Sequence record: MN850579.1
Reading direction: 5' to 3' (one strand)
From: Escherichia phage mogra
Length of the DNA: 64,000 nucleotides
Shown: positions 1 to 64,000 of the stretch, piece by piece
Layout: every line of letters begins with the position of its first letter
How positions within the stretch are numbered: position 1 is the stretch's first letter
Made by a program: the position numbers and the translations under genes
Notes under the pieces: model-generated
What the model was told of the DNA's origin: nothing
Databases searched by the model: none
What the model saw: only the letters and a program-made list of their open reading frames with translations

Positions 1-224
1 GGAACACTGGTGGATTCACAGACCAATGGCAGGACTTACGGTATACCCAAGCCTTTGCATCCATCGCATCATTTTGTACTGTAGTCTATTTTTACTACGA
101 TTTTATAAACCATAACAAGAAAAATAAAAAGATTTACGCTTCTCAAATGATTAGTTATAATGAACTTCTAGCTAAACGTGAAAATGAAACAATCGAAAAC
201 TTTATTAAGGAATGTAGAAAATGA
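1..224 (+). CDS. hypothetical protein, C-terminal part (5' end outside window)
   Basis: Open frame enters the window; stop TGA 222-224 overlaps next ATG (ATGA); tail ...ENFIKECRK resembles tail of the 2374..2679 product. Confidence 0.4.
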   Translation, partial: NTGGFTDQWQDLRYTQAFASIASFCTVVYFYYDFINHNKKNKKIYASQMISYNELLAKRENETIENFIKECRK

Positions 225-526
225 GTAAGATTATTGAAATTAAAGTACCAGAGTTTAATGATGCCAAATCCGCTTCAGATGCAATTTATAAACTTCTGAA
301 TCAAGCTGAACGTATCGAAGAAGAAGCAACAAAGATCGCAGACCAATATGCCGTGTCATTTTCTGTAGGTGATTATGGTAGCGGTCGTACTTATTATCCT
401 AAGGGTGAAATCGTATCCCAGTGGATGAAAGATGAAATTGAAAATAATGGTGGCGATGTTAAGCGTGAAGGTAATGGTTACGTTATTACTGAAGGTGCTT
501 GGGTTTCGTCTTCTGCGTTGTGCTAA
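221..526 (+). CDS. small hypothetical protein, GWVxSSxxC-tail family member 1
   Basis: 101 aa; C-terminus ...GAWVSSSALC shared with the next two ORFs. Confidence 0.55.
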   Translation: MSKIIEIKVPEFNDAKSASDAIYKLLNQAERIEEEATKIADQYAVSFSVGDYGSGRTYYPKGEIVSQWMKDEIENNGGDVKREGNGYVITEGAWVSSSALC

Positions 527-535
527 GGAATCATT

Positions 536-808
536 ATGTCTAAAGAACAAACCGAACTGGCTGAAGCTGTAGCAAAAATCTATGCAGCTATTGAGGCTGC
601 CAAAGAAATTGCTGATAAACAAAACACAACATTCAACTTGTACCCAGCTTATGGTATGGGTGGAACCTATCATTCACCCAGACATCTTAAAGCCGATCTT
701 GAACGTTGTACAAAAAACGGCTATGCTGAATGGGCTGACGTTTACCAATACGACTACAACCTGAGCCTCGAAACCGGTGGTTGGGTTGCATCTTCTCACA
801 CTTGCTAA
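536..808 (+). CDS. small hypothetical protein, GWVxSSxxC-tail family member 2
   Basis: 90 aa; AAGGAA RBS; C-terminus ...GGWVASSHTC. Confidence 0.55.
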   Translation: MSKEQTELAEAVAKIYAAIEAAKEIADKQNTTFNLYPAYGMGGTYHSPRHLKADLERCTKNGYAEWADVYQYDYNLSLETGGWVASSHTC

Positions 809-817
809 GGAAACAAT

Positions 818-1015
818 ATGTCTCGTGAATTAGATTGTGCTGTACGTACGGCAGTAGCTGCTCTGGAAAACCTGTTCCAAATTGCAACAGAAGAACGCGA
901 AGAAGTTACATTATGGATTGAAGATAACGCAGGTCTGAATCTCCAGGACGCGATCTCATTATCCCACAATAGTATCACTGTTCAAGGCTGGGTATCATCT
1001 AGTTATTCTTGCTAA
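818..1015 (+). CDS. small hypothetical protein, GWVxSSxxC-tail family member 3
   Basis: 65 aa; AAGGAA RBS; C-terminus ...QGWVSSSYSC. Confidence 0.5.
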   Translation: MSRELDCAVRTAVAALENLFQIATEEREEVTLWIEDNAGLNLQDAISLSHNSITVQGWVSSSYSC

Positions 1016-1019
1016 AACA

Positions 1020-1056
1020 GTTTACAACAAGATAGGGCTATGTTATAGTAGTCCTA
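1020..1056 (+). promoter_or_regulatory. early-type promoter (GTTTAC -35, TATAGT -10) with inverted repeat TAGGGCTA / TAGTCCTA bracketing the -10
   Basis: GTTTAC 1020-1025, TATAGT 1044-1049, arms 1033-1040 and 1049-1056; same module recurs at 2316, 13276, 51222. Confidence 0.5.
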
Positions 1057-1078
1057 TCAAAAACAAATGGAGTCCACA

Positions 1079-1318
1079 ATGATTTATTACGAAAGTATCG
1101 GAACCAAAGTGGTTGGTAAAACCATTACTCGTGAAAAGTTTGCAAAGATATTCGATATGCGTTATAAAAAATCTGAACACAAAGGCATCCGATTCGAAGA
1201 TGCGCACTGTACAATTTGCCCTTATAATGAAGACATAAACGGTACAATCGTTCCATTGGTAGAGGCTTCACACGATGACCTCTGGGACGAATATAATATC
1301 GCATGTCGTGAAATTTAA
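1079..1318 (+). CDS. hypothetical protein
   Basis: ATG 1079 six nt after GGAG; track start 1067 lies in the leader; 79 aa. Confidence 0.5.
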   Translation: MIYYESIGTKVVGKTITREKFAKIFDMRYKKSEHKGIRFEDAHCTICPYNEDINGTIVPLVEASHDDLWDEYNIACREI

Positions 1319-1346
1319 GTTAATGAATTAATCCGAGGAAAATATT

Positions 1347-2303
1347 ATGATGTTAGTTATTGGTTCTCGTGCACTTCACTATCACGGTCTTATTGATTCT
1401 AGCGCTATCAAAAATAGCGATTGGGACTTTATTGCGGACCAAGGTTCTTGGAATGCATTCAAAAATCAAATGATGGGTGTATATGTTCACCAAGATAACC
1501 CTGATGTCCAAGTTTTCAAATGCTTCCATAATGGACGCGAAACTCATTTTGAAGCATATATTGTTCCGGCAATCACTAATGTCCGTGAATTAGTCGGTGA
1601 ACTCACTCCTGAAGATTTCACGTCTTCTTATGACCTTTTAAAATACGCCAAGAAAAATTTGACTAAAGACCGTTTGAACGGGTTTTACTGGGCAACTCCT
1701 GAGATATGTCTTGCAATTAAGATGTCTCATCGTTTCAAGAAAAATAATCCATTCTTTTTAAAGACTATGAACCATATTCAGTATCTTCGTGGTAAAGGTG
1801 TTACACTGAACGATGAACTTACTGAAATTATGCTGAAACGCCAGAAAGAAACCTTGAACTATGCTCACCCGGTTCTTGACACTTCTAAAAGTGCGTTCTT
1901 TAAAGATGACATCTATACATATGACCATGATACTATTCATGAAGCCATTGCACTAACAGACCGTCCGGCTTATACATTTTATATGAAAGACGGTTCTGAA
2001 GTCATGACCTCACGCGAGAAGTTCGAATCGTTACCAGAAATGGTCAAATTGGCCGGTGTATATGAAGAATCATGTGTACTAGCATTAGAACGTTCTCAGA
2101 TTCCTAATGACTTTAAAATTAACCCTGAAGCCAGTTTCATGATGGCATTAGAAAAAGTCTGCACAAGCATCACCTCCGGTTGGTTCCGTGAATACGCCTG
2201 GGAAAACTACAGCAAAGTAGTAAGTATGTACCAAAGCTTAGGACATAACGATTACGTCAAACGTTTCAAACAAAATTTCCATATGGTAAAACCTTTCAAA
2301 TAA
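1347..2303 (+). CDS. hypothetical protein (318 aa)
   Basis: Long uninterrupted ORF with AGGAAA RBS; no motif recognised. Confidence 0.6.
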   Translation: MMLVIGSRALHYHGLIDSSAIKNSDWDFIADQGSWNAFKNQMMGVYVHQDNPDVQVFKCFHNGRETHFEAYIVPAITNVRELVGELTPEDFTSSYDLLKYAKKNLTKDRLNGFYWATPEICLAIKMSHRFKKNNPFFLKTMNHIQYLRGKGVTLNDELTEIMLKRQKETLNYAHPVLDTSKSAFFKDDIYTYDHDTIHEAIALTDRPAYTFYMKDGSEVMTSREKFESLPEMVKLAGVYEESCVLALERSQIPNDFKINPEASFMMALEKVCTSITSGWFREYAWENYSKVVSMYQSLGHNDYVKRFKQNFHMVKPFK

Positions 2304-2315
2304 TTTCGCAAAACT

Positions 2316-2352
2316 GTTTACACAATTATAGGACTATGTTATAGTAGTCCTA
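2316..2352 (+). promoter_or_regulatory. early-type promoter with palindromic -10 region (TAGGACTA N8 TAGTCCTA)
   Basis: GTTTAC 2316-2321; TATAGT 2340-2345; perfect 8-bp inverted arms 2329-2336 / 2345-2352. Confidence 0.55.
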
Positions 2353-2373
2353 CCAAAACATGAGGAGAATATT

Positions 2374-2679
2374 ATGAAATTAGGCGAAACCAACCGAATT
2401 GGTCTTTTAACAATATTTGCATCACTTTTTTACGCAACTCTTTCTGTTGCAGTATTACAAAAGGCTTACAGTATGGATGGTGTGCCTGGTTGTATATTCT
2501 TATCACCGTTTTTATTATTCGTCGGAGCTTTGTTATTATATGCCACGACTAGTTTCGACCATAATGTCTGGGTCAATTATAAACGTAAATTGACCGAAGA
2601 AGAACACGCAGAAGCTCGTAAAAAAGCTATTGAATCTACCAATCTAGAAAATTTCATTAAAGAATGTCGAGGAAAATAA
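2374..2679 (+). CDS. small membrane protein
   Basis: 101 aa, two hydrophobic helices, GAGGAG RBS; tail ...ENFIKECRGK like the ORF ending at 224. Confidence 0.55.
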   Translation: MKLGETNRIGLLTIFASLFYATLSVAVLQKAYSMDGVPGCIFLSPFLLFVGALLLYATTSFDHNVWVNYKRKLTEEEHAEARKKAIESTNLENFIKECRGK

Positions 2680-2680
2680 T

Positions 2681-3367
2681 ATGAATAGTTCTAAAGTGTT
2701 TAATAGTCAAGCTCGTGCAATAGGTGGTTTTGCTCATGCGATTAAAAACGACCAGATTAAAAACGAGCCTATGTTCTTTAACTGCGATTTGAATTTTGCT
2801 TTTGATAATGGCGGCCCAATTACTCGTAGCTTTATCCAAAATCTCCCTGACGATTGGAAAGACTCGGATGTAGTATTTGATTCACGAGTCCACATGCTGA
2901 TGCCTGGTTGGTACCCTGCTATTCCTGGATATCACCATGACGATGTTCCACGCCCTGATATTCCAGTTGGTCAACATTTTATTACTGCAGGACAACCTGA
3001 TTATGACAATCCTCGCTATTTGTCTGAACATATTCTTGGTCTTGTTAACGCTGATGTGTGTCCTACTCATTTTGCAACAGGAACTGCAGAGTTCAGTCAG
3101 ATTCCTGATGGCGAACTTATCTATCGCCAGTGGCACAAAGAAGTCCTCGAAAAAATCGAAAAAGGCGAACTAGAGAAATGGGAAGCTCCAGACCGTACTC
3201 TTCTTCAGTTTGATTGGCAAACATGGCACACTGGTTCTCGTGCAATTAGTAATGGATGGCGTTGGTTCGGACGTGTATCTCGTAATACAGACCGAGTTAA
3301 AAAGATTACCAATGAAATTCGTGTCAATGCCCAAGTTTATCTGGAATTCCCTATGGAAGGTTGGTAA
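2681..3367 (+). CDS. hypothetical protein (228 aa)
   Basis: ORF immediately after upstream stop (TAATATG); no motif recognised. Confidence 0.6.
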   Translation: MNSSKVFNSQARAIGGFAHAIKNDQIKNEPMFFNCDLNFAFDNGGPITRSFIQNLPDDWKDSDVVFDSRVHMLMPGWYPAIPGYHHDDVPRPDIPVGQHFITAGQPDYDNPRYLSEHILGLVNADVCPTHFATGTAEFSQIPDGELIYRQWHKEVLEKIEKGELEKWEAPDRTLLQFDWQTWHTGSRAISNGWRWFGRVSRNTDRVKKITNEIRVNAQVYLEFPMEGW

Positions 3368-3858
3368 TGATTAACAAAACATATTGGTCTAATATAGACG
3401 ATGGCAACGAAGGTATTTCGTATTATTCGGTAGATTGGACAGGATGTCCATCCTACTTAGTGAAACATATTTGCCAAGAATTTAAAATCTACCAGCCAGC
3501 AGGTATTATTGTGAACAGATACATTAATGGATATCAACCTATCGATGAAGTAATACGAACAACTCAAGCTGAGCTTGAAAAGTTTTTCAATAAGTGCCAA
3601 TGGATAACAGGATGGATTATATTTGTACCGTCTATATGGTTTTTTAGTACTAAAGTAAGTGCCTTTGCTGTACTAGATATTATCGCTATCTTATTAGCAT
3701 CTACTATCGTAAGTATTATTGGTGGTATTATTGGTGGAGGTATTGTAGGCATCATTATTAATCTTATTAAAAGTAGTTTACAAGAACATAAAGACAAGAT
3801 AAAAGCCAAGAATAATGAAGTTGAACGTTTTATTACCGAATGCAGGAATTTGAGATGA
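3367..3858 (+). CDS. membrane protein with glycine-zipper helix
   Basis: ATG 3367 overlaps upstream stop (TAATG); hydrophobic segment ...SIIGGIIGGGIVGIIINLI... Confidence 0.5.
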   Translation: MINKTYWSNIDDGNEGISYYSVDWTGCPSYLVKHICQEFKIYQPAGIIVNRYINGYQPIDEVIRTTQAELEKFFNKCQWITGWIIFVPSIWFFSTKVSAFAVLDIIAILLASTIVSIIGGIIGGGIVGIIINLIKSSLQEHKDKIKAKNNEVERFITECRNLR

Positions 3859-4091
3859 GTATAGCAATTTACATTAAATCAGAATCATGTGATAGTTATC
3901 TGTACACATACGATAAAGATGTGTCAGAAGAAAAAATCAAAGACGATCTTAATATGGACCTTGATATGTTCTGTCCTATTGCAGATTACAAACTTGCGGT
4001 CTCTAATAGTGAAAGTCCATCTAAAGAAACGCGCATCGAAGAATTTATGTCCGAATTAATGGCCAAATCATGGGACCGAGATGATGAGTAA
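3855..4091 (+). CDS. hypothetical acidic protein
   Basis: ATG 3855 overlaps upstream stop (ATGA); 78 aa. Confidence 0.45.
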   Translation: MSIAIYIKSESCDSYLYTYDKDVSEEKIKDDLNMDLDMFCPIADYKLAVSNSESPSKETRIEEFMSELMAKSWDRDDE

Positions 4092-4539
4092 GAAAAATAA
4101 AGTGAAAGAACTATCAGCCGGTATTATTTTCCTTACCGAAGATAAAGAATTATTCATGGGGCGTGTAACTGGTTCTTGTCCTAAAGGTTCTTTAGCTCAT
4201 AGGTGGGATATTCCTAAAGGCCGTGTCGAACCTGGCGAATCTTCTATTGAAGCCGCTATTCGTGAATGCGAAGAAGAAACTGGGTTTACACAATATGACC
4301 CTGCCTTCCTGAAAGACCTAGGTGAACATCGTTACTCAGACAATAAGAATATTCATCTGTTCCTATATGCCATCCCTGTAGAGCACGAGCAATTCAGAAA
4401 CAGTGTTTGTAATTCCTATCATACATTCCCAGACGGACGACAGATTCCTGAATTTGATGCATTCGCTTTAATTAAACCTTCTCAATGGGAATATGTGATG
4501 GGCAAATCATTATATAAGGTGCTCACTACCCTCCTATAA
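4081..4539 (+). CDS. nudE: Nudix hydrolase
   Basis: Nudix box GRVEPGESSIEAAIRECEEETGF; sits immediately upstream of lysozyme as T4 nudE (e.1) does. Confidence 0.85.
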   Translation: MMSKKNKVKELSAGIIFLTEDKELFMGRVTGSCPKGSLAHRWDIPKGRVEPGESSIEAAIRECEEETGFTQYDPAFLKDLGEHRYSDNKNIHLFLYAIPVEHEQFRNSVCNSYHTFPDGRQIPEFDAFALIKPSQWEYVMGKSLYKVLTTLL

Positions 4540-4540
4540 G

Positions 4541-4573
4541 TAATAAATACCTCCTATAAACGTGGGAGGTATT
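4541..4573 (+). promoter_or_regulatory. RBS-sequestering hairpin with late-promoter-like box ahead of lysozyme
   Basis: 9-bp stem AATACCTCC (4546-4554) / GGAGGTATT (4565-4573) contains the SD and abuts ATG 4574; TAATAAATA 4541-4549 just upstream. Confidence 0.5.
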
Positions 4574-5062
4574 ATGAATATATTTGAAATGCTTCGTAAT
4601 GACGAAGGTCTTAGACTGACTTTATACAAAGACACTGAAGGCTTTTGGACGATTGGCATAGGCCATTTAGTAACAAAGAACCCGTCTTTAGCCGTAGCTA
4701 AAGCTGAACTTGACAGAATGATCGGTCGTAAATGCAACGGTACAATTACCCTTGATGAGGCTGAAAAGCTATTTAATGAAGACGTTGATAAAGCCGTTCG
4801 CGGAATCTTGGGTAATGCTAAACTTAAACCGGTGTATGATTCTTTAGACGCGGTTCGTCGATGTGCATTGGTCAATATGGTCTTCCAAATGGGTGTAGCA
4901 GGCGTCGCTGGTTTTACTAATTCTCTTCGTATGCTTCAACAGAAACGTTGGGACGAAGCGGCAGTAAATCTAGCCCAATCTAAATGGTATCGTCAGACAC
5001 CTAATCGCGCGAAACGCGTAATCTCAACATTTAAAACAGGAACTTGGAAAGCGTATATATGA
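4574..5062 (+). CDS. e: lysozyme (endolysin, T4 e type)
   Basis: [31 protein letters not shown]... near-identical to recalled T4 lysozyme N-terminus with catalytic Glu11/Asp20 context; 162 aa. Confidence 0.95.
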
Positions 5063-5340
5063 AAACATACAATGAATTTTTATCAGAATCTATTCTTAAC
5101 GAAGCTACTGACACATTTGCAACTAAGCTAGGTGCAGCTTTGGTTGAAGCCGAAAGTCTATTAGCACGTATTTCTGAACTTGCTAGTAAGATAGATACTC
5201 GCAAATTTGAACGTACCAGCGATATCGTTAAGCTCGAAGCCTTGTTGCGTATGTGCGATAAACCGGAAGAAATCGCTAAGAACGGCTCGCTGATGAAACA
5301 ACGTCTTGAAAAATATATTTCAGGCGCTTCAGAAAAATAG
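5059..5340 (+). CDS. internal-protein-like protein with capsid targeting sequence
   Basis: ATG 5059 overlaps lysozyme stop (ATGA); N-terminus [10 protein letters not shown] matches the T4 internal-protein CTS MKTYQEFIAE. Confidence 0.6.
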
Positions 5341-5341
5341 T

Positions 5342-5395
5342 GTTTACTTCCTCCAAGGACTTTGATACTATACATCTATCAACTACTTGGAGGAA
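5342..5395 (+). promoter_or_regulatory. early-type promoter embedded in an inverted repeat that can sequester the denV SD
   Basis: GTTTAC 5342-5347; arm TTCCTCCAAG 5348-5357 between -35 and -10; complementary arm CTTGGAGGAA 5386-5395 carries the SD. Confidence 0.55.
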
Positions 5396-5398
5396 ATT

Positions 5399-5812
5399 AT
5401 GACTCGTATCAATTTGACACTTGTTTCTGAACTGACCGACCAACATCTTATGGCTGAGTATCGTGAATTACCACGCGTATTTGGTGCAGTCCGTAAACAT
5501 GTTCAAAACGGTAAACGTGTAAAGGATTTTAAAATCTCTCCAACATTTATCTTAGGCACAGGTCACGTAACATTCTTTTACGACAAACTCGAATTTTTAC
5601 GTTTACGACAAATCGAGCTAATCGCTGAATGCTTGAAACGTGGTTTCAAAATCAAGGACACGACAGTCCAGGATATTTCCGACATCCCTGCCGAATTTCG
5701 TAATAATTATGTCCCGTCTGAAGCGTCCATTGCGATAAGTCAAGCACGCTTAGATGAAAAAATTGCTCAACGTCCGACTTGGTACAAATACTATGGTAAA
5801 TCAATTTACTAA
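5399..5812 (+). CDS. denV: endonuclease V (pyrimidine dimer DNA glycosylase)
   Basis: [31 protein letters not shown]... matches recalled T4 endo V; ATG 5399 after GGAGG; 137 aa. Confidence 0.93.
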
Positions 5813-5818
5813 GGAAAA

Positions 5819-6079
5819 ATGAAAATGTATCAAGAATTTATCGCTGAAGCAGATGCCAAAGGTCCTAAATTTAAAGTTAAAGCTTTCATTGGTGATGCCG
5901 AAGACTTTGGCTCATTAAAACGTAATGGGTATTCTTTCTTAGGTGGCGATGGTAAAGAAATCAACACCTATGCAAAACGTAGTGAAATTGCTTATGTTGT
6001 AGCAAGTCCTAAAGTAGATGTTGACGATATTGGATACGATTTTAACAACTTCGGAATTATTTCTGGCGGTAAAGCTTAA
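5819..6079 (+). CDS. internal-protein-like protein with capsid targeting sequence
   Basis: N-terminus MKMYQEFIAEA; 86 aa. Confidence 0.6.
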   Translation: MKMYQEFIAEADAKGPKFKVKAFIGDAEDFGSLKRNGYSFLGGDGKEINTYAKRSEIAYVVASPKVDVDDIGYDFNNFGIISGGKA

Positions 6080-6142
6080 ACGGTTTACGCTTAAGTATTA
6101 ATATGGTATAATTACTCTATCAAAACAAACAAGGAAACAAAA

Positions 6143-6721
6143 ATGAAAACGTATAAAGAATTTATCGCCGAGGCCTTTGCAGGAAAAGCTCAAGGCATTA
6201 ATAAGGACGAGTGGAATTATCGTGGCGGAAACGGCTTTGACCCTAAAACTGCTCCACTTGAACGATATCTGGCCACAAAAGCTTCTGATTTTAAAGCCTT
6301 CGCTTGGGAAGGACTACGCTGGCGTAACGATCTAAATATTGAAGTTGACGGACTTAAATTTGCTCATATTGAAGATGTTGTTGCTAGTAACTTAGACGCA
6401 GCTTTTGTTAAAGCCGACAGTGACCTTCGTCGCTGGAATTTAAAACTGTTCTCTAAACAAAAAGGCCCGAAGTTTGTGCCTAAAGCAGGTAAATGGGTCA
6501 TTGATAATAAATTAGCTAAAGCTGTCAACTACGCCGGTCTTGAATTTGCCAAGCATAAATCATCATGGAAAGGTCTTGATGCAATGGCTTTCCGTAAAGA
6601 ATTTGCCGATGTTATGGCTAAAGGCGGCTTTAAGGCAGAAATAGATACAACTAAGGGCACGTTTAAAGACGCTAATGTTCAGTACGCTTACGCCGTTGCT
6701 AATGCAGCCCGTAATTCCTAA
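6143..6721 (+). CDS. internal protein (IPIII-sized) with capsid targeting sequence
   Basis: N-terminus MKTYKEFIAEA; 192 aa, basic. Confidence 0.65.
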   Translation: MKTYKEFIAEAFAGKAQGINKDEWNYRGGNGFDPKTAPLERYLATKASDFKAFAWEGLRWRNDLNIEVDGLKFAHIEDVVASNLDAAFVKADSDLRRWNLKLFSKQKGPKFVPKAGKWVIDNKLAKAVNYAGLEFAKHKSSWKGLDAMAFRKEFADVMAKGGFKAEIDTTKGTFKDANVQYAYAVANAARNS

Positions 6722-6762
6722 TAAAGCTAATACTCAGACCTATTTACATTTAAAGGAAACAT

Positions 6763-7065
6763 ATGAAAACATATCAAGAATTTATTACTGAAGCGCGAGT
6801 GAGTGCAGGTAAATTAGAAGCCGCTATAAATAAAAAGGCCCATTCATTTCATGATTTGTCCGATAAAGACCGTAAGAAACTTGTAAGCCTTTATATTGAC
6901 AAAGAGCGTATTCTCGCTCTTCCTGGCGCTAATGAAGGTAAACAGGCCAAGCCTTTGAATGCTGTCGAAAAGAAAATTGATAACTTTGCTTCTAAATTCG
7001 GTATGTCTATGGATGACCTTCAGCAAGCGGCTATCGAAGCAGCTAAAGTAATTAAAGGTAAATAA
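6763..7065 (+). CDS. internal protein (IPII-sized) with capsid targeting sequence
   Basis: N-terminus MKTYQEFITEA; 100 aa. Confidence 0.65.
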   Translation: MKTYQEFITEARVSAGKLEAAINKKAHSFHDLSDKDRKKLVSLYIDKERILALPGANEGKQAKPLNAVEKKIDNFASKFGMSMDDLQQAAIEAAKVIKGK

Positions 7066-7178
7066 CAGTTTACTTTCTCCTAGAATTGTGATAGTATATT
7101 CATAATTACTTGGAGGGGTAAATACAGAAATGGACAATTCATGCGCCACGGAATGGCCCAACCTAAAAGAGAAACTAA

Positions 7179-7718
7179 ATGAGAACATTTTTAACTGGTC
7201 CTTATCTATCCCTGATGAATGCTTTTACACACCATTCTGATGCTAGAGTAGAAGAAATTTGTAAGAATGGTTATGTCCCACCATTTGAAGACGTACTCAA
7301 GCAGTACTGTACACTTCGTTTAGACGGTGGCAGACAATCAGGTAAATCGTCCGCAGTAACTAATTTTGCTGTTAATTGGCTATACGATGGTGGAACAGTT
7401 ATTGTTCTTTCTAATACTTCAGCTTATGCTAAAATTTCTGCTGGCAACATTAAAAAAGAATTTTCTCGTTATTCTAGCGATGATATTCGATTCCGTTTAT
7501 TTACTGATTCTGTTCGTAGTTTTATTGGCAATGAAGGTTCTAAATTCCGTGGATTAACGCTTTCTCGTATTCTGTATATAATTGACGAGCCTATTAAAGC
7601 TCCTGATATGGATAAGATTTACAATGTCCACATTAAAACAGTACAGCACTGCTGCAAAAGCAAATATTGCATCGGCGGTAATGCTCGTCCTCAATTTTTT
7701 GTGATTGGAATGCAATGA
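7179..7718 (+). CDS. P-loop NTPase-like protein
   Basis: Walker A-like GGRQSGKSS and Walker B-like LYIIDE; 179 aa. Confidence 0.5.
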   Translation: MRTFLTGPYLSLMNAFTHHSDARVEEICKNGYVPPFEDVLKQYCTLRLDGGRQSGKSSAVTNFAVNWLYDGGTVIVLSNTSAYAKISAGNIKKEFSRYSSDDIRFRLFTDSVRSFIGNEGSKFRGLTLSRILYIIDEPIKAPDMDKIYNVHIKTVQHCCKSKYCIGGNARPQFFVIGMQ

Positions 7719-8023
7719 TGACCACTATTGAAGTTTTTGAGTATTGTTATAACAGCCCAGTATGCAATAAAAGGGCTCTTGTAGAAAATTACGAGATTTA
7801 CCATTTTAAACCTAAACGATATCGTTTGACTAAAGGTCCGTTCGCAGGGCAGCAGGTTCTTTGTACTGCTCCTAATGCACGGTTGATGACTAGTATTCCA
7901 CATTTCAAAATGGAATTTATTGATGGGCCATTTAAGGGATTAATCACTCAAAGTTTAATGGCGTTTAATTCCGACCCATTTTTGATTAAAGAAAAATCTT
8001 GGATAAATTTATTTTCTAATTGA
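7715..8023 (+). CDS. hypothetical protein
   Basis: ATGA overlap with upstream gene; 102 aa. Confidence 0.5.
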   Translation: MMTTIEVFEYCYNSPVCNKRALVENYEIYHFKPKRYRLTKGPFAGQQVLCTAPNARLMTSIPHFKMEFIDGPFKGLITQSLMAFNSDPFLIKEKSWINLFSN

Positions 8024-8029
8024 GGTTAT

Positions 8030-8392
8030 ATGAAAGCATATCAAATTCTTGAAGGTACACATAAAGGCACTATTTATTTTGAAGACGGTACTCAAGCCCG
8101 GATTATCGTCTCTAAGACTTTTAAAGAAGACTCTATTGTAGACCCGGAAATTTTCTACGGTTTGCATGCCCGTGAAATTGAAATTGAACATCAACCTAAA
8201 GTTAAAATTGAAGGTGGTCAACATCTGAACGTTAACGTTCTGCGTCGTGAAACTCTGGAAGATGCAGTTAAGCATCCGGAAAAATATCCGCAGCTGACCA
8301 TCCGTGTATCCGGTTATGCAGTTCGCTTTAACTCTCTGACTCCGGAACAGCAGCGCGACGTTATCGCTCGTACCTTTACTGAGAGTCTATAA
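8030..8392 (+). CDS. autonomous glycyl radical cofactor (GrcA/YfiD-like)
   Basis: C-terminal glycyl-radical motif ...[27 protein letters not shown]; size typical of GrcA; T4 Y06I-type protein. Confidence 0.8.
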
Positions 8393-8616
8393 TGGCTAAA
8401 TTGATTATAGAAGGGTCTGAAGATGTTTTAAAATGTTTTGCCGCCTGGTTTAGTTGCTCAGGCGAGCAATCATTCATTGAAGCATTTAGAACGGGTGATA
8501 TTACTGGAAACTATCCGACAACTGATATCACTGTACGTGGATATGGTATTAATGAGCCTATCCAATTGGTCGAATATGACCTTGCCACCGATGAGGAAAT
8601 TCCTTATGTCGATTGA
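8392..8616 (+). CDS. hypothetical protein
   Basis: TAATG overlap with upstream stop; 74 aa. Confidence 0.5.
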   Translation: MAKLIIEGSEDVLKCFAAWFSCSGEQSFIEAFRTGDITGNYPTTDITVRGYGINEPIQLVEYDLATDEEIPYVD

Positions 8617-8872
8617 AGACATCAAAGGCTACAAGCCACATACCGACGATAAAATCAGTAAAGTGAACGCTATTAAAGATGCAGAAGTCCGTCTTGGATT
8701 GATGTTTGATGCTCTGATTGAAGAAGCATATATCTTTAAAGAAAATGAAACAGAGCAACAAACCAAAGAAGATATGGATGCAGTGCAGGCTCTTAAGTAT
8801 GCTAAGCAACATCTAAAAGAAGCCAGCATGTGGGCATGTCGTGCAGTATTTCGACCTGAGGAAAAATACTAA
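8606..8872 (+). CDS. hypothetical protein
   Basis: ATG 8606 after GAGGAAA; track start 8438 is internal to the upstream gene; 88 aa. Confidence 0.5.
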
Positions 8873-9171
8873 TGGCTCAAATCCTATCAGGCTTTGGAAC
8901 TCATTATGAAGCATCTAGACGCATAACTGAAAGCAATCCTTTTGGCCTTGTTCCGAAGCACAAGAAAATTCAAAGCCTTGATGACTTTGAGAACCGCCTA
9001 TGGGCCCTCTTTAATGAGTACAAGGCATATCTGAAAGAAGACGCTGACTATTGTCTTGAAGAAGATGAGATTGCGTATTACGAACAACGCCTTGAACAGC
9101 TCAAGAACTTCCGTCAGGTTCGTGACGAAGTATCTAAAGCAGTTAAAAAGTTAATTCCTTTCAAAGAGTAG
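8872..9171 (+). CDS. hypothetical protein
   Basis: TAATG-coupled start; 99 aa. Confidence 0.55.
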
Positions 9172-9221
9172 TTTACTTCTCCTCTAGTTGTGTTACTATA
9201 GACTTGTCAACTAGAGGAGAA
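9171..9221 (+). promoter_or_regulatory. early-type promoter embedded in a 14-bp inverted repeat that can sequester the regB SD
   Basis: GTTTAC 9171-9176; arm TTCTCCTCTAGTTG 9177-9190; TACTAT 9194-9199; perfect complement CAACTAGAGGAGAA 9208-9221 includes the SD. Confidence 0.6.
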
Positions 9222-9227
9222 ATCAAA

Positions 9228-9686
9228 ATGACTATCAATTCGGAAGTTTTTATCCGCCGTAATAAACTCCGTCGAATCTTTGAAACGGAGTTCCGCAAAA
9301 TAAATGCCGGTATAAAAGATGCTGCAAAGTCTCTTGGACTACCAGGCTTTCATATCAAGTATTCTCAACATCTCTTAGATCGTGCCATCCAGAGAGAAAT
9401 AGATGAGAATTACGTTTTTGAATTATTTCATAAAGTAAAAAATCATGTTAAAGAAGTTGCAGAATTTTTATCAATGCCGGCACGTCCGGATGTTGATGAA
9501 GATTTTGTCGAAGGTGTCGAATATCGCCCAGGCCGTTTAGAAATAACTGATGGAAATCTTTGGTTAGGACTTACAGTTTGTCGCGAAAATCCAGCATTCA
9601 AAATGAAGACTCTTCAATGCAGAATGGCTATTATTAACAGTAAACGACTACCAGGAAAAGCTTCTAAAGCAGTGATTAAAATCTAG
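9228..9686 (+). CDS. regB: endoribonuclease RegB
   Basis: MTINSEVFIRRNKLRR...HIKYSQHLLDRAIQREIDE...LQCRMAIINSKRLPGKASKAVIK matches recalled T4 RegB; ATG 9228 after GAGGAG. Confidence 0.9.
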   Translation: MTINSEVFIRRNKLRRIFETEFRKINAGIKDAAKSLGLPGFHIKYSQHLLDRAIQREIDENYVFELFHKVKNHVKEVAEFLSMPARPDVDEDFVEGVEYRPGRLEITDGNLWLGLTVCRENPAFKMKTLQCRMAIINSKRLPGKASKAVIKI

Positions 9687-9694
9687 AGGTAAAC

Positions 9695-10237
9695 ATGAGA
9701 AAAGCACTACTCGCTGGTCTATTTGCTCTTTCGTTATCAGCACATAGCTCCGAGCATACTTTTAGTAATGTCCAACTCGATAACTTGAATTATGCTTATC
9801 AGTTTGGGGAACAGTTTTCTAAGGATGGAAAATTTAAAACGCATGAAAATATGCATAAGAAAGGACTTGGATACATAATGGCCGCAATACTATGGCAAGA
9901 ATCATCTGCCGGTATTAATCTTAAAGATAAGAAAGGTCACCATGCGTATGGAATGTTCCAAAACTATCTACCAACAATGAGGGCAAGAATTAACCAGCTT
10001 GGGTATAATATGACTGATGCCCAAATTAAGAAAATGCTATCTAAGCGGTCTAATTCAACCAGATGGGCTTATATCGAATTTTCTTATTGGTTAAATATAC
10101 ATAACGGGGATATAAGAAAAGCTATATCCTCATATAATGCTGGATGGAAGACAAGTGCTGGAAGTAAATATGCTTCTGAAGTCCTAGAAAAGGCTAATTA
10201 CCTTAAATCAAATAAACTACTGGAAATAAAAGAATGA
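9695..10237 (+). CDS. secreted lytic-transglycosylase-like protein
   Basis: Signal peptide MRKALLAGLFALSLSAHS; ESSAG and YNAGW motifs resembling SLT-domain catalytic regions. Confidence 0.5.
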   Translation: MRKALLAGLFALSLSAHSSEHTFSNVQLDNLNYAYQFGEQFSKDGKFKTHENMHKKGLGYIMAAILWQESSAGINLKDKKGHHAYGMFQNYLPTMRARINQLGYNMTDAQIKKMLSKRSNSTRWAYIEFSYWLNIHNGDIRKAISSYNAGWKTSAGSKYASEVLEKANYLKSNKLLEIKE

Positions 10238-10581
10238 CCAAAATGTTGGCTTTAATAGTTGGCTTGGTTTCATTTAACGCTCTTGCTAATACTACATATA
10301 CTGATGTAACGGAGTATACAAACAGAACGGCGTCTGATTATTGTGGTAAAAGTCAAGAGTGTAAAGTAGATTTTTCACAAAAATTGTTATACGCTTATAA
10401 AGACGGAGAAAAAGATGGGGCGTCTAGTAGGTTCAAGGCGTCTACCTTAATTAAAAGATACTATAAAAAATGGCAAATATTAGAATGCTCGGTGGCGGAA
10501 CCTAAAGATAAGGCAGCATGCAATTCTATGGTGGACCGTCTAGTTGACTCTTATAATAGAGGACTTGCAGCAAGTGATTAA
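10234..10581 (+). CDS. secreted small protein
   Basis: Signal peptide MTKMLALIVGLVSFNALA; 115 aa. Confidence 0.5.
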   Translation: MTKMLALIVGLVSFNALANTTYTDVTEYTNRTASDYCGKSQECKVDFSQKLLYAYKDGEKDGASSRFKASTLIKRYYKKWQILECSVAEPKDKAACNSMVDRLVDSYNRGLAASD

Positions 10582-11041
10582 AAACTATATCAAGGGCGAT
10601 ATTGTCGCCCTGTTTTCTAAAGGTAATAATATTGCTCATGGGTGTAATTGTTTTCATACAATGGGCGCTGGTGTGGCAGGGCAATTAGCAAAGGCTTATC
10701 CAAAAATTCTGGAAGCCGATAAACTTCAAACCGAATTCGGAGACAAGTCTAAACTCGGGACTTATTCGGTTTATGAAAAATATTTTAAGACCCATAAAGC
10801 TTATTGCTTTAATCTTTATACACAGTTTGAGCCGGGACCTAATTTTGAGTACTCTGCTTTAATGAATTGTATAATAGAATTAAATAAATTCGGAAAGAAT
10901 AAGATAACAAAGCCTGTAATTTATATGCCAAGAATTGGTGCAGGTATTGGTGGTGGAAACTGGGATGTCATCGAAGAGATTTTAGATACGTATTCCACTA
11001 AACTAGAAATTGTGATTGTTGATTGGGAACCGTTATTATGA
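10544..11041 (+). CDS. macro-domain protein (ADP-ribose binding / hydrolase fold)
   Basis: HGCNCFHTMGAGVAGQLAKA and PRIGAGIGGG resemble the two macro-domain glycine motifs; start uncertain (TTG 10544 or GTG 10574). Confidence 0.6.
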   Translation: MTLIIEDLQQVIKNYIKGDIVALFSKGNNIAHGCNCFHTMGAGVAGQLAKAYPKILEADKLQTEFGDKSKLGTYSVYEKYFKTHKAYCFNLYTQFEPGPNFEYSALMNCIIELNKFGKNKITKPVIYMPRIGAGIGGGNWDVIEEILDTYSTKLEIVIVDWEPLL

Positions 11042-11250
11042 ATATACATTATCCACATCCATATGATCCAAAGAATAAGGCAGTAATTATTCGTCAATGG
11101 GAACGCATTTGTCGTACCAAATGTCCAATTAATAGTCCACATGATGTAGATAAAGACTACATCGGAACATTCGTTGAATATACCTTTATTGATAAGAAAG
11201 GCCGTAAACAACATGTAGAAGAATATTGCTTAAAGGTGACATGGCTATGA
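11038..11250 (+). CDS. hypothetical protein
   Basis: ATG 11038 overlaps upstream stop (ATGA); 70 aa. Confidence 0.5.
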   Translation: MNIHYPHPYDPKNKAVIIRQWERICRTKCPINSPHDVDKDYIGTFVEYTFIDKKGRKQHVEEYCLKVTWL

Positions 11251-11453
11251 GTCAAACAAAAATTCTTACAGGTGCTAAATGCGAAAAATGCGAATGGCCT
11301 GTAGTTTTTGCTTTATGCAATGACGAAATGGCTTGTGATTTTGATTATTGGTGTTACTGTTCGAACAAAGGTTGTAGCAATCATAAAGGTGAAGGGTTTT
11401 ACTCAGGATTTTACCCTTACCCAGATTTCGTTAAAGAAGGTGAACCTAAATGA
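11241..11453 (+). CDS. cysteine-rich small protein
   Basis: CEKCEWP...CNDEMACDFDYWCYCSNKGCSNH cysteine cluster; start 11241 or 11247. Confidence 0.5.
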   Translation: MAMSQTKILTGAKCEKCEWPVVFALCNDEMACDFDYWCYCSNKGCSNHKGEGFYSGFYPYPDFVKEGEPK

Positions 11454-11632
11454 AATTAACTAAAGAAGAGAAAGCTAAACTGTTCGAACTTATCCATGAC
11501 CTATTGGATGAGCAAGCAGCCACCAATGCGTATGATGAATATGCTCCTTTGACGGACGAAGAATATCAAGCATTGTTGGAATCATTTGACAGGAAAGAAC
11601 AAGAACTCATTGACTACGTGAATTCACTATAA
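11450..11632 (+). CDS. hypothetical acidic protein
   Basis: ATGA overlap; 60 aa. Confidence 0.45.
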   Translation: MKLTKEEKAKLFELIHDLLDEQAATNAYDEYAPLTDEEYQALLESFDRKEQELIDYVNSL

Positions 11633-11641
11633 GGGACTCTT

Positions 11642-12223
11642 ATGGCTAGTTTAATTTTTACCTATGCCGCTATGAACGCTGGTAAGTCTGCTTCATTACT
11701 TACTGCCGCACATAACTATAAAGAACGTGGCATGGGTGTATTAGTTCTTAAACCGGCTATTGATACTCGCGATTCAAAAGGTGAAATAGTCTCTCGTATT
11801 GGTATTCGTCAGGACGCCAATATAATTACAAAAGACATGGATATCTTTGAATTCTATAAATGGGCTGCAGCACAAAAGGATATTCACTGCGTATTTGTTG
11901 ACGAAGCTCAGTTCTTAACTACTGAAAAGGTGTATCAACTTAGTCGTATTGTTGACGTATACAATGTGCCGGTAATGGCATATGGACTACGAACAGATTT
12001 TAAAGGTAATCTATTTGAAGGTTCTCAAGCATTAATGGCTATTGCCGATAAGCTTGTTGAACTTAAAGGGGTCTGTCATTGCGGTAAAAAGGCCACAATG
12101 GTAGCTAGAGTCACGGAAGACGGACTTCCAATTACAGATGGCAGTCAAATTGAAATTGGTGATACTGATAGATATGTGTCATTATGCCGGAAGCATTGGA
12201 ACGATTTGACAGGGTTGTTATAA
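11642..12223 (+). CDS. tk: thymidine kinase
   Basis: P-loop AMNAGKSASLL; C-terminal zinc motif CHCGKKA...C; matches recalled T4 Tk N-terminus MASLIFTYAAMNAGKSASLL. Confidence 0.93.
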   Translation: MASLIFTYAAMNAGKSASLLTAAHNYKERGMGVLVLKPAIDTRDSKGEIVSRIGIRQDANIITKDMDIFEFYKWAAAQKDIHCVFVDEAQFLTTEKVYQLSRIVDVYNVPVMAYGLRTDFKGNLFEGSQALMAIADKLVELKGVCHCGKKATMVARVTEDGLPITDGSQIEIGDTDRYVSLCRKHWNDLTGLL

Positions 12224-12250
12224 ATACTAATATCTAACCAAGAGGTATAT

Positions 12251-12463
12251 ATGCAGCAATTAAACGAAAGACAACTTCGTAATCTTACTGTAACCCAATT
12301 GGATGAAATCCGAAGAGAATTAGGACATTCTATTTCTCATTTAAACGAGGATATCCGTCAAACTGGTTCTAAAGCTGATTATACACGCAAGCGCAAGCTG
12401 GAAAAATACCTCGCAGATGTTAAGGCCGTCCAAAGGCGAAAAATAAATACTGGCCAAAATTAA
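12251..12463 (+). CDS. hypothetical protein
   Basis: GAGG RBS; 70 aa basic protein. Confidence 0.5.
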
Positions 12464-12475
12464 CAGGAGGCCTAT

Positions 12476-12778
12476 ATGGCCTTAAGAGCGATAGCTGTCA
12501 TGGCGATGCTGGGGTTTTTTGCAGCAACAACTCCTATCGTTGGTACTGCATATATCGACCCATATTTTGATAACTTTATGGAATCAGGGATTAAAAACGT
12601 ATATACTTTGTTTGAAATTCAAAATGTCGAGAATTCTGAAAAATTCTATAAGTATATGGCAAAGCATTACAAAAATAGTCCCTGTGATGATGCATTTGAA
12701 TGTCATGAACAAGGCATAAAAACTGCCAGACAATTTGCCGAGTTCATGAAAATAAAATTAGAGCCTACATCTATCTAA
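12476..12778 (+). CDS. rI: lysis-inhibition regulator RI (antiholin)
   Basis: Signal-anchor MALRAIAVMAMLGFFAA then ...DPYFDNFMESGI...KNSPCDDAFECHEQG resembling recalled T4 RI; directly downstream of tk. Confidence 0.8.
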   Translation: MALRAIAVMAMLGFFAATTPIVGTAYIDPYFDNFMESGIKNVYTLFEIQNVENSEKFYKYMAKHYKNSPCDDAFECHEQGIKTARQFAEFMKIKLEPTSI

Positions 12779-12784
12779 TTTACT

Positions 12785-12813
12785 AGCCCCTTCCGAAAGG
12801 TCGGGGCTTTTTG
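12785..12813 (+). terminator. intrinsic terminator
   Basis: Hairpin AGCCCC...GGGGCT followed by TTTTT. Confidence 0.6.
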
Positions 12814-12823
12814 GCATCTATCA

Positions 12824-12875
12824 GTTTACTTCTCCTCAGGTTGTGTTATAGTAAACCTTACTTACTAGAGGAGAA
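12824..12875 (+). promoter_or_regulatory. early-type promoter with SD-complementary upstream arm
   Basis: GTTTAC 12824-12829; arm TTCTCCTC 12830-12837; TATAGT 12847-12852; complement GAGGAGAA 12868-12875. Confidence 0.5.
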
Positions 12876-12879
12876 CGTT

Positions 12880-13059
12880 ATGTCACGTAAAGAAAAAATT
12901 TCTAAGTTAATGTTTTTGATTGAAGAGTACGCTAATGCGGTATCTGATTGGGAAAATGCTCATGGTTGCGAAGATGGAGACATCGACATTAACAGAGCTA
13001 TGAAAAAGATGGCCGACGCCCACACCGAATTGCAAATGTATGTTAACGAGATTATGTGA
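12880..13059 (+). CDS. hypothetical protein
   Basis: ATG 12880 after GAGGAG; track start 12811 lies inside the promoter; 59 aa. Confidence 0.5.
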   Translation: MSRKEKISKLMFLIEEYANAVSDWENAHGCEDGDIDINRAMKKMADAHTELQMYVNEIM

Positions 13060-13066
13060 GGATATT

Positions 13067-13276
13067 ATGCTTTACGATTATACTGGAAAATCTGAAGACG
13101 GTGTACTTGAACTTTTACCTGAAAGCGCTGAAGATGACGATATGGCGACGGTGATGTTTTGTAAAAATGGTCCCGGGGATAAGGGATGGATTTATCTTCG
13201 CCAAGAAAATGACCTAATTGTTTTAGACCCTAAACAAGTTGAAGAACTTTATCAACATTTAAAACACAATCGGTAG
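13067..13276 (+). CDS. hypothetical acidic protein
   Basis: ATG 13067 four nt after GAGGA; 69 aa. Confidence 0.5.
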   Translation: MLYDYTGKSEDGVLELLPESAEDDDMATVMFCKNGPGDKGWIYLRQENDLIVLDPKQVEELYQHLKHNR

Positions 13277-13312
13277 TTTACATCTTGGTAGGACTATGTT
13301 ATAGTAGTCCTA
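13276..13312 (+). promoter_or_regulatory. early-type promoter with palindromic -10 region
   Basis: GTTTAC 13276-13281; arms TAGGACTA 13289-13296 / TAGTCCTA 13305-13312; TATAGT 13300-13305. Confidence 0.55.
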
Positions 13313-13333
13313 TCAAAACGAACGGAGAACAAA

Positions 13334-13444
13334 ATGAAACTTTTGCTTATCGCTTATGTTGTAGTACAATACAATTATCCGATGTTTACTTATAACATGG
13401 TAAACGGCATAGTGAATCTTATTGAAACGAGTATGGTAAAATGA
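13334..13444 (+). CDS. very small hydrophobic ORF (36 aa)
   Basis: GGAGAA RBS then ATG 13334; stop overlaps next ATG (ATGA); not in supplied track. Confidence 0.25.
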   Translation: MKLLLIAYVVVQYNYPMFTYNMVNGIVNLIETSMVK

Positions 13445-13620
13445 CCCGTGAACAAGCTAATAAATTGATGGACCTTATCCGTGACCTACGTGAAGCCGAT
13501 TCAGATTTGAATGATGTAGCTTATCATGCGGTAAATGATAACGGAGACTTTTATGAAAATCAGGTTGACGCTTGTCAGAAGGCTTTGGTGAATTTTGTTG
13601 AAACTTTAATTGGTGAATAA
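13441..13620 (+). CDS. hypothetical protein (59 aa)
   Basis: ATG 13441; MTREQANKLMDLIRDLREADSD...; below track size cut-off. Confidence 0.4.
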   Translation: MTREQANKLMDLIRDLREADSDLNDVAYHAVNDNGDFYENQVDACQKALVNFVETLIGE

Positions 13621-13621
13621 T

Positions 13622-14152
13622 ATGAAAACTGTAATTGAAACAACCGAGTTGTTTGGCGATTTATGTATCGAAAAACGTGGTTATGCTTACGTTCTGACAC
13701 AAGAAGATGATGCTGTTACTATTCTTCCTATGGAACTGGACAAGATTTTGAAACTCAATCCGCCCGGCCATGCATCTGTAATTAACATTGATGAAGACCT
13801 TCAAGTTCGTTTTTATCACGGTCTTTATAGTGGGGTTAATATCGAAACAGAAGATGAATGCCTTTCTATCAATAATTGGAAAACATTCGTCTCTAAGGTG
13901 AAAGAATTCATAGAATCTGAAACTGCCAAAAAGGCCAAACTTCAATGGGCTAAATGCCGTAATGCTTTTATTACAAATCAGGACCGCCCTGACTATACAA
14001 CAGTCCTAGGCGTTAATCCTTCTTATGAAGACGGTGATGTCGTAGTTATTCGCCAAACTGATGACCTTCGTCAACATATCATTACATTAGACAAAGATGA
14101 AGCAGTTGCTCTTAAAGCTTATCTCGATTCTATTATCCCAACTTTGAAATAA
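13622..14152 (+). CDS. hypothetical protein
   Basis: TAATATG-coupled ATG 13622; 176 aa. Confidence 0.6.
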   Translation: MKTVIETTELFGDLCIEKRGYAYVLTQEDDAVTILPMELDKILKLNPPGHASVINIDEDLQVRFYHGLYSGVNIETEDECLSINNWKTFVSKVKEFIESETAKKAKLQWAKCRNAFITNQDRPDYTTVLGVNPSYEDGDVVVIRQTDDLRQHIITLDKDEAVALKAYLDSIIPTLK

Positions 14153-14161
14153 GGAATTATT

Positions 14162-14635
14162 ATGATTATCAATGAAAACTCTTGGCACTTTAAAATTTAT
14201 GCCGCGTTCAATAGTACATGGAATCGCCCGAAAACGTTGTGTGCTTATTTTTGGAAAACGTTAATCCCGGTATTGGCTGTTTCAATTATTGGATTTGCGA
14301 TTTTAGCAGCAGTCACAATCATTGGCCAGGAAATTTTAACTAAATTCTTTGTTTTTAGCAGTCTATGGACATTAGTTCCGGCCTCAATTGGTGTAGGCAT
14401 TTTAATTGTAGCAGTCATGGCTTTTATTGCTACAGGGTTAGTAATTGGTCCGTCTTGGCTGTTAGACAAATATAACGACAGAAAATATTATAAAGAAATT
14501 GAGCTCATTGCGCAAAACCAAGAACGAATTAAAAATGGACTTGAGCCTATTGAACGTAAGAAATCATTAATAGGCGAATACCTTAAAGCTCGTAAAGAAA
14601 AAGTCTGTCCTACTCTTGAATATAAGGCTAAATGA
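14162..14635 (+). CDS. membrane protein
   Basis: Three hydrophobic helices; 157 aa. Confidence 0.6.
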   Translation: MIINENSWHFKIYAAFNSTWNRPKTLCAYFWKTLIPVLAVSIIGFAILAAVTIIGQEILTKFFVFSSLWTLVPASIGVGILIVAVMAFIATGLVIGPSWLLDKYNDRKYYKEIELIAQNQERIKNGLEPIERKKSLIGEYLKARKEKVCPTLEYKAK

Positions 14636-15621
14636 TGAAAACAATTATGAAAGGCTACTTTGGTAGCCACCTTTATGGAACGTCTACTCCTGAATCTGAC
14701 GTCGATTTTAAAGAAATTTATGTCCCTCATGCTCGTGATATCTTGACCGGTAACGTTAAAGAACACATGAGCAAGAACACGAATAACACATCTTCTAAGA
14801 ACACAAAAGACGACGTGGACCATGAGTTGTATAGTCTCAAATATTTCTTTAAACTAGCTGCGGATGGTGAAACTGTCGCATTAGATATGCTTCACACTCC
14901 ACAAAGTCTAGTAGTTAAATCTGATTTGCCTGATGTATGGAAGTATATTCAAGATAACAGGTCTCGTTTCTATACCACTAACATGAAATCTTATTTAGGG
15001 TATGTCCGTAAGCAAGCTTCTAAATACGGTGTCAAGGGTTCTCGACTGGCTGTTCTTCGTCAAGCCCTTAAACGTTCTAATGAATGGGGACAATACTTTG
15101 ATAATGGCGCAGTAATTCGTTTATCACATATGAAGAATGTTCTGCCTGTAGGTGAATTTGCTTCGTGGGTTGAAACTGAAAACGAGAAAACAGGTAAGCA
15201 AACATTCTATAATCTGTTGGACCGTAAATTCCAAGACACATTAACCAATAAAGAGTTCAATGCCATCCTGGTTAAACTAGAAGAGAACTATGGCGAACGT
15301 GCTCGTAAGGCAGAAGCTAACGAAGGTATTGACTGGAAAGCATTGAGTCATGCATGTCGTGGTGGACTTCAATTATTGGAAATTTACAAAACCGGCGACC
15401 TGGTTTACCCACTTCAGGATGCTCCATTTATTCTCGATGTTAAGCTTGGTAAACATACGTTTAAAACTGTACAAGAATTCCTAGAAGATATTGTTGACCA
15501 AGTTGAACAAGCATCAGAAAAAGCCGCTAAGAACGGTATGCAACAAAAAGTAGATATGAGTTTCTGGGACGACTTCCTTGAACAAGTCTATCTCGAAAAT
15601 CATAATTCTTACTATAAATAA
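14632..15621 (+). CDS. nucleotidyltransferase-fold protein (Pol-beta superfamily-like)
   Basis: N-terminal GS...D-x-D signature (YFGSHLYGTSTPESDVDF); 329 aa. Confidence 0.5.
   Translation: MMKTIMKGYFGSHLYGTSTPESDVDFKEIYVPHARDILTGNVKEHMSKNTNNTSSKNTKDDVDHELYSLKYFFKLAADGETVALDMLHTPQSLVVKSDLPDVWKYIQDNRSRFYTTNMKSYLGYVRKQASKYGVKGSRLAVLRQALKRSNEWGQYFDNGAVIRLSHMKNVLPVGEFASWVETENEKTGKQTFYNLLDRKFQDTLTNKEFNAILVKLEENYGERARKAEANEGIDWKALSHACRGGLQLLEIYKTGDLVYPLQDAPFILDVKLGKHTFKTVQEFLEDIVDQVEQASEKAAKNGMQQKVDMSFWDDFLEQVYLENHNSYYK
15613..15620 (+). promoter_or_regulatory. late-promoter-like box TATAAATA
   Basis: Exact TATAAATA about 33 nt upstream of ATG 15653. Confidence 0.4.
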
Positions 15622-15652
15622 ATAGATAAATAACCATTAACTTGAGGTAAAT

Positions 15653-15934
15653 ATGAAAAAATTAGTAATTGGTTTATTCGCAGTAATGATGGCATTCTCT
15701 GTTGGTGCTACCACAGGTGCAACCGGCGGTAGTGCAGGAGCTGGTGGTAACCAGTCTTCTGGGCCTTCCAATGGTTCGGTAAATGCATCACATTCTCAGG
15801 GTATTGAGAATATCAGATCAAGCTATATTAATAGCACGGCCGGACAAGCAACTGAAGCATGGTCAAAGGGCCGAGTAGTTACTCGCTCCGTATTCTGTGA
15901 TATGCCTAATTATGTTGCTAAGTGCGATAAGTAA
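15653..15934 (+). CDS. secreted Gly/Ser-rich small protein
   Basis: Signal peptide MKKLVIGLFAVMMAFSVGA; Gly/Ser-rich mature region; 93 aa. Confidence 0.55.
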   Translation: MKKLVIGLFAVMMAFSVGATTGATGGSAGAGGNQSSGPSNGSVNASHSQGIENIRSSYINSTAGQATEAWSKGRVVTRSVFCDMPNYVAKCDK

Positions 15935-15938
15935 ATGT

Positions 15939-15958
15939 GGGGACCTTCGGGTCCCTTT
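15939..15958 (+). terminator. intrinsic terminator
   Basis: GGGGACC-TTCG-GGTCCC hairpin followed by TTT. Confidence 0.6.
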
Positions 15959-16052
15959 AGGGGGTTAAAATATTTTTAAAAAGTAGTGTACATGCTTTTA
16001 GGATATGTTATTATAGACCTATCGAAACGAAATGAGTAAATTGGAGAATAAA

Positions 16053-17033
16053 ATGTTCAACGTTCAAATCAAAAAAGGTATCTATCGTAATAACGAAATC
16101 TCTGGTTCTTATGTTGCCACAAAGACCTGGTTCCCGGCAAAGCTTAATCCTGAATGTTCCCACTTAGGTGATGGTAAAATTTTCGTTATGATTGATGGTT
16201 CTGAACGTGGAGTATGGGTCTTCAAATCAGACATCGTAATGGAAGGAGTTGAGACGTCACCAGTTGCAGTTATTGAAAGCACTGAAGATATGAAAACTCG
16301 TATCAACAAACGCTTTAAAGTAATGAACATGATGACGAATGGCATTATCGATGGCAAAATTCGTTCACTCATTATTTCAGGTGCAGCTGGTATTGGTAAG
16401 ACGTATTCTCTGGATAAAGCACTTAATAATGCTAATGATAACGGTTTCATCAAATACAAAAGCATTAATGGTAAAATCTCCGGTATTGGCCTTTACGAAC
16501 AACTTTGGCTCAACCGTGATGCAGACAGCGTTCTCTTAATCGACGACGTTGACGTATTCTCAGATATGGACATCTTGAACCTTCTTAAAGCAGCATTAGA
16601 TACCGGCGATAAACGCAAAGTTTGTTGGAGCACTGCGTCATCTTATCTCGAGGATAAGGGTATTGATAAAGAATTTGAGTTTGAAGGTACTATCGTTTTC
16701 ATTACAAACGTTGATATCGATAAAGAGTTAGAACGGGGTTCGAAACTTGCTCCACACCTTCAAGCTTTAGTATCTCGTTCAGTGTATCTCGACCTTGGAG
16801 TACACTCTAATGAAGAGATTATGGTTCGAGTTGAAGATGTAATATTATCTACTGACATGATGCAGAAACGTGGCCTGACGGATGCAGAAACGTACAAAGC
16901 ATTGTCCTGGATGAAGGCTAATGTATCTCGTCTTCGCAATGTATCATTACGTACCGCTCTTTATGTAGCAGATTTTATTTCAACTGATAAAGATGGTTGG
17001 GAGGAAATCTCTGAAGTAACTTTACTGAAATAA
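16053..17033 (+). CDS. P-loop ATPase (AAA-like)
   Basis: Walker A ISGAAGIGKTYS; Walker B VLLIDDVD; ATG 16053 after GGAGAA. Confidence 0.6.
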   Translation: MFNVQIKKGIYRNNEISGSYVATKTWFPAKLNPECSHLGDGKIFVMIDGSERGVWVFKSDIVMEGVETSPVAVIESTEDMKTRINKRFKVMNMMTNGIIDGKIRSLIISGAAGIGKTYSLDKALNNANDNGFIKYKSINGKISGIGLYEQLWLNRDADSVLLIDDVDVFSDMDILNLLKAALDTGDKRKVCWSTASSYLEDKGIDKEFEFEGTIVFITNVDIDKELERGSKLAPHLQALVSRSVYLDLGVHSNEEIMVRVEDVILSTDMMQKRGLTDAETYKALSWMKANVSRLRNVSLRTALYVADFISTDKDGWEEISEVTLLK

Positions 17034-17170
17034 GCTTATAGGAAGTTCTGAGGTAACAAAAGCCATAAAGATGAATAATCATATGGCTTACCTCAAAGAA
17101 GGACACCAGGAACCTACTGAGGGCATAGAAATATTTAAAATAATGATGTACAAATCAAAGAGGATATGTT

Positions 17171-17458
17171 ATGGATTTTATGCAAAAAATTAAAGCCGCA
17201 GTCGAACTGTATGCTCATCGTATGGTTAGTTCTACGATGCAATATAGCGAGGAGGTTCGCCAGGACTCTTCCTTGAAAGGAAAAACTAAAGCCTTAATTA
17301 CCTTAGATCGTTTGCAAAAGAATGCCATAGAGATGCTCCAGTACGACAAGGGTGTATATAAGAAAGAACAGGAAGAGAAACTTAAATCTGAAAAATTACA
17401 AAAAATCCCGAAGTCTGTTTGGTTCAGTGGAAAAAATACCGAAAAAAGTTTCTTTTAG
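17171..17458 (+). CDS. hypothetical protein
   Basis: GAGGA RBS; 95 aa. Confidence 0.5.
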   Translation: MDFMQKIKAAVELYAHRMVSSTMQYSEEVRQDSSLKGKTKALITLDRLQKNAIEMLQYDKGVYKKEQEEKLKSEKLQKIPKSVWFSGKNTEKSFF

Positions 17459-17460
17459 TT

Positions 17461-17495
17461 GTTTACAAGGTCTATGGTTATGTTATTATAGACCT
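17461..17495 (+). promoter_or_regulatory. early-type promoter with inverted repeat bracketing the -10
   Basis: GTTTAC 17461-17466; arms AGGTCTAT 17468-17475 / ATAGACCT 17488-17495; TATTAT 17484-17489. Confidence 0.5.
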
Positions 17496-17516
17496 ATCAA
17501 CTACTGGAGGTAAAAC

Positions 17517-18044
17517 ATGAACGCTAAAGATATTTTCAACCTGGTAAATTATAACGACGGTAAATTTAAATCTGAAGCACAAAGTAAGTTCTTTAATGAC
17601 ATTGCTTATGGTAACGAGATTACCGTGGACGGAGGTCAGATTTTCAAATCTCGCTGGAATTGGATTGTTATCATCGATTCAGTTGGAATTGTGGAAGTCT
17701 ACAAAAACACTAACAAAAAACGTACATTATTCTGGTCTCGTGAAACTAACGAGAAGTACAAAAAGGATAAAGCATCTCGTTTATCCAAAGTAACCCAGGA
17801 AGATATCGAGTTTATCAAGAAAGATATCGAGATGTACGAAAATTTAATCGCTGAAGACCAGGCAGTACTCGATAAGTTTGATGAAATTAAAGCTTCTCTT
17901 GAAATCCCTGACTTCATGAAAGAAACAGTAAACGAACGATACGCTCTCACTTCAGAACGTATTGCAAACTATACAAAACAGAAAGCAGAACGTATTAGTA
18001 CTCTTCGGAAATTTGAAGAACGTTTAAAGACGGTTCACGCATAA
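17517..18044 (+). CDS. hypothetical protein
   Basis: GGAGG RBS; 175 aa. Confidence 0.55.
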   Translation: MNAKDIFNLVNYNDGKFKSEAQSKFFNDIAYGNEITVDGGQIFKSRWNWIVIIDSVGIVEVYKNTNKKRTLFWSRETNEKYKKDKASRLSKVTQEDIEFIKKDIEMYENLIAEDQAVLDKFDEIKASLEIPDFMKETVNERYALTSERIANYTKQKAERISTLRKFEERLKTVHA

Positions 18045-18106
18045 ACGCTTTACCCAAGGACGGGTTATAATGGTTTTGAGTTCCAATTCAATCTGAGGAA
18101 ATAGTT

Positions 18107-19102
18107 ATGAGCATTACATCTGATGCGGTAAAACATGAAATTAATGGTTTATGTGCTTCACAGATTAAAGTGTGGTTTAAAGACCATAACGATCGCAGAG
18201 CACTTAATTATGAGCAAATTGCTATCCAAGTTCATCAATTACTGGTTAGTAAATTTGATTTTCATATGCCGTCTGAAATCTATACTAATCTGCCGCGAGC
18301 ACTTATTAAAGCGTGTAAAGGTTATGGAAAATCAATGGCTGATGGAATCTTCAGCGCGCTGAATAAACTTAACGTTCTGTCGATGATTAACTCTAACAAC
18401 ATCCTGAGTAATCTAGGACGTACTGATTTGTTCGGACGTGAACAGTGTAAAATGCCTTTGAAATGGATTGTTGCTCATCTTAACGAGAACCAAACACGTT
18501 TTATGGCCGTAACAGCACGTTTACAAATGGGCCTAGATCGTCAGATGAACTTTAAAACTCATCCACGTTATTCAGGTTCAACTGACTTTTATAAATGTGA
18601 GCTTCAAAAGGTTGGTGGCAAAACTGTCTTAGTAGTTCGTGTAACGTTTGAAGGACGTCGTCAAGGATATTTTGACATAATCGGCTCTGGACTTAAACAT
18701 TGTGGATTTATCGACGAAGTTGATATCAAGCGAGACGGCATTGGATACCGTATTGGGTATGTTTGTACTCTTAAAGAAGAGATTTCAGGACCAGCTCCAG
18801 GACTAAAAGACGTTAGATATAAAGACGAGCTCGTTGAAGAAATAAAAGAAGTTGAATATGATATCAACCAAGAAGATGCTCTTAAAGACCTTATTGATGA
18901 ACTGAACCAAGACGTTATTCCGGTTCAGAAATTTGAATCAAAACATGCTGAGCAAATCAAATACTTTGAAGCTTTGATTAACGAACTTAATGTAACTATT
19001 CAACAGACTGACGATGAAATCTCACGATTAGCAGGCTTAAACGGTAAAAATAAAACAGAACGAGCTAATCTTATTCAAGTAGTAAAACTTCTTAAGGAAT
19101 GA
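18107..19102 (+). CDS. hypothetical protein with C-terminal coiled coil
   Basis: 331 aa; first of three similar-sized consecutive genes. Confidence 0.6.
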   Translation: MSITSDAVKHEINGLCASQIKVWFKDHNDRRALNYEQIAIQVHQLLVSKFDFHMPSEIYTNLPRALIKACKGYGKSMADGIFSALNKLNVLSMINSNNILSNLGRTDLFGREQCKMPLKWIVAHLNENQTRFMAVTARLQMGLDRQMNFKTHPRYSGSTDFYKCELQKVGGKTVLVVRVTFEGRRQGYFDIIGSGLKHCGFIDEVDIKRDGIGYRIGYVCTLKEEISGPAPGLKDVRYKDELVEEIKEVEYDINQEDALKDLIDELNQDVIPVQKFESKHAEQIKYFEALINELNVTIQQTDDEISRLAGLNGKNKTERANLIQVVKLLKE

Positions 19103-19131
19103 TGTACAACCAAGGATGGTTGGAGTATAAT
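19103..19131 (+). promoter_or_regulatory. promoter module TGTACA-ACCAAGGATGGTTGGAG-TATAAT
   Basis: Conserved 27-bp module also at 20098, 61105 and 61663; TATAAT 19126-19131. Confidence 0.55.
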
Positions 19132-19157
19132 AAATTTTTCAACATGAGGAATATAAA

Positions 19158-20093
19158 ATGGCTTTTATTACACGTAGAGAACTTATCAAAGAATTTACCT
19201 CGAACGCATATACTCCAGGACCTAATCCTATCCGTATGCCTGTAAAGACTCCTGAAGAGATTGAGGAAGTCTGTTCATATTATGGGATTACTTCTCGTAA
19301 GTTTACTCAATTTGAATGCGTTACTAACACACCCGTTAAAGAGTTCATTAAAAATGGTGAGTTCAGCCGTTTATTAGCCAAACAGAAACTTCGTAATTTT
19401 TGTATTGGTGGTGAAGGACAATATTTCGCTAAGCAGTTCCGGAATAACCTTAACAATCTGATGGCCATTGCTTCTCGTATTCGTCCTCAAGCAATTAACA
19501 TGAAACATTTGAAATATACTTACGATAAGTTAGAAATCATGGTTATCAGTGAGAATGAGTTCACTCTTACGTATAAACCTAAGAATGATAACGTTGCTCG
19601 TGTATTCCACCAAGCGTTGGAAGTTTTAGGTGATAATATCCACCAGATTAAAGCAATTTATTCTCGTGAGCTTAATATTATCGACCCTATCAAGAATAAG
19701 GGCCATATCGCTATCCAGGCTCGTGTATCTATTGGTAAAAAGGTTCCTGCGCCATGGTGGCACAAAGACTCTGAATACTATCAAAATCTTAAAAAGGAAA
19801 ATGCAACGTTCGAAGCGTCAATTACTGCAACCCCAATTGGCCATGCTGAAGTTCTAGGTGCATATTCTACTGCTCCATCTATACACATTTCACCGTCGAC
19901 TAAACTGGAAATCTCTAACGGTCTTCTTCCTGCCGAAGATTACCATTATAATCAAATCAAGGCCACTGTAGACCAACTATCCGTTGAACTTGACAAAGCA
20001 CAAGCTAAGCTTCGTGATGCTCAACAAGTAGTTACCAAGCTCCAGTTGCAGTACTCTAAACTTTTTAACGCAATGAATGCATTAAAATCATAA
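19158..20093 (+). CDS. hypothetical protein with C-terminal coiled coil
   Basis: 311 aa. Confidence 0.6.
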   Translation: MAFITRRELIKEFTSNAYTPGPNPIRMPVKTPEEIEEVCSYYGITSRKFTQFECVTNTPVKEFIKNGEFSRLLAKQKLRNFCIGGEGQYFAKQFRNNLNNLMAIASRIRPQAINMKHLKYTYDKLEIMVISENEFTLTYKPKNDNVARVFHQALEVLGDNIHQIKAIYSRELNIIDPIKNKGHIAIQARVSIGKKVPAPWWHKDSEYYQNLKKENATFEASITATPIGHAEVLGAYSTAPSIHISPSTKLEISNGLLPAEDYHYNQIKATVDQLSVELDKAQAKLRDAQQVVTKLQLQYSKLFNAMNALKS

Positions 20094-20097
20094 ATCA

Positions 20098-20127
20098 GTT
20101 TACAACCAAGGATGGTTGGAGTATAAT
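20098..20127 (+). promoter_or_regulatory. promoter module GTTTAC-AACCAAGGATGGTTGGAG-TATAAT
   Basis: GTTTAC 20098-20103; TATAAT 20122-20127; spacer identical to the 19103 copy. Confidence 0.55.
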
Positions 20128-20157
20128 GAGAACCTATCTTAACGAGAGGAAAATATT

Positions 20158-21108
20158 ATGACACGTTCACATTACATTGAATACTTTGCCGGTCTTATCG
20201 CTAACGTTCATGCCCAACGTGCTTCTGGTTCATTAGGATTTGATGTTCCACACCGAGATGTAGTAAGTGGTATTCTTCGCGATTTTGGTACATACACAGG
20301 CCAAGAAAATCATATCTGTAAAGATACTCAAAATGCATATTCTCATTCACTAGGGACGCTGCTTCAATGGTTCAAACGTTCTCGTTTATTATCTTCTACT
20401 GTAGCTCGCGATAACATTAAAAACTTTATGAAACCGAGCTTTATTAAATCTGTGACATCTAAAACCGATTTGGTTGAATTCACTATTGTTAATGATGTTA
20501 AAAAGACTCATTTGGCTGATTGGTTATCTACCATTCCTGAAACTAAATTTGCTGATAAATTTGCTTGTGAATTCAATAAACAAGTGAATATGCTTTTTAA
20601 ACATTCTCGTAAATTATTCACTGGCGGTGATGGCCGTACAAATAAAGTTCATGTTAAAGATTGGGTTACTGCAGTATTCAAACCAACTGGTAATGGTAAC
20701 GCATCATTATCAATTGATATCCAGGTTCCTTATTACTACTCACGTAATCTCGGCACCATGAAAGCCGAAGAAATTAATAAGCACAACAAAACTATTCGTT
20801 CGTTGTCTTATAAACTTATTACATTGTTAGAGACTATGGATGTTGTTGAAACGTTCGACGAATCCGAAGATAACGGTTCAATGTTATATAGTTCTCGTAC
20901 CCGAATTAAGTTGAAGAACCCTAACGAGTATAAACTTAAGACTATTAAAGAACCTAAAGTAGAAAAAGTTGACAACTTGAGCGAAGAACGTGAGTACCTC
21001 AAATCTCGTCTGAAAGAAGTCGAAGCCCAGATTGCAGAACAAACTAAATCGTTAAAAGCTCTGAATGCGAAAGCGGATGGTTTACGAAATGCCATTGAGG
21101 TGTTATAA
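20158..21108 (+). CDS. hypothetical protein with C-terminal coiled coil
   Basis: 316 aa. Confidence 0.6.
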   Translation: MTRSHYIEYFAGLIANVHAQRASGSLGFDVPHRDVVSGILRDFGTYTGQENHICKDTQNAYSHSLGTLLQWFKRSRLLSSTVARDNIKNFMKPSFIKSVTSKTDLVEFTIVNDVKKTHLADWLSTIPETKFADKFACEFNKQVNMLFKHSRKLFTGGDGRTNKVHVKDWVTAVFKPTGNGNASLSIDIQVPYYYSRNLGTMKAEEINKHNKTIRSLSYKLITLLETMDVVETFDESEDNGSMLYSSRTRIKLKNPNEYKLKTIKEPKVEKVDNLSEEREYLKSRLKEVEAQIAEQTKSLKALNAKADGLRNAIEVL

Positions 21109-21413
21109 TGAAACTACGTCTTTTAGAGGATATTGATATGAGCACTAATCATGGCTTGGTTAAGTTTATTGATGATAGTTCAAAGATTGAATTTGTTCAG
21201 CGAGATAAAATCCACGGTGAAGAAAAGTTCGTTCCTCCGGCATGGAACGAAATAATGAAAATGGTTGAACGACGTGAAAATGCTGCCAAATCGGCAGCAA
21301 AACATCCATGTCCGGAATGTGGAACTATCCAAGTCCAACTGGTTAACTGGGCCAGTGATAACTTGAAATTGAAATGCCGTAAATGCTTCCACAAATTTGA
21401 GAGAACATTATAA
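21108..21413 (+). CDS. zinc-ribbon protein
   Basis: CPECG...CRKC pair at C-terminus; 101 aa. Confidence 0.5.
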   Translation: MKLRLLEDIDMSTNHGLVKFIDDSSKIEFVQRDKIHGEEKFVPPAWNEIMKMVERRENAAKSAAKHPCPECGTIQVQLVNWASDNLKLKCRKCFHKFERTL

Positions 21414-21820
21414 TGAGATATAGCCTTCGTTGTTTTATCGCAGCTTTAGTTTTTGCTATTATTCCATTCATTTGGAACAGCCAGAATACTTACATGGAAA
21501 CTAAAGTAATTCCTGTGGAGGTAGTGGAATTAATCTCAGGCCAATCTACAGGAAAATATTCTAAATTAGAATTTATTGCAGTCTATAAAGATGAGCAAGG
21601 ACGAGTTTTTGACAGGCGTGTATCACCTTCGTTTTATACGCTTCTGAATAAAGGTGATACGATAGCTATAGAAATTCGTGAGATGGATATCAAACAAACT
21701 ACTAAAGATAACTTGATTTGGTTCTTTGGTACAGTGTTGTTGGTTTCTATCTGTATCACAGGTTTTATTACATGTATTGTATTTGGCATTGCATATTTAA
21801 TCGATGAAAGGAAAAAATAA
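21413..21820 (+). CDS. membrane protein
   Basis: N- and C-terminal hydrophobic helices; 135 aa. Confidence 0.55.
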   Translation: MRYSLRCFIAALVFAIIPFIWNSQNTYMETKVIPVEVVELISGQSTGKYSKLEFIAVYKDEQGRVFDRRVSPSFYTLLNKGDTIAIEIREMDIKQTTKDNLIWFFGTVLLVSICITGFITCIVFGIAYLIDERKK

Positions 21821-22083
21821 TGTTTAAAGTGTACGGGTATGACTCTACTATTCATAAATGCATTTATTGTGATAATGCGAAACGATTGCTGACTGTTAAG
21901 AAACAGCCGTTCGAATTCATTAATGTTATGCCAGAAAAAGGTGTATTCGATGAAGAAAAAATTGCTGAGCTTCTGGCTAAGCTTGGACGTGAAACACATG
22001 TTGGATTGACGATGCCTCAGGTGTTTGCTCCTGATGGAACTTCGATCGGTGGCTTTGATCAACTGCGAGAATATTTTAAATGA
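21820..22083 (+). CDS. nrdC: thioredoxin/glutaredoxin NrdC
   Basis: MFKVYGYDSTIHKCIYCDNAKRLL... with CxxC; 87 aa; near-identical to recalled T4 NrdC. Confidence 0.9.
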   Translation: MFKVYGYDSTIHKCIYCDNAKRLLTVKKQPFEFINVMPEKGVFDEEKIAELLAKLGRETHVGLTMPQVFAPDGTSIGGFDQLREYFK

Positions 22084-22436
22084 CATATTCATTAAATCTT
22101 AAAGATTTCCAAGATGTATACGAAGTTTGTGCCAATGAACTTGGTCCTGATGCTCCAACTATTATTGAAGTTTTAAATGTGCTCCCTTCATCATTAGCTT
22201 ACGAAGCCAAATCATGGGGTTGGAACGACACTGTCGTTCGTGATGACCTTTACGTCCTGATGAACGATATGATGGTTAAAAAGGCAGAACCGGTTGCACC
22301 AATGGTTACCATTACCGTTGAAGAATATAATCGCCTGCAAGCCATTGAAGAGCTTCTGTGGAACATTGAATGTGACCTGCCGTCAGGGCTAGAATCCTGG
22401 ATTGATTATGAAGAGCTCAATAAACTCCGGGGTTAA
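22080..22436 (+). CDS. hypothetical acidic protein
   Basis: ATGA overlap with nrdC; 118 aa. Confidence 0.55.
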   Translation: MTYSLNLKDFQDVYEVCANELGPDAPTIIEVLNVLPSSLAYEAKSWGWNDTVVRDDLYVLMNDMMVKKAEPVAPMVTITVEEYNRLQAIEELLWNIECDLPSGLESWIDYEELNKLRG

Positions 22437-22564
22437 GCCATGGTATTCGGCTCGATGGGAAACTGTCGAGCCAGACGTCGAAACAGTTTACAACGACGAA
22501 GAAACGTGTTATGATGAACCTACAGTAAACGATATGATTGATTTGGAAATGGGAAGAGATTATT

Positions 22565-22735
22565 ATGCAAGTTAAATTATTGTACCGTTTATTAAAAAAT
22601 GGCAAGCATGATTGGTATTTGCTTATTAAAACCGATCCGAATTTTTTCTCCGGACGACCATTTACGGTTCGACCAACTAAACGTCAGCTTCGCAAAGCGA
22701 AACGCACGCATCGCAACTTTTATAGAGGATATTGA
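22565..22735 (+). CDS. small basic protein
   Basis: ATG 22565 after GGGAAGAGA; 56 aa; track start is TTG upstream. Confidence 0.4.
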   Translation: MQVKLLYRLLKNGKHDWYLLIKTDPNFFSGRPFTVRPTKRQLRKAKRTHRNFYRGY

Positions 22736-22736
22736 T

Positions 22737-23162
22737 ATGAATATTTCTGACACACATGGTAAATGGTTCAAGATTGTTAAAGAAGATGAAGAACTACAAG
22801 TCAAGTTTCCTGAATTAAAGAAAGATACAATCATCAAGGTAATTGGTACTACGACCGAAGATGGTTATGGCGACCATGGCATTATTGAAGTGATGTTGAA
22901 CACTGGTGAGAAACTTTGCATCTATGACCGTGATACTTCTCTTTGGTGCTTCTGGGAATCACATTCAATAGATGAACTCGAAGAAATTGATTCGGCTGAT
23001 ATTGCGGGTGTGCTAGGTAGTAAACTTGGCGAATTCGAAGGTGAACGAATTTCTTATGCATTAGCTAAATTAGCCGGACAAGAAAATAACGACGGCTATG
23101 AAGGTAACCTGATGCAAGCAGCCGCAGAATACATTGAATATTTAGAAAGACGTTTAAGTTAA
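22737..23162 (+). CDS. hypothetical acidic protein
   Basis: ATG 22737 after AGAGGA; track N-terminal extension is in a region better read as the previous small gene. Confidence 0.55.
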   Translation: MNISDTHGKWFKIVKEDEELQVKFPELKKDTIIKVIGTTTEDGYGDHGIIEVMLNTGEKLCIYDRDTSLWCFWESHSIDELEEIDSADIAGVLGSKLGEFEGERISYALAKLAGQENNDGYEGNLMQAAAEYIEYLERRLS

Positions 23163-23192
23163 TAAATACCCTTATCTATTTAAGGTAAGGGT
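23160..23192 (+). promoter_or_regulatory. late-promoter-like box plus hairpin in the gene 49 leader
   Basis: TAATAAATA 23160-23168 (same variant as upstream of e); stem ACCCTTA 23168-23174 / TAAGGGT 23186-23192. Confidence 0.45.
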
Positions 23193-23197
23193 TTATC

Positions 23198-23671
23198 ATG
23201 TTATTATCAGGCGCAAAATATAAAGAAGAAAAACAAAAATTTTATGATGCACAGAACGGTAAGTGTCCTATTTGCCACCGTGAATTAGACCCTGATGTTC
23301 AAGGTAACCATCTTGACCACGACCACGAATTAAACGGGCCAAAAGCTGGTAAGGTTCGTGGTTTACTATGTAACCTGTGCAATGCAGCAGAAGGCCAAAT
23401 GAAGCATAAGTTCAACCGTTCTGGTCTTAAAGGTCAAAACGTTGATTACCTCGAATGGCTTGAATCTCTTCTTGCTTATTTGAAACAAGATTATTCTGAT
23501 AATAATATCCATCCTAATTTTGTTGGAGATAAATCAAAGGAATTTTCTCGTTTAGGAAAAGAGGAAATGATGTCCGAGATGCTTCAAAGAGGATTTGAAT
23601 ATAATGAATCTGATACTAAAACACAATTAATAGCTTCATTCAAAAAGCAGCTTAGAAAGAGTTTAAAATGA
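23198..23671 (+). CDS. 49: endonuclease VII (Holliday junction resolvase)
   Basis: MLLSGAKYKEEKQKFYDAQNGKCPICHRELDPDVQGNHLDHDHELNGPKAGKVRGLLCNLCNAAEGQ... matches recalled T4 gp49; 157 aa. Confidence 0.93.
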   Translation: MLLSGAKYKEEKQKFYDAQNGKCPICHRELDPDVQGNHLDHDHELNGPKAGKVRGLLCNLCNAAEGQMKHKFNRSGLKGQNVDYLEWLESLLAYLKQDYSDNNIHPNFVGDKSKEFSRLGKEEMMSEMLQRGFEYNESDTKTQLIASFKKQLRKSLK

Positions 23672-25485
23672 AAATTGAAAAAGAAATTGAAGGATTAATT
23701 TATAAAACTAATAAAGATCTTTTGAACGAGAATGCTAATAAAGATTCTCGTGTTTTTCCAACTCAACGGGACCTTATGGCTGGTATTGTGTCTAAGCACA
23801 TTGCCAAAAATATGGTCCCGTCTTTTATTATGAATGCGCATGAAAGCGGAATCATTCACATGCATGATATTGATTATTCTCCTGCTCTTCCGTTTACCAA
23901 TTGCTGTTTAGTCGATTTAAAGGGGATGCTTGAGAATGGATTTAAATTAGGCAATGCTCAAATTGAAACGCCTAAATCTATTGGCGTTGCTACTGCAATT
24001 ATGGCACAAATTACCGCACAAGTTGCTTCACACCAGTATGGCGGAACTACATTTGCGAATGTCGATAAAGTTCTTTCTCCTTATGTTAAACGCACATACG
24101 CTAAACATATTGAAGATGCAGAAAAATGGCAAATCGCTGATGCGTTGAATTATGCTCAATCCAAAACAGAAAAAGATGTCTATGACGCGTTCCAAGCTTA
24201 TGAATATGAAGTAAATACTCTCTTTAGTTCAAACGGACAAACGCCTTTTGTAACAATTACATTTGGTACGGGAACTGACTGGACTGAACGAATGATTCAG
24301 AAGGCAATTCTTAAAAACCGCATTAAAGGTCTTGGTCGTGATGGAATAACTCCTATTTTTCCTAAACTTGTTATGTTTGTTGAAGAAGGTGTTAATCTTT
24401 ATAAAGATGATCCAAACTATGATATTAAACAACTTGCGTTAGAATGTGCAAGCAAAAGAATGTATCCTGACATTATTTCGGTTAAGAATAATAAAGCTAT
24501 TACCGGTTCTTCAGTTCCTGTTTCTCCGATGGGTTGCCGTAGTTTTTTGAGTGTGTGGAAAGATTCGACTGGTAATGAAATTCTTGATGGACGTAATAAT
24601 CTTGGTGTTGTAACACTGAATCTTCCTCGTATCGCATTAGATTCTTATATTGGAACACAGTTCAATGAACAGAAATTTGTTGAGCTATTTAACGAACGAA
24701 TGGACCTGTGTTTTGAAGCCTTGATGTGTAGAATTAGTTCTTTAAAGGGTGTTAAAGCGACTGTTGCTCCTATTCTTTACCAAGAAGGTGCATTCGGTGT
24801 TCGTCTTAAACCTGATGACGATATAATTGAGTTATTTAAAAACGGTAGAAGTTCAGTGTCTTTGGGATACATTGGTATTCACGAATTGAATATTCTTGTC
24901 GGTCGTGATATTGGGCAAGAAATTTTAACTAAAATGAATGCTCATCTTAAACAGTGGACTGAAAGAACCGGATTTGCTTTTAGTTTATATTCTACTCCTG
25001 CTGAAAACCTTTGTTATCGCTTCTGTAAACTTGATACAGAAAAATATGGAAGTGTAAAGGATGTTACAGATAAAGGCTGGTACACTAACAGTTTCCATGT
25101 TTCAGTAGAAGAAAATATTACTCCGTTTGAAAAAATTTCTCGTGAAGCTCCTTATCATTTCATAGCGACCGGCGGTCACATTTCTTATGTTGAACTTCCA
25201 GATATGAAAAACAATTTAAAGGGGCTTGAGGCCGTCTGGGATTATGCTGCACAACATTTAGATTATTTTGGTGTTAATATGCCAGTGGATAAATGTTTTA
25301 CATGTGGAAGTACCCATGAAATGACTCCTACTGAAAATGGATTTGTTTGTTCAGTTTGCGGAGAAACTGATCCTAAAAAGATGAACACAATAAGAAGAAC
25401 ATGTGGTTATTTGGGAAATCCGAACGAACGCGGATTTAATCTCGGTAAAAATAAAGAAATCATGCATAGGGTTAAACACCAATGA
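23668..25485 (+). CDS. nrdD: anaerobic ribonucleoside-triphosphate reductase
   Basis: 605 aa uninterrupted; C-terminal zinc ribbon CFTCGS...CSVCGE and glycyl-radical motif RRTCGYLG. Confidence 0.95.
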   Translation: MKIEKEIEGLIYKTNKDLLNENANKDSRVFPTQRDLMAGIVSKHIAKNMVPSFIMNAHESGIIHMHDIDYSPALPFTNCCLVDLKGMLENGFKLGNAQIETPKSIGVATAIMAQITAQVASHQYGGTTFANVDKVLSPYVKRTYAKHIEDAEKWQIADALNYAQSKTEKDVYDAFQAYEYEVNTLFSSNGQTPFVTITFGTGTDWTERMIQKAILKNRIKGLGRDGITPIFPKLVMFVEEGVNLYKDDPNYDIKQLALECASKRMYPDIISVKNNKAITGSSVPVSPMGCRSFLSVWKDSTGNEILDGRNNLGVVTLNLPRIALDSYIGTQFNEQKFVELFNERMDLCFEALMCRISSLKGVKATVAPILYQEGAFGVRLKPDDDIIELFKNGRSSVSLGYIGIHELNILVGRDIGQEILTKMNAHLKQWTERTGFAFSLYSTPAENLCYRFCKLDTEKYGSVKDVTDKGWYTNSFHVSVEENITPFEKISREAPYHFIATGGHISYVELPDMKNNLKGLEAVWDYAAQHLDYFGVNMPVDKCFTCGSTHEMTPTENGFVCSVCGETDPKKMNTIRRTCGYLGNPNERGFNLGKNKEIMHRVKHQ

Positions 25486-25952
25486 ATTATGATAGATTTT
25501 ATCCTTGCGATTTTGTGAATGGCCCTGGATGCAGGGTCGTTCTTTTCGTTACGGGTTGTTTGCATAAATGCGAAGGGTGTTATAATAAATCAACATGGAA
25601 TGCTAGAAATGGTATTCCATTCACTGGTGAAACACTAGAACAATTAATTGAATGTTTGAATAATGATTATATAGAAGGATTAACTATAACCGGAGGTGAC
25701 CCTCTCTATCCTGATAACCGAGATGTTATTCATTGCATTGTTCAAACAGTAAAAAATCTTTATCCCAATAAAAGCATTTGGTTGTGGACAGGATATAAGT
25801 TTGAAGATATTAAACAACTAGAAATGCTTAAATATGTTGATGTTATTATTGATGGGAAGTATGAGAAAAATCTTCCGACCAAAAAGCTGTGGCGAGGATC
25901 AGATAATCAGCGGCTTTGGTCAAATACCGATGGGGTGTGGAAACATGATTAA
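25482..25952 (+). CDS. nrdG: anaerobic RNR activating enzyme (radical SAM)
   Basis: CxxxCxxC cluster CLHKCEGC; ATGA overlap with nrdD. Confidence 0.92.
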   Translation: MNYDRFYPCDFVNGPGCRVVLFVTGCLHKCEGCYNKSTWNARNGIPFTGETLEQLIECLNNDYIEGLTITGGDPLYPDNRDVIHCIVQTVKNLYPNKSIWLWTGYKFEDIKQLEMLKYVDVIIDGKYEKNLPTKKLWRGSDNQRLWSNTDGVWKHD

Positions 25953-26058
25953 ATTGAATTACATTATGGATACTATAAATGATATGATTTTTAATTTTGG
26001 TCCAGAATTTTATTCGCAATATAGTTTAATGCTTATCAATGCTTAATTAAGGGTAAAT

Positions 26059-26274
26059 ATGTATAAATTTCGTAAAGGTTTAGCTGATTTTCTTACAACT
26101 GTAACGTTCTTTTTGTTTATGGCAGTTGGAGCTATTTTTCTTATTCCTTTTACTGGCGTATTTTTCGTGATTAGTTTAATTTCTCCAGAAAAGGGTTTAT
26201 CCTCCAGCGAATTCAATGAACGTTTGGACAAAATTACTAATAAACTGAATTCTGTTCTTGATAAAAAGGCTTAA
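26059..26274 (+). CDS. small membrane protein
   Basis: Two hydrophobic helices; 71 aa. Confidence 0.5.
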   Translation: MYKFRKGLADFLTTVTFFLFMAVGAIFLIPFTGVFFVISLISPEKGLSSSEFNERLDKITNKLNSVLDKKA

Positions 26275-26276
26275 TT

Positions 26277-26594
26277 ATGATTAGTTTTGAGCGGTATGTA
26301 GTAGAGAGTTGGAATGGTTTTGATATGTTCGGTAATGACTATTATTTCTATGAATGTAGTCTGAACCCAAGCTTCTGGGCTGGACGTGAACAAGACCTCG
26401 AAGAAATCAACGCTCGTGCCGATTTGTTAGGTGAACTGCCTACGGTTTATTTTACCTTTGATGAATCCGGCTTCGTTATCCAGGTTTATTTTCCTGAAGA
26501 AAACTCTGGTGAGGATTCTGTTAATCCTCCTTATTGGGCTTACCAAGGAATTATTTCTCGTGGAACAAAACTCGAACTTAAAGAACAAGATTGA
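26277..26594 (+). CDS. hypothetical acidic protein
   Basis: TAATTATG-coupled; 105 aa. Confidence 0.55.
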   Translation: MISFERYVVESWNGFDMFGNDYYFYECSLNPSFWAGREQDLEEINARADLLGELPTVYFTFDESGFVIQVYFPEENSGEDSVNPPYWAYQGIISRGTKLELKEQD

Positions 26595-26883
26595 AATTTA
26601 TGGCATCCCTGAAGAAGTTGGACGTTGTCCAGGATGTTATACTGTTACAAAACTTTTAAAGGAGCTCAATGCTCCTTATACATTTTATAAAGTCCTCACT
26701 AATAATGGTAAGATTGAATATGACCGTCCTTTAATCGTATCTCTTGCTAAACGTGCAGGATTCACTTCACTTAATATTCGTTATCCTGTCATATTTTTAA
26801 ATGATAAGAAACAAAAGAATATTGCAGAGTTTAAAAAGTCCTTGATTTCATTAGGATATGACTCTGATATCATAGAAGATTGA
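26560..26883 (+). CDS. nrdH: glutaredoxin-like protein (NrdH-like)
   Basis: IEIYGIPEEVGRCPGCYTVTKLL... with CPGC redox motif; 5' end unresolved: nearest in-frame starts are GTG 26560 or ATT 26590. Confidence 0.6.
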   Translation: MEQNSNLKNKIEIYGIPEEVGRCPGCYTVTKLLKELNAPYTFYKVLTNNGKIEYDRPLIVSLAKRAGFTSLNIRYPVIFLNDKKQKNIAEFKKSLISLGYDSDIIED

Positions 26884-26906
26884 CCAGGTGCCGCCTGGTC
26901 TTCTTT
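26882..26906 (+). terminator. intrinsic terminator
   Basis: GACCAGG-tgccg-CCTGGTC hairpin followed by T-rich tract. Confidence 0.6.
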
Positions 26907-27048
26907 ATCTCATTTCTAATATAATCCATTGGAATCTTCACTTCACTATCTCCTTGTGCCCCTCTCAAATCAAAAATATTTTCATAAAACAGTTTACATC
27001 CTCAATAGATGTGTTAAGATTAAACCATCTACTATAGAGGAAAATAAA

Positions 27049-27231
27049 ATGACAATTGAAGATAAAGAAATTAAGGTTGACCAGTACTATTCTGTCAATG
27101 GTAATGCCGTACAGATAACCAGAGTTTCAAGCCTGGATGTTTGGTACCGTTCAATCAAATATCCAGAAATTGGTGAAATGCTTTGTGACCGTGGTATCTT
27201 CTGTTCAATTGCGAAGGAAATTAAGCCATGA
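27049..27231 (+). CDS. hypothetical protein
   Basis: ATG 27049 after AGAGGAAAA; track start 26929 is upstream of promoter-like sequence; 60 aa. Confidence 0.45.
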   Translation: MTIEDKEIKVDQYYSVNGNAVQITRVSSLDVWYRSIKYPEIGEMLCDRGIFCSIAKEIKP

Positions 27232-27476
27232 TTAGTTTAGATTCAAAGAAAGTTGTTCTAACCCTTAAAGTTAATGACGAGCGACCGGTATTCGTTACCA
27301 TTTCCGATTTGTATGTTGAAATTGCTAATGGCGTTCGTACTTATCAAGCAAATAAAACTCATTGGGATTATATCCCGATGTTGACGCTTACTCAGCGTTT
27401 AGAATCAATCGGTCTTAAAGACCTTTCAGTAAGTGAAGTGAATTTTATCAAACGCATTGTATCAATCAACCTTTGA
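27228..27476 (+). CDS. hypothetical protein
   Basis: ATGA overlap; 82 aa. Confidence 0.5.
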   Translation: MISLDSKKVVLTLKVNDERPVFVTISDLYVEIANGVRTYQANKTHWDYIPMLTLTQRLESIGLKDLSVSEVNFIKRIVSINL

Positions 27477-27483
27477 GGTACTT

Positions 27484-27777
27484 ATGGGTAAAACATATCG
27501 TCGTAAAGATTTGAAAGTTCGTGATTACGACTATTTTGGTAAGCGTAAAGCTCCTGACGGTGTTAGCCACAAAGACATGGTTGAAAACATTTTCCGCTCA
27601 GATAAATGGAAACGTATGAAAGGCGTTGATTCTGAAGTCAAGAATGAAATGAATCGACAACTCCGCAAAGAAGTTCGTAAGTTGAAAAAAGATGTTTACA
27701 GTAAAGAAGAGTATGATTATAATACTTCTCATACTGAAGCCAAACGTAAAGCTAACGAATGTTATCGTTACAGTTGA
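27484..27777 (+). CDS. basic small protein
   Basis: ATG 27484 after GAGGT; Lys/Arg-rich; 97 aa. Confidence 0.5.
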   Translation: MGKTYRRKDLKVRDYDYFGKRKAPDGVSHKDMVENIFRSDKWKRMKGVDSEVKNEMNRQLRKEVRKLKKDVYSKEEYDYNTSHTEAKRKANECYRYS

Positions 27778-27784
27778 GGAAATT

Positions 27785-27919
27785 ATGAATATCAAACGAA
27801 TGCTTTTTAAGCAGGGATTATATACTTTAAATGTTAATCCAAAGGGTGATACAACTAAATGGTCTGTAAATGACTGGATTAAGTTCATCGATGAAAATGG
27901 GGCCTGGAATATAAAATGA
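27785..27919 (+). CDS. very small ORF (44 aa)
   Basis: ATG 27785 after GAGGAAA; ends ATGA-coupled to next gene. Confidence 0.35.
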   Translation: MNIKRMLFKQGLYTLNVNPKGDTTKWSVNDWIKFIDENGAWNIK

Positions 27920-28116
27920 ATCCTGAATCTATGTTATCTCAAAAACTTCGCGAAGAACGAGCTGAATTCTTTGCCAATATGAAACTCAACGGCGTTGAGG
28001 ATGAAGACTTCTTACGCTGGTTCTGGATTTACAAATACAAAGAATGCCAACACGCTGTGCTATTGACTTGCGCAGTTATGTACGAAGGCTGGAAAGGCGC
28101 TAAAAAGTTCGGATAA
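27916..28116 (+). CDS. hypothetical protein
   Basis: 66 aa. Confidence 0.5.
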   Translation: MNPESMLSQKLREERAEFFANMKLNGVEDEDFLRWFWIYKYKECQHAVLLTCAVMYEGWKGAKKFG

Positions 28117-28185
28117 CGATTTACAAACTCTTGAGAGCAGAGTATAATGCTCTCATTGGATAATAAAATAACCGAGGAAAATAAT

Positions 28186-28518
28186 ATGTCTACTAAAATC
28201 AAAAACGTAGTTAATTCTTTCGCTTTCGATAAAGTTGTTGCTCTTCTGGAATCCGGCAATATTGTTACTCCTCAAGTTCTTGACGCGTGGGAATTCCGTC
28301 TTTATGAAATCATGCAAAAACACGACCAGAAAATTGGACGTAATTCTATTCGCGAAATTCTAGTACAATATATTCTTTCTGAATTTGACGTTGCTGCATT
28401 TGGTGTTGAATCTAAAGCTTATCAGAAACATGAAATCTCTGAAAAGACTATCCGTCGTATGAAAAATCAACGTAAGAAAAAATTCGTTGATCTGAAAATT
28501 GTTAAGGCGGTAAAATGA
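28186..28518 (+). CDS. hypothetical protein
   Basis: ATG 28186 after GAGGAAA; track ATG 28147 sits inside the -10 element; 110 aa. Confidence 0.55.
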   Translation: MSTKIKNVVNSFAFDKVVALLESGNIVTPQVLDAWEFRLYEIMQKHDQKIGRNSIREILVQYILSEFDVAAFGVESKAYQKHEISEKTIRRMKNQRKKKFVDLKIVKAVK

Positions 28519-28742
28519 GCGTATTAACAGAAATTTTGATTAATGACCTGCGTCTAGCTGGTTACGAAGTTGGTACAAATAGCCTAGGTCTTCCTCAGAT
28601 TGAAGGTCCTGGATTTATTCTAGAATACGAATTCAAACAATGGTGGTTATATGCTACGGTTGACGATGCGTTGAATATTGATTTCGTTGACCAATTTGAT
28701 TCGTTGGATGCTGCCTTATTTGCAGCAAAGGAAATAGAATGA
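28515..28742 (+). CDS. hypothetical acidic protein
   Basis: ATGA overlap; 75 aa. Confidence 0.5.
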   Translation: MSVLTEILINDLRLAGYEVGTNSLGLPQIEGPGFILEYEFKQWWLYATVDDALNIDFVDQFDSLDAALFAAKEIE

Positions 28743-28897
28743 AACTATCTCGAATCACTATAACCGAAGAAAAGTTTGGTGAATTTTAAGTCGACAACTT
28801 TATAAAAGTTACGTATCTTTGATAGTATCTCGTGCTTTAAGATAGGTCTCTAAATATTATGATATAATAGACCTATGAATTGAGCCAAGAGGTACTT

Positions 28898-29455
28898 ATG
28901 ACTGAACAAAAACCTAAAAATAACTATGTGAATAATAAAGAGCTTCTCGCCGCTATAATCGAGTGGAAAAAGGAGCTCTTAAATAATAAAGACCCAAACA
29001 AAATTATTCGTCAGAATGATACTATCGGTTTAGCAATTATGCTTATCGCCGAAGGCCTGTCCAAACGTTTCAACTTTTCAGGATATACCCAGTCTTGGAA
29101 GCAGGAGATGATTGCAGATGGGATTGAAGCCTCTATTAAGGGACTTCATAATTTCGACGAAACTAAGTACAATAACCCACATGCATACATAACTCGAGCT
29201 TGTTTTAATGCTTTTGTCCAACGTATCAAAAAAGAACGTAAGGAAGTTGCAAAGAAATATAGTTACTTCGTTCATAATGTCTACGACAGTCATGACGATG
29301 ATATGGTAGCGTTGGTAGATGAAACGTTTATTCAAGACATCTACGATAAAATGACGCATTATGAAGAATCCGCTTATAAAGCTCCTGGGGCTGAAAAGAA
29401 GGAAGTTGTTAGCGATTCGCCTAGTTTGGATTTTTTATATGAGGATGACAATTGA
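28898..29455 (+). CDS. 55: late-transcription sigma factor gp55
   Basis: [83 protein letters not shown]... near-identical to recalled T4 gp55. Confidence 0.93.
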
Positions 29456-29654
29456 CATCTCTAACTACTTAGAAGAACCTTTTGACGAAGCAATCCCTTA
29501 TTTGGTAAAACTGTTGGGTCGTGAATTTAAAATTAATTTTGACATCGACCCTTTGAACCCACATGACGTGTCATTTTCAATAAATGGGACTCCGGTTGAG
29601 TATGAGTTCTGTATTGAAGAGGATGGACGTTTTTATTTTAATTTAATGAGATAA
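29439..29654 (+). CDS. hypothetical protein
   Basis: In-frame ATG 29439 overlapping gp55 end; 71 aa; start uncertain. Confidence 0.45.
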
Positions 29655-29655
29655 T

Positions 29656-29979
29656 ATGACTACCGAGATTATTGAAAATAAAGAAGCAGAAGATGCAGTA
29701 GCTAAAATGCTACAAGAAATCCAAAAGAAAAATGAAGCTGAAGCACGTAAAAAATCCGAAAAGATTCTTAAAAAGAATCGTTTTGAACTAAACCGTCTTT
29801 ATGCTCATGCTCAAGAAGCAGCAATTCAAAACAACTTCGAAGCTTACGAATATGCTATTAAGAAATCTCGGGATATTCTACGACAACCATATAATGACAA
29901 GTTAATTAAAATCCAGTGGGTTACTACTCGTCAGGCTATTGAGGACATCATTAATGGCGCTAGTTCAAACAAAGTTTAA
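29656..29979 (+). CDS. hypothetical protein
   Basis: TAATATG-coupled; coiled-coil-like; 107 aa. Confidence 0.5.
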   Translation: MTTEIIENKEAEDAVAKMLQEIQKKNEAEARKKSEKILKKNRFELNRLYAHAQEAAIQNNFEAYEYAIKKSRDILRQPYNDKLIKIQWVTTRQAIEDIINGASSNKV

Positions 29980-30160
29980 ACGTCTGAAGCTGAACGCAGG
30001 GTTCACCATTAAATTGGGTGGTCCTCTTTGTGTTAAAATTTCTGAAAAGGAATATCATGACGGTTCTATTACAGAAATTTGTCCGCCTATTGTAAAGGCA
30101 GACCCAAAACAACTCGTGTGGGTTGATTCATTTCAAGTTAAGAAATGGTGGAAACAATGA
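29939..30160 (+). CDS. hypothetical protein
   Basis: 73 aa; alternative start ATG 29954. Confidence 0.45.
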   Translation: MRTSLMALVQTKFKRLKLNAGFTIKLGGPLCVKISEKEYHDGSITEICPPIVKADPKQLVWVDSFQVKKWWKQ

Positions 30161-30199
30161 GAGAAATCGGTTTAGGTATTTTCTGAGAGGTGCTTATGC

Positions 30200-30373
30200 A
30201 TGACGAACATCCCGACTTCTGAAAATTTCGATAAAATCCGTAAAGGCAAAGCAGAAAGAATGAGACGTTTTAAAGAGTCTTATGATAAAGCTAAAGCCGA
30301 AGGAACTATTACATACAAGCCCATTCGATTTAAAAGTTCAAATGAGCCTCTGTACGGTGTACTATGTGGATAG
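30200..30373 (+). CDS. hypothetical protein (57 aa)
   Basis: GAGAGG RBS then ATG 30200; ends at terminator hairpin; not in track. Confidence 0.4.
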   Translation: MTNIPTSENFDKIRKGKAERMRRFKESYDKAKAEGTITYKPIRFKSSNEPLYGVLCG

Positions 30374-30396
30374 GAACTCTTCGGAGTTCCTTTTTT
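30372..30396 (+). terminator. intrinsic terminator
   Basis: AGGAACTC-TTCG-GAGTTCCT hairpin followed by TTTTTT. Confidence 0.7.
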
Positions 30397-30442
30397 GCTT
30401 TATAAACGGATGATAGAATGAATTAACTAATGAGGAAATAAT

Positions 30443-31462
30443 ATGAAAATTTTGCACTTAGGCGACTTCCATATCGGAGTCAAACAAGACGACCCATGGG
30501 TTCAAGATATTCAACGTGATGGTATTCATCAAGCAATTGAATACTCTAAGAAACACGGGATTAAAACTTGGATTCAGTACGGTGATTGGTTTGACGTCCG
30601 TAAAGCAATAACACATCGTACAATGGAATTCAATCGTGAAATCGTTGATATGATTTCTAAAGCAGGCATTCACGTTCATGTCACGATAGGAAACCATGAC
30701 ATGGCGTTTAAGAATACAATAACACCTAACACTGTTTCTGAATTGTTAACTCAATTTGAAAACTTTACTATTTACGAGCATCCGACTACTGTAGATTTTG
30801 ACGGATGTCTGATTGATATCGTTCCATGGATGTGTGAAGAAAATACAGGTGAAATCTTAGAGCACATCAAGACTTCTTCCGCAGCGTATTGTGTTGGGCA
30901 CTGGGAACTGAATGGCTTTTATTTCTATAAAGGGATGAAGTCTCATGGGCTTGAACCTGATTTCTTAAAGACCTATAAACAAGTCTGGTCCGGCCACTTC
31001 CACACAATCTCTGAAGCTGCTAACGTCAAATATATTGGGACACCATGGACCCTTACTGCAGGTGATGAGAACGACCCGCGCGGATTCTGGGTATTTGACA
31101 CTGATGATGAACGTATGGAATTTATTCCTAATGAAACAACATGGCATCGACGAATCACTTATCCATTTAAAGGCAAAATCAATTATTCTGATTATACTAA
31201 TCTAGCCGTACGTGTTATAGTATCAGAAATTGATTCAGAGTTGACTAAGTTTGAATCTGAACTTGAAAAAGTAGTTCACTCTCTTCGTATGGTTTCTAAA
31301 GTTGATAACAGTGTTGAATCTGATGACGACCAGGAAATCGAGATTAAATCACTTCAAGATATCATTAAAGAATATATTGACGCGATTCCAGATATCTCAG
31401 ACGAAGACAGAGAAGCGCTGGTCAAATATTCCAACGAACTTTATATTGAGGCAACACAATGA
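30443..31462 (+). CDS. 47: recombination nuclease subunit gp47 (Mre11-like)
   Basis: Calcineurin-like phosphoesterase motifs ILHLGDFH, QYGDWFD, TIGNHDM; 339 aa. Confidence 0.92.
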   Translation: MKILHLGDFHIGVKQDDPWVQDIQRDGIHQAIEYSKKHGIKTWIQYGDWFDVRKAITHRTMEFNREIVDMISKAGIHVHVTIGNHDMAFKNTITPNTVSELLTQFENFTIYEHPTTVDFDGCLIDIVPWMCEENTGEILEHIKTSSAAYCVGHWELNGFYFYKGMKSHGLEPDFLKTYKQVWSGHFHTISEAANVKYIGTPWTLTAGDENDPRGFWVFDTDDERMEFIPNETTWHRRITYPFKGKINYSDYTNLAVRVIVSEIDSELTKFESELEKVVHSLRMVSKVDNSVESDDDQEIEIKSLQDIIKEYIDAIPDISDEDREALVKYSNELYIEATQ

Positions 31463-31716
31463 CTTTAGATGAATTTAATAATGCTGGGCTCGGGCTTGAA
31501 GTCGAAATGGACGTTAAAGATGACGATGGATTCGAGAACACTATCAAGTATTGGATTGAGCCATTACGCGTTGAATGCAATGAAGTTAAAGCAGTTCATG
31601 TCTGCACCGACTGGGCTATTGAATTTAGCTTTAATATAATGGACAACGATACTCCTGGCTCTATTCTTAAAATGGCTGAAGCGTGTATTGAGGATGCGTA
31701 TAATGACGAAGACTGA
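31459..31716 (+). CDS. hypothetical acidic protein
   Basis: ATGA overlap with gene 47; 85 aa. Confidence 0.5.
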   Translation: MTLDEFNNAGLGLEVEMDVKDDDGFENTIKYWIEPLRVECNEVKAVHVCTDWAIEFSFNIMDNDTPGSILKMAEACIEDAYNDED

Positions 31717-31942
31717 TTATGAAATCCATCGTCATGAATTTAGTATTGGTGACGGTTATATTGGTATCGTTGAATGGACTGAGAATTACGAGGAATCAAC
31801 TCCTCGTTTCTTTGGAACAATGTATGTTACCTGTGAGTATGCACCAGGTGTTGTTATGTATGCAGAACTAGATGAATATTTTGCTGATAGAGATGACATG
31901 TTAAAATATGTAGAGGACTTCATTCGAAGAGAATACATATGA
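31703..31942 (+). CDS. hypothetical protein
   Basis: ATG 31703 after GAGGA; 79 aa. Confidence 0.5.
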   Translation: MTKTDYEIHRHEFSIGDGYIGIVEWTENYEESTPRFFGTMYVTCEYAPGVVMYAELDEYFADRDDMLKYVEDFIRREYI

Positions 31943-33627
31943 AATCATTTAAATTAAACCGTGTTCGTTATCAAAACATCATGTCGGTAGGTGGGAATCC
32001 TATTGATATCCAATTAGATAAAGTCCAAAAGACATTAATCACTGGTAAAAATGGTGGTGGTAAATCTACGATGTTAGAAGCCATTACTTTCGGACTTTTC
32101 GGTAAACCATTTCGTGATGTTAAGAAAGGACAAATCATTAATAGCACGAACAAGAAAGAGCTCTTAGTTGAGCTTTGGATGGAATTCGATGATAAAAAAT
32201 ACTTCATTAGACGTGGCCAAAAGCCCAATATTTTCGAAATCTCCGTTGACGGTGTTCGTCTCGATGAATCTGCCAGCAGTCGTGACTTCCAAGAAGAATT
32301 TGAACGTAGCATCGGAATGTCATACGCGTCTTTTAAACAGATCGTTGTGCTTGGGACGGCAGGGTATACCCCTTTCATGGCTCTTAGCACCCCTGCTCGT
32401 AGAAAACTTGTCGAAGACCTTTTAGAAGTCGGCACACTCGCTGAAATGGATAAAATCAATAAGTCTCAAGTTCGAGAACTTAATTCCCAGGGACAAGTTC
32501 TCGATGCCAAGAAAGATGGTGTTATCCAACAAATTAAGATTTATAACGAGAATATCGAACGTCAAAAGAAATTATCTGGTGATAATGTAGCGCGTCTACA
32601 GAATATGTATGACGACCTAGCCAAAGAAGCTCGTTCATTAAAAGCAGAAATCGAAGAAGCTAATGAGCGACTACTTAATATCGTTCTTGATGAAGACCCT
32701 ACTGAGGCATTCAACAAGATAGGACAAGAAGCATTCTTGATTAAATCTAAAATTGACTCATACAACAAAGTTATTAAGATGTATCATGATGGCGGTACAT
32801 GTCCTACTTGCGCATCACAGTTGCACCAGGGTGACCCTATTGTCTCTAAGATTACCGATAAGCTTCATGAATGTAATCACTCATTCGAGCAACTTACCTG
32901 TCACAGAGATAATCTGAGTGTCCTAGTTGATGAATATAGAGCTAATGTTAAGACTAAGCAGGACCTTGCATCTGATATTCGTACCAAGAAACAAGCAATG
33001 ATTGCCACTATTGATAAAGCTAAGAAAGTTAAAGCTGCAATAGAGCAAGCCTCAGCAGAATTTATCGACCATGCCGATGAGATAGCTTTGCTTCAAAAAG
33101 AACTTGATAAAATCATTAAAACAAAATCGGATATCGTTCTTGAAAAATACCATCGTGGTATTATCACAGATATGTTAAAAGATTCTGGTATTAAAGGTGC
33201 TATCATTAAAAAATATGTGCCTCTGTTCAACAAGCAGATTAACCATTATCTTAAAATTATGGAAGCCGATTACGTGTTTTCTATTGACGAAGAATTCAAT
33301 GAATCTATAAAATCACGTGGTCGTGAAGAGTTCAGTTATGCTTCATTTAGTCAAGGTGAAAAAGCACGTATCGATATCGCGCTGTTGTTTACATGGCGAG
33401 ATATTGCTGAAAAGGTTTCTGGTGTTAGAATTAATACATTAATTATGGACGAAGTCATGGATTCCGCGACTGATTCTGAAGGTATTAAAGCTATTTCAAC
33501 AATTCTTAACTCTCTAACCGATGCAAACGTGTTTATAATTAGTCACAGAGACCATGACCCACAAGCTTATGGACAACATCTTCAAATGAGCAAAGTTGGA
33601 CGATTTACTGTGATGACTGTTTCATAA
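31939..33627 (+). CDS. 46: recombination ATPase subunit gp46 (Rad50/SbcC-like)
   Basis: Walker A GKNGGGKST; zinc hook CPTC; Walker B LIMDEV; coiled-coil middle; 562 aa. Confidence 0.93.
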   Translation: MKSFKLNRVRYQNIMSVGGNPIDIQLDKVQKTLITGKNGGGKSTMLEAITFGLFGKPFRDVKKGQIINSTNKKELLVELWMEFDDKKYFIRRGQKPNIFEISVDGVRLDESASSRDFQEEFERSIGMSYASFKQIVVLGTAGYTPFMALSTPARRKLVEDLLEVGTLAEMDKINKSQVRELNSQGQVLDAKKDGVIQQIKIYNENIERQKKLSGDNVARLQNMYDDLAKEARSLKAEIEEANERLLNIVLDEDPTEAFNKIGQEAFLIKSKIDSYNKVIKMYHDGGTCPTCASQLHQGDPIVSKITDKLHECNHSFEQLTCHRDNLSVLVDEYRANVKTKQDLASDIRTKKQAMIATIDKAKKVKAAIEQASAEFIDHADEIALLQKELDKIIKTKSDIVLEKYHRGIITDMLKDSGIKGAIIKKYVPLFNKQINHYLKIMEADYVFSIDEEFNESIKSRGREEFSYASFSQGEKARIDIALLFTWRDIAEKVSGVRINTLIMDEVMDSATDSEGIKAISTILNSLTDANVFIISHRDHDPQAYGQHLQMSKVGRFTVMTVS

Positions 33628-33681
33628 ACGCTTTAACATGATGTGGTTATAATGACCACATCAAATTAAATGGAGAACAAC

Positions 33682-33870
33682 ATGGAGTATTCAACTGGAC
33701 AACATCTTCTCGTTGTCCCTGAAATTAAAAAATATGTTTTGACCAATACGTTTTCAGGTGAAGAACATATTGTTACTGAACAAATGCTCAAATCTGCTTT
33801 TAAAGATGAGTATAATAAAATAATGTCTAATCGCAATTCCGCATGGACAGTTACCGACTTCTACGAATAA
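33682..33870 (+). CDS. hypothetical protein
   Basis: ATG 33682 after GGAG; 62 aa. Confidence 0.45.
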   Translation: MEYSTGQHLLVVPEIKKYVLTNTFSGEEHIVTEQMLKSAFKDEYNKIMSNRNSAWTVTDFYE

Positions 33871-33882
33871 GAGAGAAATAAT

Positions 33883-34299
33883 ATGTTTACTACTGCTAAA
33901 GGTTTTACCGCTGCTGATCTGAAAGTTACTTCTATCCGTACTGACGCTAACCCACATAACCATAATCGTGTTCGTAAAGCATGGGTCCTGCATTGTGATG
34001 ACGCAAGTGCTAAAAAGCTTCAATCTCTTCCACAAGAAACTCGTTTCATGATTTATGGCTTTATTGATAACGATGTGTCTGATATGTGGATTCATTTGAT
34101 GCGTAAGCATTATAAAGATTCTATCGAAGCAGGTGCTAAAATCGTTCTTGATAAAGACGGTTCTGAACGCCTTGAAGATTTTTACTGTGTTGATGCCGAC
34201 GAACAACTAATTGCCGCTGGTGAAATTGTTGCTTCTAAAATTCCAGAATATATTGAATCACTGCCTGAAGCTATTAAAAAGCAGATGGTTGCTGCATAA
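33883..34299 (+). CDS. hypothetical protein in the rpbA position
   Basis: 138 aa; lies between 46 and 45 where T4 has rpbA; identity not confirmed. Confidence 0.5.
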   Translation: MFTTAKGFTAADLKVTSIRTDANPHNHNRVRKAWVLHCDDASAKKLQSLPQETRFMIYGFIDNDVSDMWIHLMRKHYKDSIEAGAKIVLDKDGSERLEDFYCVDADEQLIAAGEIVASKIPEYIESLPEAIKKQMVAA

Positions 34300-34341
34300 T
34301 AAATTTGTTATAAACTTTGAATTGTCTTGAAAGGAAATAAA

Positions 34342-35028
34342 ATGAAACTGTCTAAAGATACTATCGCTATTCTGAAAAACTTTGCCTCTATTAACTCTGG
34401 CATTCTGCTGAGTCAAGGTAAATTTATTATGACTCGTGCAGTTAATGGCACCACTTATGCGGAAGCAAATATCTCCGATGAAATTGATTTTGACGTAGCA
34501 CTTTATGATTTGAATAGCTTCTTAAGCATTTTGAGTCTAGTGTCTGATGATGCCGAAATTTCAATGCATACTGATGGCAATATTAAAATTGCAGATACAC
34601 GTTCCACAGTTTATTGGCCTGCTGCCGACAAGAGCACCATTGTTTTTCCTAATAAGCCAATTCAATTCCCAGTGGCTTCTGTGATTACTGAAATTAAAGC
34701 TGAAGACCTTCAACAATTGCTTCGAGTTTCACGTGGACTTCAGATTGATACAATTGCTATTACAAATAAAGATGGTAAAATTGTTATCAATGGCTATAAT
34801 AAAGTTGAAGATTCCGGACTAACTCGTCCTAAGTATTCTTTGACTCTTACTGATTATGACGGTTCTAATAACTTTAACTTCGTAATCAATATGGCTAATA
34901 TGAAAATCCAGCCAGGTAACTATAAAGTAATGTTGTGGGGAGCTGGTGATAAAGTTGCAGCTAAGTTTGAAAGCTCTCAAGTAAGTTATGTTATTGCGAT
35001 GGAAGCCGATTCTACTCACGACTTCTAA
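34342..35028 (+). CDS. 45: sliding clamp gp45
   Basis: MKLSKDTIAILKNFASINSGILLSQGKFIMTRAVNGTTYAEANISDEIDFDVALYDLN... matches recalled T4 gp45; 228 aa. Confidence 0.93.
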   Translation: MKLSKDTIAILKNFASINSGILLSQGKFIMTRAVNGTTYAEANISDEIDFDVALYDLNSFLSILSLVSDDAEISMHTDGNIKIADTRSTVYWPAADKSTIVFPNKPIQFPVASVITEIKAEDLQQLLRVSRGLQIDTIAITNKDGKIVINGYNKVEDSGLTRPKYSLTLTDYDGSNNFNFVINMANMKIQPGNYKVMLWGAGDKVAAKFESSQVSYVIAMEADSTHDF

Positions 35029-35103
35029 GTCAAAGCTTTACGTTTATTGTGATACGATTATGGAGGAGAAATCCTCCAGTTTAATGATAATGAGGAAAAT
35101 TAC

Positions 35104-36066
35104 ATGATTACTATCAATTCCAAAGAACACATTCTAGAACAGAAATATCGTCCTTCTTCCATTGACGAATGTATTCTGCCTGCGTATGACCATGAAACAT
35201 TCAAGTCTTTAGTATCTAAAGGAAAACTTCCTCATATTATTTTGCACTCTCCTTCTCCTGGTACCGGTAAAACAACCGTAGCAAAAGCATTATGTAACGA
35301 TATCAACGCTGAAATGATGTTCGTCAACGGTTCTGATTGTAAAATTGATTTTGTACGTGGTCCATTAACTGCATTCGCTCGTTCAGTCTCAATGGAAGGC
35401 AAGCCTAAAGTTATTGTTATTGATGAATTTGACCGTAGTGGCCTCGCTGAATCACAACGTCACCTTCGTACATTCATGGAAGAATTCTCTAGTAACTGTT
35501 CTATTATTATTACTGCCAACAACATCGATGGAATTATCGAACCGTTACGTAGTCGTTGTCGAGTTATCGAATTCGGACGTCCAACCGAAGAAGATAAAAT
35601 CTCAATGATGAAGAAAATGATTCATCGCATGGTTGAAATCTGTAAGAACGAAAATATCGAAATCGCTGATATGAAAGTTGTTGCAGCTCTGGTTAAAAAG
35701 AACTTCCCGGACTTTCGACGTACAATTGGTCAATTAGACCAGTACTCGTCTAAAGGTGTTCTTGATGCAGGTATTTTGTCGATTGTAACCAATGATCGTG
35801 GCACGGTAGATGATGTCATAGAAGCAATGAAAAATAAAGATATCAAACAGCTTCGTGCGTTAGCTCCAAAATATGCCGCTGATTATTCATGGTTCATCGA
35901 TAAATTAGTTTCTGAGTGTTATGACAAAGTTGCACCAGGTAAAAGTATTATTTCGCTTTATGAAATTGCAGGCGAAAATAATAAGTTTCATGGATTAGCA
36001 AGTAATATTGAATTACATGTTATGTATATGCTTCTTCAACTGACCTGCGAACTGACTTGGAAATAA
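35104..36066 (+). CDS. 44: clamp loader large subunit gp44 (AAA+)
   Basis: Walker [11 protein letters not shown]; Walker B VIVIDEFD; 320 aa. Confidence 0.93.
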
Positions 36067-36067
36067 T

Positions 36068-36631
36068 ATGAACTTATTTGATGATGACGTCCAACTTAAC
36101 GAGCACCAAATTGCATGGAAGTCTAACGACGCTGATGCGATTCAAAAATGTGCTGACATGTTTAAAGAAAAACCTGAGAATGAATTCTTTAAAATCATTA
36201 ATGCTATTAATGAAAAGAAATCTATGTCAATTGCTCAGGTCGACTACTCAAAATTTATGGTTGAGAACTCATTATCCCAGTTCCCAGAATGTATGCCAGC
36301 CGTTTACATGATGAACTTAGTCGGTTCTGAATTAAGTGATGAAGCGCACTTCAACTATATGATGGCGGCAATTCCACGTGGCCGACGATTCTCTAAATGG
36401 GCTAAACTAGTCGAAGACACTTCAGAGTTACTAGTTATCAAACTGTTGATGAAACATTACACAATCAACATGAATGATGCTACCGAGTATAAGCGGCTCC
36501 TTGAAAAAAATAACAAGTTGCCAATAGTCCTTAAAGAACTGAAGGCCATGGTCACTGATGAGTTTCTCAAAGAAGTTACAAAAAATGTGAAAGAACAAAA
36601 ACAATTTAAAAAATTAGCATTGGAATGGTAA
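36068..36631 (+). CDS. 62: clamp loader small subunit gp62
   Basis: 187 aa between 44 and regA; ...[32 protein letters not shown]... matches recalled T4 gp62. Confidence 0.88.
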
Positions 36632-36633
36632 AA

Positions 36634-37002
36634 ATGATCGAAATTAAATTGAAGAACCCCGAAGATTTTCTGAAAGTCAAAGAGACTCTGACCCGTATGG
36701 GCATCGCTAATAACAAGGATAAAGTTCTTTATCAGTCCTGTCATATCCTCCAAAAGCAAGGTAAATATTACATCGTCCACTTTAAAGAAATGCTGCGTAT
36801 GGACGGACGTCAGGTTGATATTGATGGTGAAGACTATCAGCGACGTGATTCGATTGCTCAGTTGCTTGAAGACTGGGGATTGATTGTTATTGAAGACTCT
36901 GCTCGTGAAGATCTGTTTGGCCTGACTAATAACTTCCGTGTTATCTCTTTTAAACAGAAAGATGACTGGACTTTGAAAGCAAAATATACAATTGGTAATT
37001 AA
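36634..37002 (+). CDS. regA: translational repressor RegA
   Basis: MIEIKLKNPEDFLKVKETLTRMGIANNKDKVLYQSCHILQK...; 122 aa as in T4. Confidence 0.9.
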   Translation: MIEIKLKNPEDFLKVKETLTRMGIANNKDKVLYQSCHILQKQGKYYIVHFKEMLRMDGRQVDIDGEDYQRRDSIAQLLEDWGLIVIEDSAREDLFGLTNNFRVISFKQKDDWTLKAKYTIGN

Positions 37003-37005
37003 AGC

Positions 37006-37026
37006 AATGGGACTTCGGTCCCATTT
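37006..37026 (+). terminator. stable hairpin after regA (weak terminator or processing structure)
   Basis: AATGGGAC-TTCG-GTCCCATT; only a short U-tract follows; TATAAT for gene 43 lies 5 nt downstream. Confidence 0.45.
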
Positions 37027-37083
37027 GGAGTATAATAAGTTCATCAACAAACAAAAGACAATAACTCGTCTAAAGGAAATTAA

Positions 37084-39795
37084 ATGAAAGAATTTTACTT
37101 AACGGTTGAACAGATTGGTGATTCAATTTTTGAACGTTACATCGATTCTAATGGCCGTGAACGTACTCGTGAAGTAGAATATAAACCATCACTGTTTGCT
37201 CATTGTCCAGAAAGTCAGGCTACGAAATATTTCGATATCTACGGTAAGCCGTGTACTCGTAAGCTGTTCGCTAATATGCGTGATGCCTCCCAATGGATTA
37301 AACGCATGGAAGATATCGGACTTGAAGCACTTGGCATGGACGATTTCAAATTGGCGTATTTGTCTGACACTTATAACTATGAAATCAAATACGACCATAC
37401 AAAAATTCGTGTGGCTAACTTCGACATCGAAGTAACATCTCCGGATGGGTTCCCTGAGCCGTCACAAGCAAAACATCCGATTGATGCTATCACCCATTAT
37501 GACTCAATTGACGACAGGTTCTACGTATTTGATCTATTGAATTCTCCATATGGTAATGTAGAAGAATGGTCTATTGAAATCGCTGCTAAGCTTCAAGAAC
37601 AAGGCGGTGATGAAGTTCCATCTGAAATTATCGATAAAATCATTTATATGCCGTTCGATAACGAAAAAGAATTGTTGATGGAATATCTCAACTTCTGGCA
37701 ACAGAAAACTCCTGTCATTTTGACTGGATGGAACGTTGAGTCATTTGATATTCCATATGTGTATAACCGAATCAAGAATATTTTTGGCGAATCTACTGCG
37801 AAACGTTTATCGCCACATCGTAAAACTCGTGTTAAAGTTATCGAAAACATGTATGGTTCTCGTGAAATCATTACATTGTTCGGTATCTCTGTTCTTGATT
37901 ACATTGACCTTTACAAAAAATTCTCTTTTACCAATCAACCGTCGTATTCTCTGGATTACATTTCAGAATTTGAATTGAACGTTGGTAAACTGAAATATGA
38001 CGGCCCTATTTCTAAACTTCGTGAAAGCAATCACCAACGATATATTTCTTATAACATTATCGATGTGTATCGTGTATTGCAAATTGATGCTAAGCGTCAG
38101 TTCATCAACTTGAGTTTGGACATGGGTTATTATGCTAAGATACAGATTCAATCTGTGTTTAGCCCAATTAAAACATGGGATGCTATTATTTTTAATAGCC
38201 TTAAAGAGCAGAACAAGGTGATTCCACAAGGTCGTTCTCACCCGGTTCAACCTTATCCTGGCGCTTTTGTTAAGGAACCTATTCCAAATCGATACAAATA
38301 TGTAATGAGTTTCGACCTTACATCTCTGTATCCAAGCATCATTCGCCAAGTGAATATTAGCCCAGAAACAATAGCAGGAACGTTTAAAGTAGCTCCATTA
38401 CATGATTATATTAACGCAATCGCTGAACGTCCTTCAGATGTGTACAGTTGTTCTCCTAACGGCATGATGTATTATAAAGACCGTGATGGTGTAGTTCCAA
38501 CTGAAATCACTAAGGTCTTTAATCAACGTAAAGAACATAAAGGTTACATGCTTGCAGCTCAACGTAATGGTGAAATAATTAAAGAGGCATTGCATAATCC
38601 TAATCTTTCTGTTGACGAACCATTAGATGTTGATTATCGTTTCGACTTCAGCGATGAGATTAAAGAAAAGATTAAAAAGTTGTCTGCTAAATCTCTTAAT
38701 GAAATGTTGTTTAGAGCTCAACGTACTGAAGTTGCAGGTATGACTGCACAAATTAACCGTAAATTGCTCATCAACTCACTTTATGGTGCACTTGGCAACG
38801 TTTGGTTCCGTTATTATGATTTGCGTAATGCTACTGCAATCACAACATTCGGGCAAATGGCTTTACAGTGGATTGAACGTAAAGTTAATGAATATCTGAA
38901 TGAAGTTTGTGGTACAGAAGGTGAAGCTTTCGTTCTTTATGGTGATACAGACTCCATTTACGTATCTGCGGATAAAATTATTGATAAGGTTGGTGAATCT
39001 AAATTCCGTGATACTAACCATTGGGTAGACTTCTTAGATAAGTTCGCTCGTGAACGTATGGAACCTGCTATTGATAGAGGTTTCCGTGAAATGTGCGAAT
39101 ACATGAATAATAAGCAACATTTGATGTTCATGGACCGAGAAGCTATTGCTGGCCCTCCGCTCGGTTCTAAAGGTATTGGTGGATTCTGGACTGGTAAGAA
39201 ACGTTATGCATTAAACGTGTGGGATATGGAAGGCACTCGTTATGCTGAGCCTAAACTCAAAATCATGGGTCTAGAGACTCAGAAATCTTCGACCCCTAAA
39301 GCAGTACAGAAAGCTCTTAAAGAATGTATTCGTCGTATGCTTCAAGAAGGTGAAGAATCATTACAAGAATATTTTAAAGAGTTTGAAAAAGAATTCCGTC
39401 AATTGAATTATATTAGCATCGCGTCGGTATCTTCTGCGAATAACATTGCTAAATATGATGTCGGTGGATTCCCTGGTCCCAAATGCCCGTTCCATATTCG
39501 TGGAATTCTGACGTATAACCGGGCTATCAAAGGTAATATCGATGCACCACAAGTTGTAGAAGGTGAAAAAGTATATGTTCTGCCTTTACGTGAAGGAAAC
39601 CCATTCGGTGATAAATGTATCGCATGGCCTTCTGGCACTGAAATAACAGATTTAATTAAAGACGACGTACTTCATTGGATGGACTACACTGTTCTCCTTG
39701 AGAAGACATTTATTAAACCACTTGAAGGATTCACATCAGCAGCGAAACTCGATTACGAGAAGAAAGCATCTCTGTTCGATATGTTCGATTTTTGA
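37084..39795 (+). CDS. 43: DNA polymerase gp43 (family B)
   Basis: Exo I motif ANFDIEVT; polymerase motif LYGDTDSIYV; 903 aa. Confidence 0.95.
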   Translation: MKEFYLTVEQIGDSIFERYIDSNGRERTREVEYKPSLFAHCPESQATKYFDIYGKPCTRKLFANMRDASQWIKRMEDIGLEALGMDDFKLAYLSDTYNYEIKYDHTKIRVANFDIEVTSPDGFPEPSQAKHPIDAITHYDSIDDRFYVFDLLNSPYGNVEEWSIEIAAKLQEQGGDEVPSEIIDKIIYMPFDNEKELLMEYLNFWQQKTPVILTGWNVESFDIPYVYNRIKNIFGESTAKRLSPHRKTRVKVIENMYGSREIITLFGISVLDYIDLYKKFSFTNQPSYSLDYISEFELNVGKLKYDGPISKLRESNHQRYISYNIIDVYRVLQIDAKRQFINLSLDMGYYAKIQIQSVFSPIKTWDAIIFNSLKEQNKVIPQGRSHPVQPYPGAFVKEPIPNRYKYVMSFDLTSLYPSIIRQVNISPETIAGTFKVAPLHDYINAIAERPSDVYSCSPNGMMYYKDRDGVVPTEITKVFNQRKEHKGYMLAAQRNGEIIKEALHNPNLSVDEPLDVDYRFDFSDEIKEKIKKLSAKSLNEMLFRAQRTEVAGMTAQINRKLLINSLYGALGNVWFRYYDLRNATAITTFGQMALQWIERKVNEYLNEVCGTEGEAFVLYGDTDSIYVSADKIIDKVGESKFRDTNHWVDFLDKFARERMEPAIDRGFREMCEYMNNKQHLMFMDREAIAGPPLGSKGIGGFWTGKKRYALNVWDMEGTRYAEPKLKIMGLETQKSSTPKAVQKALKECIRRMLQEGEESLQEYFKEFEKEFRQLNYISIASVSSANNIAKYDVGGFPGPKCPFHIRGILTYNRAIKGNIDAPQVVEGEKVYVLPLREGNPFGDKCIAWPSGTEITDLIKDDVLHWMDYTVLLEKTFIKPLEGFTSAAKLDYEKKASLFDMFDF

Positions 39796-39835
39796 TATAA
39801 TGCCAAGGACGGCCAACTAATTAAATGAGAGAAAT

Positions 39836-40471
39836 ATGAAAACTACACCAATCACTATCGCTATTGACGCAATTGTAAAACAAGCTTCATCTCTTGCCAC
39901 TATGGCTAAAGTAATTAGTCAAAACCATGCTCGTTATAATGCTATTCTAGAAACTCTTCGACGCCCTGGACTTAGTAATTATGAAAGCCGGGTAATTATT
40001 ACAGGTGTTGGTAAGAATGCTAATATCGCAACTAAAGCTTCCGAGACTTTTGCTTCACTAGGTATTCCTAGCATGTATTTGAATACCGGGCATTATTCTC
40101 ATGGTGACGCAGGATTTATTGCACCTAATGATGTATTAGTTCACATCAGTCGTTCTGGTAAGACTGAAGAAATGATAGGTGTTGCTAAACATCTTCGTAT
40201 GATTCGTCCTCAGGTTAAACAGATTCTGTTACATTGTAACCCTGACATTCCACAAGAATACGAAGCTCTTTTTGATTATACGTTCTGTACCGGTATCGCG
40301 GTAGAAGTTGACGAGAACTCTTTAGCTCCGACAATGTCTACTACATTGTTGTTAGCGCTTATCGATACGTTCGCTATCAACCTTTCGTCTGAACGTGGAT
40401 TTACCTCTAATGATTTCCTTAAGTTCCATCCAGGCGGTGCACTAGGTGCCATGTTACGAGGCGAACAATGA
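39836..40471 (+). CDS. SIS-domain sugar-phosphate isomerase, arabinose-5-phosphate isomerase (KpsF/GutQ)-like
   Basis: ITGVGKNANIATKASETFASLG, HISRSGKTEE, LAPTMSTT and HPGGALG match recalled KpsF/GutQ SIS signatures; no CBS domains. Confidence 0.78.
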   Translation: MKTTPITIAIDAIVKQASSLATMAKVISQNHARYNAILETLRRPGLSNYESRVIITGVGKNANIATKASETFASLGIPSMYLNTGHYSHGDAGFIAPNDVLVHISRSGKTEEMIGVAKHLRMIRPQVKQILLHCNPDIPQEYEALFDYTFCTGIAVEVDENSLAPTMSTTLLLALIDTFAINLSSERGFTSNDFLKFHPGGALGAMLRGEQ

Positions 40472-40611
40472 AAGCAATAACAATAGGACTTTTACTATTG
40501 ATGCTTGCCATGACTATCTACTGGAGCTTAACGGCTCCGGTAATGATTCCAACACTTGTAATTGGATGGATTATGATTGGACTACAAGCAAAGTATGAAT
40601 GCTTTAACTAG
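40468..40611 (+). CDS. 47-aa two-helix membrane peptide
   Basis: ATG 40468 overlaps upstream stop (ATGA); MKAITIGLLLLMLAMTIYW...PTLVIGWIMIGL; not in track. Confidence 0.45.
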   Translation: MKAITIGLLLLMLAMTIYWSLTAPVMIPTLVIGWIMIGLQAKYECFN

Positions 40612-40652
40612 AATAGTGTACAATACTCCTACTTACCAATGAGGACTTCAAC

Positions 40653-42338
40653 ATGAAAAAAGCTGTTATTCTTGGTGCTGGACTGGCAACTCGTTTGTAT
40701 CCAATAACGCATCATATTCCTAAGGTGCTTGTGAACTATAAACAAGACACTATTCTGAGCAATTTGTATACAATTTATTCTGACCTTGGCGCAGATGAAA
40801 TTATTGTAGTAGTTCATTCAAAATTTGCTGAAACTGTTCGAGCTTATTGTGAGCAAGAAGGGTTCAATGTGACTATTCGTACAGTTGATGAAGCGTATGG
40901 TTCTGCTTATGCTCTTGCTAAATTACACAAAGATTTAGACGGTCATAATGTAATTGTTAACTGGTGCGATATTATTCCTGATTTTGGTTCATGGTCTTGG
41001 AATGTTAACGCAATCTATGTTAAGGGTGATGAATGTCGATATAATTTCGACGGTGAAAATATCACTAACGTAGGTTCAACAGGTGGTAATGTTGTAGGAA
41101 TTTATCAGTTCAAAGACTGGGAATTCTATATGGGTTCTACTGATGAGGAAATTCATGAATACTGCAAAGGACGTGATTTCGTAGAATTCCTTTACAGCGC
41201 CGCATTCAATAAATCAGAGCTTATGAATCTAATTGATTTAGGTGATATGCCTAAACTTGAAAAGGCTCATGAAGTTCGTGAACTTAATCGTAGTTTTAAC
41301 GCAGTTGAAATTGGTGAAGAAACTGTAACTAAATTCGCATTAACCGAACAGGGTCGAGCTCTTCAGAAAGATGAGATTTCATGGTATTTGAAAGTGAAAT
41401 CAGATTCAGTTCCTCAGTTAGTTTCTGTTAATGAAAATAACTTTGAAATGGAACGCATTAAAGGTAAGCCAGCATTTGAATATATTAAATCCAAATCAAG
41501 TCTTGCTCGTCCACAAATTGTTGATGCAATTTTAGATGCACTGAAATTCAGCACAGACACTTATTTTGTAAGTCCTGAAACTGTTCGTCGTGATTTCACT
41601 AAAGAATTCTATACGAAAGTTATTGATCGTTGTGAAAGCATTCAACCATTGATTGATTCATTTGGTAAAATCACGCATGTGAACTACACTAAGATTGGAC
41701 GTCTGAAGCCAATGCTGAAACAAGCTTTAGAACACCTTATTCGTTATCATAACCGTTCTCAGGGACAGTACTCTGTTATTCATGGCGACCCGAACTTCAG
41801 TAATACTATGATTACTGATAATGGCGAAGTCAAGTTTATCGACCCTCGTGGATATTTTGGTGAAACCAAGATTTACGGGCCGAAATTGTACGACGAAGCT
41901 AAAGTGCTTTACGCTGTTTCAGGTTATGATGAATTCAACGCTAATCCGACCTGGGGGCAGTTTACTATTGATGAAACAACTTGTAATGTGACTATTAACA
42001 TCAATCCATTAGTTTACAAATATGGAAAGATGAGTTCGTTTAACGAGTATCATCATTTGGCAGTGGCAATTATCTGGATTGCATTAGGTGGTTATTTCAA
42101 GAATAATCCACTTAAAGCGGTAGCCGCATATTATAAAGGTATGGAACTTCTGACTAAGCAATTACGTAACATGGGCCGTGTACTTCAGGACGGCTCTATT
42201 AGTTATGACGTAGCAGAACCTGTAACGGCTACTCTGATTACAAAAAATCCTGGTAAGTGGGTACTAACTGATAAAGAAACTGGTGTTTCCTATCGTCCAA
42301 TAGGTGGCGATATCACTCATCAATGGGAACGAATCTAA
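40653..42338 (+). CDS. bifunctional sugar-1-phosphate nucleotidyltransferase / APH-fold sugar kinase
   Basis: N-terminal LGAGLATRLYP...PK (GxGxR NTP-transferase motif); C-terminal VIHGDPNFSNTMITDNGEVKFIDPRG (kinase catalytic and metal loops); 561 aa. Confidence 0.72.
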   Translation: MKKAVILGAGLATRLYPITHHIPKVLVNYKQDTILSNLYTIYSDLGADEIIVVVHSKFAETVRAYCEQEGFNVTIRTVDEAYGSAYALAKLHKDLDGHNVIVNWCDIIPDFGSWSWNVNAIYVKGDECRYNFDGENITNVGSTGGNVVGIYQFKDWEFYMGSTDEEIHEYCKGRDFVEFLYSAAFNKSELMNLIDLGDMPKLEKAHEVRELNRSFNAVEIGEETVTKFALTEQGRALQKDEISWYLKVKSDSVPQLVSVNENNFEMERIKGKPAFEYIKSKSSLARPQIVDAILDALKFSTDTYFVSPETVRRDFTKEFYTKVIDRCESIQPLIDSFGKITHVNYTKIGRLKPMLKQALEHLIRYHNRSQGQYSVIHGDPNFSNTMITDNGEVKFIDPRGYFGETKIYGPKLYDEAKVLYAVSGYDEFNANPTWGQFTIDETTCNVTININPLVYKYGKMSSFNEYHHLAVAIIWIALGGYFKNNPLKAVAAYYKGMELLTKQLRNMGRVLQDGSISYDVAEPVTATLITKNPGKWVLTDKETGVSYRPIGGDITHQWERI

Positions 42339-42724
42339 TGCACCGCGTAGAAAACATGCTTAATCTTTGTTTTGATGTCGATGATTGTATAACAGAGTGG
42401 AATAACAATCGTGATTACGTGAACTTCAAGCCAGACGTCGAAATGGTGTCTGCCATTAATGCCCTGTATGATGCAGGGCATACCATAACGCTTTACACTG
42501 CTCGCGGTATGAAGTCAGTCGGTCCTGGTCGTATAGCAATTGACATTCTCCCAAGTCTGATTCAGAACTTGGCAAACATTGGCTTGAAGTACCATAATTT
42601 GCTAACACATAAACCAGTATATGATTGGATTATCGACGACAAAGCTATGCGTCCTGACGAATTCAAAGCTCTTATGAATAAAGGCGAATTCGAAACATTT
42701 AAATCATATAAACCGAATCTATAA
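42338..42724 (+). CDS. HAD-superfamily phosphatase
   Basis: Motif I CFDVDDCIT, Thr/Arg motif LYTARG, C-terminal DD (WIIDDKA); ATG 42338 overlaps upstream stop (TAATG). Confidence 0.6.
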   Translation: MHRVENMLNLCFDVDDCITEWNNNRDYVNFKPDVEMVSAINALYDAGHTITLYTARGMKSVGPGRIAIDILPSLIQNLANIGLKYHNLLTHKPVYDWIIDDKAMRPDEFKALMNKGEFETFKSYKPNL

Positions 42725-42784
42725 TAATTTAAGTAAGACCTGCAAAAAAAAACCATCGCATCAATTAACGCGAGATGCAAAAAA

Positions 42785-43945
42785 ATGAATACTTTTAAAA
42801 TCGGAACGAATTTTGATTTAGCTCTTCTTGATAAAATCGTAGAGCTCAATAAAACTTATCCTAATAGCTTGATAAATGAAGTATACGGCTCTACAAGAGA
42901 AATGGCTTTTGTAGCAGCCAGACCTGATTTTAGGCTTCCTGACATTGACAAAAAGATGTTAGAAGATTATGTTAAACGTTGTAACGAATTAGGTATTTGC
43001 TTTAACTATACACTCAACACGATAAATCCTGGTTCAAAAAGAGAACTAGTTGAGTGGAAGAAGAAAGCTATTCAGGATTATGTTCAGTATCTTTGGTCAA
43101 TAGGCGTATGGCGTATTACTATCGCTAACCCTGTTGTTATGGAAATTGTTCGTGAAGTCAATAAAGACATTGAGATTGAAGTTTCAACAATTCTACATGT
43201 CGATGCTGTAACTCAAATCAAATACTTGCATGACCAGTATAATATCAAAAAGGTCTGCTGTGGAATTCATAAGAACCGTTCAGTTTCTTTCCTGAAGCGT
43301 GCAGCAGAGTTTTGCAATAAGAACAATATAATATTTGAAGTTCTTGTAAATGAGTTCTGTTCTAATGCTGGTAAAGGGTATACAACACATTGTAGCTATC
43401 GTGACTCTTGCTATATTTTCCATAGTACTGATGTTACAGCTGATGATGCTAAATCCTTAAACGGATATCCAATGCAGCACTGTATTAAAGCTCGTGATAC
43501 AGACCCATTTAACTGGTTGAGAACTCGTTTTGTTCGTCCTCAAGATTTGAAACTTTATAATGATATCGGTATCACTCAATTCAAAGTTTCAGGACGTACA
43601 GGTAGCACAGACTACATTTTGAAAGTTCTTGAAGCATACGCTTCTGAAAAGTTTGAAGGTAATTTGTTAGAACTGTGGAAGCCTTTAGAGACTATTTTCA
43701 CTCTTGAAAACGAAACTGAGTTTTCACATACAGTAAATATTGAAACCTCTTTGTTAGATGGCTTTTTAGAAAAAAGGTGGTTCAGACATCCAGATTTCGA
43801 TTGTGCTAATGAAATCTGCGGGACGACGTGTACATATTGTGAAAGATATTATAAACGTCAATTATCTAAAAACGGGTTAGCAGAAAACTCTATATCTATT
43901 ATTGATATAACTAACTCTGATGACGCTTTGAGGTACCCGGAATGA
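42785..43945 (+). CDS. peptidase-U32-family protein (family includes O2-independent hydroxylases)
   Basis: Block pattern FNYTLNT...ITIANPVV...EIEVST...VLVNEFC...G...HCSYRDSC parallels recalled U32 TIM-barrel signature; second cluster CANEICGTTCTYC. Confidence 0.5.
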   Translation: MNTFKIGTNFDLALLDKIVELNKTYPNSLINEVYGSTREMAFVAARPDFRLPDIDKKMLEDYVKRCNELGICFNYTLNTINPGSKRELVEWKKKAIQDYVQYLWSIGVWRITIANPVVMEIVREVNKDIEIEVSTILHVDAVTQIKYLHDQYNIKKVCCGIHKNRSVSFLKRAAEFCNKNNIIFEVLVNEFCSNAGKGYTTHCSYRDSCYIFHSTDVTADDAKSLNGYPMQHCIKARDTDPFNWLRTRFVRPQDLKLYNDIGITQFKVSGRTGSTDYILKVLEAYASEKFEGNLLELWKPLETIFTLENETEFSHTVNIETSLLDGFLEKRWFRHPDFDCANEICGTTCTYCERYYKRQLSKNGLAENSISIIDITNSDDALRYPE

Positions 43946-44181
43946 TTTCTAGAAAAACTTTTAACCACCGACTTAATGAAGAGATTTTGACTATGAAACT
44001 GAACACTAATGAACAAATTCTTAAAAAGGCCCTGATGGGCCTGTTTGAAACTAAAGCGGCTAAAGTGATTAAAGAACCTGTTCAATTGGAATACTACGCT
44101 GATGCATTTCTTCATAGTGTTCTTGGAAGTATCGATGCTGAATCTTTACGTTATATCAACATTGTCAAGAAATTCAAATAA
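43942..44181 (+). CDS. hypothetical small protein
   Basis: ATGA overlap with U32-like gene; 79 aa; no motif. Confidence 0.45.
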   Translation: MISRKTFNHRLNEEILTMKLNTNEQILKKALMGLFETKAAKVIKEPVQLEYYADAFLHSVLGSIDAESLRYINIVKKFK

Positions 44182-44223
44182 GCTTTACGAATTGAGTATA
44201 TAATAAATTGTATTGAGGTAAAC

Positions 44224-44940
44224 ATGGGAAAACATAACACAATGAAATATATCAAAGCCGCAGATTTTCAAACCGCATTTAAAGCAGTCAATCGTGAAAT
44301 TTTAGAAAACCCGGAATTCGTAACTGATTCTCGTATTGGACGTTGTAATGAAATTGGGTCTATGACAGTAGTTGTTGACACTCCATCATCATTCAAAATG
44401 ACCGACCCACGTATTAACCGCATCTCTTATGAATATGCCGAAGACTTCTGGAAGTTTATGATTTCCGGTGGTACCAACGCAGAAGAAGCGTTTAAGGCAT
44501 ATCCTAATGTCGCTAAATTTATTTCTAAACCAAAATCAGATGTTTTGCCGGCGAACTTCAACACTTTCTATGGTCCTCGCATTGCGGCCCAATTACCAGC
44601 TCTTCTAAAAGAACTTAAAGAGAAGCCTAACTCTCGAAGAGTTGTGTTCCAAATTCTAGAAAGTTCTGATCAGGCTTTGCTTGATTCGGACGAAACGCTT
44701 GAATATCCATGTACTGACTCAGTGACTTATTATATTCGTGATGGTAAGCTTTATACCCACTGTCATATGCGTTCTCAGAACTGTGCTGTTGTTATGCAGT
44801 TGGATTTTTATCTCCAAGGAAAATTACTTCATTATATCGCTAACGAATGTGGTGTAGAAGTTGGTGATTATACTCATACCATGGTAAGTGCCCATGTGTT
44901 TGAACGTGATTTTGATTATGTTAAAGGATTCCTTGACTAA
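44224..44940 (+). CDS. thymidylate-synthase-fold pyrimidine C5 enzyme, dCMP hydroxymethylase-like, divergent
   Basis: PNSRR phosphate loop; catalytic Pro-Cys (YPCTD); MRSQN...QLDFY with Asp at the ThyA Asn177-equivalent position; EVGDY...H. Confidence 0.78.
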   Translation: MGKHNTMKYIKAADFQTAFKAVNREILENPEFVTDSRIGRCNEIGSMTVVVDTPSSFKMTDPRINRISYEYAEDFWKFMISGGTNAEEAFKAYPNVAKFISKPKSDVLPANFNTFYGPRIAAQLPALLKELKEKPNSRRVVFQILESSDQALLDSDETLEYPCTDSVTYYIRDGKLYTHCHMRSQNCAVVMQLDFYLQGKLLHYIANECGVEVGDYTHTMVSAHVFERDFDYVKGFLD

Positions 44941-45839
44941 TGGCTATTTTCCGCGTACCAATCTTGAGTATGCGGTCTTATGAAACTGGACAGTATGCTA
45001 TCCTTAAGGATGGCAACTTCCAACTTCATTTGCACCGTGCTAATCCAGGCGATGTGATTACATATCCACGTAATGCATCTGATATTAAAGAATGTGAACG
45101 TCTTTTCCCAGAATTTAAGTTTGTTCCATTATGGTATAAAGATAACGCGTATAACACTCGTAAATATTTCTGGTCCGAAAATGAATTTGTGGTTGATTCA
45201 TTAATTGCTTATTATGATTGTGATTTTCTAATCACAGATATCACTGGATATAACGGCGCTTTTGATGTAGAATTCAATTTCAATATCACGGCAGACCCTA
45301 ATAAACCACGTTTTTATATTGGCGAATTCTTAAAAACCGATATGTTGTCAGTTAATAGTTCACTTCAAACTACTGTGTTGAATGAACGTCAAAAAGAAGT
45401 GCTGGTTAACGCAGGTGCAGATGGTAATAAGATTATCGTAACTCAGAAAGTTATACGTCCTTCCATCATGCAGCGTCTTGTAGGTGATTTGGCTCCTATT
45501 CATCTAGATGGTATTTTTCATCCATTTCGAATTAGTGACCCGTGCTATCGTTTTGAACAAGTGGTTGAATGTGCAATTCAATTAGGCCAACCGCTTTATA
45601 TAACCGATCCAAATAATAGCTTCGACAGAAATAAGTATCCTGAAGAAGCGCTGATTCGAATTTTTAAACCAACTAAAACTGAGTACTATCAAATTCTTAA
45701 AGGACGTCCGAAGATTCAATATTTCGAAAATCCTGAAGAAGTATTTCATCCAGGTCTTGGTGAGTTCATCTACTTTAATGCTTTAATTTCTTCGCCGTAT
45801 AATATACCTAAATACGAAGATGTCGTAATCGAGGAATAA
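44940..45839 (+). CDS. hypothetical protein (299 aa), candidate DNA sugar transferase
   Basis: TAATG-coupled to the TS-fold gene; no recognisable motif; function inferred from context only. Confidence 0.5.
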   Translation: MAIFRVPILSMRSYETGQYAILKDGNFQLHLHRANPGDVITYPRNASDIKECERLFPEFKFVPLWYKDNAYNTRKYFWSENEFVVDSLIAYYDCDFLITDITGYNGAFDVEFNFNITADPNKPRFYIGEFLKTDMLSVNSSLQTTVLNERQKEVLVNAGADGNKIIVTQKVIRPSIMQRLVGDLAPIHLDGIFHPFRISDPCYRFEQVVECAIQLGQPLYITDPNNSFDRNKYPEEALIRIFKPTKTEYYQILKGRPKIQYFENPEEVFHPGLGEFIYFNALISSPYNIPKYEDVVIEE

Positions 45840-45840
45840 A

Positions 45841-46389
45841 ATGGCTAAAATTATTTTAGTAGATGGCCCGGATAATGCCGGTAAAACAACTTTCATTAAT
45901 GACATAATGGAAATTAGTGAAAGATATGTAAAGATTGATTTCCCTAAACGAACAGTTGATGGACGTTTCGATGTTAAGTCTCGAAATGAAGTTGGTTGTT
46001 TCGAAACGATGTTGAATTATTTAGACCCTACTAAGATTTATCTGTTAGACCGTGGATATATTAGTAACTGGGTTTATGGACGTATTCGACAAGATGCGGA
46101 CTCTGTTCTTGATGTTTATGAGCAGGATTATGTTCGTCTTTGCCAAAACCATGATGTGTTCACAATTATTTTAACACGTAACGAAATGACTGAAAGTTTT
46201 GAAGACGACCTTATTACTTTGTCTTCATTCGGTTTTAATACAGTCATTTCACATTTTGAAGAGTTTGCAATTCATAACAAAATCCAAACGTATCAATTAC
46301 TTAATCATGATGGTGCTAACAAAGTTATAGGATTTAATGCAAGCGAACGTAATGGTTTGATTACAGAAATCATCAAATGGGCTCGTTAA
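45841..46389 (+). CDS. P-loop nucleotide kinase (thymidylate-kinase-like)
   Basis: P-loop VDGPDNAGKTT; DRGY motif (LLDRGYISNWVYGR) reminiscent of Tmk DRY/DRH; 182 aa. Confidence 0.62.
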   Translation: MAKIILVDGPDNAGKTTFINDIMEISERYVKIDFPKRTVDGRFDVKSRNEVGCFETMLNYLDPTKIYLLDRGYISNWVYGRIRQDADSVLDVYEQDYVRLCQNHDVFTIILTRNEMTESFEDDLITLSSFGFNTVISHFEEFAIHNKIQTYQLLNHDGANKVIGFNASERNGLITEIIKWAR

Positions 46390-46487
46390 GAGCCATTTAA
46401 AGTTTTAAATGCTGTATAACCCTTAGTATATAATCGTCTTATCTTTTAAACATGAGTAAAATATAATGATGCCTATGGAAAAATACA

Positions 46488-47660
46488 ATGTCTGATTTAA
46501 AATCTCGTCTGATTAAAGCTTCTACTTCTAAAATGACTGCAGACTTGACTAAGTCTAAGCTGTTTAATAATCGTGATGAAGTCCCTACTCGTATTCCGAT
46601 GTTGAATATCGCACTAGGTGGTGCTCTGAATGCAGGATTGCAATCAGGCTTGACTATTTTTGCTGCACCTTCTAAACATTTTAAAACATTGTTTGGACTG
46701 ACCATGGTTGCAGCATATATGAAGAAATATAAAGATGCAATTTGTTTGTTCTATGATTCGGAATTTGGTGCTTCAGAATCTTATTTTCGATCAATGGGTG
46801 TTGATTTAGACCGAGTAGTTCATACTCCGATTCAATCTGTCGAACAACTTAAAGTTGATATGACTAATCAGCTTGACGCGATTGAACGCGGCGATAAAGT
46901 TATTATCTTTATCGATTCAATCGGTAATACTGCATCTAAGAAAGAAACCGAAGATGCGTTGAACGAGAAAGTTGTAGGTGATATGTCTCGTGCTAAGGCA
47001 CTTAAATCTCTTTTCCGTATTGTGACTCCTTATCTGACTATTAAAGATATTCCATGTGTTGCAATCAACCATACAGCAATGGAAATTGGCGGATTGTATC
47101 CTAAAGAGATTATGGGCGGCGGTACAGGTATTCTTTACTCGGCTAACACTGTATTCTTTATCTCTAAACGTCAGGTTAAAGATGGCACTGAATTGACCGG
47201 TTATGACTTCACGTTGAAAGCAGAAAAATCTCGCACAGTTAAAGAGAAATCTACTTTCCCAATCACAGTTAATTTTGATGGTGGTATCGACCCATTCAGT
47301 GGCTTGTTAGAAATGGCAACTGAAATTGGATTTGTTGTTAAGCCTAAAGCCGGTTGGTATGCTCGTGAATTCCTTGACGAAGAAACAGGCGAAATGATTC
47401 GTGAAGAGAAATCGTGGCGTGCTAAAGCTACTGATTGTGTAGAATTCTGGGGACCGTTGTTTAAACACAAACCTTTCCGAGATGCAATTGAAACTAAATA
47501 TAAACTAGGTGCTATCTCTTCTATTAAAGAAGTTGATGACGCTGTTAACGACCTTATTAATTGCAAAGCAACAACTAAAGTTCCTGTTAAAACTTCTGAT
47601 GCTCCGTCTGCAGCAGATATAGAAAACGACCTTGACGAAATGGAAGATTTCGATGAATAA
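46488..47660 (+). CDS. uvsX: recombinase UvsX (RecA-like)
   Basis: MSDLKSRLIKASTSKMTADLTKSKLFNNRDEVPTRIPMLNIALGG... and ...GWYAREFLDEETGEMIREEKSWRAK... match recalled T4 UvsX; 390 aa. Confidence 0.95.
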   Translation: MSDLKSRLIKASTSKMTADLTKSKLFNNRDEVPTRIPMLNIALGGALNAGLQSGLTIFAAPSKHFKTLFGLTMVAAYMKKYKDAICLFYDSEFGASESYFRSMGVDLDRVVHTPIQSVEQLKVDMTNQLDAIERGDKVIIFIDSIGNTASKKETEDALNEKVVGDMSRAKALKSLFRIVTPYLTIKDIPCVAINHTAMEIGGLYPKEIMGGGTGILYSANTVFFISKRQVKDGTELTGYDFTLKAEKSRTVKEKSTFPITVNFDGGIDPFSGLLEMATEIGFVVKPKAGWYAREFLDEETGEMIREEKSWRAKATDCVEFWGPLFKHKPFRDAIETKYKLGAISSIKEVDDAVNDLINCKATTKVPVKTSDAPSAADIENDLDEMEDFDE

Positions 47661-47994
47661 TCTCGTTGATTTAAATCTAGAAATCGTTGATGAATCCCCT
47701 TCTTCGGAAGGGGAAGACATTCGCAAAGAACGAGTGTTTAATGAATCTCTTAAAATTGTCCGTTCAGCAATGGAAAATGTCATTCAAGAGATTCTGATTA
47801 CACTTGAAGACGGTTCCCATCATATAGTCTATATTACAAAACTAGACTGGGTTGATGGTAAAATCGTAATGGACTTTGCAGTTCTTGACCAGGACAGAAA
47901 AGCAGAACTTGCACCACATGTTGAAAAATGTGTTACAATGCAAGTACAACAAGCTTTTAATGAACGGACCAAGAAAAAATTTAAATTCTTTTAA
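47653..47994 (+). CDS. 40: gp40-position protein
   Basis: ATG 47653 overlaps uvsX stop; 113 aa between uvsX and 41 as in T4. Confidence 0.65.
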   Translation: MNNLVDLNLEIVDESPSSEGEDIRKERVFNESLKIVRSAMENVIQEILITLEDGSHHIVYITKLDWVDGKIVMDFAVLDQDRKAELAPHVEKCVTMQVQQAFNERTKKKFKFF

Positions 47995-48003
47995 GGAGTT
48001 ATC

Positions 48004-49446
48004 GTGGTAGAAATTATTTTGTCTCATCTCGTATATGACCAGGCTTATTTTTCTAAGGTCTGGCCTTATATGGATTCTGAGTATTTTGAGCGTGGACCGG
48101 CAAAAAACGTCTTTAAAATTATAAAGAGCCACGTTAACGAATATAATGCAATGCCATCTATCAATGCATTAAAGGTGGCTTTAGATAACAGTTCTTTAAC
48201 TGAAGCCGAATATAAAGGAACTTCAGACCTAATTGAAAAATTGGCTGATACTCCTGAAGACCACGAATGGTTGGTTAAAGAAACTGAGAAATATGTCCAG
48301 CAAAAAGCGATGTATAATGCTACGTCTAAAATCATTGAGATTCAGTCTAATGCTGAACTACCTCCAGAACAACGTAACAAGAAAATGCCCGACGTAGGAG
48401 CTATTCCTGATATTATGCGTCAAGCACTTTCAATTTCGTTTGATAGTTATATTGGGCATGACTGGATGGAAGACTATGAAGCACGCTGGCTTTCTTATCT
48501 GAACAAAGCACGTAAGGTCCCGTTCAAATTAAACATTTTGAATAAAATCACCAAAGGCGGCGCAGAAACAGGTACACTAAACGTTTTAATGGCTGGTGTT
48601 AACGTCGGTAAATCTTTAGGCCTTTGTTCACTTGCTGCAGATTATCTTCAAACAGGTCATAATGTTCTTTATATTTCAATGGAAATGGCTGAAGAAGTTT
48701 GTGCTAAGCGTATAGATGCAAACATGCTTGACGTATCACTCGATGATATTGATGATGGTAACGTATCTTATGCTGAATATAAAGCCAAGATGGAAAAATG
48801 GCGTTCAAAAACAACATTAGGACGTTTAGTAGTTAAACAGTATCCTACTGGTGGAGCTAATGCTAATACATTTCGTGCATTGCTTAATGAGTTAAAACTT
48901 AAGAAGAACTTTGTGCCATCTGTAATCATGGTTGATTACTTAGGTATTTGTGGGTCTTGTCGTATCAGAGTTTACACTGAAAATAGCTACACATTAGTTA
49001 AAGCTATCGCAGAAGAACTTCGTGCATTAGCAGTAGAATCTGAAACAGTTCTATGGACTGCAGCTCAAGTAGGACGTGCAGCATGGGATGCTTCAGACAT
49101 GAACATGAGTGATATCGCAGAATCAGCAGGTTTACCAGCAACGGCAGATTTCATGTTGGCTGTAATTGAAACCGAAGAACTTGCACAAGCTGAACAACAA
49201 CTTATCAAACAAATCAAATCACGATACGGCGATAAGAATAAGTGGAATAAATTCCTGATGGGTGTACGTAAAGGCAATCAGAAATGGGTTGAGATTGAGC
49301 AAGAAGGCATGAACACACCTAACACAGTAAATGAAAACGCAGGTGCTCAGATGCGTCAGGCAGAGGTGAATCGTACGGAACGCGTAGGTAAAGCCAAAGC
49401 AACACGTGCTGACCTAGATAGCTTAGCCAATGAGTTAAAATTTTAA
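48004..49446 (+). CDS. 41: replicative DNA helicase gp41 (DnaB-like)
   Basis: GTG start; MVEIILSHLVYDQAYFSKVWPYMDSEYFE...; Walker A AGVNVGKS; 480 aa. Confidence 0.95.
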   Translation: MVEIILSHLVYDQAYFSKVWPYMDSEYFERGPAKNVFKIIKSHVNEYNAMPSINALKVALDNSSLTEAEYKGTSDLIEKLADTPEDHEWLVKETEKYVQQKAMYNATSKIIEIQSNAELPPEQRNKKMPDVGAIPDIMRQALSISFDSYIGHDWMEDYEARWLSYLNKARKVPFKLNILNKITKGGAETGTLNVLMAGVNVGKSLGLCSLAADYLQTGHNVLYISMEMAEEVCAKRIDANMLDVSLDDIDDGNVSYAEYKAKMEKWRSKTTLGRLVVKQYPTGGANANTFRALLNELKLKKNFVPSVIMVDYLGICGSCRIRVYTENSYTLVKAIAEELRALAVESETVLWTAAQVGRAAWDASDMNMSDIAESAGLPATADFMLAVIETEELAQAEQQLIKQIKSRYGDKNKWNKFLMGVRKGNQKWVEIEQEGMNTPNTVNENAGAQMRQAEVNRTERVGKAKATRADLDSLANELKF

Positions 49447-49452
49447 TAAAAA

Positions 49453-49472
49453 GGAGACTTCGGTCTCCTTTC
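49453..49472 (+). terminator. intrinsic terminator
   Basis: GGAGAC-TTCG-GTCTCC hairpin followed by TTT. Confidence 0.65.
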
Positions 49473-49534
49473 GGGGTTTACATCTTCCTCTAGGCATGAT
49501 ATGATGTACTTACACAAACCAAGAGGAAAACATT

Positions 49535-49909
49535 ATGAATATGTCTCAAGCAATTTTTACTGCAATCACCGAAAACACAACTGTTGAAGTAGTTTCTCCG
49601 CTGGCAACTTACGTTATTCTTGCTCCTAAAACTATTGTATCTCGTATGGAAAACATGGGCAAACGTATCGTACAAATTGTTGGAGCCGGAAATCAAAAAC
49701 TTGATTATCTACGAACCATCAAAGCTTATGAACATTTCCAACTCGAAAAAGGTTCTCCTATCCAGGTAGAACTCGTAAATGGTGATATCGTTCGAGCAAT
49801 GTTCCATCATTTCTATGCATTGAATGACCCATCTAAAGCGGTTCGTTTAATTGCATATGACGCAAACCAAAACGAAATCAACGCGGATATATCTAAATTA
49901 CGTTTTTAA
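49535..49909 (+). CDS. hypothetical protein
   Basis: AAGAGGAAA RBS; 124 aa. Confidence 0.55.
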   Translation: MNMSQAIFTAITENTTVEVVSPLATYVILAPKTIVSRMENMGKRIVQIVGAGNQKLDYLRTIKAYEHFQLEKGSPIQVELVNGDIVRAMFHHFYALNDPSKAVRLIAYDANQNEINADISKLRF

Positions 49910-49960
49910 GTTTACTTCTCCAGTAGTTGTGTTATTATAGACCTATCAACTACTGGAGAA
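49910..49960 (+). promoter_or_regulatory. early-type promoter embedded in a 14-bp inverted repeat that can sequester the SD
   Basis: GTTTAC 49910-49915; arm TTCTCCAGTAGTTG 49916-49929; TATTAT 49933-49938; perfect complement CAACTACTGGAGAA 49947-49960. Confidence 0.6.
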
Positions 49961-49964
49961 CAAA

Positions 49965-50282
49965 ATGAAAACCATCGATTGTAAAGCAGAATTTAAGATT
50001 TTTTATCACGGTTCAAGTAGTTCAGCTAACATCGAAAACATGCTTTGTCCTCCTGAAGAAACAGGAGTTCTGTCTGAAACTGGACGTAAGAAAAACTTGG
50101 ATCGTGTATTCTTTACTGAAGATATCGGTTTAGCAAAGATTTATGCAGGACGAGCAGCACGCTCTTATGGAGGTGAACCACGTCTCTATCGAGTAATTTC
50201 TCCGGTAGATGTAGTTCAAATGAATGATACTAAAGGCGCTACAGTTTATCACGCTGAATGGGCATTTTGCGAGGAAATATGA
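49965..50282 (+). CDS. hypothetical protein
   Basis: 105 aa. Confidence 0.55.
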   Translation: MKTIDCKAEFKIFYHGSSSSANIENMLCPPEETGVLSETGRKKNLDRVFFTEDIGLAKIYAGRAARSYGGEPRLYRVISPVDVVQMNDTKGATVYHAEWAFCEEI

Positions 50283-50467
50283 GCAAATTAACTAAAGTTA
50301 CTTTTATCGGTTGGTTTAAAAGCGGTGAGATGTTCACTAAAGATATCATGTTATCAGGTGATCGCGAAGAAATCGAGTGGGTTACGGTACAACTTGCTGA
50401 AGTGAACAAAGCATTAGTTAAAGCATTTGTTAATGACGAGAAAGTTTTTGAAGCAGATTTTCGATAA
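50279..50467 (+). CDS. small protein, possible Dmd-like antitoxin
   Basis: ATG 50279 overlaps upstream stop (ATGA); 62 aa; size and position downstream of 41 fit T4 dmd; identity from incomplete recall. Confidence 0.45.
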   Translation: MSKLTKVTFIGWFKSGEMFTKDIMLSGDREEIEWVTVQLAEVNKALVKAFVNDEKVFEADFR

Positions 50468-50538
50468 TTTTAAAATAACTGTTTACAAGCACCACATACT
50501 GTGTTACTATCTTTCTATCAACTACAGAGGAAATTGAA

Positions 50539-50907
50539 ATGAAAAAATTAATCGCTTTAGCAATGGTATTTGGATTAACCGGATGTGGTGCCCATGGCTT
50601 TATCCCTAATAACGTTGGCCAACTGATTTACAATCCGAATGTTAAACAGTACGACCAACCTAAAGTTGAAGTGGAAGACCCGGTTACTGTAGGTAATCGA
50701 ATGATTCAAGCTGATGCTCATGCTCAACGTTATCGTGATTCTGATACTGTAGCATTGTCAAAAGAACAACGCGTTAAAGAACATTGTCTACAGGCTACTG
50801 AAATTGCATTCATTCGCTATGTTGAAACAACTGGTAAAGAGCCTACCCAGAAACAAATCGCGAATAACTACGTCCAGTGTATTGAACGTTTAAACAAATT
50901 TAATTAA
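50539..50907 (+). CDS. lipoprotein
   Basis: Signal peptide with lipobox MKKLIALAMVFGLTGC; 122 aa. Confidence 0.6.
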   Translation: MKKLIALAMVFGLTGCGAHGFIPNNVGQLIYNPNVKQYDQPKVEVEDPVTVGNRMIQADAHAQRYRDSDTVALSKEQRVKEHCLQATEIAFIRYVETTGKEPTQKQIANNYVQCIERLNKFN

Positions 50908-50968
50908 TTGGTTTACACCAAAGTTAAAATAAGATACTATAAACATAACAAATCAAGAGGAAATTAAC

Positions 50969-51217
50969 ATGGAATTATTCGTAGCTAGTTCAGTAGCAGT
51001 TTTAATCGCAGGTATTGGTTCAATCATCATTTACATGTTGCCTTGGGTAATCGCACTTATTCGTGGCACAAAAAGCACAACAGCAATCTTCTTTGTATCT
51101 TTACTCTTTAACTGGACGATGGTTGGTTGGATTGGAACTTTAATTTGGTCTATCGTTGCCGAAAAGAAATCTGCTCAGCAGCATCAACAAGTAATTATTA
51201 TTCGCGAAAAAGAATAA
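50969..51217 (+). CDS. small two-helix membrane protein, superinfection-immunity (Imm)-like
   Basis: MLPWVIALIRG...TMVGWIGTLIWSIVA resembles the Imm_superinfect motif from memory; 82 aa. Confidence 0.45.
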   Translation: MELFVASSVAVLIAGIGSIIIYMLPWVIALIRGTKSTTAIFFVSLLFNWTMVGWIGTLIWSIVAEKKSAQQHQQVIIIREKE

Positions 51218-51221
51218 ACTT

Positions 51222-51256
51222 GTTTACATTATAGATGGACTATAGTATAGTAGTCC
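51222..51256 (+). promoter_or_regulatory. early-type promoter with palindromic -10 region
   Basis: GTTTAC 51222-51227; arms GGACTA 51237-51242 / TAGTCC 51251-51256; TATAGT 51246-51251. Confidence 0.5.
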
Positions 51257-51280
51257 TATCAAATCAACTAAGGAGTTAAA

Positions 51281-51574
51281 ATGAAAAAGTTATCATTGGC
51301 AGCAATCTTACTTGCAGTATCATGTGCACCGGCTCCAGTTACGGCAGGTTATGATAAAGACCTCTGTGAGTGGTCAATGACTGCAAATCAAGAAGATGTT
51401 GAACAACAAATCTTCTCTGATATCATGAACATCACTAAACGAGACCGTCCTAATATGGTTAATAAAGTTGTTGAACAACTTAAGTCTGGCGGTATCATGC
51501 AGTACAACTATGTTTTGTATTGTGACCCTAATTTCGATAACAAAGATATCGTAACCGAAATCACAGGTGAATAA
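51281..51574 (+). CDS. sp: spackle periplasmic protein
   Basis: Signal peptide MKKLSLAAILLAVSCA then ...GYDKDLCEWSMTANQEDVEQQ...SGGIMQYNYVLYCD... matches recalled T4 Sp; 97 aa. Confidence 0.8.
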   Translation: MKKLSLAAILLAVSCAPAPVTAGYDKDLCEWSMTANQEDVEQQIFSDIMNITKRDRPNMVNKVVEQLKSGGIMQYNYVLYCDPNFDNKDIVTEITGE

Positions 51575-51575
51575 T

Positions 51576-52226
51576 ATGATTTATTATATACACAAAAATG
51601 CACCATTTAAATATGGTAAATTTCCTAATGCACAATGCTATAATATAACGCCGAATGAAAATAATAACGGATACCATATTGGTGTAATTTTTGTAATTGT
51701 TAAAGATAACGAAATCGTTGCCTGGGCAGATTTTAAAGGTACAACATATGATGTTAATCCTGTGCCTTTCACATATTACAATATAATGGATTTGGCATAT
51801 GATTATAATTGGTTTAATCATGACACGTTGGCTCATATTGAAGGTGTAGGATTTGACATCTCTTATTCTAGCTATTCATTATGTCCTATGAGCCGAGCTC
51901 ACGGTAAAGATGCATCGTATCTTTCAATTCGTAAACGTGTAAACTTCAAACGTAGTACAGAGTATGTTGGTGGACTCTTTGTTAAAGATAATAAAATAAC
52001 CCGTATTAGTTATCCTTTAAGTGTGGGACAAAAAGATGTTGATGTCGATTTAGACTTAACTGAAAATAACATTAATCGTATTGCTTCTGTATATTTTGAT
52101 ATCGATGAAAAAATTGTAGTGTGTGGATACGAATTACCACCTGAAGAAAAGGCTGAAGCAATTGAAGTCGAATTAGAAATTTCTGTTGATGACCAAATAT
52201 TTAATGCATTTATGAATCGAGGTTAA
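51576..52226 (+). CDS. hypothetical protein in the 61.2 position
   Basis: ATG 51576 two nt after sp stop; 216 aa. Confidence 0.55.
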   Translation: MIYYIHKNAPFKYGKFPNAQCYNITPNENNNGYHIGVIFVIVKDNEIVAWADFKGTTYDVNPVPFTYYNIMDLAYDYNWFNHDTLAHIEGVGFDISYSSYSLCPMSRAHGKDASYLSIRKRVNFKRSTEYVGGLFVKDNKITRISYPLSVGQKDVDVDLDLTENNINRIASVYFDIDEKIVVCGYELPPEEKAEAIEVELEISVDDQIFNAFMNRG

Positions 52227-52227
52227 A

Positions 52228-52425
52228 ATGACTACTGCAATTTGCACTGGTTCTAAAATTAGTGTTTTTACAAGTTTTGAAGATTATGAAGTTGTTTCAA
52301 AACACCAATGCCATATTAGCGTAAAAGCTAATGACGGTGTAATTTGGAATATTCCACAGTATGAAGGCACTACATATGAAGTCACAGATATAAATGGTGA
52401 CAAAGCAATCTTTGTAATTGATTAA
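52228..52425 (+). CDS. hypothetical protein
   Basis: 65 aa. Confidence 0.5.
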   Translation: MTTAICTGSKISVFTSFEDYEVVSKHQCHISVKANDGVIWNIPQYEGTTYEVTDINGDKAIFVID

Positions 52426-52444
52426 ATATACTCAGGAGGTACCT

Positions 52445-52912
52445 ATGGGTATTATTAACACTGCAATAGATTCTGTTTATGCATATAAGTTTATTCGACT
52501 AATGCAAAAACCTTTTACCGAATGGAAAGCATATGAAGCCAAAATCATCGATGAACGTGGAAGTGTTCTTAAACGCCCTTCCACTCCTGAAGAGAAAGCG
52601 GCTTATACACCTTTTCATGCTTCAGTTCGTTCAATGAAGCGAATGATGAGCACTGTTCCAGGTCTTAATGGAATGGCCTCAATGATGTCTGCTTGGAGTG
52701 CTGTAGCTTCACGCTATAACATTACTGAAGAACAACAGAAAGAAATATTTAAAGAACTCCCTTTATTTGAGGATATGGTTGCTGGCGATTCAGGTGGCAG
52801 CCCTCAAGCTATTGCATCAGGAACTACTACAGGTGCAATTGTAAATAAAGGTCCCGAACAAATTCCTTCCAAGAAAAGAAAGCGAATTAAAGTAAATATT
52901 AATAAGTTGTGA
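52445..52912 (+). CDS. hypothetical protein
   Basis: ATG 52445 after AGGAGG; basic C-terminus KKRKRIKVNINKL; 155 aa. Confidence 0.55.
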   Translation: MGIINTAIDSVYAYKFIRLMQKPFTEWKAYEAKIIDERGSVLKRPSTPEEKAAYTPFHASVRSMKRMMSTVPGLNGMASMMSAWSAVASRYNITEEQQKEIFKELPLFEDMVAGDSGGSPQAIASGTTTGAIVNKGPEQIPSKKRKRIKVNINKL

Positions 52913-52951
52913 TAAGATGGCCTTATTAATTTAAGGCCTCTGGAGAATACT

Positions 52952-53974
52952 ATGGCTGAATGGATAGATAATGAATTTGCTTATCGTGCGTTTTCTCACC
53001 TACCTCGTTTTAGACAAATCAATAATTCAAGCACATTTAAATTAACATTTCGATGTCCAGTTTGTGGCGACTCCCAGACAGATGCAATGAAAGCTCGCGG
53101 ATGGTATTATGGCGGTACTCCTGGTAATGTGCATTGCTATAACTGTCAATACCACAATACAATTTCCGGATACTTAAAAGAGTATGATGAAGAGCTTTAT
53201 CGCGAGTATCTAATGGAAGTTCGTAAAGAAAAAGCTAGAATGGAACCAAAGATTGAAAAGGTTCCTGAACATAAACCAGAACCGGAGAAAAAGACTATAA
53301 ATTCTTTGCCGTCTTGTTCTCGTCTGGACAAGCTGCCTGAAGAGCATCCTATTGTGAAATATGTTAAGTCTCGGTGTATTCCTAAAGAATCATGGAACAG
53401 ATTATGGTTCACATTAGAATGGCCTAAATTGGTCAACAAGATTCAACCTGGTACGTATAAGAAAGAGATTCCTGAACCGCGTTTAGTTATTCCTATTTTT
53501 AATAAAGATGGGAAGGCCGAGTCGTTCCAAGGACGTGCACTTCGTAAAGATGCTCCTCAGAAATATATCACTATTAAAGCATTTGAGTCTGCAACAAAAA
53601 TTTATGGTGTTGAACGTGTTAAGGAAGGAGACGTCTGGGTAATGGAAGGCCCTATTGATAGTTTATTCATACCCAATGCAATCGCTATTACAGGCGGCTC
53701 AATAGATTTAGATGTGGTACCATTTAAAGAACGTCGGGTATGGGTAATGGATAATGAACCTAGGCATCCGGATACTATAGCTCGTATGAAGCGATTAGTT
53801 GATGCAGGCGAACGTGTCATGTTCTGGGATAGAGCTCCATGGAGTTCAAAGGATGTTAATGATATGGTAATGAAAGAAAATGCAACACCACAAGAAATTT
53901 TAGAATATATGAAACAGAATATTTCAAGTGGGTTGCATGCTAAAATGAGATTATCTCGTTATTCGAAGATTTAA
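52952..53974 (+). CDS. 61: DNA primase gp61
   Basis: Zinc ribbon CPVCGDSQTD...CYNC; TOPRIM-like acidic motifs (VMEGPIDSL, DNEPRH); 340 aa. Confidence 0.92.
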   Translation: MAEWIDNEFAYRAFSHLPRFRQINNSSTFKLTFRCPVCGDSQTDAMKARGWYYGGTPGNVHCYNCQYHNTISGYLKEYDEELYREYLMEVRKEKARMEPKIEKVPEHKPEPEKKTINSLPSCSRLDKLPEEHPIVKYVKSRCIPKESWNRLWFTLEWPKLVNKIQPGTYKKEIPEPRLVIPIFNKDGKAESFQGRALRKDAPQKYITIKAFESATKIYGVERVKEGDVWVMEGPIDSLFIPNAIAITGGSIDLDVVPFKERRVWVMDNEPRHPDTIARMKRLVDAGERVMFWDRAPWSSKDVNDMVMKENATPQEILEYMKQNISSGLHAKMRLSRYSKI

Positions 53975-54168
53975 ACAAGCCCTATAACGGCAAAAGCTAG
54001 GTCAACTACAGTATCCAACGGAACAGAAGGAACCATAACACCATGGGCAACTAACAATGGTGCAATTCCGAAGTTCCATGAAATAATGCCACCTACAACT
54101 ATTGCAGCGATAGCAGTTTTCTTTTTATTGCCTTTAATAGCATTGATTAACGATGGAAGTTTAAACAT
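53971..54168 (-). CDS. small membrane protein (only minus-strand gene in window)
   Basis: Strong RBS on - strand (AAGGAGATATT then ATG); 65 aa, two hydrophobic helices; 3' end overlaps gene 61 stop. Confidence 0.5.
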   Translation of the reverse strand: MFKLPSLINAIKGNKKKTAIAAIVVGGIISWNFGIAPLLVAHGVMVPSVPLDTVVDLAFAVIGLV

Positions 54169-54257
54169 AATATCTCCTTAGTTACCTATTATTTATTACG
54201 CTTTATAAAATTAATGGTAGAATTAAACTCTCTTATACTGAATTGAAAGGAAAAATA

Positions 54258-54779
54258 ATGGCGCACTTTAATGAATGTTCACAACTTATTTCTGGTGTTG
54301 ATAAAGCAGAAGAAGCTTATTTTAATGCTCTGATTCACGAAGATAAAGACCCACTTCAGGTAATGCTTGATATGCAGAAATCTTTACAGGTTCGTCTGGC
54401 AAATGACAAGCCTGAACATAACAAACATCCTGATGAATTGGCTACTGCTGGTGATGTTGTTGATTGGCTGCGTAATCAGAAAGATTATATTGATGATGAA
54501 TTCCGTGAACTGTTGACTTCACTTGGTGGTATGAGCAATGGTGAAAAAGCCGCCAGCAGTGTATGGAAGCCTTGGAAAGCACAACATGCTGAATATCGAA
54601 ATCGTCGTATCGATGAACTGTCTCCTGAAGACCAGCTTGAAATTAAATTTGAGATGATTGATATTCTTCATTTCGTTCTGAATATGTTCCAGGGTCTTGG
54701 TCTTACAGCAGAAGAAATCTTTAAACTTTACTACTTGAAAAACCAACACAACTTTGAACGCCAGGATAATGGTTACTGA
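54258..54779 (+). CDS. 56: dCTP pyrophosphatase gp56 (MazG-like)
   Basis: ATG 54258 after AGGA; all-alpha MazG-like NTP-PPase; position between 61 and soc; 173 aa. Confidence 0.8.
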   Translation: MAHFNECSQLISGVDKAEEAYFNALIHEDKDPLQVMLDMQKSLQVRLANDKPEHNKHPDELATAGDVVDWLRNQKDYIDDEFRELLTSLGGMSNGEKAASSVWKPWKAQHAEYRNRRIDELSPEDQLEIKFEMIDILHFVLNMFQGLGLTAEEIFKLYYLKNQHNFERQDNGY

Positions 54780-54785
54780 TTAAGT

Positions 54786-54793
54786 TATAAATA
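54786..54793 (+). promoter_or_regulatory. late promoter box TATAAATA for soc
   Basis: Exact TATAAATA about 32 nt upstream of soc ATG. Confidence 0.55.
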
Positions 54794-54824
54794 CACCTGT
54801 AATTAAACAACAAAGGAGTTAATT

Positions 54825-55061
54825 ATGGGTGGTTATGTAAACATCAAAACCTTTACGCATCCTGCGGGTGAAGGCAAAGAAGTTAAAGGTATGGAAGTTT
54901 CTGTACCGTTTGAGATTTATTCAAACGAACATCGGATTGCAGATTCTCATTACCAAATCTTTCCATCAGAAAAGGCAGCTTATTCTGATGTCGTTTCTGA
55001 TGCAGCAACTTGGAAAACTAAGAACGCTGCAATGTTTACCCCTACACCAGTAAGTGGTTAA
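54825..55061 (+). CDS. soc: small outer capsid protein Soc
   Basis: GYVNIKTF...HYQIFPSEKAAYS... matches recalled T4 Soc; 78 aa; late promoter and terminator flank it. Confidence 0.88.
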   Translation: MGGYVNIKTFTHPAGEGKEVKGMEVSVPFEIYSNEHRIADSHYQIFPSEKAAYSDVVSDAATWKTKNAAMFTPTPVSG

Positions 55062-55068
55062 ATAATTT

Positions 55069-55096
55069 AAGGAATCCTTCGGGATTCCTTTTTTTG
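55069..55096 (+). terminator. intrinsic terminator
   Basis: AAGGAATCC-TTCG-GGATTCCTT hairpin followed by TTTTTTT. Confidence 0.75.
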
Positions 55097-55162
55097 TTTC
55101 TACAGTTTACAACCACTAAAAACTGTGTTAAGATATTCTTACTTACTCAAGAGGAGAACAAT

Positions 55163-55390
55163 ATGTTAAATCGTTGGATTAAACCTAATAACACATTAGG
55201 TGCTTTGATTGCTCAAGAAGTTTCGTTGAAATACGGTCTTGGATATTATGATGATGTAGTCGTACACTCATTCATGATGGATGGTGAAGACGTCAAATTT
55301 AATGCCGAAATCCGTTGGGATGACGGTGGTGTTCGTTTTGTTCGAGGAACAATTAATGCTTACGATACTGAAGAAGTTGTTTGCTGTTAA
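55163..55390 (+). CDS. hypothetical protein
   Basis: ATG 55163 after GAGGAG; 75 aa; track start 55094 is upstream of the promoter. Confidence 0.5.
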   Translation: MLNRWIKPNNTLGALIAQEVSLKYGLGYYDDVVVHSFMMDGEDVKFNAEIRWDDGGVRFVRGTINAYDTEEVVCC

Positions 55391-55403
55391 ACCAGGCGAA
55401 GGT

Positions 55404-55604
55404 ATGATGCCTATTCCTGATACACATGAAAAAAGTTGGGAATATATCGGTGACGGAATGATGGAAGAAGTTGTTCGTCCAAAAACAAAACATGTTAATG
55501 CTTCAAGCTCTTCAAGTTATAATCATTCATACGTATCGTCTTGGCCTGGTGATTCTGGGTCAAGTTATTCTGATTGTGGTTCAAGCTCAGGGAGCTGCGA
55601 ATGA
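55404..55604 (+). CDS. small protein with Ser-rich C-terminus
   Basis: First in-frame ATG after upstream stop; ...NASSSSSYNHSYVSSWPGDSGSSYSDCGSSSGSCE; 66 aa. Confidence 0.4.
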   Translation: MMPIPDTHEKSWEYIGDGMMEEVVRPKTKHVNASSSSSYNHSYVSSWPGDSGSSYSDCGSSSGSCE

Positions 55605-55780
55605 ACAAGATAGTTAAATGGTTTAAAAGCTGGGACGATGGTGTCGGTCCAGAAGATTGGCTGGATGTTCTTGAAGAGAATATGGCTAAAGAATTCCAGA
55701 AACATGAAGAAAAGCTCGTCGAAGATGAAGGCGAACGTATTGTAAAACTTTATATGGGTGAACCATCGAGGAAATTATAA
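55601..55780 (+). CDS. hypothetical acidic protein
   Basis: ATG 55601 overlaps upstream stop (ATGA); 59 aa. Confidence 0.45.
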   Translation: MNKIVKWFKSWDDGVGPEDWLDVLEENMAKEFQKHEEKLVEDEGERIVKLYMGEPSRKL

Positions 55781-56244
55781 TGGATGCTATGCTATTTAAA
55801 ATGTATTTGCTTGAAGCCAAGTCGTTTAAACATATACCGGTGGAAGATAAGACCCCACTAGAAATAGCTATTCTCATTAACAAAAGTCTAAATAATCCGC
55901 AATATATCGTAGAAGAATTCTGCAAATTGCAGATTCCTAAAGGTTACAAAATTCGTGTAGAGCGAGTTGGAGCTATTACTCATTCTAAAAATTCTCCGTT
56001 TAGTCTTGAAGAAGGCATAAAGGACTTAGGGTATGAATCTACAGAAAATGCTGTTTATGTGAATCCTGAAAAGCGTTTAGACCTGTTTGAAAAGCGAGAC
56101 CATACGTATTTTGCCAAAAAATACTTTATTACATCATTAGCAGATTTAATCCATTTGCAACGAGCTATTTGGAAATTTTTTAAGACAAAAGGTGTAGCAC
56201 TAGAAACATTCTCTGAGCAGCCTAGTTTTTATCTCGGTGAATAA
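55780..56244 (+). CDS. hypothetical protein
   Basis: 154 aa. Confidence 0.55.
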   Translation: MDAMLFKMYLLEAKSFKHIPVEDKTPLEIAILINKSLNNPQYIVEEFCKLQIPKGYKIRVERVGAITHSKNSPFSLEEGIKDLGYESTENAVYVNPEKRLDLFEKRDHTYFAKKYFITSLADLIHLQRAIWKFFKTKGVALETFSEQPSFYLGE

Positions 56245-56245
56245 T

Positions 56246-56425
56246 ATGGACTTGATGAGTATGTTTGATGAGTCCGAAGTTGAGGCTCCTAAAGTGCATC
56301 GTAGTGAACTTGTTGATGAACTAGATAGTATTATACAACGACATGGCTTTAGTTTACCATTAGATGTCCTGAAAGACCTCGCCTCTTATTATGATGACCC
56401 TCCACCATGGAGTCCTTGGAAATGA
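56246..56425 (+). CDS. hypothetical acidic protein
   Basis: ATG 56246 one nt after upstream stop; 59 aa. Confidence 0.45.
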   Translation: MDLMSMFDESEVEAPKVHRSELVDELDSIIQRHGFSLPLDVLKDLASYYDDPPPWSPWK

Positions 56426-56586
56426 AAGAGAAATTTAAAGAGAAATTCTTACTAGAAATCAAGGAAAAAGACTTTGAGACATGGTATCGAATGGTGAAAG
56501 GGTTGACATTGCTTTTTAAAGCATCCTTATTCATGTTAGAACAACCTGGTCCTGATGGTCCTTTAGTAGGAAAGCTTAAAAAGTAG
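56422..56586 (+). CDS. hypothetical protein (54 aa)
   Basis: ATGA overlap; not in track. Confidence 0.4.
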   Translation: MKEKFKEKFLLEIKEKDFETWYRMVKGLTLLFKASLFMLEQPGPDGPLVGKLKK

Positions 56587-56641
56587 TTTACATTCCCTCC
56601 TCTCGTGTTATGATAGGCTTATCTTTAAATGGAGGTCTATC

Positions 56642-57223
56642 ATGACATGTCAATCTGAACTTCAAGAACGTGAATACCTAACAAATCTGATTGATAGCAA
56701 ATTCACCCACCAAGAACAAAACATTCTCTGGGCTTGCACCGATTCTAAGGAAGACCCGGATTTCCATTATGAATTAGACCATCTTGTTCGTAAGCATATG
56801 ACTTCTACAGTACCAGTAGAACTCTACCGTGGTGTAACTCCAGAAGAAGTAGAACGTCTTTCCCTTCTTTCTGTTGGATGCCATTGGTCTCCTGGACGAG
56901 TAACATCGTTCACAGCTGATTTCAGTACAGCTCGTCAATTCTCTGGGAGATGGGAATATCAGACGTACACTATTCTTAGTCTCAGGAATGCTCCGTTCAT
57001 TTTTGATTACTACCAAAACATGGTTAACATTGTACTCGCCGGAAAGAACCCTAAGCATGTTATGGAAGAAACGCGTGTTGACGTCCTAGATATGATTGAA
57101 TCTGAACAAGAGTACATGGTCTCAGGTATCTCTAGATTTGAGATTGTGGAAATTGAAGACTTAGAATATGACCCTTTATCTCGGTTATACAAAATCATTC
57201 ATTTGAAAATGTTGAATTTTTAG
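56642..57223 (+). CDS. Mod-family ADP-ribosyltransferase (modB position)
   Basis: R-S-E ART signature: LYRGV, FTADFSTARQF, ESEQEYMVSG; 193 aa; paralog of next gene. Confidence 0.72.
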   Translation: MTCQSELQEREYLTNLIDSKFTHQEQNILWACTDSKEDPDFHYELDHLVRKHMTSTVPVELYRGVTPEEVERLSLLSVGCHWSPGRVTSFTADFSTARQFSGRWEYQTYTILSLRNAPFIFDYYQNMVNIVLAGKNPKHVMEETRVDVLDMIESEQEYMVSGISRFEIVEIEDLEYDPLSRLYKIIHLKMLNF

Positions 57224-57280
57224 TGTACAAACTCTACCGACGATGATACTATACTTTTATCAACCACAGGAGAAACCTAA

Positions 57281-57889
57281 ATGTTTATGCCGTATAACGA
57301 GTGTGAAATTGAAGAAATGGTTCGACGTGCTCAATGCCCGGATTATCAATATATGCTTCAGTACAAAATCGATGAGCAATTCAGCGACATTGAACAAAGT
57401 GTACTGTGGCAGTGTATGGAAAACAAGCCTGATAGCATCCAACAAGATTTAAGTGCAATTGTTCGTAGAAATTGGTCTTCTTCAGTTCCTGAGACAATGT
57501 ATCGTGGAATCTCTAAGAAAACTATGGCTACACTCGATGATAAAAGCATTGGTAGTATTATTAAATTTGACAGAGTAATGAGCTTTAGTCCGGTGTTTGG
57601 TGTAGCACGTAACTTCGCTTCATATAATTTTTATGGAACATTTAATATGTTCTGCATCAAAGATGCACCATTTGCTTTCAACTTCCGTGAACATATGCTT
57701 AACATGATTCTGGCTGCGCCATCTTGTGAGTTCAATGGAGCTTTCCCTGAAGCGACAAGACGGTCTAATGCTAGACTTATATCTGACGAATGTGAATTTA
57801 TGCTCCCTATAGGGACTACACTGCGTGTAGATTCTATTATTCAAGATGGACGTTATACAATCTGGAATCTGTCTATTGTCAGTTACTGA
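57281..57889 (+). CDS. Mod-family ADP-ribosyltransferase (modA position)
   Basis: R-S-E ART signature: MYRGI, MSFSPVFGVARNF, SDECEFMLP; 202 aa. Confidence 0.72.
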   Translation: MFMPYNECEIEEMVRRAQCPDYQYMLQYKIDEQFSDIEQSVLWQCMENKPDSIQQDLSAIVRRNWSSSVPETMYRGISKKTMATLDDKSIGSIIKFDRVMSFSPVFGVARNFASYNFYGTFNMFCIKDAPFAFNFREHMLNMILAAPSCEFNGAFPEATRRSNARLISDECEFMLPIGTTLRVDSIIQDGRYTIWNLSIVSY

Positions 57890-58041
57890 CTGAATTGGAA
57901 TAACCGGATGGAACTCAGAACCATTATAACACATAAAAAATTAAAGCATTTTACGAAAAAAGAGTGTACACTACCTGAGGGCATGATATTATAAGCTTAT
58001 CAGCTAAATGACCTAACGTCCGTAAGACAGAGGAAAATATT

Positions 58042-58788
58042 ATGTTATCAAATAATAAAATTAACAAAATCAATCGTCGTCTTGACCACACCAGAGCTTC
58101 TGCGAAGAGACGCTCTAAGGATTTTAACTTAGACTTTAATTACCTTAAAAACATTCTTGACCAAAAGGTCTGCGCTTACTCAGGTGAATCTTTTAATAAC
58201 TCTGTTGAAGGTGAGAAATTATCCTTAGAACGTTTTAATAATGATATAGGCTACATTAAAGGCAATGTTATCCCAGTTAAGAAAAAATATAACACGGCTC
58301 GTTCTGATTTAACATTAGAAGAACTTATTGTGAAACGTGATGCCATTGCAAGACGTATCGCTAATCCTTCTGCCCGTAAAGTAGAGAAACTTAATCTCGA
58401 TGAGAAGAAATGGGCCCAAATTAAAAATGTTTATGGTACTATTTTAAAAATCCGAGCAAAACGTGAAAATCGTGTTAAGCATATGGCGAACATGATGAAA
58501 AATCAACCTTTATCTAACGAATCTAAACTTAGAATTGTTGCTTTGAAAGCACGCATTAATGGTTCACATCAAGCAGAAGGCCATGAACTTACTAAACTCA
58601 ACGTTCTTCTTAAAGGCTCTGACTGGAAAACTAAAACTAAATTAACTGACGCTGAATCGCTTTTCGATACATATGATAAAGTTATCCAAGGTCTGCAACG
58701 TTTTGAAAAGATTGGTTTCATTGGTAAATTAAAATTGAAACGTGGCTTACCACTTAGCGCATCATTATTCCAACTGATTAAAGGTTAA
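58042..58788 (+). CDS. hypothetical basic protein (srd position)
   Basis: 248 aa between Mod genes and dda; LERFNNDIGYIKGNV motif of uncertain meaning. Confidence 0.55.
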   Translation: MLSNNKINKINRRLDHTRASAKRRSKDFNLDFNYLKNILDQKVCAYSGESFNNSVEGEKLSLERFNNDIGYIKGNVIPVKKKYNTARSDLTLEELIVKRDAIARRIANPSARKVEKLNLDEKKWAQIKNVYGTILKIRAKRENRVKHMANMMKNQPLSNESKLRIVALKARINGSHQAEGHELTKLNVLLKGSDWKTKTKLTDAESLFDTYDKVIQGLQRFEKIGFIGKLKLKRGLPLSASLFQLIKG

Positions 58789-58790
58789 TT

Positions 58791-59102
58791 ATGGTTTATG
58801 TATATGCAATAGTTTATCGAGATATGGAAGGATTTACTGTCCCGGTTCCACTTGATGAGCATCGTCCTGCGGTATTTTTTAGAAAGGATATTGCAGATAA
58901 AGTTTTCGATACTTTGAAAACACAGTATAAAACAGATTTAAAAATGGGAGTTCTAAGAATGGTCGAAACTCCGCGTAAGTTCTGGTTTAATAAGCTTGAA
59001 ATGAAACACATTAAACTAGATGCGGAGACGCAAAGATTGTATCAACGAATCCTGGACACAGGACGTATTGTTAGTATTCCAATTGCAGGGACTTTACGAT
59101 GA
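58791..59102 (+). CDS. hypothetical protein (dda.1 position)
   Basis: 103 aa; ATGA-coupled to dda. Confidence 0.5.
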   Translation: MVYVYAIVYRDMEGFTVPVPLDEHRPAVFFRKDIADKVFDTLKTQYKTDLKMGVLRMVETPRKFWFNKLEMKHIKLDAETQRLYQRILDTGRIVSIPIAGTLR

Positions 59103-60412
59103 CATTTGATGATTTGACTGACGGCCAGAAAAACGCCTTCAACGTTGTTATGAAAGCTATTAAAGAAAAGAAACATCACGTAACTATTAATGGGCCTGCT
59201 GGTACAGGTAAAACAACCCTTACTAGATTTATTGTTGAAGCTCTTATTTCTGCCGGAGAATCAGGTATTATTTTAGCAGCCCCTACACATGCTGCTAAAA
59301 AGGTTCTAAGCAAACTTGCGGGTCAAGAAGCATCGACTATTCATAGCATTCTTAAAATCAACCCAACTACATACGAAGAAAACGTATTGTTTGAACAGAA
59401 AAAGGTTCCAGACTTAGCCTTGTGCCGTGTACTGTTATTTGATGAAGCGTCAATGTGCGACCGTTCTCTGTTTAAAATAATGTTAGCTAGTATCCCTAAA
59501 TGGTGTACAGTAATTGGAATTGGTGACCGATGTCAGATTCGACCGGTAGACCCAGGCGAATCAACTGCGTATCTAAGTCCTTTCTTCACTCACAAAGACT
59601 TCGTGCAATGCAACCTTACAGAAGTTAAACGTAGCAATGCACCAATTATTGATGTTGCGACTGATATTCGTAATGGCAAATGGATTTACGATAAAGTAGT
59701 TGATGGACACGGTGTTCACGGATATACAGACCTTAAATCGTATATGATGAACTATTTTAACGTCGTTAAAACTCCTGAAGACCTTTTCGAAAATCGAATG
59801 ATGGCATTCACAAATAAGTCTGTGGACAAGTTAAATTCAATTATTCGACGAAAACTTCTTGAAACAGAAAAACCATTTATTAAAGACGAAGTCATTGTTC
59901 TACAAGAGCCATTTACTAAGACATATAAGTTAGATGGTAAAAATATGACCGAAATGCTTTTCAATAACGGGCAATTCGTTCGTATTCGAGATGCTGTAGA
60001 AACGTCTACATTCGTTAAAGCACGTGGTGTTTCAGGCGAATATATGATACGATACTGGAATCTTACAGTAGAAACATATGGGGATGATGAAGAATACATC
60101 CGCGAAGATATAAAGGTTATTTCTTCCGAAGAAGAGCTTTATAAATTCAATTTGTTTTTGGCTAAGACCGCAGAAACATACAAATTTTGGAATAAAGGTG
60201 GTAAAGCTCCATGGAGCGAATTCTGGGATGCTAAACGTATGTTCACTAAGGTGAAGGCACTACCAGTATCAACCTTCCATAAGGCCCAGGGTATGTCTGT
60301 TGACACGGCCTTTGTTTATACACCGTGTATCCATTATGCCGATTCAGAATTAGCTAAACAGTTATTGTATGTCGGCACAACTCGTGGTCGGTTTGACGTC
60401 CATTTTATTTGA
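59099..60412 (+). CDS. dda: SF1 DNA helicase Dda
   Basis: Walker A NGPAGTGKTT; Walker B LLFDEASM; 437 aa. Confidence 0.92.
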   Translation: MTFDDLTDGQKNAFNVVMKAIKEKKHHVTINGPAGTGKTTLTRFIVEALISAGESGIILAAPTHAAKKVLSKLAGQEASTIHSILKINPTTYEENVLFEQKKVPDLALCRVLLFDEASMCDRSLFKIMLASIPKWCTVIGIGDRCQIRPVDPGESTAYLSPFFTHKDFVQCNLTEVKRSNAPIIDVATDIRNGKWIYDKVVDGHGVHGYTDLKSYMMNYFNVVKTPEDLFENRMMAFTNKSVDKLNSIIRRKLLETEKPFIKDEVIVLQEPFTKTYKLDGKNMTEMLFNNGQFVRIRDAVETSTFVKARGVSGEYMIRYWNLTVETYGDDEEYIREDIKVISSEEELYKFNLFLAKTAETYKFWNKGGKAPWSEFWDAKRMFTKVKALPVSTFHKAQGMSVDTAFVYTPCIHYADSELAKQLLYVGTTRGRFDVHFI

Positions 60413-60421
60413 GAGAAAATT

Positions 60422-61099
60422 ATGAGCACTGATGTTATTATAGATTTTGAAACATTCGGCAATACATCAAAAGCGGCTGTTATTGACCTTGCGGTTATTG
60501 CATATAATTCCGACCCTGAAGTTGTTGAATCATTTGAAGAACTTGTTCAACGAGGTAAGCGAATTAAATTTAATTTAGCTTCTCAGAAAGGGAAGCGAGT
60601 TTTCGCTAAATCCACTATGAAATGGTGGAAAGAACAATCGGCTGAAGCGCGTAAAAACTTGGCTCCGTCTGAAGACGATGTCACTACGCTTGAAGGCATT
60701 AAAATCTTTTTAGATTATTGTCGAGCTAATAAAGTTGACCAATGGAAATCGCAAATGTGGTGCCGTGGTATGAGCTTTGACTTCCCAATATTGGTTGATT
60801 TGATTCGTGACCTCTATCGTGATGAAGGTGTTCTTGAACCAGATATTGATACTGATAAATTAGAACCGGTTAAATTCTGGGCTCAACGCGATATTCGTAC
60901 GGCAATCGAAGCTTACTCGTTGACACGAGGATTAAGTATGTGTCCATTACCGATGGGTACGCTAAAAGGATTCGTTGCCCATGATAGTATTCATGATTGT
61001 GCTAAAGATATTTTGATGTTAAAATATGCTCAGCGTTATGCGCTTGGCCTTGAAGATGTCCCTGAGAATCCTGACCCGTTAAGTGTAAAACAGCGATAA
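60422..61099 (+). CDS. dexA: exonuclease A (DEDD 3'-5' exonuclease)
   Basis: Exo I motif VIIDFETFG; 225 aa immediately after dda as in T4. Confidence 0.8.
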   Translation: MSTDVIIDFETFGNTSKAAVIDLAVIAYNSDPEVVESFEELVQRGKRIKFNLASQKGKRVFAKSTMKWWKEQSAEARKNLAPSEDDVTTLEGIKIFLDYCRANKVDQWKSQMWCRGMSFDFPILVDLIRDLYRDEGVLEPDIDTDKLEPVKFWAQRDIRTAIEAYSLTRGLSMCPLPMGTLKGFVAHDSIHDCAKDILMLKYAQRYALGLEDVPENPDPLSVKQR

Positions 61100-61104
61100 A
61101 ATCA

Positions 61105-61134
61105 GTTTACAACCAAGGACGGCTGGAGTATAAT
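61105..61134 (+). promoter_or_regulatory. promoter module GTTTAC-AACCAAGGACGGCTGGAG-TATAAT
   Basis: Variant (2 mismatches) of the 19103/20098/61663 module; TATAAT 61129-61134. Confidence 0.5.
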
Positions 61135-61164
61135 CTTTCTATCTTAACCAAACAGGAAAACATT

Positions 61165-61659
61165 ATGAATATCAATACTACGGCTACTTACATCCTGAAA
61201 GACGAAAAACAAATCAACTGGTACGGTGCTTCAGTGCGAGCTTATGAAAAGTTTTGTGAAATTTTAGGTGCCACTCAAGGTAATAGTTTTACTATTGTTA
61301 ACTTCATCAAACAAGCTGAAGGCCCTTGGTTATTCTTAGAAATTAAAAATTCATATGGTACAATTTCTACTACCGCCCTTCCAAGCACCGACTTTGAACT
61401 GTTGATTGAAGAAGTAGAACCCGTTAAAGACATCTGTATTGATATGGATATCGCTTGTATGTACGGTACTCTGATTAAGCCTATTGAGCCTACTGATTTG
61501 TTGTGTAAAGCTGTTTCAATTCGACGTCCGTTCGCAGGACCAGTGAGTGGATGGGTAACTGATCAATGGATTGAAAATGGTGTTGAACTTCTGAACGTAG
61601 TTCATGCAGGTGATTTTAGTGTAGTTCCACGTAGTGCTGTGGTTAATATTCTAAATTAA
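61165..61659 (+). CDS. hypothetical protein, DQW(I/V)E(D/N)G family member 1
   Basis: 164 aa; C-terminal ...GWVTDQWIENGVELLNVVHAGDFSVVP shared with next two genes. Confidence 0.55.
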   Translation: MNINTTATYILKDEKQINWYGASVRAYEKFCEILGATQGNSFTIVNFIKQAEGPWLFLEIKNSYGTISTTALPSTDFELLIEEVEPVKDICIDMDIACMYGTLIKPIEPTDLLCKAVSIRRPFAGPVSGWVTDQWIENGVELLNVVHAGDFSVVPRSAVVNILN

Positions 61660-61662
61660 TGT

Positions 61663-61691
61663 TGTACAACCAAGGATGGTTGGAGTATAAT
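61663..61691 (+). promoter_or_regulatory. promoter module TGTACA-ACCAAGGATGGTTGGAG-TATAAT
   Basis: Identical spacer to the 19103 and 20098 copies; TATAAT 61686-61691. Confidence 0.55.
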
Positions 61692-61721
61692 GAATTCAAC
61701 TTAAACAAAGAGAGAAAAATT

Positions 61722-62177
61722 ATGATTACTATTGGTGAAATTAAGCGTGTATCAACTGCATCCCGTTCTAAAGCCGCAGGTCGTCTGGTTGAAGTTGTCG
61801 GACTTCGCACAAATGGCATGGGACGTATTAAAGAAGTTAAAGTTCGAATCATTCCTAGTTTTGGACGTCAGGATACTCAGTACGCTTACGTAAGTCCTAA
61901 ATTCTTGGAAACTCATGTGAGCGCTCATTTTGCTTCTACTGAACCTAATGTACAGTTCAAATGGGCTCTTTGTAAAGGTGTTGAATTCCAGACTGATAAA
62001 GAATTTGACTTCATCGATGAATACGGTTATCCAAGCAAAACTGATACTATGTGTGGCTTCATTAGTGACCAATGGGTTGAAGATGGTGAAAAGTTATACA
62101 ATATCGTATTCTTAGGTGACTTCCGAGTTGTTAAAGAATCTGAAATCACTCGCTATGTGTCTCCTCGTAAAGCTTAA
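61722..62177 (+). CDS. hypothetical protein, DQW(I/V)E(D/N)G family member 2
   Basis: ATG 61722; track start 61659 lies within the promoter module; ...GFISDQWVEDGEKLYNIVFLGDFRVV. Confidence 0.55.
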   Translation: MITIGEIKRVSTASRSKAAGRLVEVVGLRTNGMGRIKEVKVRIIPSFGRQDTQYAYVSPKFLETHVSAHFASTEPNVQFKWALCKGVEFQTDKEFDFIDEYGYPSKTDTMCGFISDQWVEDGEKLYNIVFLGDFRVVKESEITRYVSPRKA

Positions 62178-62186
62178 GGAATTATT

Positions 62187-62606
62187 ATGAATATTGCAAA
62201 TCTCTCTATTGGTGATTATGTACACGTATCGGATGCTTCTCGCTCTAAAGTTGCCGGGAAGTTGGTTGAAGTTCTTTCTGTGAGTGATCCGGTTTTTGGA
62301 CGTAACGAAGTTAAAGTTCGTGACGCAGATGGTAACATTGGTTACGTTAAAAGCCAATTCATTGAGCCAGAAGAACGTGCGTTCAAATGGAAACTGTGCA
62401 GGTCTGTTTTAGTTGTAAAAGACCACAAATTTACTATTGCTGCTGCAACTGACGGGTCTCCATGGAAAACGAATCAAGTTGCTGGCTTTATTTCGGACCA
62501 ATGGGTAGAAGATGGTGTTAAGCTTTATAACATCGTTTTCGCTGGACAGTTCATGGTAGTTCCTGAGTTCCAAATCAAAAAATATTGTCCAGCATCTTTT
62601 GCATAA
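62187..62606 (+). CDS. hypothetical protein, DQW(I/V)E(D/N)G family member 3
   Basis: 139 aa; ...GFISDQWVEDGVKLYNIVFAGQFMVVP. Confidence 0.55.
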   Translation: MNIANLSIGDYVHVSDASRSKVAGKLVEVLSVSDPVFGRNEVKVRDADGNIGYVKSQFIEPEERAFKWKLCRSVLVVKDHKFTIAAATDGSPWKTNQVAGFISDQWVEDGVKLYNIVFAGQFMVVPEFQIKKYCPASFA

Positions 62607-62610
62607 AGTT

Positions 62611-62661
62611 GTTTACTTCTCCTCCGGTTTTGATATTATAACCATATCAACCAGAGGAGAA
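62611..62661 (+). promoter_or_regulatory. early-type promoter embedded in an inverted repeat that can sequester the SD
   Basis: GTTTAC 62611-62616; arm TTCTCCTCCGGTT 62617-62629; TATTAT 62634-62639; complement AACCAGAGGAGAA 62649-62661 (one mismatch). Confidence 0.55.
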
Positions 62662-62665
62662 TAAT

Positions 62666-63190
62666 ATGTTAGTTTATCGCGTAGAACGTAGTTTTTGTAC
62701 TCAACGTGAATCATTACCAGGAATTGCTATCGAAGATGGTAAAGCCGTCAGAATTTGGGAAACCTCTTGGAATAAAGAACCTCGCTCGCCATACGGTTGG
62801 TCGGGCACCGACAACTCTGAAGAAACATGGGAGTTCCTTGATAAGCATGGAATACTCTCAGGTAACTTCTACCATCACGGCGACAACTATAATGTCCCTA
62901 ATCGTCCTACAGTAAATGAAGACAAACTCCTTGAACAAAATATCTTAAGATACCATAGAATTGAGCACACATTTGAATTGAGTGAAGATTGGGCTCAAGG
63001 GTTCTATTTTGGATTTGAAAGTGTTGACGCGGTTTATGCATGGTTTGATGACCAGGTGGATGTTGAACTCTTGAAAGCTAAAGGATACTACATCGCGGTC
63101 TATGAAGCACCTGATTTCATCCTCGGAAGTTGTCAATTAATGTTCAGACGTTCATTGGCAGAACAAGTTGATTTTATTTTGCTAAAATGA
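62666..63190 (+). CDS. hypothetical protein
   Basis: 174 aa. Confidence 0.55.
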   Translation: MLVYRVERSFCTQRESLPGIAIEDGKAVRIWETSWNKEPRSPYGWSGTDNSEETWEFLDKHGILSGNFYHHGDNYNVPNRPTVNEDKLLEQNILRYHRIEHTFELSEDWAQGFYFGFESVDAVYAWFDDQVDVELLKAKGYYIAVYEAPDFILGSCQLMFRRSLAEQVDFILLK

Positions 63191-63247
63191 TGTACAACAA
63201 CTGTGGTCTATGATACTATAGACCTATCAAAACAAGAGGAGAATATT

Positions 63248-63475
63248 ATGAAACGTCAAATCATTAAAAACGTAACTACTGATTCAAACATCGATGAGTT
63301 TGAAGATGTTCTGTTTAATCCTGATTTAGTTGTTGTACAGAAAAACTGGACCGAATTTTTATGCTACACCGAAGTGGTTTACGTTTACGAAAAACTCGGT
63401 GACGAAATGCCTATCTATGGTATCTTCCGTGAAATCACTGAAAACGGTACAACTTATTGGAAGGAAACTTACTAA
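63248..63475 (+). CDS. hypothetical protein
   Basis: ATG 63248 after AGAGGAG; 75 aa; track start 63203 is inside the promoter. Confidence 0.5.
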
Positions 63476-63888
63476 TGGCTAATAAATTTGAAGTTAATAA
63501 ATGGTATCAGTTCATAGATAAACGTGCCCAAGAAGAGTTTATTAAAGACCACACTGATAATGGGATTTATGCACGACGTCTTGGCATGGAACCATTTAAA
63601 GTATTAGATGTTGACCATCTTGGTCGTCCTACTAAAATTGTGACATCTACTGGCATGGTTGGATACGCAACAGGCGGTGATATCCTTGATGAAAACTTTA
63701 TCTGGCTCTCCACGAATGAAGCAGAGTTCTTTGACGAAGTTGGAAATCTGTATCAAGCGTCAGAAGAGCAAGATTCTGGTGAACTTGATGAATTGTCTGA
63801 ATTTCCTGTGATGACGATTACTATCAAAAATAATGACCAGGCATGGTCTTTGTATCAAATGTTGAAAGCTCACTTTAAGGAACAATAA
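63475..63888 (+). CDS. hypothetical acidic protein
   Basis: ATG 63475 overlaps upstream stop (TAATG); 137 aa. Confidence 0.55.
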
Positions 63889-64000
63889 TGCCGTTATACG
63901 ACTATAAATGTCAATATGAAGATTGTGGTCATGAATATGAAAAAATTAAAAGGATTTCTGAACGAGAAAACGATGTTTGCCCTGAATGTCATCGTCTGTC
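63888..64000 (+). CDS. zinc-ribbon protein, N-terminal part (3' end outside window)
   Basis: [18 protein letters not shown]...CPECHRL: CxxC...CxxC ribbon; TAATG-coupled. Confidence 0.5.
   Translation, partial: MPLYDYKCQYEDCGHEYEKIKRISERENDVCPECHRL

What the first reader, a model, noticed from the sequence alone, without database searches (positions are those of the whole stretch)
221..1015. Tandem triplet of small proteins sharing a GWVxSSxxC C-terminus
Three consecutive ORFs (101, 90 and 65 aa), each with its own AAGGAA RBS, end in ...GAWVSSSALC, ...GGWVASSHTC and ...QGWVSSSYSC while their N-terminal parts diverge. A conserved Cys-terminated tail on variable bodies suggests a shared interaction or modification tag on diversifying effectors.
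Basis: seen in the sequence. Interest (0 to 1): 0.5.

Follow-up and report, generated by a model that had tools for sequence, protein, structure and literature searches.

The report
Cys-tailed protein array with nucleotidyltransferase
The three small genes belong to a large, phage-only family of acidic proteins that almost always end in W-x-S-S-x-x-Cys, and they nearly always lie in tandem arrays beside one conserved nucleotidyltransferase gene, which points to an uncharacterised two-part phage system.

Summary
Window 221-1015, in an RB69-like Mosigvirus between e.3 and e.2, holds three co-directional ORFs of 101, 90 and 65 aa. Each has an AAGGAA ribosome-binding site and ends in WVSSSALC, WVASSHTC or WVSSSYSC.

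They are ancient, full-length paralogues of one family, not unrelated bodies carrying a shared tag. The family has 715 cluster representatives, no Pfam model and no known fold. Members are acidic: a long N-terminal helix, usually a YG(M/S)GG-TYYP loop, then the tail. Of 425 unique members, 95% end exactly in Cys.

The new result is genetic linkage. In 46 of 50 distinct phage lineages (T4-like, rV5-like, Otagovirus, jumbo phages), 1-6 such genes lie next to one conserved ~315-aa gene, here 1347-2303 (Pfam DUF7277+DUF7275). No third gene is conserved alongside them.

That protein keeps the GS/DxD/E catalytic signature of Pol-beta nucleotidyltransferases. Its predicted structure is closest to MenT tRNA-modifying toxins and to ANT(2'')/LnuA.

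My best reading is that the tail is the handle, probably the Ser acceptor, for this enzyme. A MenA1-like blocker role is the main rival. The function is untested, and I found no literature on the module.

The parts
133..161 (+). Sigma-70/T4-early-like promoter site (TTTACG-17-TATAAT) inside the end of e.3, a candidate promoter for ORF1-3
   Evidence: Consensus scan, 10 of 12 matches. This is a prediction only.
207..212 (+). AAGGAA ribosome-binding site of ORF1
   Evidence: Read from the sequence; 8 nt before the ATG at 221.
221..526 (+). ORF1, 101 aa, tail-family member of the GDYGSGRTYYP type (RB69ORF139c+138c equivalent, intact here)
   Evidence: phrog_899 E 1.3e-22. AF2 model pLDDT 91.8: helix 15-43, then a small beta unit, then the tail.
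500..523 (+). Tail of ORF1: W94-V-S-S-S-A-L-C101, at the C-terminus
   Evidence: family logo.
525..530 (+). AAGGAA ribosome-binding site of ORF2, overlapping the ORF1 stop codon
536..808 (+). ORF2, 90 aa, tail-family member of the AYGMGGTY type (RB69ORF137c)
   Evidence: phrog_899 E 2.4e-18.
782..805 (+). Tail of ORF2: W83-V-A-S-S-H-T-C90
807..812 (+). AAGGAA ribosome-binding site of ORF3, overlapping the ORF2 stop codon
818..1015 (+). ORF3, 65 aa, degenerate tail-family member (helix and tail kept, YG.GG loop lost; RB69ORF136c)
   Evidence: phrog_4882 E 7.7e-37. hhalign to the family profile E 1.5e-5.
989..1012 (+). Tail of ORF3: W58-V-S-S-S-Y-S-C65
1021..1049 (+). T4-early-like promoter site (TTTACA-17-TATAGT, with TG extension) ahead of the next two genes. 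It carries the repeated element CTATGTTATAGTAGTCCT.
1067..1318 (+). 83-aa ORF (RB69ORF135c, phrog_3723) between the array and the enzyme gene. Membership of the module is doubtful because it is found only in T4-like relatives.
   Evidence: It is not among the families conserved across lineages.
1347..2303 (+). 318-aa nucleotidyltransferase-like protein (RB69ORF134c; Pfam DUF7277 at residues 2-101 plus DUF7275 at 120-305). It is the conserved partner gene of the tail proteins.
1419..1427 (+). Codons D25-W26-D27, the predicted metal-binding carboxylates of the nucleotidyltransferase
   Evidence: D25 is kept in 215 and D27 in 217 of 219 unique homologues.

Best explanation
The triplet is the local copy of a phage-specific two-part module. 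One part is an array of 1-6 small, strongly acidic paralogues. Each has a long N-terminal helix, usually a YG(M/S)GG-TYYP loop, and an extreme C-terminus of the form W-x-[S/A/P]-S-S-x-x-Cys-COOH. The other part is a single catalytically intact Pol-beta-type nucleotidyltransferase of the MenT/ANT(2'')/LnuA structural clade, which carries a very highly conserved helical C-terminal domain (DUF7275). Shown: the family, its tail, the constraint on the tail, the two-way gene linkage, the restriction to phage sequence, and the enzyme's fold and catalytic signature. Inferred: the tail, with the helix as a recognition element, is what the enzyme engages. Most likely the enzyme transfers a nucleotidyl group (NMP) onto a tail serine hydroxyl, next to the terminal cysteine. 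One enzyme would thereby mark or activate several diverged client proteins early in infection. Their probable use is host takeover or counter-defence, since they are early, acidic, non-core genes in a hyperplastic region.
For: Family and tail. An exhaustive profile search finds 715 representatives at E<=1e-3, and nearly all matches run to the protein's last residue. Of 425 unique members, 402 end in Cys; W is 91% at position -7, S 94% at -4 and S 91% at -3. In degenerate paralogues only the helix and the tail survive. The tail is more constrained than the body.

Linkage. Starting from the tail proteins, 36 of 38 loci have the DUF7275 gene downstream on the same strand. Starting from the enzyme, 72 of 80 loci have 1-5 tail ORFs upstream, and none of the 4172 ORFs elsewhere in those loci match the tail pattern. 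HMM searches recover two more loci whose ORFs carry variant tails (...WDSSTC...WDGSSC). After dereplication, 46 of 50 lineages have tail proteins, with 279 copies upstream and 3 downstream. No third family is conserved; the next real family is present in 8 of 50 lineages. The arrangement also holds in cultured phages unrelated to T4: ESCO5, PN09 and YB07.

Logic. One enzyme gene faces up to six paralogues that keep only the helix and the tail, which resembles an enzyme with many clients.

Precedents, from established knowledge: MntA AMPylates HepT, and GlnD uridylylates PII.

Early expression is suggested by T4-early-like promoter sites.
Against: There is no direct evidence of contact or modification; neither a complex prediction nor any experiment was possible here. 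In the AF2 model the tail is part of the fold (a strand then a short helix, with pLDDT about 92 for residues 91-100 and 78 for the final Cys101), not a floppy tail. Thr almost never replaces the two Ser, which a pure hydroxyl-acceptor role does not require. Serine nucleotidylylation alone does not explain why Cys must be the last residue. Four of 50 enzyme lineages lack detectable tail genes, and one tail locus lacks the enzyme within 8 kb. Short actinophage DUF7275 homologues have no tail genes nearby. Structural neighbours of the enzyme act on tRNA or small molecules, not on proteins.
Confidence: 0.4

Rival explanations
1. The tail proteins are non-covalent partners of the nucleotidyltransferase: blockers, pseudo-substrates or specificity subunits, as the small antitoxin MenA1 is for MenT1. 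The acidic body would mimic the enzyme's nucleic-acid substrate. The terminal Ser-Ser-x-x-Cys-COOH would sit in the active site near the catalytic metals.
Against: Up to six paralogues per enzyme is unlike antitoxins. A lytic phage has no obvious need to silence its own enzyme. There is no sequence or fold similarity to MenA1 or to other antitoxins. The module is absent from bacterial genomes, where TA systems live. In this window the array and the enzyme appear to have separate promoters.
Confidence: 0.25
2. The tail is a self-contained chemical site that does not depend on the enzyme: for example a metal or redox centre built from terminal cysteines of homo- or hetero-oligomers that assemble through the N-terminal helices. 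The tail proteins and the nucleotidyltransferase would then act in the same pathway without touching each other, for example decoys plus RNA-end repair.
For: The median member has a single Cys and it is the last residue. The tail is predicted as an ordered part of the fold. Helices could mediate oligomerisation. In one jumbo-phage clade the module lies near polynucleotide kinase and RNA ligase genes. Actinophage DUF7275 genes lie near an RNA ligase gene or a tRNA cluster, which suggests an RNA-end role for the enzyme.
Against: It does not explain the near-obligate two-way adjacency across unrelated phage backbones. The RNA-repair neighbours occur in only a few related lineages. No metal-binding motif is recognisable, and tail spacing varies (SSC, SSxC, SSxxC, SSxxxC).
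Confidence: 0.15
3. The shared tail is an unconstrained leftover of a recent local duplication, or a by-product of the DNA-level TGC-TAA-GGAA stop/RBS junction. It would have no function of its own.
For: The junction TGCTAAGGAA is repeated identically after ORF1 and ORF2.
Against: The paralogues are only 22-33% identical, and each has orthologues in several genera. The tail is kept in hundreds of distant relatives with different downstream sequence, and 95% end in Cys. Non-synonymous divergence is lower in the tail than in the body although synonymous sites are saturated.
Confidence: 0.01

Closest known systems
MenAT1 (MenT1 nucleotidyltransferase toxin with MenA1 small antitoxin, Mycobacterium tuberculosis)
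   Different: There is no sequence homology on either side and no Pfam AbiEii/DUF1814 hit. The phage enzyme carries an extra, extremely conserved ~190-aa domain (DUF7275). The small partners come in arrays of 1-6, are acidic alpha+beta proteins and carry an invariant Cys-terminated tail. The module is found in lytic phages and not in bacterial chromosomes. Toxicity has not been shown.
HepT-MntA (type VII TA) and GlnD-PII: Pol-beta NTases that nucleotidylate a small partner protein
   Same: The proposed logic is the same: an NTase-fold enzyme covalently adds NMP to a hydroxyl of a small protein encoded beside it.
   Different: Those enzymes modify a Tyr in a HEPN toxin or in the PII T-loop. Here the candidate acceptor is a Ser-Ser pair next to a terminal Cys. 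The partner family is unrelated (no HEPN or PII signature) and modification is only inferred.
ANT(2'')-Ia / LnuA antibiotic nucleotidyltransferases
   Different: They are small single-domain resistance enzymes that act on antibiotics. They have no partner proteins and no DUF7275 domain.
T4 internal proteins (IPI/II/III) with a shared capsid-targeting sequence
   Same: T4-like phages carry tandem, fast-evolving small genes in hyperplastic regions that keep one short terminal peptide on divergent bodies. IP-like genes are present in this same window (5044-5340 and 5819-6079).
   Different: The IP tag is N-terminal (MKTYQEFIAE-like), is removed by the prohead protease and serves packaging. ORF1-3 have no such N-terminus. 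Their conserved element is C-terminal, and their bodies are homologous to one another.
RiPP systems with one modifying enzyme and many precursor genes (for example prochlorosins), and lanthionine S-x-x-C rings
   Same: One enzyme gene faces several paralogous substrate-like genes. Ser-(x)2-3-Cys spacing is the classical lanthionine ring size.
   Different: No LanB/LanM/LanKC/LanC or radical-SAM homologue was detected in the genes scanned (window 221-3364), and no such family is conserved across loci. The conserved part here is the putative core, whereas the variable part would be the 'leader'. The proteins are folded 60-150-aa domains, not peptides.
RlaP (RNA-ligase-associated Pol-beta NTase, PF10127) of jumbo phages
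   Same: It is a phage-encoded Pol-beta NTase found in large phages and predicted to act on RNA ends (PMC7824862; PMC12776372).
   Different: It is a different Pfam family; no PF10127 hit was obtained for any of 38 homologues. No tail-protein partners have been described for it.

Membership tests
PHROG phrog_899 / phrog_4882 (unknown function) | Significant match to the family HMM | tested here: met
   ORF1 E 1.3e-22 and ORF2 E 2.4e-18 to phrog_899 (C-terminal part of the profile). ORF3 E 7.7e-37 to phrog_4882. The two PHROGs are linked by profile-profile comparison.
Tail-protein family as defined here | N-terminal helix plus a W-x-x-S-S-x-x-C tail as the extreme C-terminus | tested here: met
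   All three ORFs meet it. Family logo: W 91%, S 94%, S 91%; 402 of 425 members end in Cys.
Tail-protein family as defined here | Adjacent, co-directional DUF7277-DUF7275 gene | tested here: met
   The enzyme gene is at 1347-2303, 332 bp after ORF3. The rule holds in 46 of 50 lineages.
Pfam DUF7277 + DUF7275 | Scores above the gathering threshold for both domains | tested here: met
   97.2 bits against a cut-off of 27, and 265.8 bits against 27.
Pol-beta superfamily nucleotidyltransferase | hG[GS] motif, [DE]x[DE] motif and a third carboxylate on the following strand | tested here: met
   G6-S7, D25-x-D27 and E69 are invariant in 38 homologues and kept in 209-217 of 219.
Pol-beta superfamily nucleotidyltransferase | NTase alpha-beta-alpha-beta-alpha-beta core fold | tested here: met
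MenT / AbiEii (DUF1814) toxin family | Match to the Pfam AbiEii/DUF1814 model | tested here: not met
   No such hit for any of 38 homologues at E<=5. No PADLOC hit.
MenT / AbiEii (DUF1814) toxin family | Nucleotide addition to tRNA 3' ends; toxicity neutralised by the upstream gene | not testable with these tools
   Needs biochemistry or genetics.
Toxin-antitoxin systems in general | Resident in bacterial chromosomes, plasmids or prophages | tested here: not met
   Only 6 loci were found among genomes of 185,579 species, all on MAG contigs, against 721 phage records.
HepT-MntA type VII TA | Partner protein is a HEPN domain with the R-x4-6-H motif | tested here: not met
T4 internal proteins | N-terminal capsid-targeting sequence (MKTYQEFIAE-like) with a prohead-protease site | tested here: not met
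   ORF1-3 begin MSKIIEIK, MSKEQTEL and MSRELDCA. The motif definition is from memory of T4 IPIII.
Lanthipeptide / RiPP precursor | Co-encoded LanB, LanM, LanKC/LanL or LanC-type enzyme | tested here: not met
   The genes scanned (window 221-3364) have no Pfam, NCBIfam or PADLOC hit to such enzymes. The only conserved neighbour across loci is the NTase.
RlaP NTase (PF10127) | Match to PF10127 | tested here: not met
   Absent from the Pfam results for 38 homologues. The family definition is taken from PMC12776372.

The most novel reading that the evidence does not exclude
The nucleotidyltransferase activates a tail serine by nucleotidylylation. Elimination of the NMP gives dehydroalanine, and the terminal cysteine thiol adds to it. 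The result would be a C-terminal lanthionine-like thioether ring (Ser-x-x-Cys or Ser-x-x-x-Cys) on folded 60-150-aa phage proteins. That would be a new enzymology for thioether formation, and a new class of post-translationally stapled phage effectors made by one enzyme on an array of paralogues.
Probability: 0.06. Interest if true: 0.9.

Novelty: new variant of a known kind. Interest (0 to 1): 0.66.

Why it matters
If the linkage reflects a real enzyme-client system, it adds a widespread and so far undescribed module to phage early-gene biology. The module appears in 721 deposited phage genomes, spanning T4-like phages of Escherichia, Acinetobacter and Aeromonas, rV5-like phages, Otagovirus and jumbo phages, and in hundreds of metagenomic clusters.

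It would give a function to two Pfam DUFs and two 'unknown' PHROGs. It could also reveal a new protein modification, or a new way of controlling MenT-like nucleotidyltransferases, which are currently known as bacterial toxins and abortive-infection effectors.

The system is directly testable with a few clones from RB69-like phages. The RB69 reference sequence shows a broken ORF1 orthologue, which, if real rather than a sequencing error, would suggest the genes are dispensable in the laboratory and so accessible to genetics.

Tried and rejected
- **Pfam, NCBIfam and PADLOC scans** of ORF1-3 and of 10 distant family members gave no credible hit. The N-terminal extensions of nine long members also gave none.
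- **PDB sequence searches** with single sequences and with profiles found nothing for the enzyme. For the tail family they returned only generic helix matches to designed proteins.
- **A third conserved component.** Two apparent families in the first neighbourhood clustering were antisense shadow ORFs inside the enzyme gene. With dereplicated lineages no real third family exists. The 83-aa ORF at 1067-1318 is confined to T4-like relatives.
- **RlaP identity** was rejected, because RlaP is a different Pfam family.
- **A role in RB69 DNA hypermodification** was rejected. The paper on RB69 arabinosyl/hydroxy-cytosine pathways does not involve these genes.
- **A Zn site formed by C243 and C272** of the enzyme is weakened. 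C243 is Tyr in 24 of 219 homologues, including phage YB07, which has tail genes. Both Cys are absent from the actinophage homologues.
- **Literature searches** for the ORF names, the DUFs, the PHROG and the motif logic found nothing.
- **tRNA genes:** none are present in the window.

Full report
**Where the window comes from.** It is an RB69-like T4-type phage (Mosigvirus): 99.1% identical over 2.4 kb to Escherichia phage vB_Eco_F27 and 97.8% to RB69. The finding lies between e.3 and e.2, upstream of nudE, e (lysozyme) and denV. In RB69 these ORFs are annotated only as RB69ORF139c/138c, 137c and 136c, all 'hypothetical'.

**The observation.** Three co-directional ORFs lie at 221-526 (101 aa), 536-808 (90 aa) and 818-1015 (65 aa). 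They end in GAWVSSSALC, GGWVASSHTC and QGWVSSSYSC.
- AAGGAA lies 8, 5 and 5 nt before each ATG. The last two overlap the previous stop codon (TGC-TAA-GGAA), and the ORF1 start overlaps the e.3 stop, so the genes are tightly packed.
- The tail pattern occurs nowhere else in the six-frame translation of the 64-kb window.
- Opposite-strand ORFs in the region have no homologues and I regard them as shadow ORFs.

**One family, not three bodies with a shared tag.**
- The three proteins are 22-33% identical, with marginal pairwise BLAST scores.
- ORF1 and ORF2 both hit phrog_899, and ORF3 hits phrog_4882, both of unknown function.
- A profile of ORF3 orthologues aligns with the family profile from the N-terminal helix to the tail (hhalign E 1.5e-5).
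- Homology searches gave 58 relatives by word-indexed search. An exhaustive profile search of 1.84 billion representatives gave 715 at E<=1e-3, and almost every match runs to the last residue of the hit.
- Typical members are 60-120 aa. They have a long amphipathic helix (...A..I..L...A...I.EAE.IADE.G), a strand (F.F), a YG(M/S)GG-TYYP loop, an acidic/aromatic/Ser-rich linker, and G-x-W-x-S-S-x-x-C as the C-terminus.
- Among 425 unique members collected here, 402 end exactly in Cys. W is 91% at -7, S 94% at -4 and S 91% at -3. Positions -6, -5, -2 and -1 vary. A few members have SSC, SSxC or SSxxxC spacing.
- 97.6% are net negative, with median charge -8 at a median length of 90 aa, and the median member has a single cysteine.
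- No Pfam, NCBIfam or PADLOC model matches.

**The tail is constrained.**
- Orthologues of each of the three copies exist in Mosigvirus, Dhakavirus and the Klebsiella/Enterobacter/Pectobacterium T4-likes, so the duplications are old.
- Across these orthologues synonymous sites are near saturation (pS 0.69-0.75), yet W, S, S and C are invariant.
- Non-synonymous divergence is lower in the last eight codons than in the body: 0.20, 0.28, 0.24 against 0.41, 0.35, 0.27.
- Body pN/pS of 0.5-0.6 indicates relaxed purifying selection. It does not demonstrate diversifying selection.

**The main new result is genetic linkage.**
- I fetched 35 viral contigs through the tail family (7-389 kb, including jumbo phages). 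The tail genes occur there as tandem arrays. Later copies often lose the YG.GG loop but keep the helix and the tail.
- Clustering all neighbouring ORFs showed one other family in 37 of 39 loci: a ~313-aa protein homologous to window 1347-2303. It lies downstream on the same strand with a gap of 9-1372 bp.
- Two further 'families' in that first clustering were antisense shadow ORFs of that same gene.
- In the reverse test, 80 loci were fetched through the 318-aa protein. Of these, 72 have 1-5 tail ORFs within 4 kb upstream on the same strand. None of the other ORFs in those loci (4172 ORFs in all, on either strand or downstream) has the tail pattern.
- HMM searches recover additional variant-tail members in further loci.
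- After grouping loci by enzyme identity (<70%), 46 of 50 lineages carry tail genes. Copy numbers are one (17 lineages), two (14), three (8), four (3), five (2) and six (2), with 279 copies upstream and 3 downstream.
- No third family is conserved; the next real one, a DnaB-like helicase, is present in 8 lineages.
- The arrangement also holds in cultured phages unrelated to T4: ESCO5 (Phapecoctavirus, 3 copies), Pseudomonas PN09 (Otagovirus, at least 5 copies) and Stenotrophomonas YB07 (copies downstream).
- The enzyme gene occurs in 721 deposited phage genomes. In one genome for each of 185,579 bacterial and archaeal species it occurs in only 6 contigs, all from MAGs. The module is therefore viral.

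**The partner enzyme.**
- Window 1347-2303 is RB69ORF134c. It matches Pfam DUF7277 (residues 2-101) and DUF7275 (120-305) and has 2211 clusters of homologues.
- The alignment shows invariant G6-S7, D25-x-D27 and E69, the Pol-beta nucleotidyltransferase signature. The C-terminal domain is much more conserved than the N-terminal one, with K125, H128, K139, R165, H194, D195, H198, E240, E241, E248, R249, K270 and R281 invariant.
- The catalytic residues are kept in 209-217 of 219 unique homologues, so the protein is under selection as an active enzyme.
- There is no sequence match in the PDB.
- It is not a Pfam AbiEii/DUF1814 member, and it is not RlaP (PF10127).

**How it most likely works.**
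- Shown: the family, the constrained tail, the two-way linkage, the viral restriction, and the intact NTase signature and fold.
- Inferred: the tail, with the helix, is the element through which one enzyme engages several diverged paralogues.
- I favour transfer of NMP to a tail serine hydroxyl (confidence 0.4). Three reasons support this. The invariant residues include two serines. The structural clade modifies hydroxyls. One enzyme facing up to six paralogues that keep only helix and tail looks like an enzyme with many clients. Precedents are MntA-HepT and GlnD-PII, from established knowledge.
- Weak points: the tail is predicted to be ordered, Thr almost never replaces Ser, and the absolute need for a terminal Cys is unexplained.
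- The main rival (0.25) is a MenA1-like non-covalent blocker or pseudo-substrate. MenA1 is a 68-aa protein encoded upstream of MenT1 whose 32-residue helix suffices for inhibition (PMC10435456), and the tail proteins are acidic enough to mimic nucleic acid. The multi-copy arrays and the lytic-phage setting argue against a plain antitoxin.
- A third reading (0.15) is a tail-borne metal or redox site, with only pathway-level coupling to an RNA-end-modifying enzyme.
- The most novel reading not excluded (about 0.06) is serine activation by nucleotidylylation, then elimination and attack by the terminal Cys, giving a lanthionine-like ring. The S-x-x-C and S-x-x-x-C spacing fits, but no other evidence supports it.
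- T4-early-like promoter sites at 133-161 and 1021-1049 suggest early expression. That fits host takeover or counter-defence, but it rests on promoter prediction only.

**Comparison with what is known, and novelty.**
- The module works most like NTase-plus-small-partner pairs (MenAT1, HepT-MntA, GlnD-PII).
- It fails the membership tests for each. There is no DUF1814, HEPN or PII signature. It is not resident in bacteria. It has arrays instead of a single partner, an extra DUF7275 domain, and a partner family with a new fold and an invariant Cys-terminated tail.
- It is also not a T4 internal-protein set, because ORF1-3 lack the N-terminal capsid-targeting sequence.
- Searches of 8 million papers for the ORF names, the DUFs, the PHROG and the concept returned nothing.
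- I classify it as a new variant of a known kind (an NTase with protein partners). If the chemistry proves new, it would be categorically new.

**Verdict.**
The likely partner is a phage enzyme outside the reported coordinates, and the proteins are one family.
- Function remains untested. The decisive experiments are cheap: co-expression with intact mass spectrometry, complex prediction, and tail mutants.
- Interest 0.66.

Noticed in passing
L001 (RB69, AY303349) 4219-4525, equivalent to window 221-526: In the RB69 reference record the ORF1 orthologue is split into ORF139c and ORF138c by a 1-nt insertion (an extra T after GTGG, near window 424). Its tail also carries TCT->CCT, a Ser-to-Pro change at tail position -4. 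This is either a pseudogene in the lab strain or a sequencing error. Other Mosigviruses keep the intact 101-aa ORF.
   Followed up: partly
window 1038-1055, 2334-2351, 13294-13311, 51240-51257: The 18-nt element CTATGTTATAGTAGTCCT occurs three times exactly and once with 2 mismatches, against 0.09 expected by chance. The copies at 1038 and 2334 (the only ones in the scanned region, 1-2500) lie in a T4-early-promoter-like site (TTTACA-17-TATAGT). The element forms a 7-bp inverted repeat (AGGACTA/TAGTCCT) around the -10 hexamer.
   Followed up: partly
window 5044-5340 and 5819-6079: Two small ORFs flanking denV begin [10 protein letters not shown] (from the internal Met) and MKMYQEFIAE. These resemble the capsid-targeting sequence of T4 internal proteins, so they are probably IP-like injected proteins. 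The motif is recalled from memory and was not tested.
   Followed up: no
L002 (IME08, NC_014260) 3708-3917: A fourth tail-family paralogue (69 aa, ending GFWFSSSMSC) follows the three annotated ones but is not annotated in the record. The annotated orf120 (3763-4152) is in another frame. Klebsiella, Enterobacter and Dhakavirus relatives have the same fourth copy; this window does not.
   Followed up: partly
L127 (Streptomyces phage Beuffert) 2878-3633; L128 (Gordonia phage Bachita) 2809-3600: Actinophage homologues of the DUF7275 protein are only about 250-260 aa. They keep GS...DxD and the His/Asp/Glu invariants but lack the middle of the NTase domain and lack C243/C272. They have no tail genes nearby. 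One lies 1 kb from an RNA ligase gene and the other 1.2 kb from a tRNA cluster.
   Followed up: partly
L129 (Stenotrophomonas phage YB07) 4207-4745: Here the tail-family genes lie downstream of the nucleotidyltransferase gene instead of upstream. This is one of only 3 downstream cases against 279 upstream.
   Followed up: no
L126 1906-2322; L017, L089, L094 and L095 equivalents: A sub-branch of the family (138-200 aa, ending ...SGGCEWEESA..YGW(D/N)(L/V)) matches the family HMM but has lost the terminal Cys and carries an internal Cys instead.
   Followed up: no
window 1758-1940 (- strand) and equivalents in other loci: Antisense ORFs inside the nucleotidyltransferase gene are conserved as a by-product of the strong conservation of the sense strand. 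In clustering they look like extra gene families, which is a trap for neighbourhood analyses.
   Followed up: yes

Follow-up and report, generated by a model that had tools for sequence, protein, structure and literature searches.

Predicted early-promoter cassettes of the PeSL type carry a -10-bracketing inverted repeat with conserved pairing in an RB69-like phage

Our analysis of a 64 kb stretch of phage DNA (hereafter, the window) identified four copies of a short early-promoter cassette in which an inverted repeat brackets the -10 element, and comparison with the sequences of other T4-like phages showed that the pairing between the two arms is kept by compensatory substitutions. The cassettes are not a new kind of system: at the level of sequence they are of the PeSL type, all of the PeSL features that we examined being present. 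We consider it probable that the repeat forms a hairpin on read-through RNA, selected for its structure and acting as a boundary element, and that the promoter cassette around it doubles as a portable patch of homology; an action of the hairpin on RNA and the effect that it would have there are steps that we infer.

These results extend the PeSL class to an RB69-like phage. Relative to the published descriptions (PMC2839356, PMC4122927), two features are apparently new, namely a -10-bracketing stem in a fixed register and compensatory pairing across genera that reaches an Acinetobacter phage. In addition, the comparison provides a clean case of a one-gene indel joined at a cassette. Should transcription-unit boundaries indeed be marked by the hairpin, this would matter for the study of T4-like early transcriptomes and for phage engineering.

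Four paralogous cassettes with a palindrome over the -10

The first 12 kb of the window are 96-98% identical to Mosigvirus (RB69-like) T4-type phages. The gene order on the + strand in this region (e.x, nudE, e, denV, ipII, vs.x, regB, vs, tk) identifies this strand as the direction of early transcription, and rI, ORFs of the mobD region, gene 41 and spackle are found farther along. The initial annotation had reported a palindrome at four early promoters, and a window-wide scan bears this out: AGGACTA-N8-TAGTCCT, with up to two mismatches allowed, has exactly four matches, at 1034, 2330, 13290 and 51236, all on the + strand, whereas 100 dinucleotide-preserving shuffles gave 0.14 matches on average and never more than one. 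Elsewhere in the window, isolated half-sites are about as frequent as expected by chance (AGGACTA at 6310 and 18799, TAGTCCT at 36525; 3-5 expected). The four copies are paralogous cassettes that have about 60 nt in common from the -35 to the ATG and unrelated upstream flanks, so that the excess over chance reflects a repeated element rather than four independent palindromes.

As had also been claimed, the repeat brackets the -10 of an early promoter in each case, all four copies lying in TTTACA-N17-TATAGT with a TG-extended -10. This promoter form (GTTTACA, 17 bp, TGT-TATAGT) has 10 of 12 consensus matches and is predicted to be a strong promoter of the sigma-70 early type; it is preceded by an A/T-rich region, as in PeSLs. 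The left arm corresponds to the promoter spacer (about -23 to -16) and the right arm begins at the last T of the -10 and extends to about +1 (about -7 to +1), which places the -10 in the loop; with arms of 6-10 bp and the -10 inside an 8-nt loop, the sites agree with the PeSL arrangement of an inverted repeat in or next to the promoter. Transcription presumably starts at the A of a conserved ATCAA, 7 nt past the -10.

Cassette 1 (1020..1081, +) has its -35, GTTTACA, at 1020-1026, its -10, TATAGT, at 1044-1049, a GGAG Shine-Dalgarno sequence (SD) and an ATG at 1079. Its arms, GATAGGGCTA (1031-1040) and TAGTCCTATC (1049-1058), flank the loop TGTTATAG (1041-1048), and the RNA hairpin has a predicted energy of -16.1 kcal/mol (z = -3.75). 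The gene downstream (1079..1318, +) encodes a 79 amino acid protein of unknown function (phrog_3723). In cassette 2 (2316..2376, +) the -35 is at 2316-2322, the -10 at 2340-2345, the SD is GAGGAG and the ATG is at 2374, with arms TAGGACTA (2329-2336) and TAGTCCTA (2345-2352) around a loop at 2337-2344; the downstream gene (2374..2679, +) encodes a 101 amino acid protein that weakly matches a membrane-protein family (phrog_9798), and a search for related loci with this protein returned only two. Cassette 3 (13276..13336, +; -35 at 13276-13282, -10 at 13300-13305, SD GGAG, ATG at 13334) precedes a hydrophobic small ORF of 36 amino acids (13334..13444, +) that is the positional counterpart of mobD.2 in T4-type phages. 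Its arms, (GG)TAGGACTA (13287-13296) and TAGTCCTA(TC) (13305-13314), include a perfect 8 bp stem (13289-13296/13305-13312) around a loop at 13297-13304, with a predicted RNA energy of -18.0 kcal/mol (z = -4.08). Finally, cassette 4 (51222..51283, +; -35 at 51222-51228, -10 at 51246-51251, SD AGGAG, ATG at 51281) has the arms GGACTA (51237-51242) and TAGTCC (51251-51256) around the loop TAGTATAG (51243-51250), and lies upstream of spackle (sp; 51281..51574, +), which encodes a 97 amino acid periplasmic superinfection-exclusion protein.

These arms confirm that some copies carry one mismatch or are shorter, cassette 1 pairing over 10 positions with one G.T and cassette 4 over 6 bp. Arms of up to 9 bp, as initially annotated, are an overstatement: the perfect arms of cassettes 2 and 3 are 8 bp long, and no site has the 9-bp pair ATAGGACTA/TAGTCCTAT. 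Similarly, the spans first given mark real sites and are wider than the repeat, 2316..2352 for example extending from the -35 through the end of the right arm.

Related pairs are present where they had been placed. The cassette at 17461..17520 (+) has the arms AGGTCUAUGGU/AUUAUAGACCU with the core AGGTCTAT (17468-17475) and ATAGACCT (17488-17495), and its read-through RNA is predicted to fold at -21.2 kcal/mol (z = -3.88) with an outer helix formed by upstream sequence and the SD. The cassette at 63190..63250 (+) carries GGTCTAT/ATAGACC (63205-63211/63218-63224), that is, a swapped central pair in the same register (GGTCTA-N8-TAGACC, 63205-63210/63219-63224). A further promoter (28119..28190, +) has the same geometry with unrelated arms, TGAGAGCA (28132-28139) and TGCTCTCA (28148-28155), on either side of an 8-nt loop. 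Another copy of a -10 followed by the AGACCTA right-arm consensus, TATAATAGACCTA at 28863-28875, was missed by the promoter pattern.

The window contains about 30 early promoters, of which four plus two are of the palindrome type, in the e-tk, mobD and 41-61 regions. As in PeSLs, the cassettes are concentrated among small variable genes and are intergenic between co-oriented genes (upstream ORF ends at 1015, 2303, 13276 and 51217; downstream ATGs at 1079, 2374, 13334 and 51281). In RB69 itself, 57 early promoters have been predicted, with C-rich positions -3 to -1 and no mention of a palindrome (Nolan et al., 2006).

Conservation of pairing among T4-like phages

We scanned IMG/VR with the pattern GTTTAC-N15-TGTTATAGT, which leaves the arms unconstrained. 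Matches from T4-like phages carry other arms in the same register, including TAGGGTCA/TGACCCTA, AGGGCCA/TGGCCCT, GATAGGGCTA/TAGCCCTATC and GGATTA/TAGTCC. Pooling these matches with the results of three more scans of viral sequences and one of metagenomes, and with several GenBank loci, yielded 940 unique candidate promoters; 51 of them have at least six of seven Watson-Crick pairs in the arm-N8-arm register, compared with only 3-6 of the 940 when the register is slid by 1-3 nt. Within this pool, the comparison shows a specific enrichment of the arm-N8-arm register among T4-like early promoters. The 51 paired promoters comprise 31 distinct arm pairs, with arms of 7-10 bp and the 8-nt loop kept.

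Covariation was analyzed in an alignment of 41 promoters picked irrespective of their arms. In this alignment 67.7% of the cells are paired, compared with 55.2 +/- 1.9 after shuffling (0 of 500 shuffles as high), and the covariation score is 0.395, compared with 0.224 after shuffling (0 of 500) and 0.145-0.177 in slid registers; kinship among many of these sequences inflates the shuffle statistics, and the slid registers are controls that retain this kinship. At the orthologous mobD.2 promoter, the window has TAGGACTA/TAGTCCTA and the T4-type phage RB18 has CAAGGTTA/TAATCTTG, a difference of three compensatory pairs and one G.U. States with a G.U pair also lie between perfect variants (e.g., AGGGTCA/TGGCCCT and AGGGTTA/TAGCCCT), and the genome of the window alone has several arm sequences in one register (GGACTA, GGTCTA and GAGAGCA).

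The conserved register extends to Acinetobacter phage Acj61, which belongs to a different subfamily and has GATAGGACTA-TGTTATAA-TGGTCCTATC with one U.G. The Acj61 cassette, GTTTACTTTTTGATAGGACTATGTTATAATGGTCCTATCAAAAC (locus L124, 1505-1565; about 49480-49545 in NC_014661), has 89% identity over 46 nt, lies 5' of an annotated DNA-binding protein gene and has flanks unrelated to those of the window. This likeness points either to strong constraint or to horizontal spread of the cassette.

Taking into account that the geometry is kept while the arm sequences drift with compensatory changes, a base-paired hairpin is favoured over one fixed operator. The initial annotation had leaned towards a binding site for a dimeric DNA-binding protein. 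In its fixed form this proposal was rejected on the arm diversity and the covariation, in that several arm sequences share one register within a genome and no single half-site is conserved at all sites; one sequence-specific dimeric protein cannot explain several arms in one genome, and a base-paired structure can.

Stem geometries at other early promoters

Around 30 early promoters of the window were aligned on their -10. In 12 of 31 (about 40%), the -10 is enclosed by a perfect stem of 7 bp or longer, compared with about 10% in controls whose left and right halves come from different promoters. Two geometries were distinguished. The first, a short stem with an 8-nt loop round the -10, comprises the four sites, GGTCTA/TAGACC at 63205 and TGAGAGCA/TGCTCTCA at 28132. 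In the second, the spacer (TTCTCCTC...) pairs with the downstream SD (GAGGAGAA), as seen at 5342-5415, 9171-9232 (regB), 12824-12895, 49910-49967 and 62611-62680, and also at 26992-27065. The spacer sequence just after the -35 of these promoters (such as TTCTCCTCTAGTTG) matches the reverse complement of the SD region (CAACTAGAGGAGAA), the match being perfect over 8-14 bp at the five main promoters, and shorter and interrupted at 26992. The SD of the second geometry would be maskable only in read-through RNA and free in RNA from the own promoter, and from this arrangement translational masking appears to be its evident role.

Folding on read-through RNA

An RNA hairpin had been disfavoured at first on the ground that the repeat lies mostly outside the transcript. 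The premise holds for RNA from the own promoter, which, with a start at the A of ATCAA, would lack the hairpin, and it overlooks read-through RNA. The hairpins lie 15-27 nt beyond the upstream stop codons, all flanking genes are co-oriented and a terminator scan found no intrinsic terminator between the upstream genes and the hairpins, a setting that makes read-through likely; such RNA would contain both arms, and an RNA hairpin is plausible in it. The intergenic RNA at the four sites is predicted to fold with energies of -12 to -18 kcal/mol and z-scores as low as about -4, compared with -5 to -7 kcal/mol and z of about -1 to -2 for the same hairpins as DNA. Among arm pairs with a single non-Watson-Crick combination, 12 are G.U and 5 are A.C on the sense strand (one-sided binomial p about 0.07), and the close relative PNJ-6 has a C.A mismatch. 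The evidence leans to selection on the sense-strand RNA, and, given the 12:5 count and the PNJ-6 mismatch, it does not cleanly separate RNA-level from DNA-level selection.

The hairpins resemble Rho-independent terminators in being stable and in ending the upstream unit, and differ from them in that AUCAAAAC, without a U tract, follows; with this tail, they are not canonical intrinsic terminators. A role as intrinsic terminators was rejected on the absence of a U tract (the sequence after the hairpin is ATCAAAAC), and the terminator scan called none of the four sites. Masking of the SD was also rejected at the four sites: the 3' arm stops short of the SD and AUG, and minimum-energy folding leaves the SD free at sites 1-3 and pairs it weakly at site 4. 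Since the SD stays unpaired, translational masking is not the role of sites 1-3. A search of Rfam 15 gave no match at the gathering score anywhere in the 64 kb, and no transcript-end map of T4 or RB69 turned up in the literature searched.

Recombination junctions at the cassettes

The other proposal of the initial annotation, a recombination hotspot, fits the comparative data, as homology breaks at or inside cassettes. The clearest case is PECP20 (locus L565, 624-885), which has an extra 263 bp at site 2, consisting of the remainder of a cassette of the AGGTCT...AGACCT type, an ORF of 66 codons and the beginning of an AGGACTA cassette; it aligns to the window in two parts, whose overlap is exactly the GTTTACA at 2316-2322, the -35 of site 2. 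Three other close relatives (PNJ-6, LF82-41 and DCP548) have the same extra length, which is missing from the window. This is the pattern that would be expected from recombination between tandem cassettes, with deletion or insertion of an ORF plus a cassette. At a related locus (L122) that has a different upstream gene, homology starts at 2327, inside cassette 2.

In relatives with more than 92% identity, other junctions map to 133 (+1 from a -35), 9161 (9 nt before the -35 of regB) and 7116-7140 (just past another cassette). Homology to T4-type phages starts at 13274-13276, at the -35 of site 3, and at site 4 it starts at positions from the -35 (51222) onward. Between close relatives, indel and replacement junctions thus fall in the cassettes in the genomes compared (2316-2322, 2327, 133, 9161, 13276), as they do in PeSLs; the mapped junctions lie in the -35 and spacer, not in the stem or loop.

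It should be noted that part of this association is expected in any case, since gene-sized indels end in intergenic DNA, which here consists mostly of promoter cassettes. In a global comparison of BLAST alignment ends with the retrieved loci, 39 of 409 ends fall at cassettes, which make up 3.6% of the sequence, a 2.7-fold excess that is confounded by gene boundaries and divergent matches, and for this reason we used the junctions in close relatives instead. Two of three cassette-bearing queries matched 4-7 places per related genome by BLAST, and the third mostly one. In PNJ-6 (locus L441, 1838-2198) and RPN187 (L444), about 100 nt of the window (13137-13235) give way to about 360 nt that contain additional small ORFs. 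This replacement was rejected as a junction of the site-3 cassette, as its right end in PNJ-6 lies about 40 nt upstream of the cassette -35 and so outside it.

Comparison with known systems

PeSLs were described with subclasses in which the stem-loop lies between the -35 and -10 or over the -10, with G-T pairs in the stems; one such stem-loop cut downstream lacZ as strongly as rrnB T1, and PeSLs were found to recombine, forming mini-circles (Arbiol 2010, PMC2839356, who also cite Mosig's deletions at GGGC/GCCC inverted repeats). The class was later extended to T4/PST, with AGNA-loop-TCNT stems, and to KVP40/nt-1 (Comeau 2014, PMC4122927). The units of the window share with PeSLs the intergenic order of stop codon, A/T-rich stretch, sigma-70 early promoter, stem-loop, SD and ATG, a stem-loop that may lie over the -10 and tolerates G-T pairs, clustering among small non-essential genes, and indels and replacements between close relatives that join at the elements; the AGNA-loop-TCNT form of T4/PST also fits the AGGA...TCCT found here. 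They differ in their host genome, RB69-like phages not being among those for which PeSLs are published (RB49/phi1, T4/PST and KVP40/nt-1; PMC2839356, PMC4122927), and in their stems, which are about 50% GC and predicted only, whereas those of RB49 are rich in G/C (GGGG...CCCC), with a reduction of lacZ expression demonstrated for one of them. Moreover, a figure legend for PST puts the stems just upstream of the promoter, and here they bracket the -10.

The repeats of the T-even IP locus (Repoila et al. 1994, as summarized in PMC2839356) are likewise based on early promoters with stem-loops and flank small variable genes for which shuffling was proposed; in that summary, on which rather than on sequence the likeness rests, their stem-loops are described as weaker and AT-richer.

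The cassettes also resemble the hairpins that sequester ribosome-binding sites at T4 e, soc, 49 and I-TevI and at Aeh1 mobE, in which a promoter lies inside an inverted repeat and only read-through RNA folds; the difference lies in the 3' arm, which at the four sites ends before the SD and AUG. Classical hairpins of that kind involve late promoters.

Proposed role and alternatives

In the reading that we prefer, the unit of about 60 nt comprises an A-rich upstream stretch, a sigma-70 early promoter (GTTTACA/17 bp/TGn-TATAGT), the embedded inverted repeat, and an SD with ATG. RNA from the own promoter would begin past the hairpin, whereas read-through RNA from an upstream co-oriented promoter would carry both arms and fold an 8-13 bp hairpin, whose 3' edge would coincide with the start of the next transcription unit. 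On read-through RNA the hairpin may thus serve as a boundary element, either attenuating read-through, an option modelled on the measurement of the PeSL authors for one RB49-type stem-loop, or protecting and insulating the upstream message. The conserved cassette would at the same time offer a short portable homology patch, at which T4-type recombination could insert, delete or swap small genes between cassettes.

Two alternatives that dispense with a role on RNA are unlikely, in our view, to about the same degree. The hairpin could act in DNA, as a hairpin or cruciform that starts recombination, for example through structure-specific cleavage, with any RNA role incidental. The junctions in or beside cassettes would agree with this, covariation is equally expected for a DNA hairpin and the PeSL authors speculated on a DNA-binding or recombination protein at the stem-loop (PMC2839356); however, the DNA hairpins are weak in prediction and 8-bp arms with an 8-nt loop extrude poorly, the mapped junctions lie outside stem and loop, the sense strand has a mild excess of G.U, and short plain homology is quoted in the literature as sufficient for T4 recombination (Singer 1982). 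The other alternative is that the palindrome has no function of its own and was inherited with the duplicated cassette, the match of the left arm being kept by templated quasi-palindrome correction during replication. In favour of this, templated quasi-palindrome mutation, associated with Ripley, is reportedly classic T4 biology. For the absence of function also speaks the right arm, most of which is promoter consensus (AGNCCTATCAA): five sites have ATAGACCT running into the ATC of the start-site consensus, three of the five without a matching left arm and four of the five being listed early promoters, RB69 early promoters favour C at -3 to -1 (Nolan 2006), and all copies may descend from a single ancestral cassette. 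Against it, the repeat keeps its register to the -10 in spite of very different arms and several -10 variants, pairing persists between genera and subfamilies, and stems of at least 7 bp round the -10 are far more frequent in the window than in the cross-paired controls.

Readings that centre on regulation of the promoter or of translation are less probable again. An operator for a dimeric DNA-binding protein, such as a repressor over the -10 that blocks RNA polymerase at early promoters, we regard as very unlikely. Its half-site centres lie 15 bp, or about 1.4 helical turns, apart, a spacing that is unusual for helix-turn-helix dimers. The symmetric site does overlap the -10 and +1, its AGGACTA version is strongly conserved even in Acj61, and the mechanism by which T4 early promoters are shut off is stated to be unknown (Hinton 2010; Uzan and Miller 2010); yet the palindrome is found in only 4-6 of the roughly 30 early promoters, isolated half-sites are not enriched in the window, and unrelated arms occupy the same register within the genome, with 31 compensating arm pairs across phages. 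A phage factor that reads shape, in DNA or in nascent read-through RNA, and so controls a subset of early promoters and aids their shut-off, would explain the kept geometry together with the free drift in sequence; because the reviews leave shut-off unexplained, we allow a slight chance for such a structure-reading factor. The least probable reading is sequestering of the ribosome-binding site, by which the gene would be translated only from its own-promoter transcript, as in T4 e, soc and I-TevI. Spacer-SD pairing at other promoters of the window (near 5342, 9171 at regB, 12824, 49910 and 62611) and the outer helix of the 17461 cassette, which reaches the SD, are in its favour; at the four sites, however, the right arm ends at about +1 with the SD 15-25 nt farther on, and the folds leave the SD unpaired at sites 1-3, with only weak pairing at site 4.

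Additional hairpins and motifs of the window

The loop and extended -10 at 1041-1049, 2337-2345 and 13297-13305 contain UGUUAU within AUGUUAUAG, a 6-mer in common with the RegA SELEX consensus AAAAUUGUUAUGUAA as quoted in Uzan and Miller 2010; the overlap is probably a coincidence of the TGn-TATA motif.

A four-copy promoter family (19102-19131, 20098-20127, 61105-61134 and 61663-61691) has ACAACCAAGGATGGTTGGAGTATAAT in common, with GGACGGCTGG in one copy. This family forms a small hairpin, AACCA-AGGA-TGGTT, wholly within the spacer, and corresponds to another PeSL subclass.

Finally, terminator-like G+C-rich hairpins followed by T runs lie directly 5' of early promoters at 12791-12816, 15950-15976 and about 49462-49476. 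Of these, the terminator scan called the first two; the third, GGTCTCCTTTCGGGG, was identified by eye only. The classical arrangement of a terminator followed by a promoter coexists in the window with the -10-bracketing hairpins.

What the first reader, a model, noticed from the sequence alone, without database searches (positions are those of the whole stretch)
5059..7065. Four internal-protein genes with capsid targeting sequences flanking denV
Four ORFs (93, 86, 192 and 100 aa) begin [32 protein letters not shown] and MKTYQEFITEA, matching the T4 internal-protein CTS (MKTYQEFIAE, cleaved after Glu by the prohead protease). Internal proteins are injected with the DNA, and T4 IPI* inhibits a glucosyl-hmC-specific type IV restriction system. 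In a phage with apparently different DNA chemistry these divergent IPs are good candidates for injected anti-restriction factors of new specificity.
Basis: partly seen in the sequence, partly recalled or inferred. Interest (0 to 1): 0.6.

Follow-up and report, generated by a model that had tools for sequence, protein, structure and literature searches.

The report
Known T-even phage internal-protein gene cluster
Four genes around denV in this RB69-like (Mosigvirus) phage encode capsid-targeted "internal proteins" injected with the DNA; all four are already in public databases, two are near-identical to T4 IPII and IPIII (shown in 2025 to block GmrSD restriction enzymes), so the finding is real but ordinary.

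Summary
Four same-strand ORFs (5059-5340, 5819-6079, 6143-6721, 6763-7065) start MK[T/M]Y.EF; this motif occurs nowhere else in six frames (0.005 expected). The window is a Mosigvirus (RB69-like T-even phage).

The 192- and 100-aa proteins are orthologs of T4 IPIII (91% identity) and IPII (94%), so they are not divergent. T4 Ip3 and Ip2 were shown in 2025 to inhibit distinct GmrSD type IV restriction enzymes.

The 93-aa protein belongs to the Ip5 family (48-51% identity to T2/PP01 Ip5). The 86-aa protein belongs to a small family annotated "internal head protein" (RB69 ORF125c). Neither resembles T4 IPI or the McrBC inhibitor Bas37_0260 beyond the leader. Their targets are unknown, and fold and profile searches gave nothing.

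All four sequences exist 100% identical in GenBank.

The "different DNA chemistry" is real: the window encodes the RB69 gp48 5-hydroxy-dCMP synthase (99%) and has no glucosyltransferases. But the IP families cross DNA-chemistry boundaries.

Across eight Mosigvirus genomes, Ip5-like, denV and IP86 are constant. IPIII and IPII belong to a variable cassette set whose breakpoints lie in the leader/CTS codons. Such IP shuffling was described in 1994-2014.

Verdict: already known, low interest. The Ip5-like protein and IP86 remain testable anti-defence candidates.

The parts
4546..4573 (+). Hairpin that sequesters the Shine-Dalgarno sequence of gene e. One-mismatch late-promoter-like octamers lie just upstream, at 4535 and 4542.
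   Evidence: The arms AATACCTCC/GGAGGTATT are 100% complementary. T4 has two perfect TATAAATA boxes at the same place and none directly upstream of ipIII, ipII or denV. The window has TATAAGTA and AATAAATA there.
4574..5062 (+). Gene e (T4-type lysozyme). Its stop codon overlaps the start of the Ip5-like gene.
   Evidence: Matches Pfam Phage_lysozyme. 71% nt identity to T4 nudE-e. The ATGA overlap at 5059-5062 is read from the sequence.
5059..5340 (+). Ip5-family internal head protein (93 aa). The leader [15 protein letters not shown] has two gp21-type sites, LSE|S after residue 10 and LNE|A after residue 15.
   Evidence: PHROG 3499 'internal head protein', E 1e-46. 48-51% identity over the full length to Ip5 of PP01, T2 and Bas37_0261; UniRef names these Ip5. 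Glu15 is invariant across the five-sequence Ip5-family alignment (the window protein, RB69 ORF127c and the Ip5 proteins of three T-even phages), whereas RB69 ORF127c lacks Glu10; in a wider nine-sequence alignment two metagenome members have Asp at that position. The sequence is 100% identical to proteins of phages mogra and phiE142. The AF2 model is a three-helix protein, pLDDT 75.5.
5342..5396 (+). T4-early-type promoter (GTTTAC, N17, TACTAT) embedded in an imperfect inverted repeat that ends in the denV Shine-Dalgarno sequence. It resembles a PeSL element.
   Evidence: Seen. It is repeated at 81% identity at 7068-7098 (D5). The PST/T4 PeSL consensus is TTTACW-N17-TAYWAT (PMC4122927).
5399..5812 (+). 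denV, endonuclease V (pyrimidine-dimer glycosylase). It is not an internal protein.
   Evidence: Pfam PF03013 and PHROG 1183. 79% nt identity to T4 denV.
5819..6079 (+). 86-aa internal head protein (RB69 ORF125c family). Leader MKMYQEFIAE|A.
   Evidence: PHROG 35655 and PHROG 2667 'internal head protein'. 95% identity to RB69 ORF125c and 65-74% to Gaprivervirus and Salmonella-phage proteins. 100% identical to AlbertHofmann bas47_0224. An exhaustive HMMER search found only 7 representatives; the distant members P0027 and P0028 also carry CTS-like leaders. The AF2 model is alpha/beta, pLDDT 67.
6083..6172 (+). Portable leader made of an early promoter (TTTACG, N17, TATAAT with TG), a Shine-Dalgarno sequence and the ten CTS codons of ipIII. 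It is the recombination joint between cassettes.
   Evidence: Promoter matches 10 of 12 positions. Homology of the window to RB69 ends at 6171. Segment 6119-6171 matches two places in phi25-307, ahead of the Ip10-like gene and ahead of ipIII. A 71-nt direct repeat with the IP86 leader is 75% identical (D1).
6143..6721 (+). IPIII (Ip3) ortholog, 192 aa.
   Evidence: 91% aa identity to T4 IPIII, E 4e-131. 89% nt identity. PHROG 5341. 100% identical to phage mogra QHR67065.1.
6763..7065 (+). IPII (Ip2) ortholog, 100 aa.
   Evidence: 94% aa identity to T4 IPII. 94% nt identity. PHROG 7857. The exact sequence is on 224 contigs and is named 'ipII protein'.
7068..7188 (+). Second early-promoter element plus the vs.8 leader. 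It is the right-hand cassette boundary.
   Evidence: Promoter seen. 7068-7112 is 93% identical to the element that in T4 lies upstream of ipIII. Segment 7140-7188 is duplicated in phi25-307 on both sides of the 109-aa IP cassette, and homology to RB69 resumes at 7140.
44224..44940 (+). Context only: ortholog of RB69 gp48 (5-hydroxy-dCMP synthase). It defines the phage's arabinosyl-5-hydroxycytosine DNA chemistry.
   Evidence: 236 of 238 residues identical to RB69 ORF048c. Only 25% identity to T4 gp42. Pfam Thymidylat_synt. The function of gp48 is shown in PMC13326640.

Best explanation
This is the second internal-protein locus (the e/denV locus) of a Mosigvirus. It carries four internal-protein genes.

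Inferred mechanism, by homology to T4. Each protein is made with a 10-15-residue N-terminal capsid targeting sequence. That sequence docks it to the scaffolding core of the prohead. The prohead protease gp21 removes it after an (L/I)-x-Glu site. The mature protein stays in the head and is injected with the DNA. There it acts stoichiometrically against first-line, DNA-targeting defences before any phage gene is expressed.

IPIII and IPII are orthologs of T4 Ip3 and Ip2. They most likely inhibit, by direct binding, distinct subtypes of GmrSD-family type IV restriction enzymes (the ECOR17 GmrS1/GmrSD2 type and the ECOR21/BrxU type). GmrSD-family enzymes also cut arabinosylated Mosigvirus DNA.

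The Ip5-like and 86-aa proteins are packaged in the same way. Their most likely role is the same kind of injected, target-specific anti-defence function, with targets still unknown.

Expression is inferred to come from T4-type early promoters in front of denV and ipIII. Late in infection it would come from read-through from the late promoters of gene e. The Ip5-like gene is translationally coupled to e through an ATGA overlap.

The locus evolves by gain and loss of whole IP cassettes, through recombination in the repeated leader (promoter, Shine-Dalgarno sequence, CTS codons).
For: Motif and coordinates.

Orthology to T4 IPIII and IPII.

Family membership of the other two.

The locus is syntenic with the T4 nudE-e-ipIII-ipII-denV-vs.8 region and with RB69.

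CTS determinants are conserved (against PMC9026906).

In T4, Ip1, Ip2 and Ip3 each block one GmrSD variant with no cross-protection (PMC12373910). Ip3 works in the cytoplasm without its CTS (PMC9391042). Another CTS protein, Bas37_0260, blocks McrBC (bioRxiv 10.1101/2025.11.20.689424).

BrxU, a GmrSD-family enzyme, restricts a Mosigvirus and cleaves ara-dC DNA (PMC13390438). That Mosigvirus, NP, has neither IPII nor IPIII at this locus.

Cassette structure: eight Mosigvirus genomes show eight combinations. Ip5-like, denV and IP86 are constant. A fixed-order subset of Ip10-like, IPIII, IPII and a 109-aa IP varies. The breakpoints lie at the leader/CTS.

Promoters and the hairpin.
Against: Nothing here shows that these particular proteins are in virions, are cleaved, or inhibit anything. 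All functional statements rest on homology.

The window's IPIII differs from T4's at 17 of 190 aligned residues, and its IPII at 7 positions of 100. IP specificity can be narrow, so the targets may have shifted.

The mature Ip5-like and IP86 proteins are near-neutral (pI 6.3 and 6.4), unlike the basic IPII and IPIII (pI 9.6-9.7). They are constant across Mosigvirus rather than variable, which is less typical of arms-race genes.

No perfect late promoter lies in the cluster except one inside ipII, at 6825.

The AF2 models are only moderately confident and match no known fold.
Confidence: 0.75

Rival explanations
1. The Ip5-like and 86-aa proteins are inhibitors of a new specificity, matched to this phage's arabosyl-5-hydroxycytosine DNA. 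That is, they block modification-dependent nucleases or glycosylases that recognise arabinosyl-5hoC rather than glucosyl-hmC.
For: The phage has the RB69-type chemistry. These two proteins are present in all eight Mosigvirus genomes examined. Neither is homologous to T4 IPI or to Bas37_0260. Type IV enzymes do attack ara-dC DNA (PMC13390438).
Against: The families are not confined to arabinosylating phages. Ip5 is in T2, PP01 and Bas37, which are glucosyl-hmC phages. IP86 homologs are in 16 Salmonella-phage records, while Salmonella phages are nearly absent among the 342 records with the RB69-type synthase. Known IPs bind the enzyme, not the DNA. Mosigvirus NP carries both proteins (its IP86 variant is 89% identical) and is still restricted by BrxU.
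Confidence: 0.2
2. The Ip5-like and 86-aa proteins are mainly head-core or assembly accessories (scaffold-associated filler), not anti-defence factors.
For: They are the constant members of the locus, whereas the proven anti-restriction types (IPII, IPIII) are the variable ones. T4 IPIII mutants show slower head assembly and more polyheads (PMC9026906). The Ip5-like gene is translationally coupled to the late gene e.
Against: IP genes are dispensable in T4 on laboratory hosts. In the HIDEN-SEQ supplementary tables the Ip5-family gene bas37_0261 is non-essential. Insertions in it are depleted about 4-fold (log2FC -2.09, adjusted p < 1e-5) on one clinical isolate relative to K-12. This is in the first resampling sheet, which is listed as K-12 versus CFT073. 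That pattern points to a host-specific role rather than an assembly role. Their near-neutral pI argues against a DNA counter-ion role.
Confidence: 0.15
3. The CTS-like N-termini of the two small proteins are relics of cassette recombination. The proteins would act only as early cytoplasmic proteins and would not be packaged.
For: Early-type promoters precede denV/IP86 and ipIII. The leader is a recombination joint, so it can be inherited without selection. RB69 ORF127c has a degenerate leader (MKTYMNFYQN) and RB69 ORF123c has Ala instead of Glu at position 10.
Against: The targeting residues Tyr4 and Phe7 are kept even in the degenerate RB69 copy, and a second cleavage site (LNE|A) is conserved. 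Distant IP86 relatives P0027 and P0028 keep CTS-like leaders at 40-43% overall identity, which indicates selection on the leader.
Confidence: 0.08

Closest known systems
T4 internal proteins IPII (Ip2) and IPIII (Ip3), injected inhibitors of GmrSD-family type IV restriction enzymes (Silas et al. 2025, PMC12373910; Srikant et al. 2022, PMC9391042)
   Same: The window's 100-aa and 192-aa proteins are full-length orthologs, at 94% and 91% identity. They have the same leader, the same order (ipIII then ipII) and the same genomic neighbourhood between e and vs.8.
   Different: Here denV and two other IP genes lie between e and ipIII, whereas T4 has e-ipIII-ipII-denV. The host phage has arabinosyl-5hoC DNA, not glucosyl-hmC DNA. 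There are 17 (IPIII) and 7 (IPII) residue differences of unknown effect on specificity.
Ip5 of T2, RB70, PP01 and Bas37 (polymorphic ipI locus; named by Repoila et al. 1994, per UniRef Q38378 and the GenBank annotations)
   Same: The 93-aa protein aligns over its whole length at 48-51% identity, with a conserved core KLG.AL.EAE.L..RI.ELA...EIAKNG..MK.RLE. It has a CTS-type leader and a conserved Glu15 site.
   Different: It sits at the e/denV locus, coupled to gene e, instead of between 57B and trna.4. It is 8 residues longer at the C-terminus. No function is known for any Ip5.
RB69 ORF125c family (PHROG 2667/35655, 'internal head protein')
   Same: The 86-aa protein is 95% identical to RB69 ORF125c and occupies the same position just downstream of denV.
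   Different: Nothing meaningful; it is the same gene. The family is small (7 representatives at 50% clustering) and uncharacterised.
T4 IPI* (GmrSD-CT596 inhibitor) and Bas37_0260 (McrBC inhibitor)
   Same: The concept is shared: a CTS leader, packaging, injection and anti-type-IV restriction.
   Different: There is no sequence similarity beyond the leader. Neither model gave a significant match to any solved structure in the PDB (best Foldseek E 0.59 and 3.8). Neither gene is in this window. RB69 keeps its IPI homolog (gp155) at the other IP locus (PMC13326640).
PeSL-mediated and IP-locus modular shuffling in T4-like phages (Arbiol 2010; Comeau, Arbiol and Krisch 2014, PMC4122927; Repoila 1994)
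   Same: Cassette gain and loss is bounded by repeated elements made of an early promoter, a Shine-Dalgarno sequence and a start region. The promoter hexamers fit the PST/T4 PeSL consensus.
   Different: Here the joint extends into the coding sequence, to about CTS codon 8-10. The minicircle mechanism proposed for PeSLs was not tested.

Membership tests
T-even CTS-bearing internal (head) proteins | N-terminal leader of MKTYxEF type, with aromatic residues at positions 4 and 7 (targeting determinants) | tested here: met
   All four proteins have Tyr4 and Phe7. The determinants are taken from the IPIII leader mutagenesis summarised in PMC9026906.
T-even CTS-bearing internal (head) proteins | gp21 prohead-protease site (L/I)-x-Glu at the end of the leader, followed by a small residue | tested here: met
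   The sites are LSE|S (and LNE|A) in the Ip5-like protein, IAE|A in IP86, IAE|A in IPIII and ITE|A in IPII. This is a sequence-level test only.
T-even CTS-bearing internal (head) proteins | Encoded at one of the two T-even IP loci (57B-trna.4, or e-denV-vs.8) | tested here: met
   The window shows synteny with T4 and RB69 in the order nudE-e-...-denV-...-vs.8.
T-even CTS-bearing internal (head) proteins | Present in the mature virion in processed form and injected with the DNA | not testable with these tools
   This needs virion proteomics. A literature search found no Mosigvirus virion proteome covering these proteins.
T-even CTS-bearing internal (head) proteins | The same genome encodes the prohead protease gp21 and the scaffold core gp22 | not tested
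   The late head-gene region lies outside the 64-kb window. These genes are expected in all T4-like phages (established knowledge).
IPIII (Ip3) orthologs | Full-length high-identity alignment to T4 IPIII | tested here: met
   173 of 190 residues identical, E 4e-131. PHROG 5341, E 6e-117.
IPII (Ip2) orthologs | Full-length high-identity alignment to T4 IPII | tested here: met
   81 of 86 residues identical in the BLAST HSP; 7 differences over all 100 residues in the alignment. PHROG 7857, E 5e-55.
IPII/IPIII as GmrSD inhibitors | Blocks GmrSD-ECOR21 (Ip2) or GmrS1/GmrSD2-ECOR17 (Ip3) in plaque assays | not testable with these tools
   Shown for the T4 proteins only (PMC12373910).
Ip5 family | Significant full-length similarity to named Ip5 proteins | tested here: met
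   51% identity to PP01 Ip5 (E 1e-25) and 48% to Bas37_0261. A profile search returns T2 and RB70 'Ip5'.
T4 IPI / IPI* family | Sequence or fold similarity of the mature part to IPI* | tested here: not met
   BLASTP against T4 IPI gave E 6.1 for IP86 and 0.01 for IP93, the latter over the leader only. Neither model gave a significant match to any solved structure in the PDB (best Foldseek E 0.59 and 3.8), so no IPI*-like fold was detected.
Bas37_0260 family (CTS-bearing McrBC inhibitor) | Similarity beyond the ten-residue leader | tested here: not met
   Only residues 1-11 to 1-17 align with any of the four window proteins.

The most novel reading that the evidence does not exclude
The two Mosigvirus-constant proteins (Ip5-like and IP86) are injected inhibitors of defence systems that none of Ip1, Ip2, Ip3 or Bas37_0260 covers. 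Examples would be a GmrSD subtype, another modification-dependent nuclease or glycosylase, or a non-restriction first-line defence, possibly ones common in natural hosts such as UPEC. The e/denV locus would then work as a fixed-order, recombination-editable array of anti-restriction cassettes whose content predicts host range.
Probability: 0.35. Interest if true: 0.45.

Novelty: already known. Interest (0 to 1): 0.2.

Why it matters
Internal proteins are the phage's first counter-defence molecules, present in the cell before any phage gene is expressed. Knowing which IP blocks which type IV enzyme helps predict the host range of therapeutic T-even phages.

For this window the practical value is modest. 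It offers two uncharacterised but conserved IP families (Ip5-like and IP86) as candidates. It also offers a natural presence/absence panel of IPII, IPIII, Ip10-like and 109-aa cassettes across Mosigvirus genomes, which could be matched against GmrSD subtypes.

Nothing here changes current understanding.

Tried and rejected
Pfam, NCBIfam and PADLOC scans of the four proteins gave nothing above threshold. The only hits were weak, sub-cutoff ones for IPII: DUF7412, PbeC and ATP synthase delta.

A PDB sequence search found no relatives for any of the four.

AlphaFold2 models were made for the Ip5-like protein (three helices, pLDDT 75.5) and IP86 (alpha/beta, pLDDT 67, with the other four models much worse). 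Foldseek against the PDB gave no hit better than E 0.6 and TM 0.4. Against BFVD it returned only family members, plus a non-significant 'Ip7' hit at E 0.45.

The exhaustive HMMER search with IP86 returned 7 representatives. One, P0029 (417 aa, KGKYGF repeats), I judged a compositional or spurious match.

I tested whether the newly reported McrBC inhibitor Bas37_0260 is a homolog of any window IP. It is not; its neighbour bas37_0261 is the Ip5 homolog.

I looked for perfect late promoters upstream of each IP gene. There are none; the only TATAAATA lies inside ipII.

The generic sigma-70 promoter and terminator scans were not enriched over shuffles.

I considered that IP86 or Ip5 might track the arabinosyl DNA chemistry, and rejected this on their distribution.

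I searched the literature for Mosigvirus virion proteomics and found none covering these proteins.
Full report
**1. Observation**

The ORF list and the raw sequence show four + strand ORFs exactly as described:
- 5059-5340: 93 aa, [10 protein letters not shown]...
- 5819-6079: 86 aa, MKMYQEFIAEA...
- 6143-6721: 192 aa, MKTYKEFIAEA...
- 6763-7065: 100 aa, MKTYQEFITEA...

denV lies at 5399-5812 (Pfam Pyr_excise, PHROG 1183). One of the four genes is upstream of it and three are downstream.

A six-frame regular-expression scan of the whole 64 kb finds MK.Y.EF only at these four ORF starts. The relaxed pattern MK.[YFW].[ED][FYW] gives the same four. 200 shuffles gave a mean of 0.005 matches.

**2. 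What the window is**

Megablast of 4000-7800 finds 838 phage records. The best are Mosigvirus genomes at 96-98% identity (vB_EcoM_G2469, AV114, phi25-307, moha).

The gene order is nudE (4081-4539), e (4574-5062), Ip5-like, denV, IP86, ipIII, ipII, vs.8-like (7179-7718). This is the Mosigvirus version of the T4 region nudE-e-ipIII-ipII-denV-vs.8.

All four proteins exist with 100% identity in GenBank, in phages mogra, phiE142 and AlbertHofmann among many others. They are mostly annotated 'internal head protein' or 'ipII protein'.

**3. Identity of the four proteins**

The 192-aa protein is 91% identical to T4 IPIII (E 4e-131). The 100-aa protein is 94% identical to T4 IPII. These two are therefore not divergent.

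At the DNA level they are closer to T4 (89% and 94%) than the flanking genes are: nudE-e 71%, denV 79%, vs.8-vs.6 83%. RB69 itself lacks both at this locus. This fits exchange as a module.

The 93-aa protein hits PHROG 3499 'internal head protein' (E 1e-46). It is 48-51% identical over its full length to Ip5 of T2, PP01, RB70 and Bas37. In those Tequatroviruses Ip5 sits at the classical ipI locus, between 57B and trna.4.

The 86-aa protein is RB69 ORF125c (95% identity). Relatives at 65-74% identity occur in Gaprivervirus and in Salmonella T4-like phages. An exhaustive HMMER search finds only seven representatives. Two distant ones also carry CTS-like leaders.

Neither small protein resembles T4 IPI beyond the leader.

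**4. Leader and processing**

All four proteins keep Tyr4, Phe7, L/I8 and Glu10. These are the residues shown by mutagenesis of the IPIII leader to matter for targeting (4, 7) and processing (8, 10) (PMC9026906).

A refinement applies to the Ip5 family. Glu15 (LNE|A here, ITE|S in Ip5) is invariant in a five-sequence family alignment; two metagenome members of a wider nine-sequence alignment have Asp there. RB69 ORF127c has lost Glu10 (MKTYMNFYQNLSLNE|A), and Ip5 has Ala at position 8. The mature N-terminus of the 93-aa protein may therefore be Ala16 rather than Ser11.

Predicted mature proteins:

| Protein | Mass | pI |
|---|---|---|
| Ip5-like | 9.2 kDa | 6.3 |
| IP86 | 8.1 kDa | 6.4 |
| IPIII | 20.3 kDa | 9.6 |
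| IPII | 9.8 kDa | 9.7 |

**5. Expression signals (inferred)**

T4-early-type promoters (GTTTAC, N17, TAnnnT) lie at 5342 (before denV), 6083 (before ipIII; 10 of 12 matches with an extended TG) and 7068 (before vs.8).

The only perfect late box, TATAAATA, lies inside ipII at 6825.

In T4 the only late boxes in the whole nudE-denV stretch are the two just upstream of e. The window has one-mismatch versions at the same place. It also has the conserved hairpin that hides the e ribosome-binding site.

The Ip5-like start codon overlaps the e stop codon (ATGA at 5059-5062). Late synthesis of the IPs by read-through from e, with the Ip5-like gene translationally coupled to e, is therefore the most economical model. 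It is inference, not shown.

**6. Function: what is known**

- T4 IPI* inhibits GmrSD-CT596. RB69 has an IPI homolog at the other locus (PMC6024577; PMC13326640).
- Srikant et al. showed that IPIII is required on ECOR17 and works in the cytoplasm without its CTS (PMC9391042).
- Silas et al. 2025 showed that Ip2 blocks GmrSD-ECOR21 (BrxU-type) and Ip3 blocks the GmrS1/GmrSD2 doublet of ECOR17, with no cross-protection. They proposed that all proteins of the two Ip loci target GmrSD variants (PMC12373910).
- A further CTS protein, Bas37_0260, inhibits McrBC (bioRxiv 10.1101/2025.11.20.689424).

I retrieved Bas37 (phage KarlGJung, MZ501089). Bas37_0260 shares only the leader with the window proteins. 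Its neighbour bas37_0261 is the Ip5 homolog.

In that preprint's supplementary Tn-seq tables bas37_0261 is non-essential. In the first resampling sheet, listed as K-12 versus CFT073, it shows log2FC -2.09 with adjusted p < 1e-5. This is an unfollowed hint of a host-specific role for Ip5.

**7. Function: what I could add**

Profile scans (Pfam, NCBIfam, PADLOC) and a PDB sequence search gave nothing for any of the four proteins. AlphaFold2 models of the two small proteins, searched with Foldseek against the PDB and BFVD, gave no functional lead either.

**8. DNA chemistry**

tblastn with T4 proteins finds no alpha- or beta-glucosyltransferase in the window. At the gene-42 position it finds only a 25%-identical relative of T4 gp42.

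That ORF (44224-44940) is 99% identical to RB69 gp48, the 5-hydroxy-dCMP synthase (PMC13326640). It sits in a cluster with genes for SIS-domain, nucleotidyltransferase and U32-type proteins.

It does not follow that the IPs are chemistry-specific:
- Ip5 relatives occur in glucosyl-hmC phages.
- IP86 relatives occur in 16 Salmonella-phage records, while Salmonella phages are nearly absent among the 342 records with the RB69-type synthase.
- IPII and IPIII are shared by both chemistries.
- The GmrSD-family enzyme BrxU cuts ara-dC DNA and restricts Mosigvirus NP (PMC13390438).

NP's locus contains only the Ip5-like protein and IP86. Those two evidently do not protect against BrxU. NP lacks IPII, the T4-defined inhibitor of the BrxU type.

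**9. Locus dynamics**

Eight Mosigvirus genomes give eight cassette combinations. Ip5-like, denV and IP86 are always present, although IP86 is internally deleted in JS09. They are followed by a fixed-order subset of four cassettes: Ip10-like (104 aa), IPIII, IPII and a 109-aa IP.

| Genome | Variable cassettes present |
|---|---|
| Window | IPIII, IPII |
| phi25-307 | all four |
| moha | IPIII |
| RB69 | Ip10-like (truncated), 109-aa IP |
| NP | none |
| AlbertHofmann | Ip10-like, IPII |
| JS09 | Ip10-like, IPII |
| APCEc01 | Ip10-like, 109-aa IP |

Homology between the window and RB69 stops at 6171, the last CTS codons of ipIII, and resumes at 7140. Relative to the window, phi25-307 has two insertions. 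Each is flanked by a duplicated leader: 6119-6171 and 7140-7188.

The leaders contain early promoters that fit the published PST/T4 PeSL consensus. Modular shuffling of IP genes has been described before (Repoila 1994; Arbiol 2010; Comeau 2014, PMC4122927). JS09's own annotation cites 'Ip10' and a DenV entry from phage Pol from that early work.

The T4-like IPII and IPIII are the variable accessory cassettes in this genus, whereas the 'divergent' proteins are the constant ones.

**10. Verdict**

The feature is real and correctly recognised as a set of CTS internal-protein genes. The anti-restriction interpretation is right in kind. For IPII and IPIII it is already established by orthology. For the Ip5-like protein and IP86 it is an already-published, still-untested hypothesis.

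Novelty: already known. Interest: low, about 0.2.

What remains of value is two conserved, uncharacterised injected proteins and a natural cassette panel that makes clear, cheap predictions.

Noticed in passing
window 39836-46389 (gp48 ortholog at 44224-44940): RB69-type cytosine arabinosylation cluster between gene 43 and uvsX. It holds a SIS-domain isomerase, a 561-aa nucleotidyltransferase-domain protein, a U32-peptidase-like protein and a 5-hydroxy-dCMP synthase 99% identical to RB69 gp48. The window has no T4 a-gt or b-gt homologs.
   Followed up: partly
L001, L002, L004, L011-L014 compared with window 5059-7188: Eight Mosigvirus genomes carry eight different IP cassette combinations at this locus. 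Ip5-like, denV and IP86 are constant. A fixed-order subset of Ip10-like, IPIII, IPII and a 109-aa IP varies. Breakpoints fall in the duplicated leader/CTS sequences.
   Followed up: yes
L011 (phage NP, OY726582.1 73600-74629): Mosigvirus NP is reported as BrxU-sensitive. It has only the Ip5-like protein and IP86 at this locus, with no IPII or IPIII. This fits IPII being the BrxU-type GmrSD inhibitor. It also suggests that the Ip5-like protein and IP86 do not block BrxU.
   Followed up: partly
L004 2950-3279 (RB69 ORF123c) and L004 4423-4704 (RB69 ORF127c): RB69 ORF123c has Ala instead of Glu at leader position 10 (MKTYQEFIAA|V), so it is predicted not to be cleaved at that site. RB69 ORF127c has a degenerate leader (MKTYMNFYQN) but keeps the LNE|A site at residue 15.
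   Followed up: partly
L004 13051-13491 (RB69 ORF149c): A further CTS-bearing ORF of 146 aa (MKTYAEFLTEA...) lies in RB69 near e.8 and the tRNA genes. That position is outside this window, so Mosigviruses carry more IP genes than the two classical loci suggest.
   Followed up: no
window 7130-7188: A short ORF (MDNSCATEWPNLKEK...) lies upstream of the vs.8-like gene and out of frame with it. In phi25-307 the same leader is fused in frame to the 109-aa IP in the RefSeq annotation, where the true start is probably the internal MKTYQEFITE. This segment is the right-hand duplicated joint of that cassette.
   Followed up: partly
window 6825-6832: The only perfect T4 late-promoter box (TATAAATA) in 3000-8000 lies inside the ipII coding sequence, at the codons for AINKK. 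Whether it drives late transcription of the downstream vs genes is unknown.
   Followed up: no
window 5342-5372 and 7068-7098; T4 L003 2955-2999: Two copies, 81% identical, of an early-promoter element flank the denV-IP86-ipIII-ipII block. The second copy is 93% identical to the element that in T4 lies upstream of ipIII, which suggests promoter-element-mediated rearrangement of the locus.
   Followed up: partly
HIDEN-SEQ preprint supplement (file 8), gene bas37_0261 in L010 1364-1621: The Ip5-family gene of phage Bas37 shows about 4-fold depletion of transposon insertions on a clinical isolate relative to K-12 (adjusted p < 1e-5). This is in the first resampling sheet, listed as K-12 versus CFT073. 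The authors did not discuss it. The neighbouring 57B gene also shows -1.56.
   Followed up: partly
protein collection, cluster 2: The 90% cluster containing IP86 also contains many DenV proteins. This is apparently a clustering artefact caused by fused or mis-called denV-IP86 ORFs (for example P0012, which carries PF03013). Cluster-level annotations for IP86 can therefore wrongly read 'endonuclease V'.
   Followed up: no
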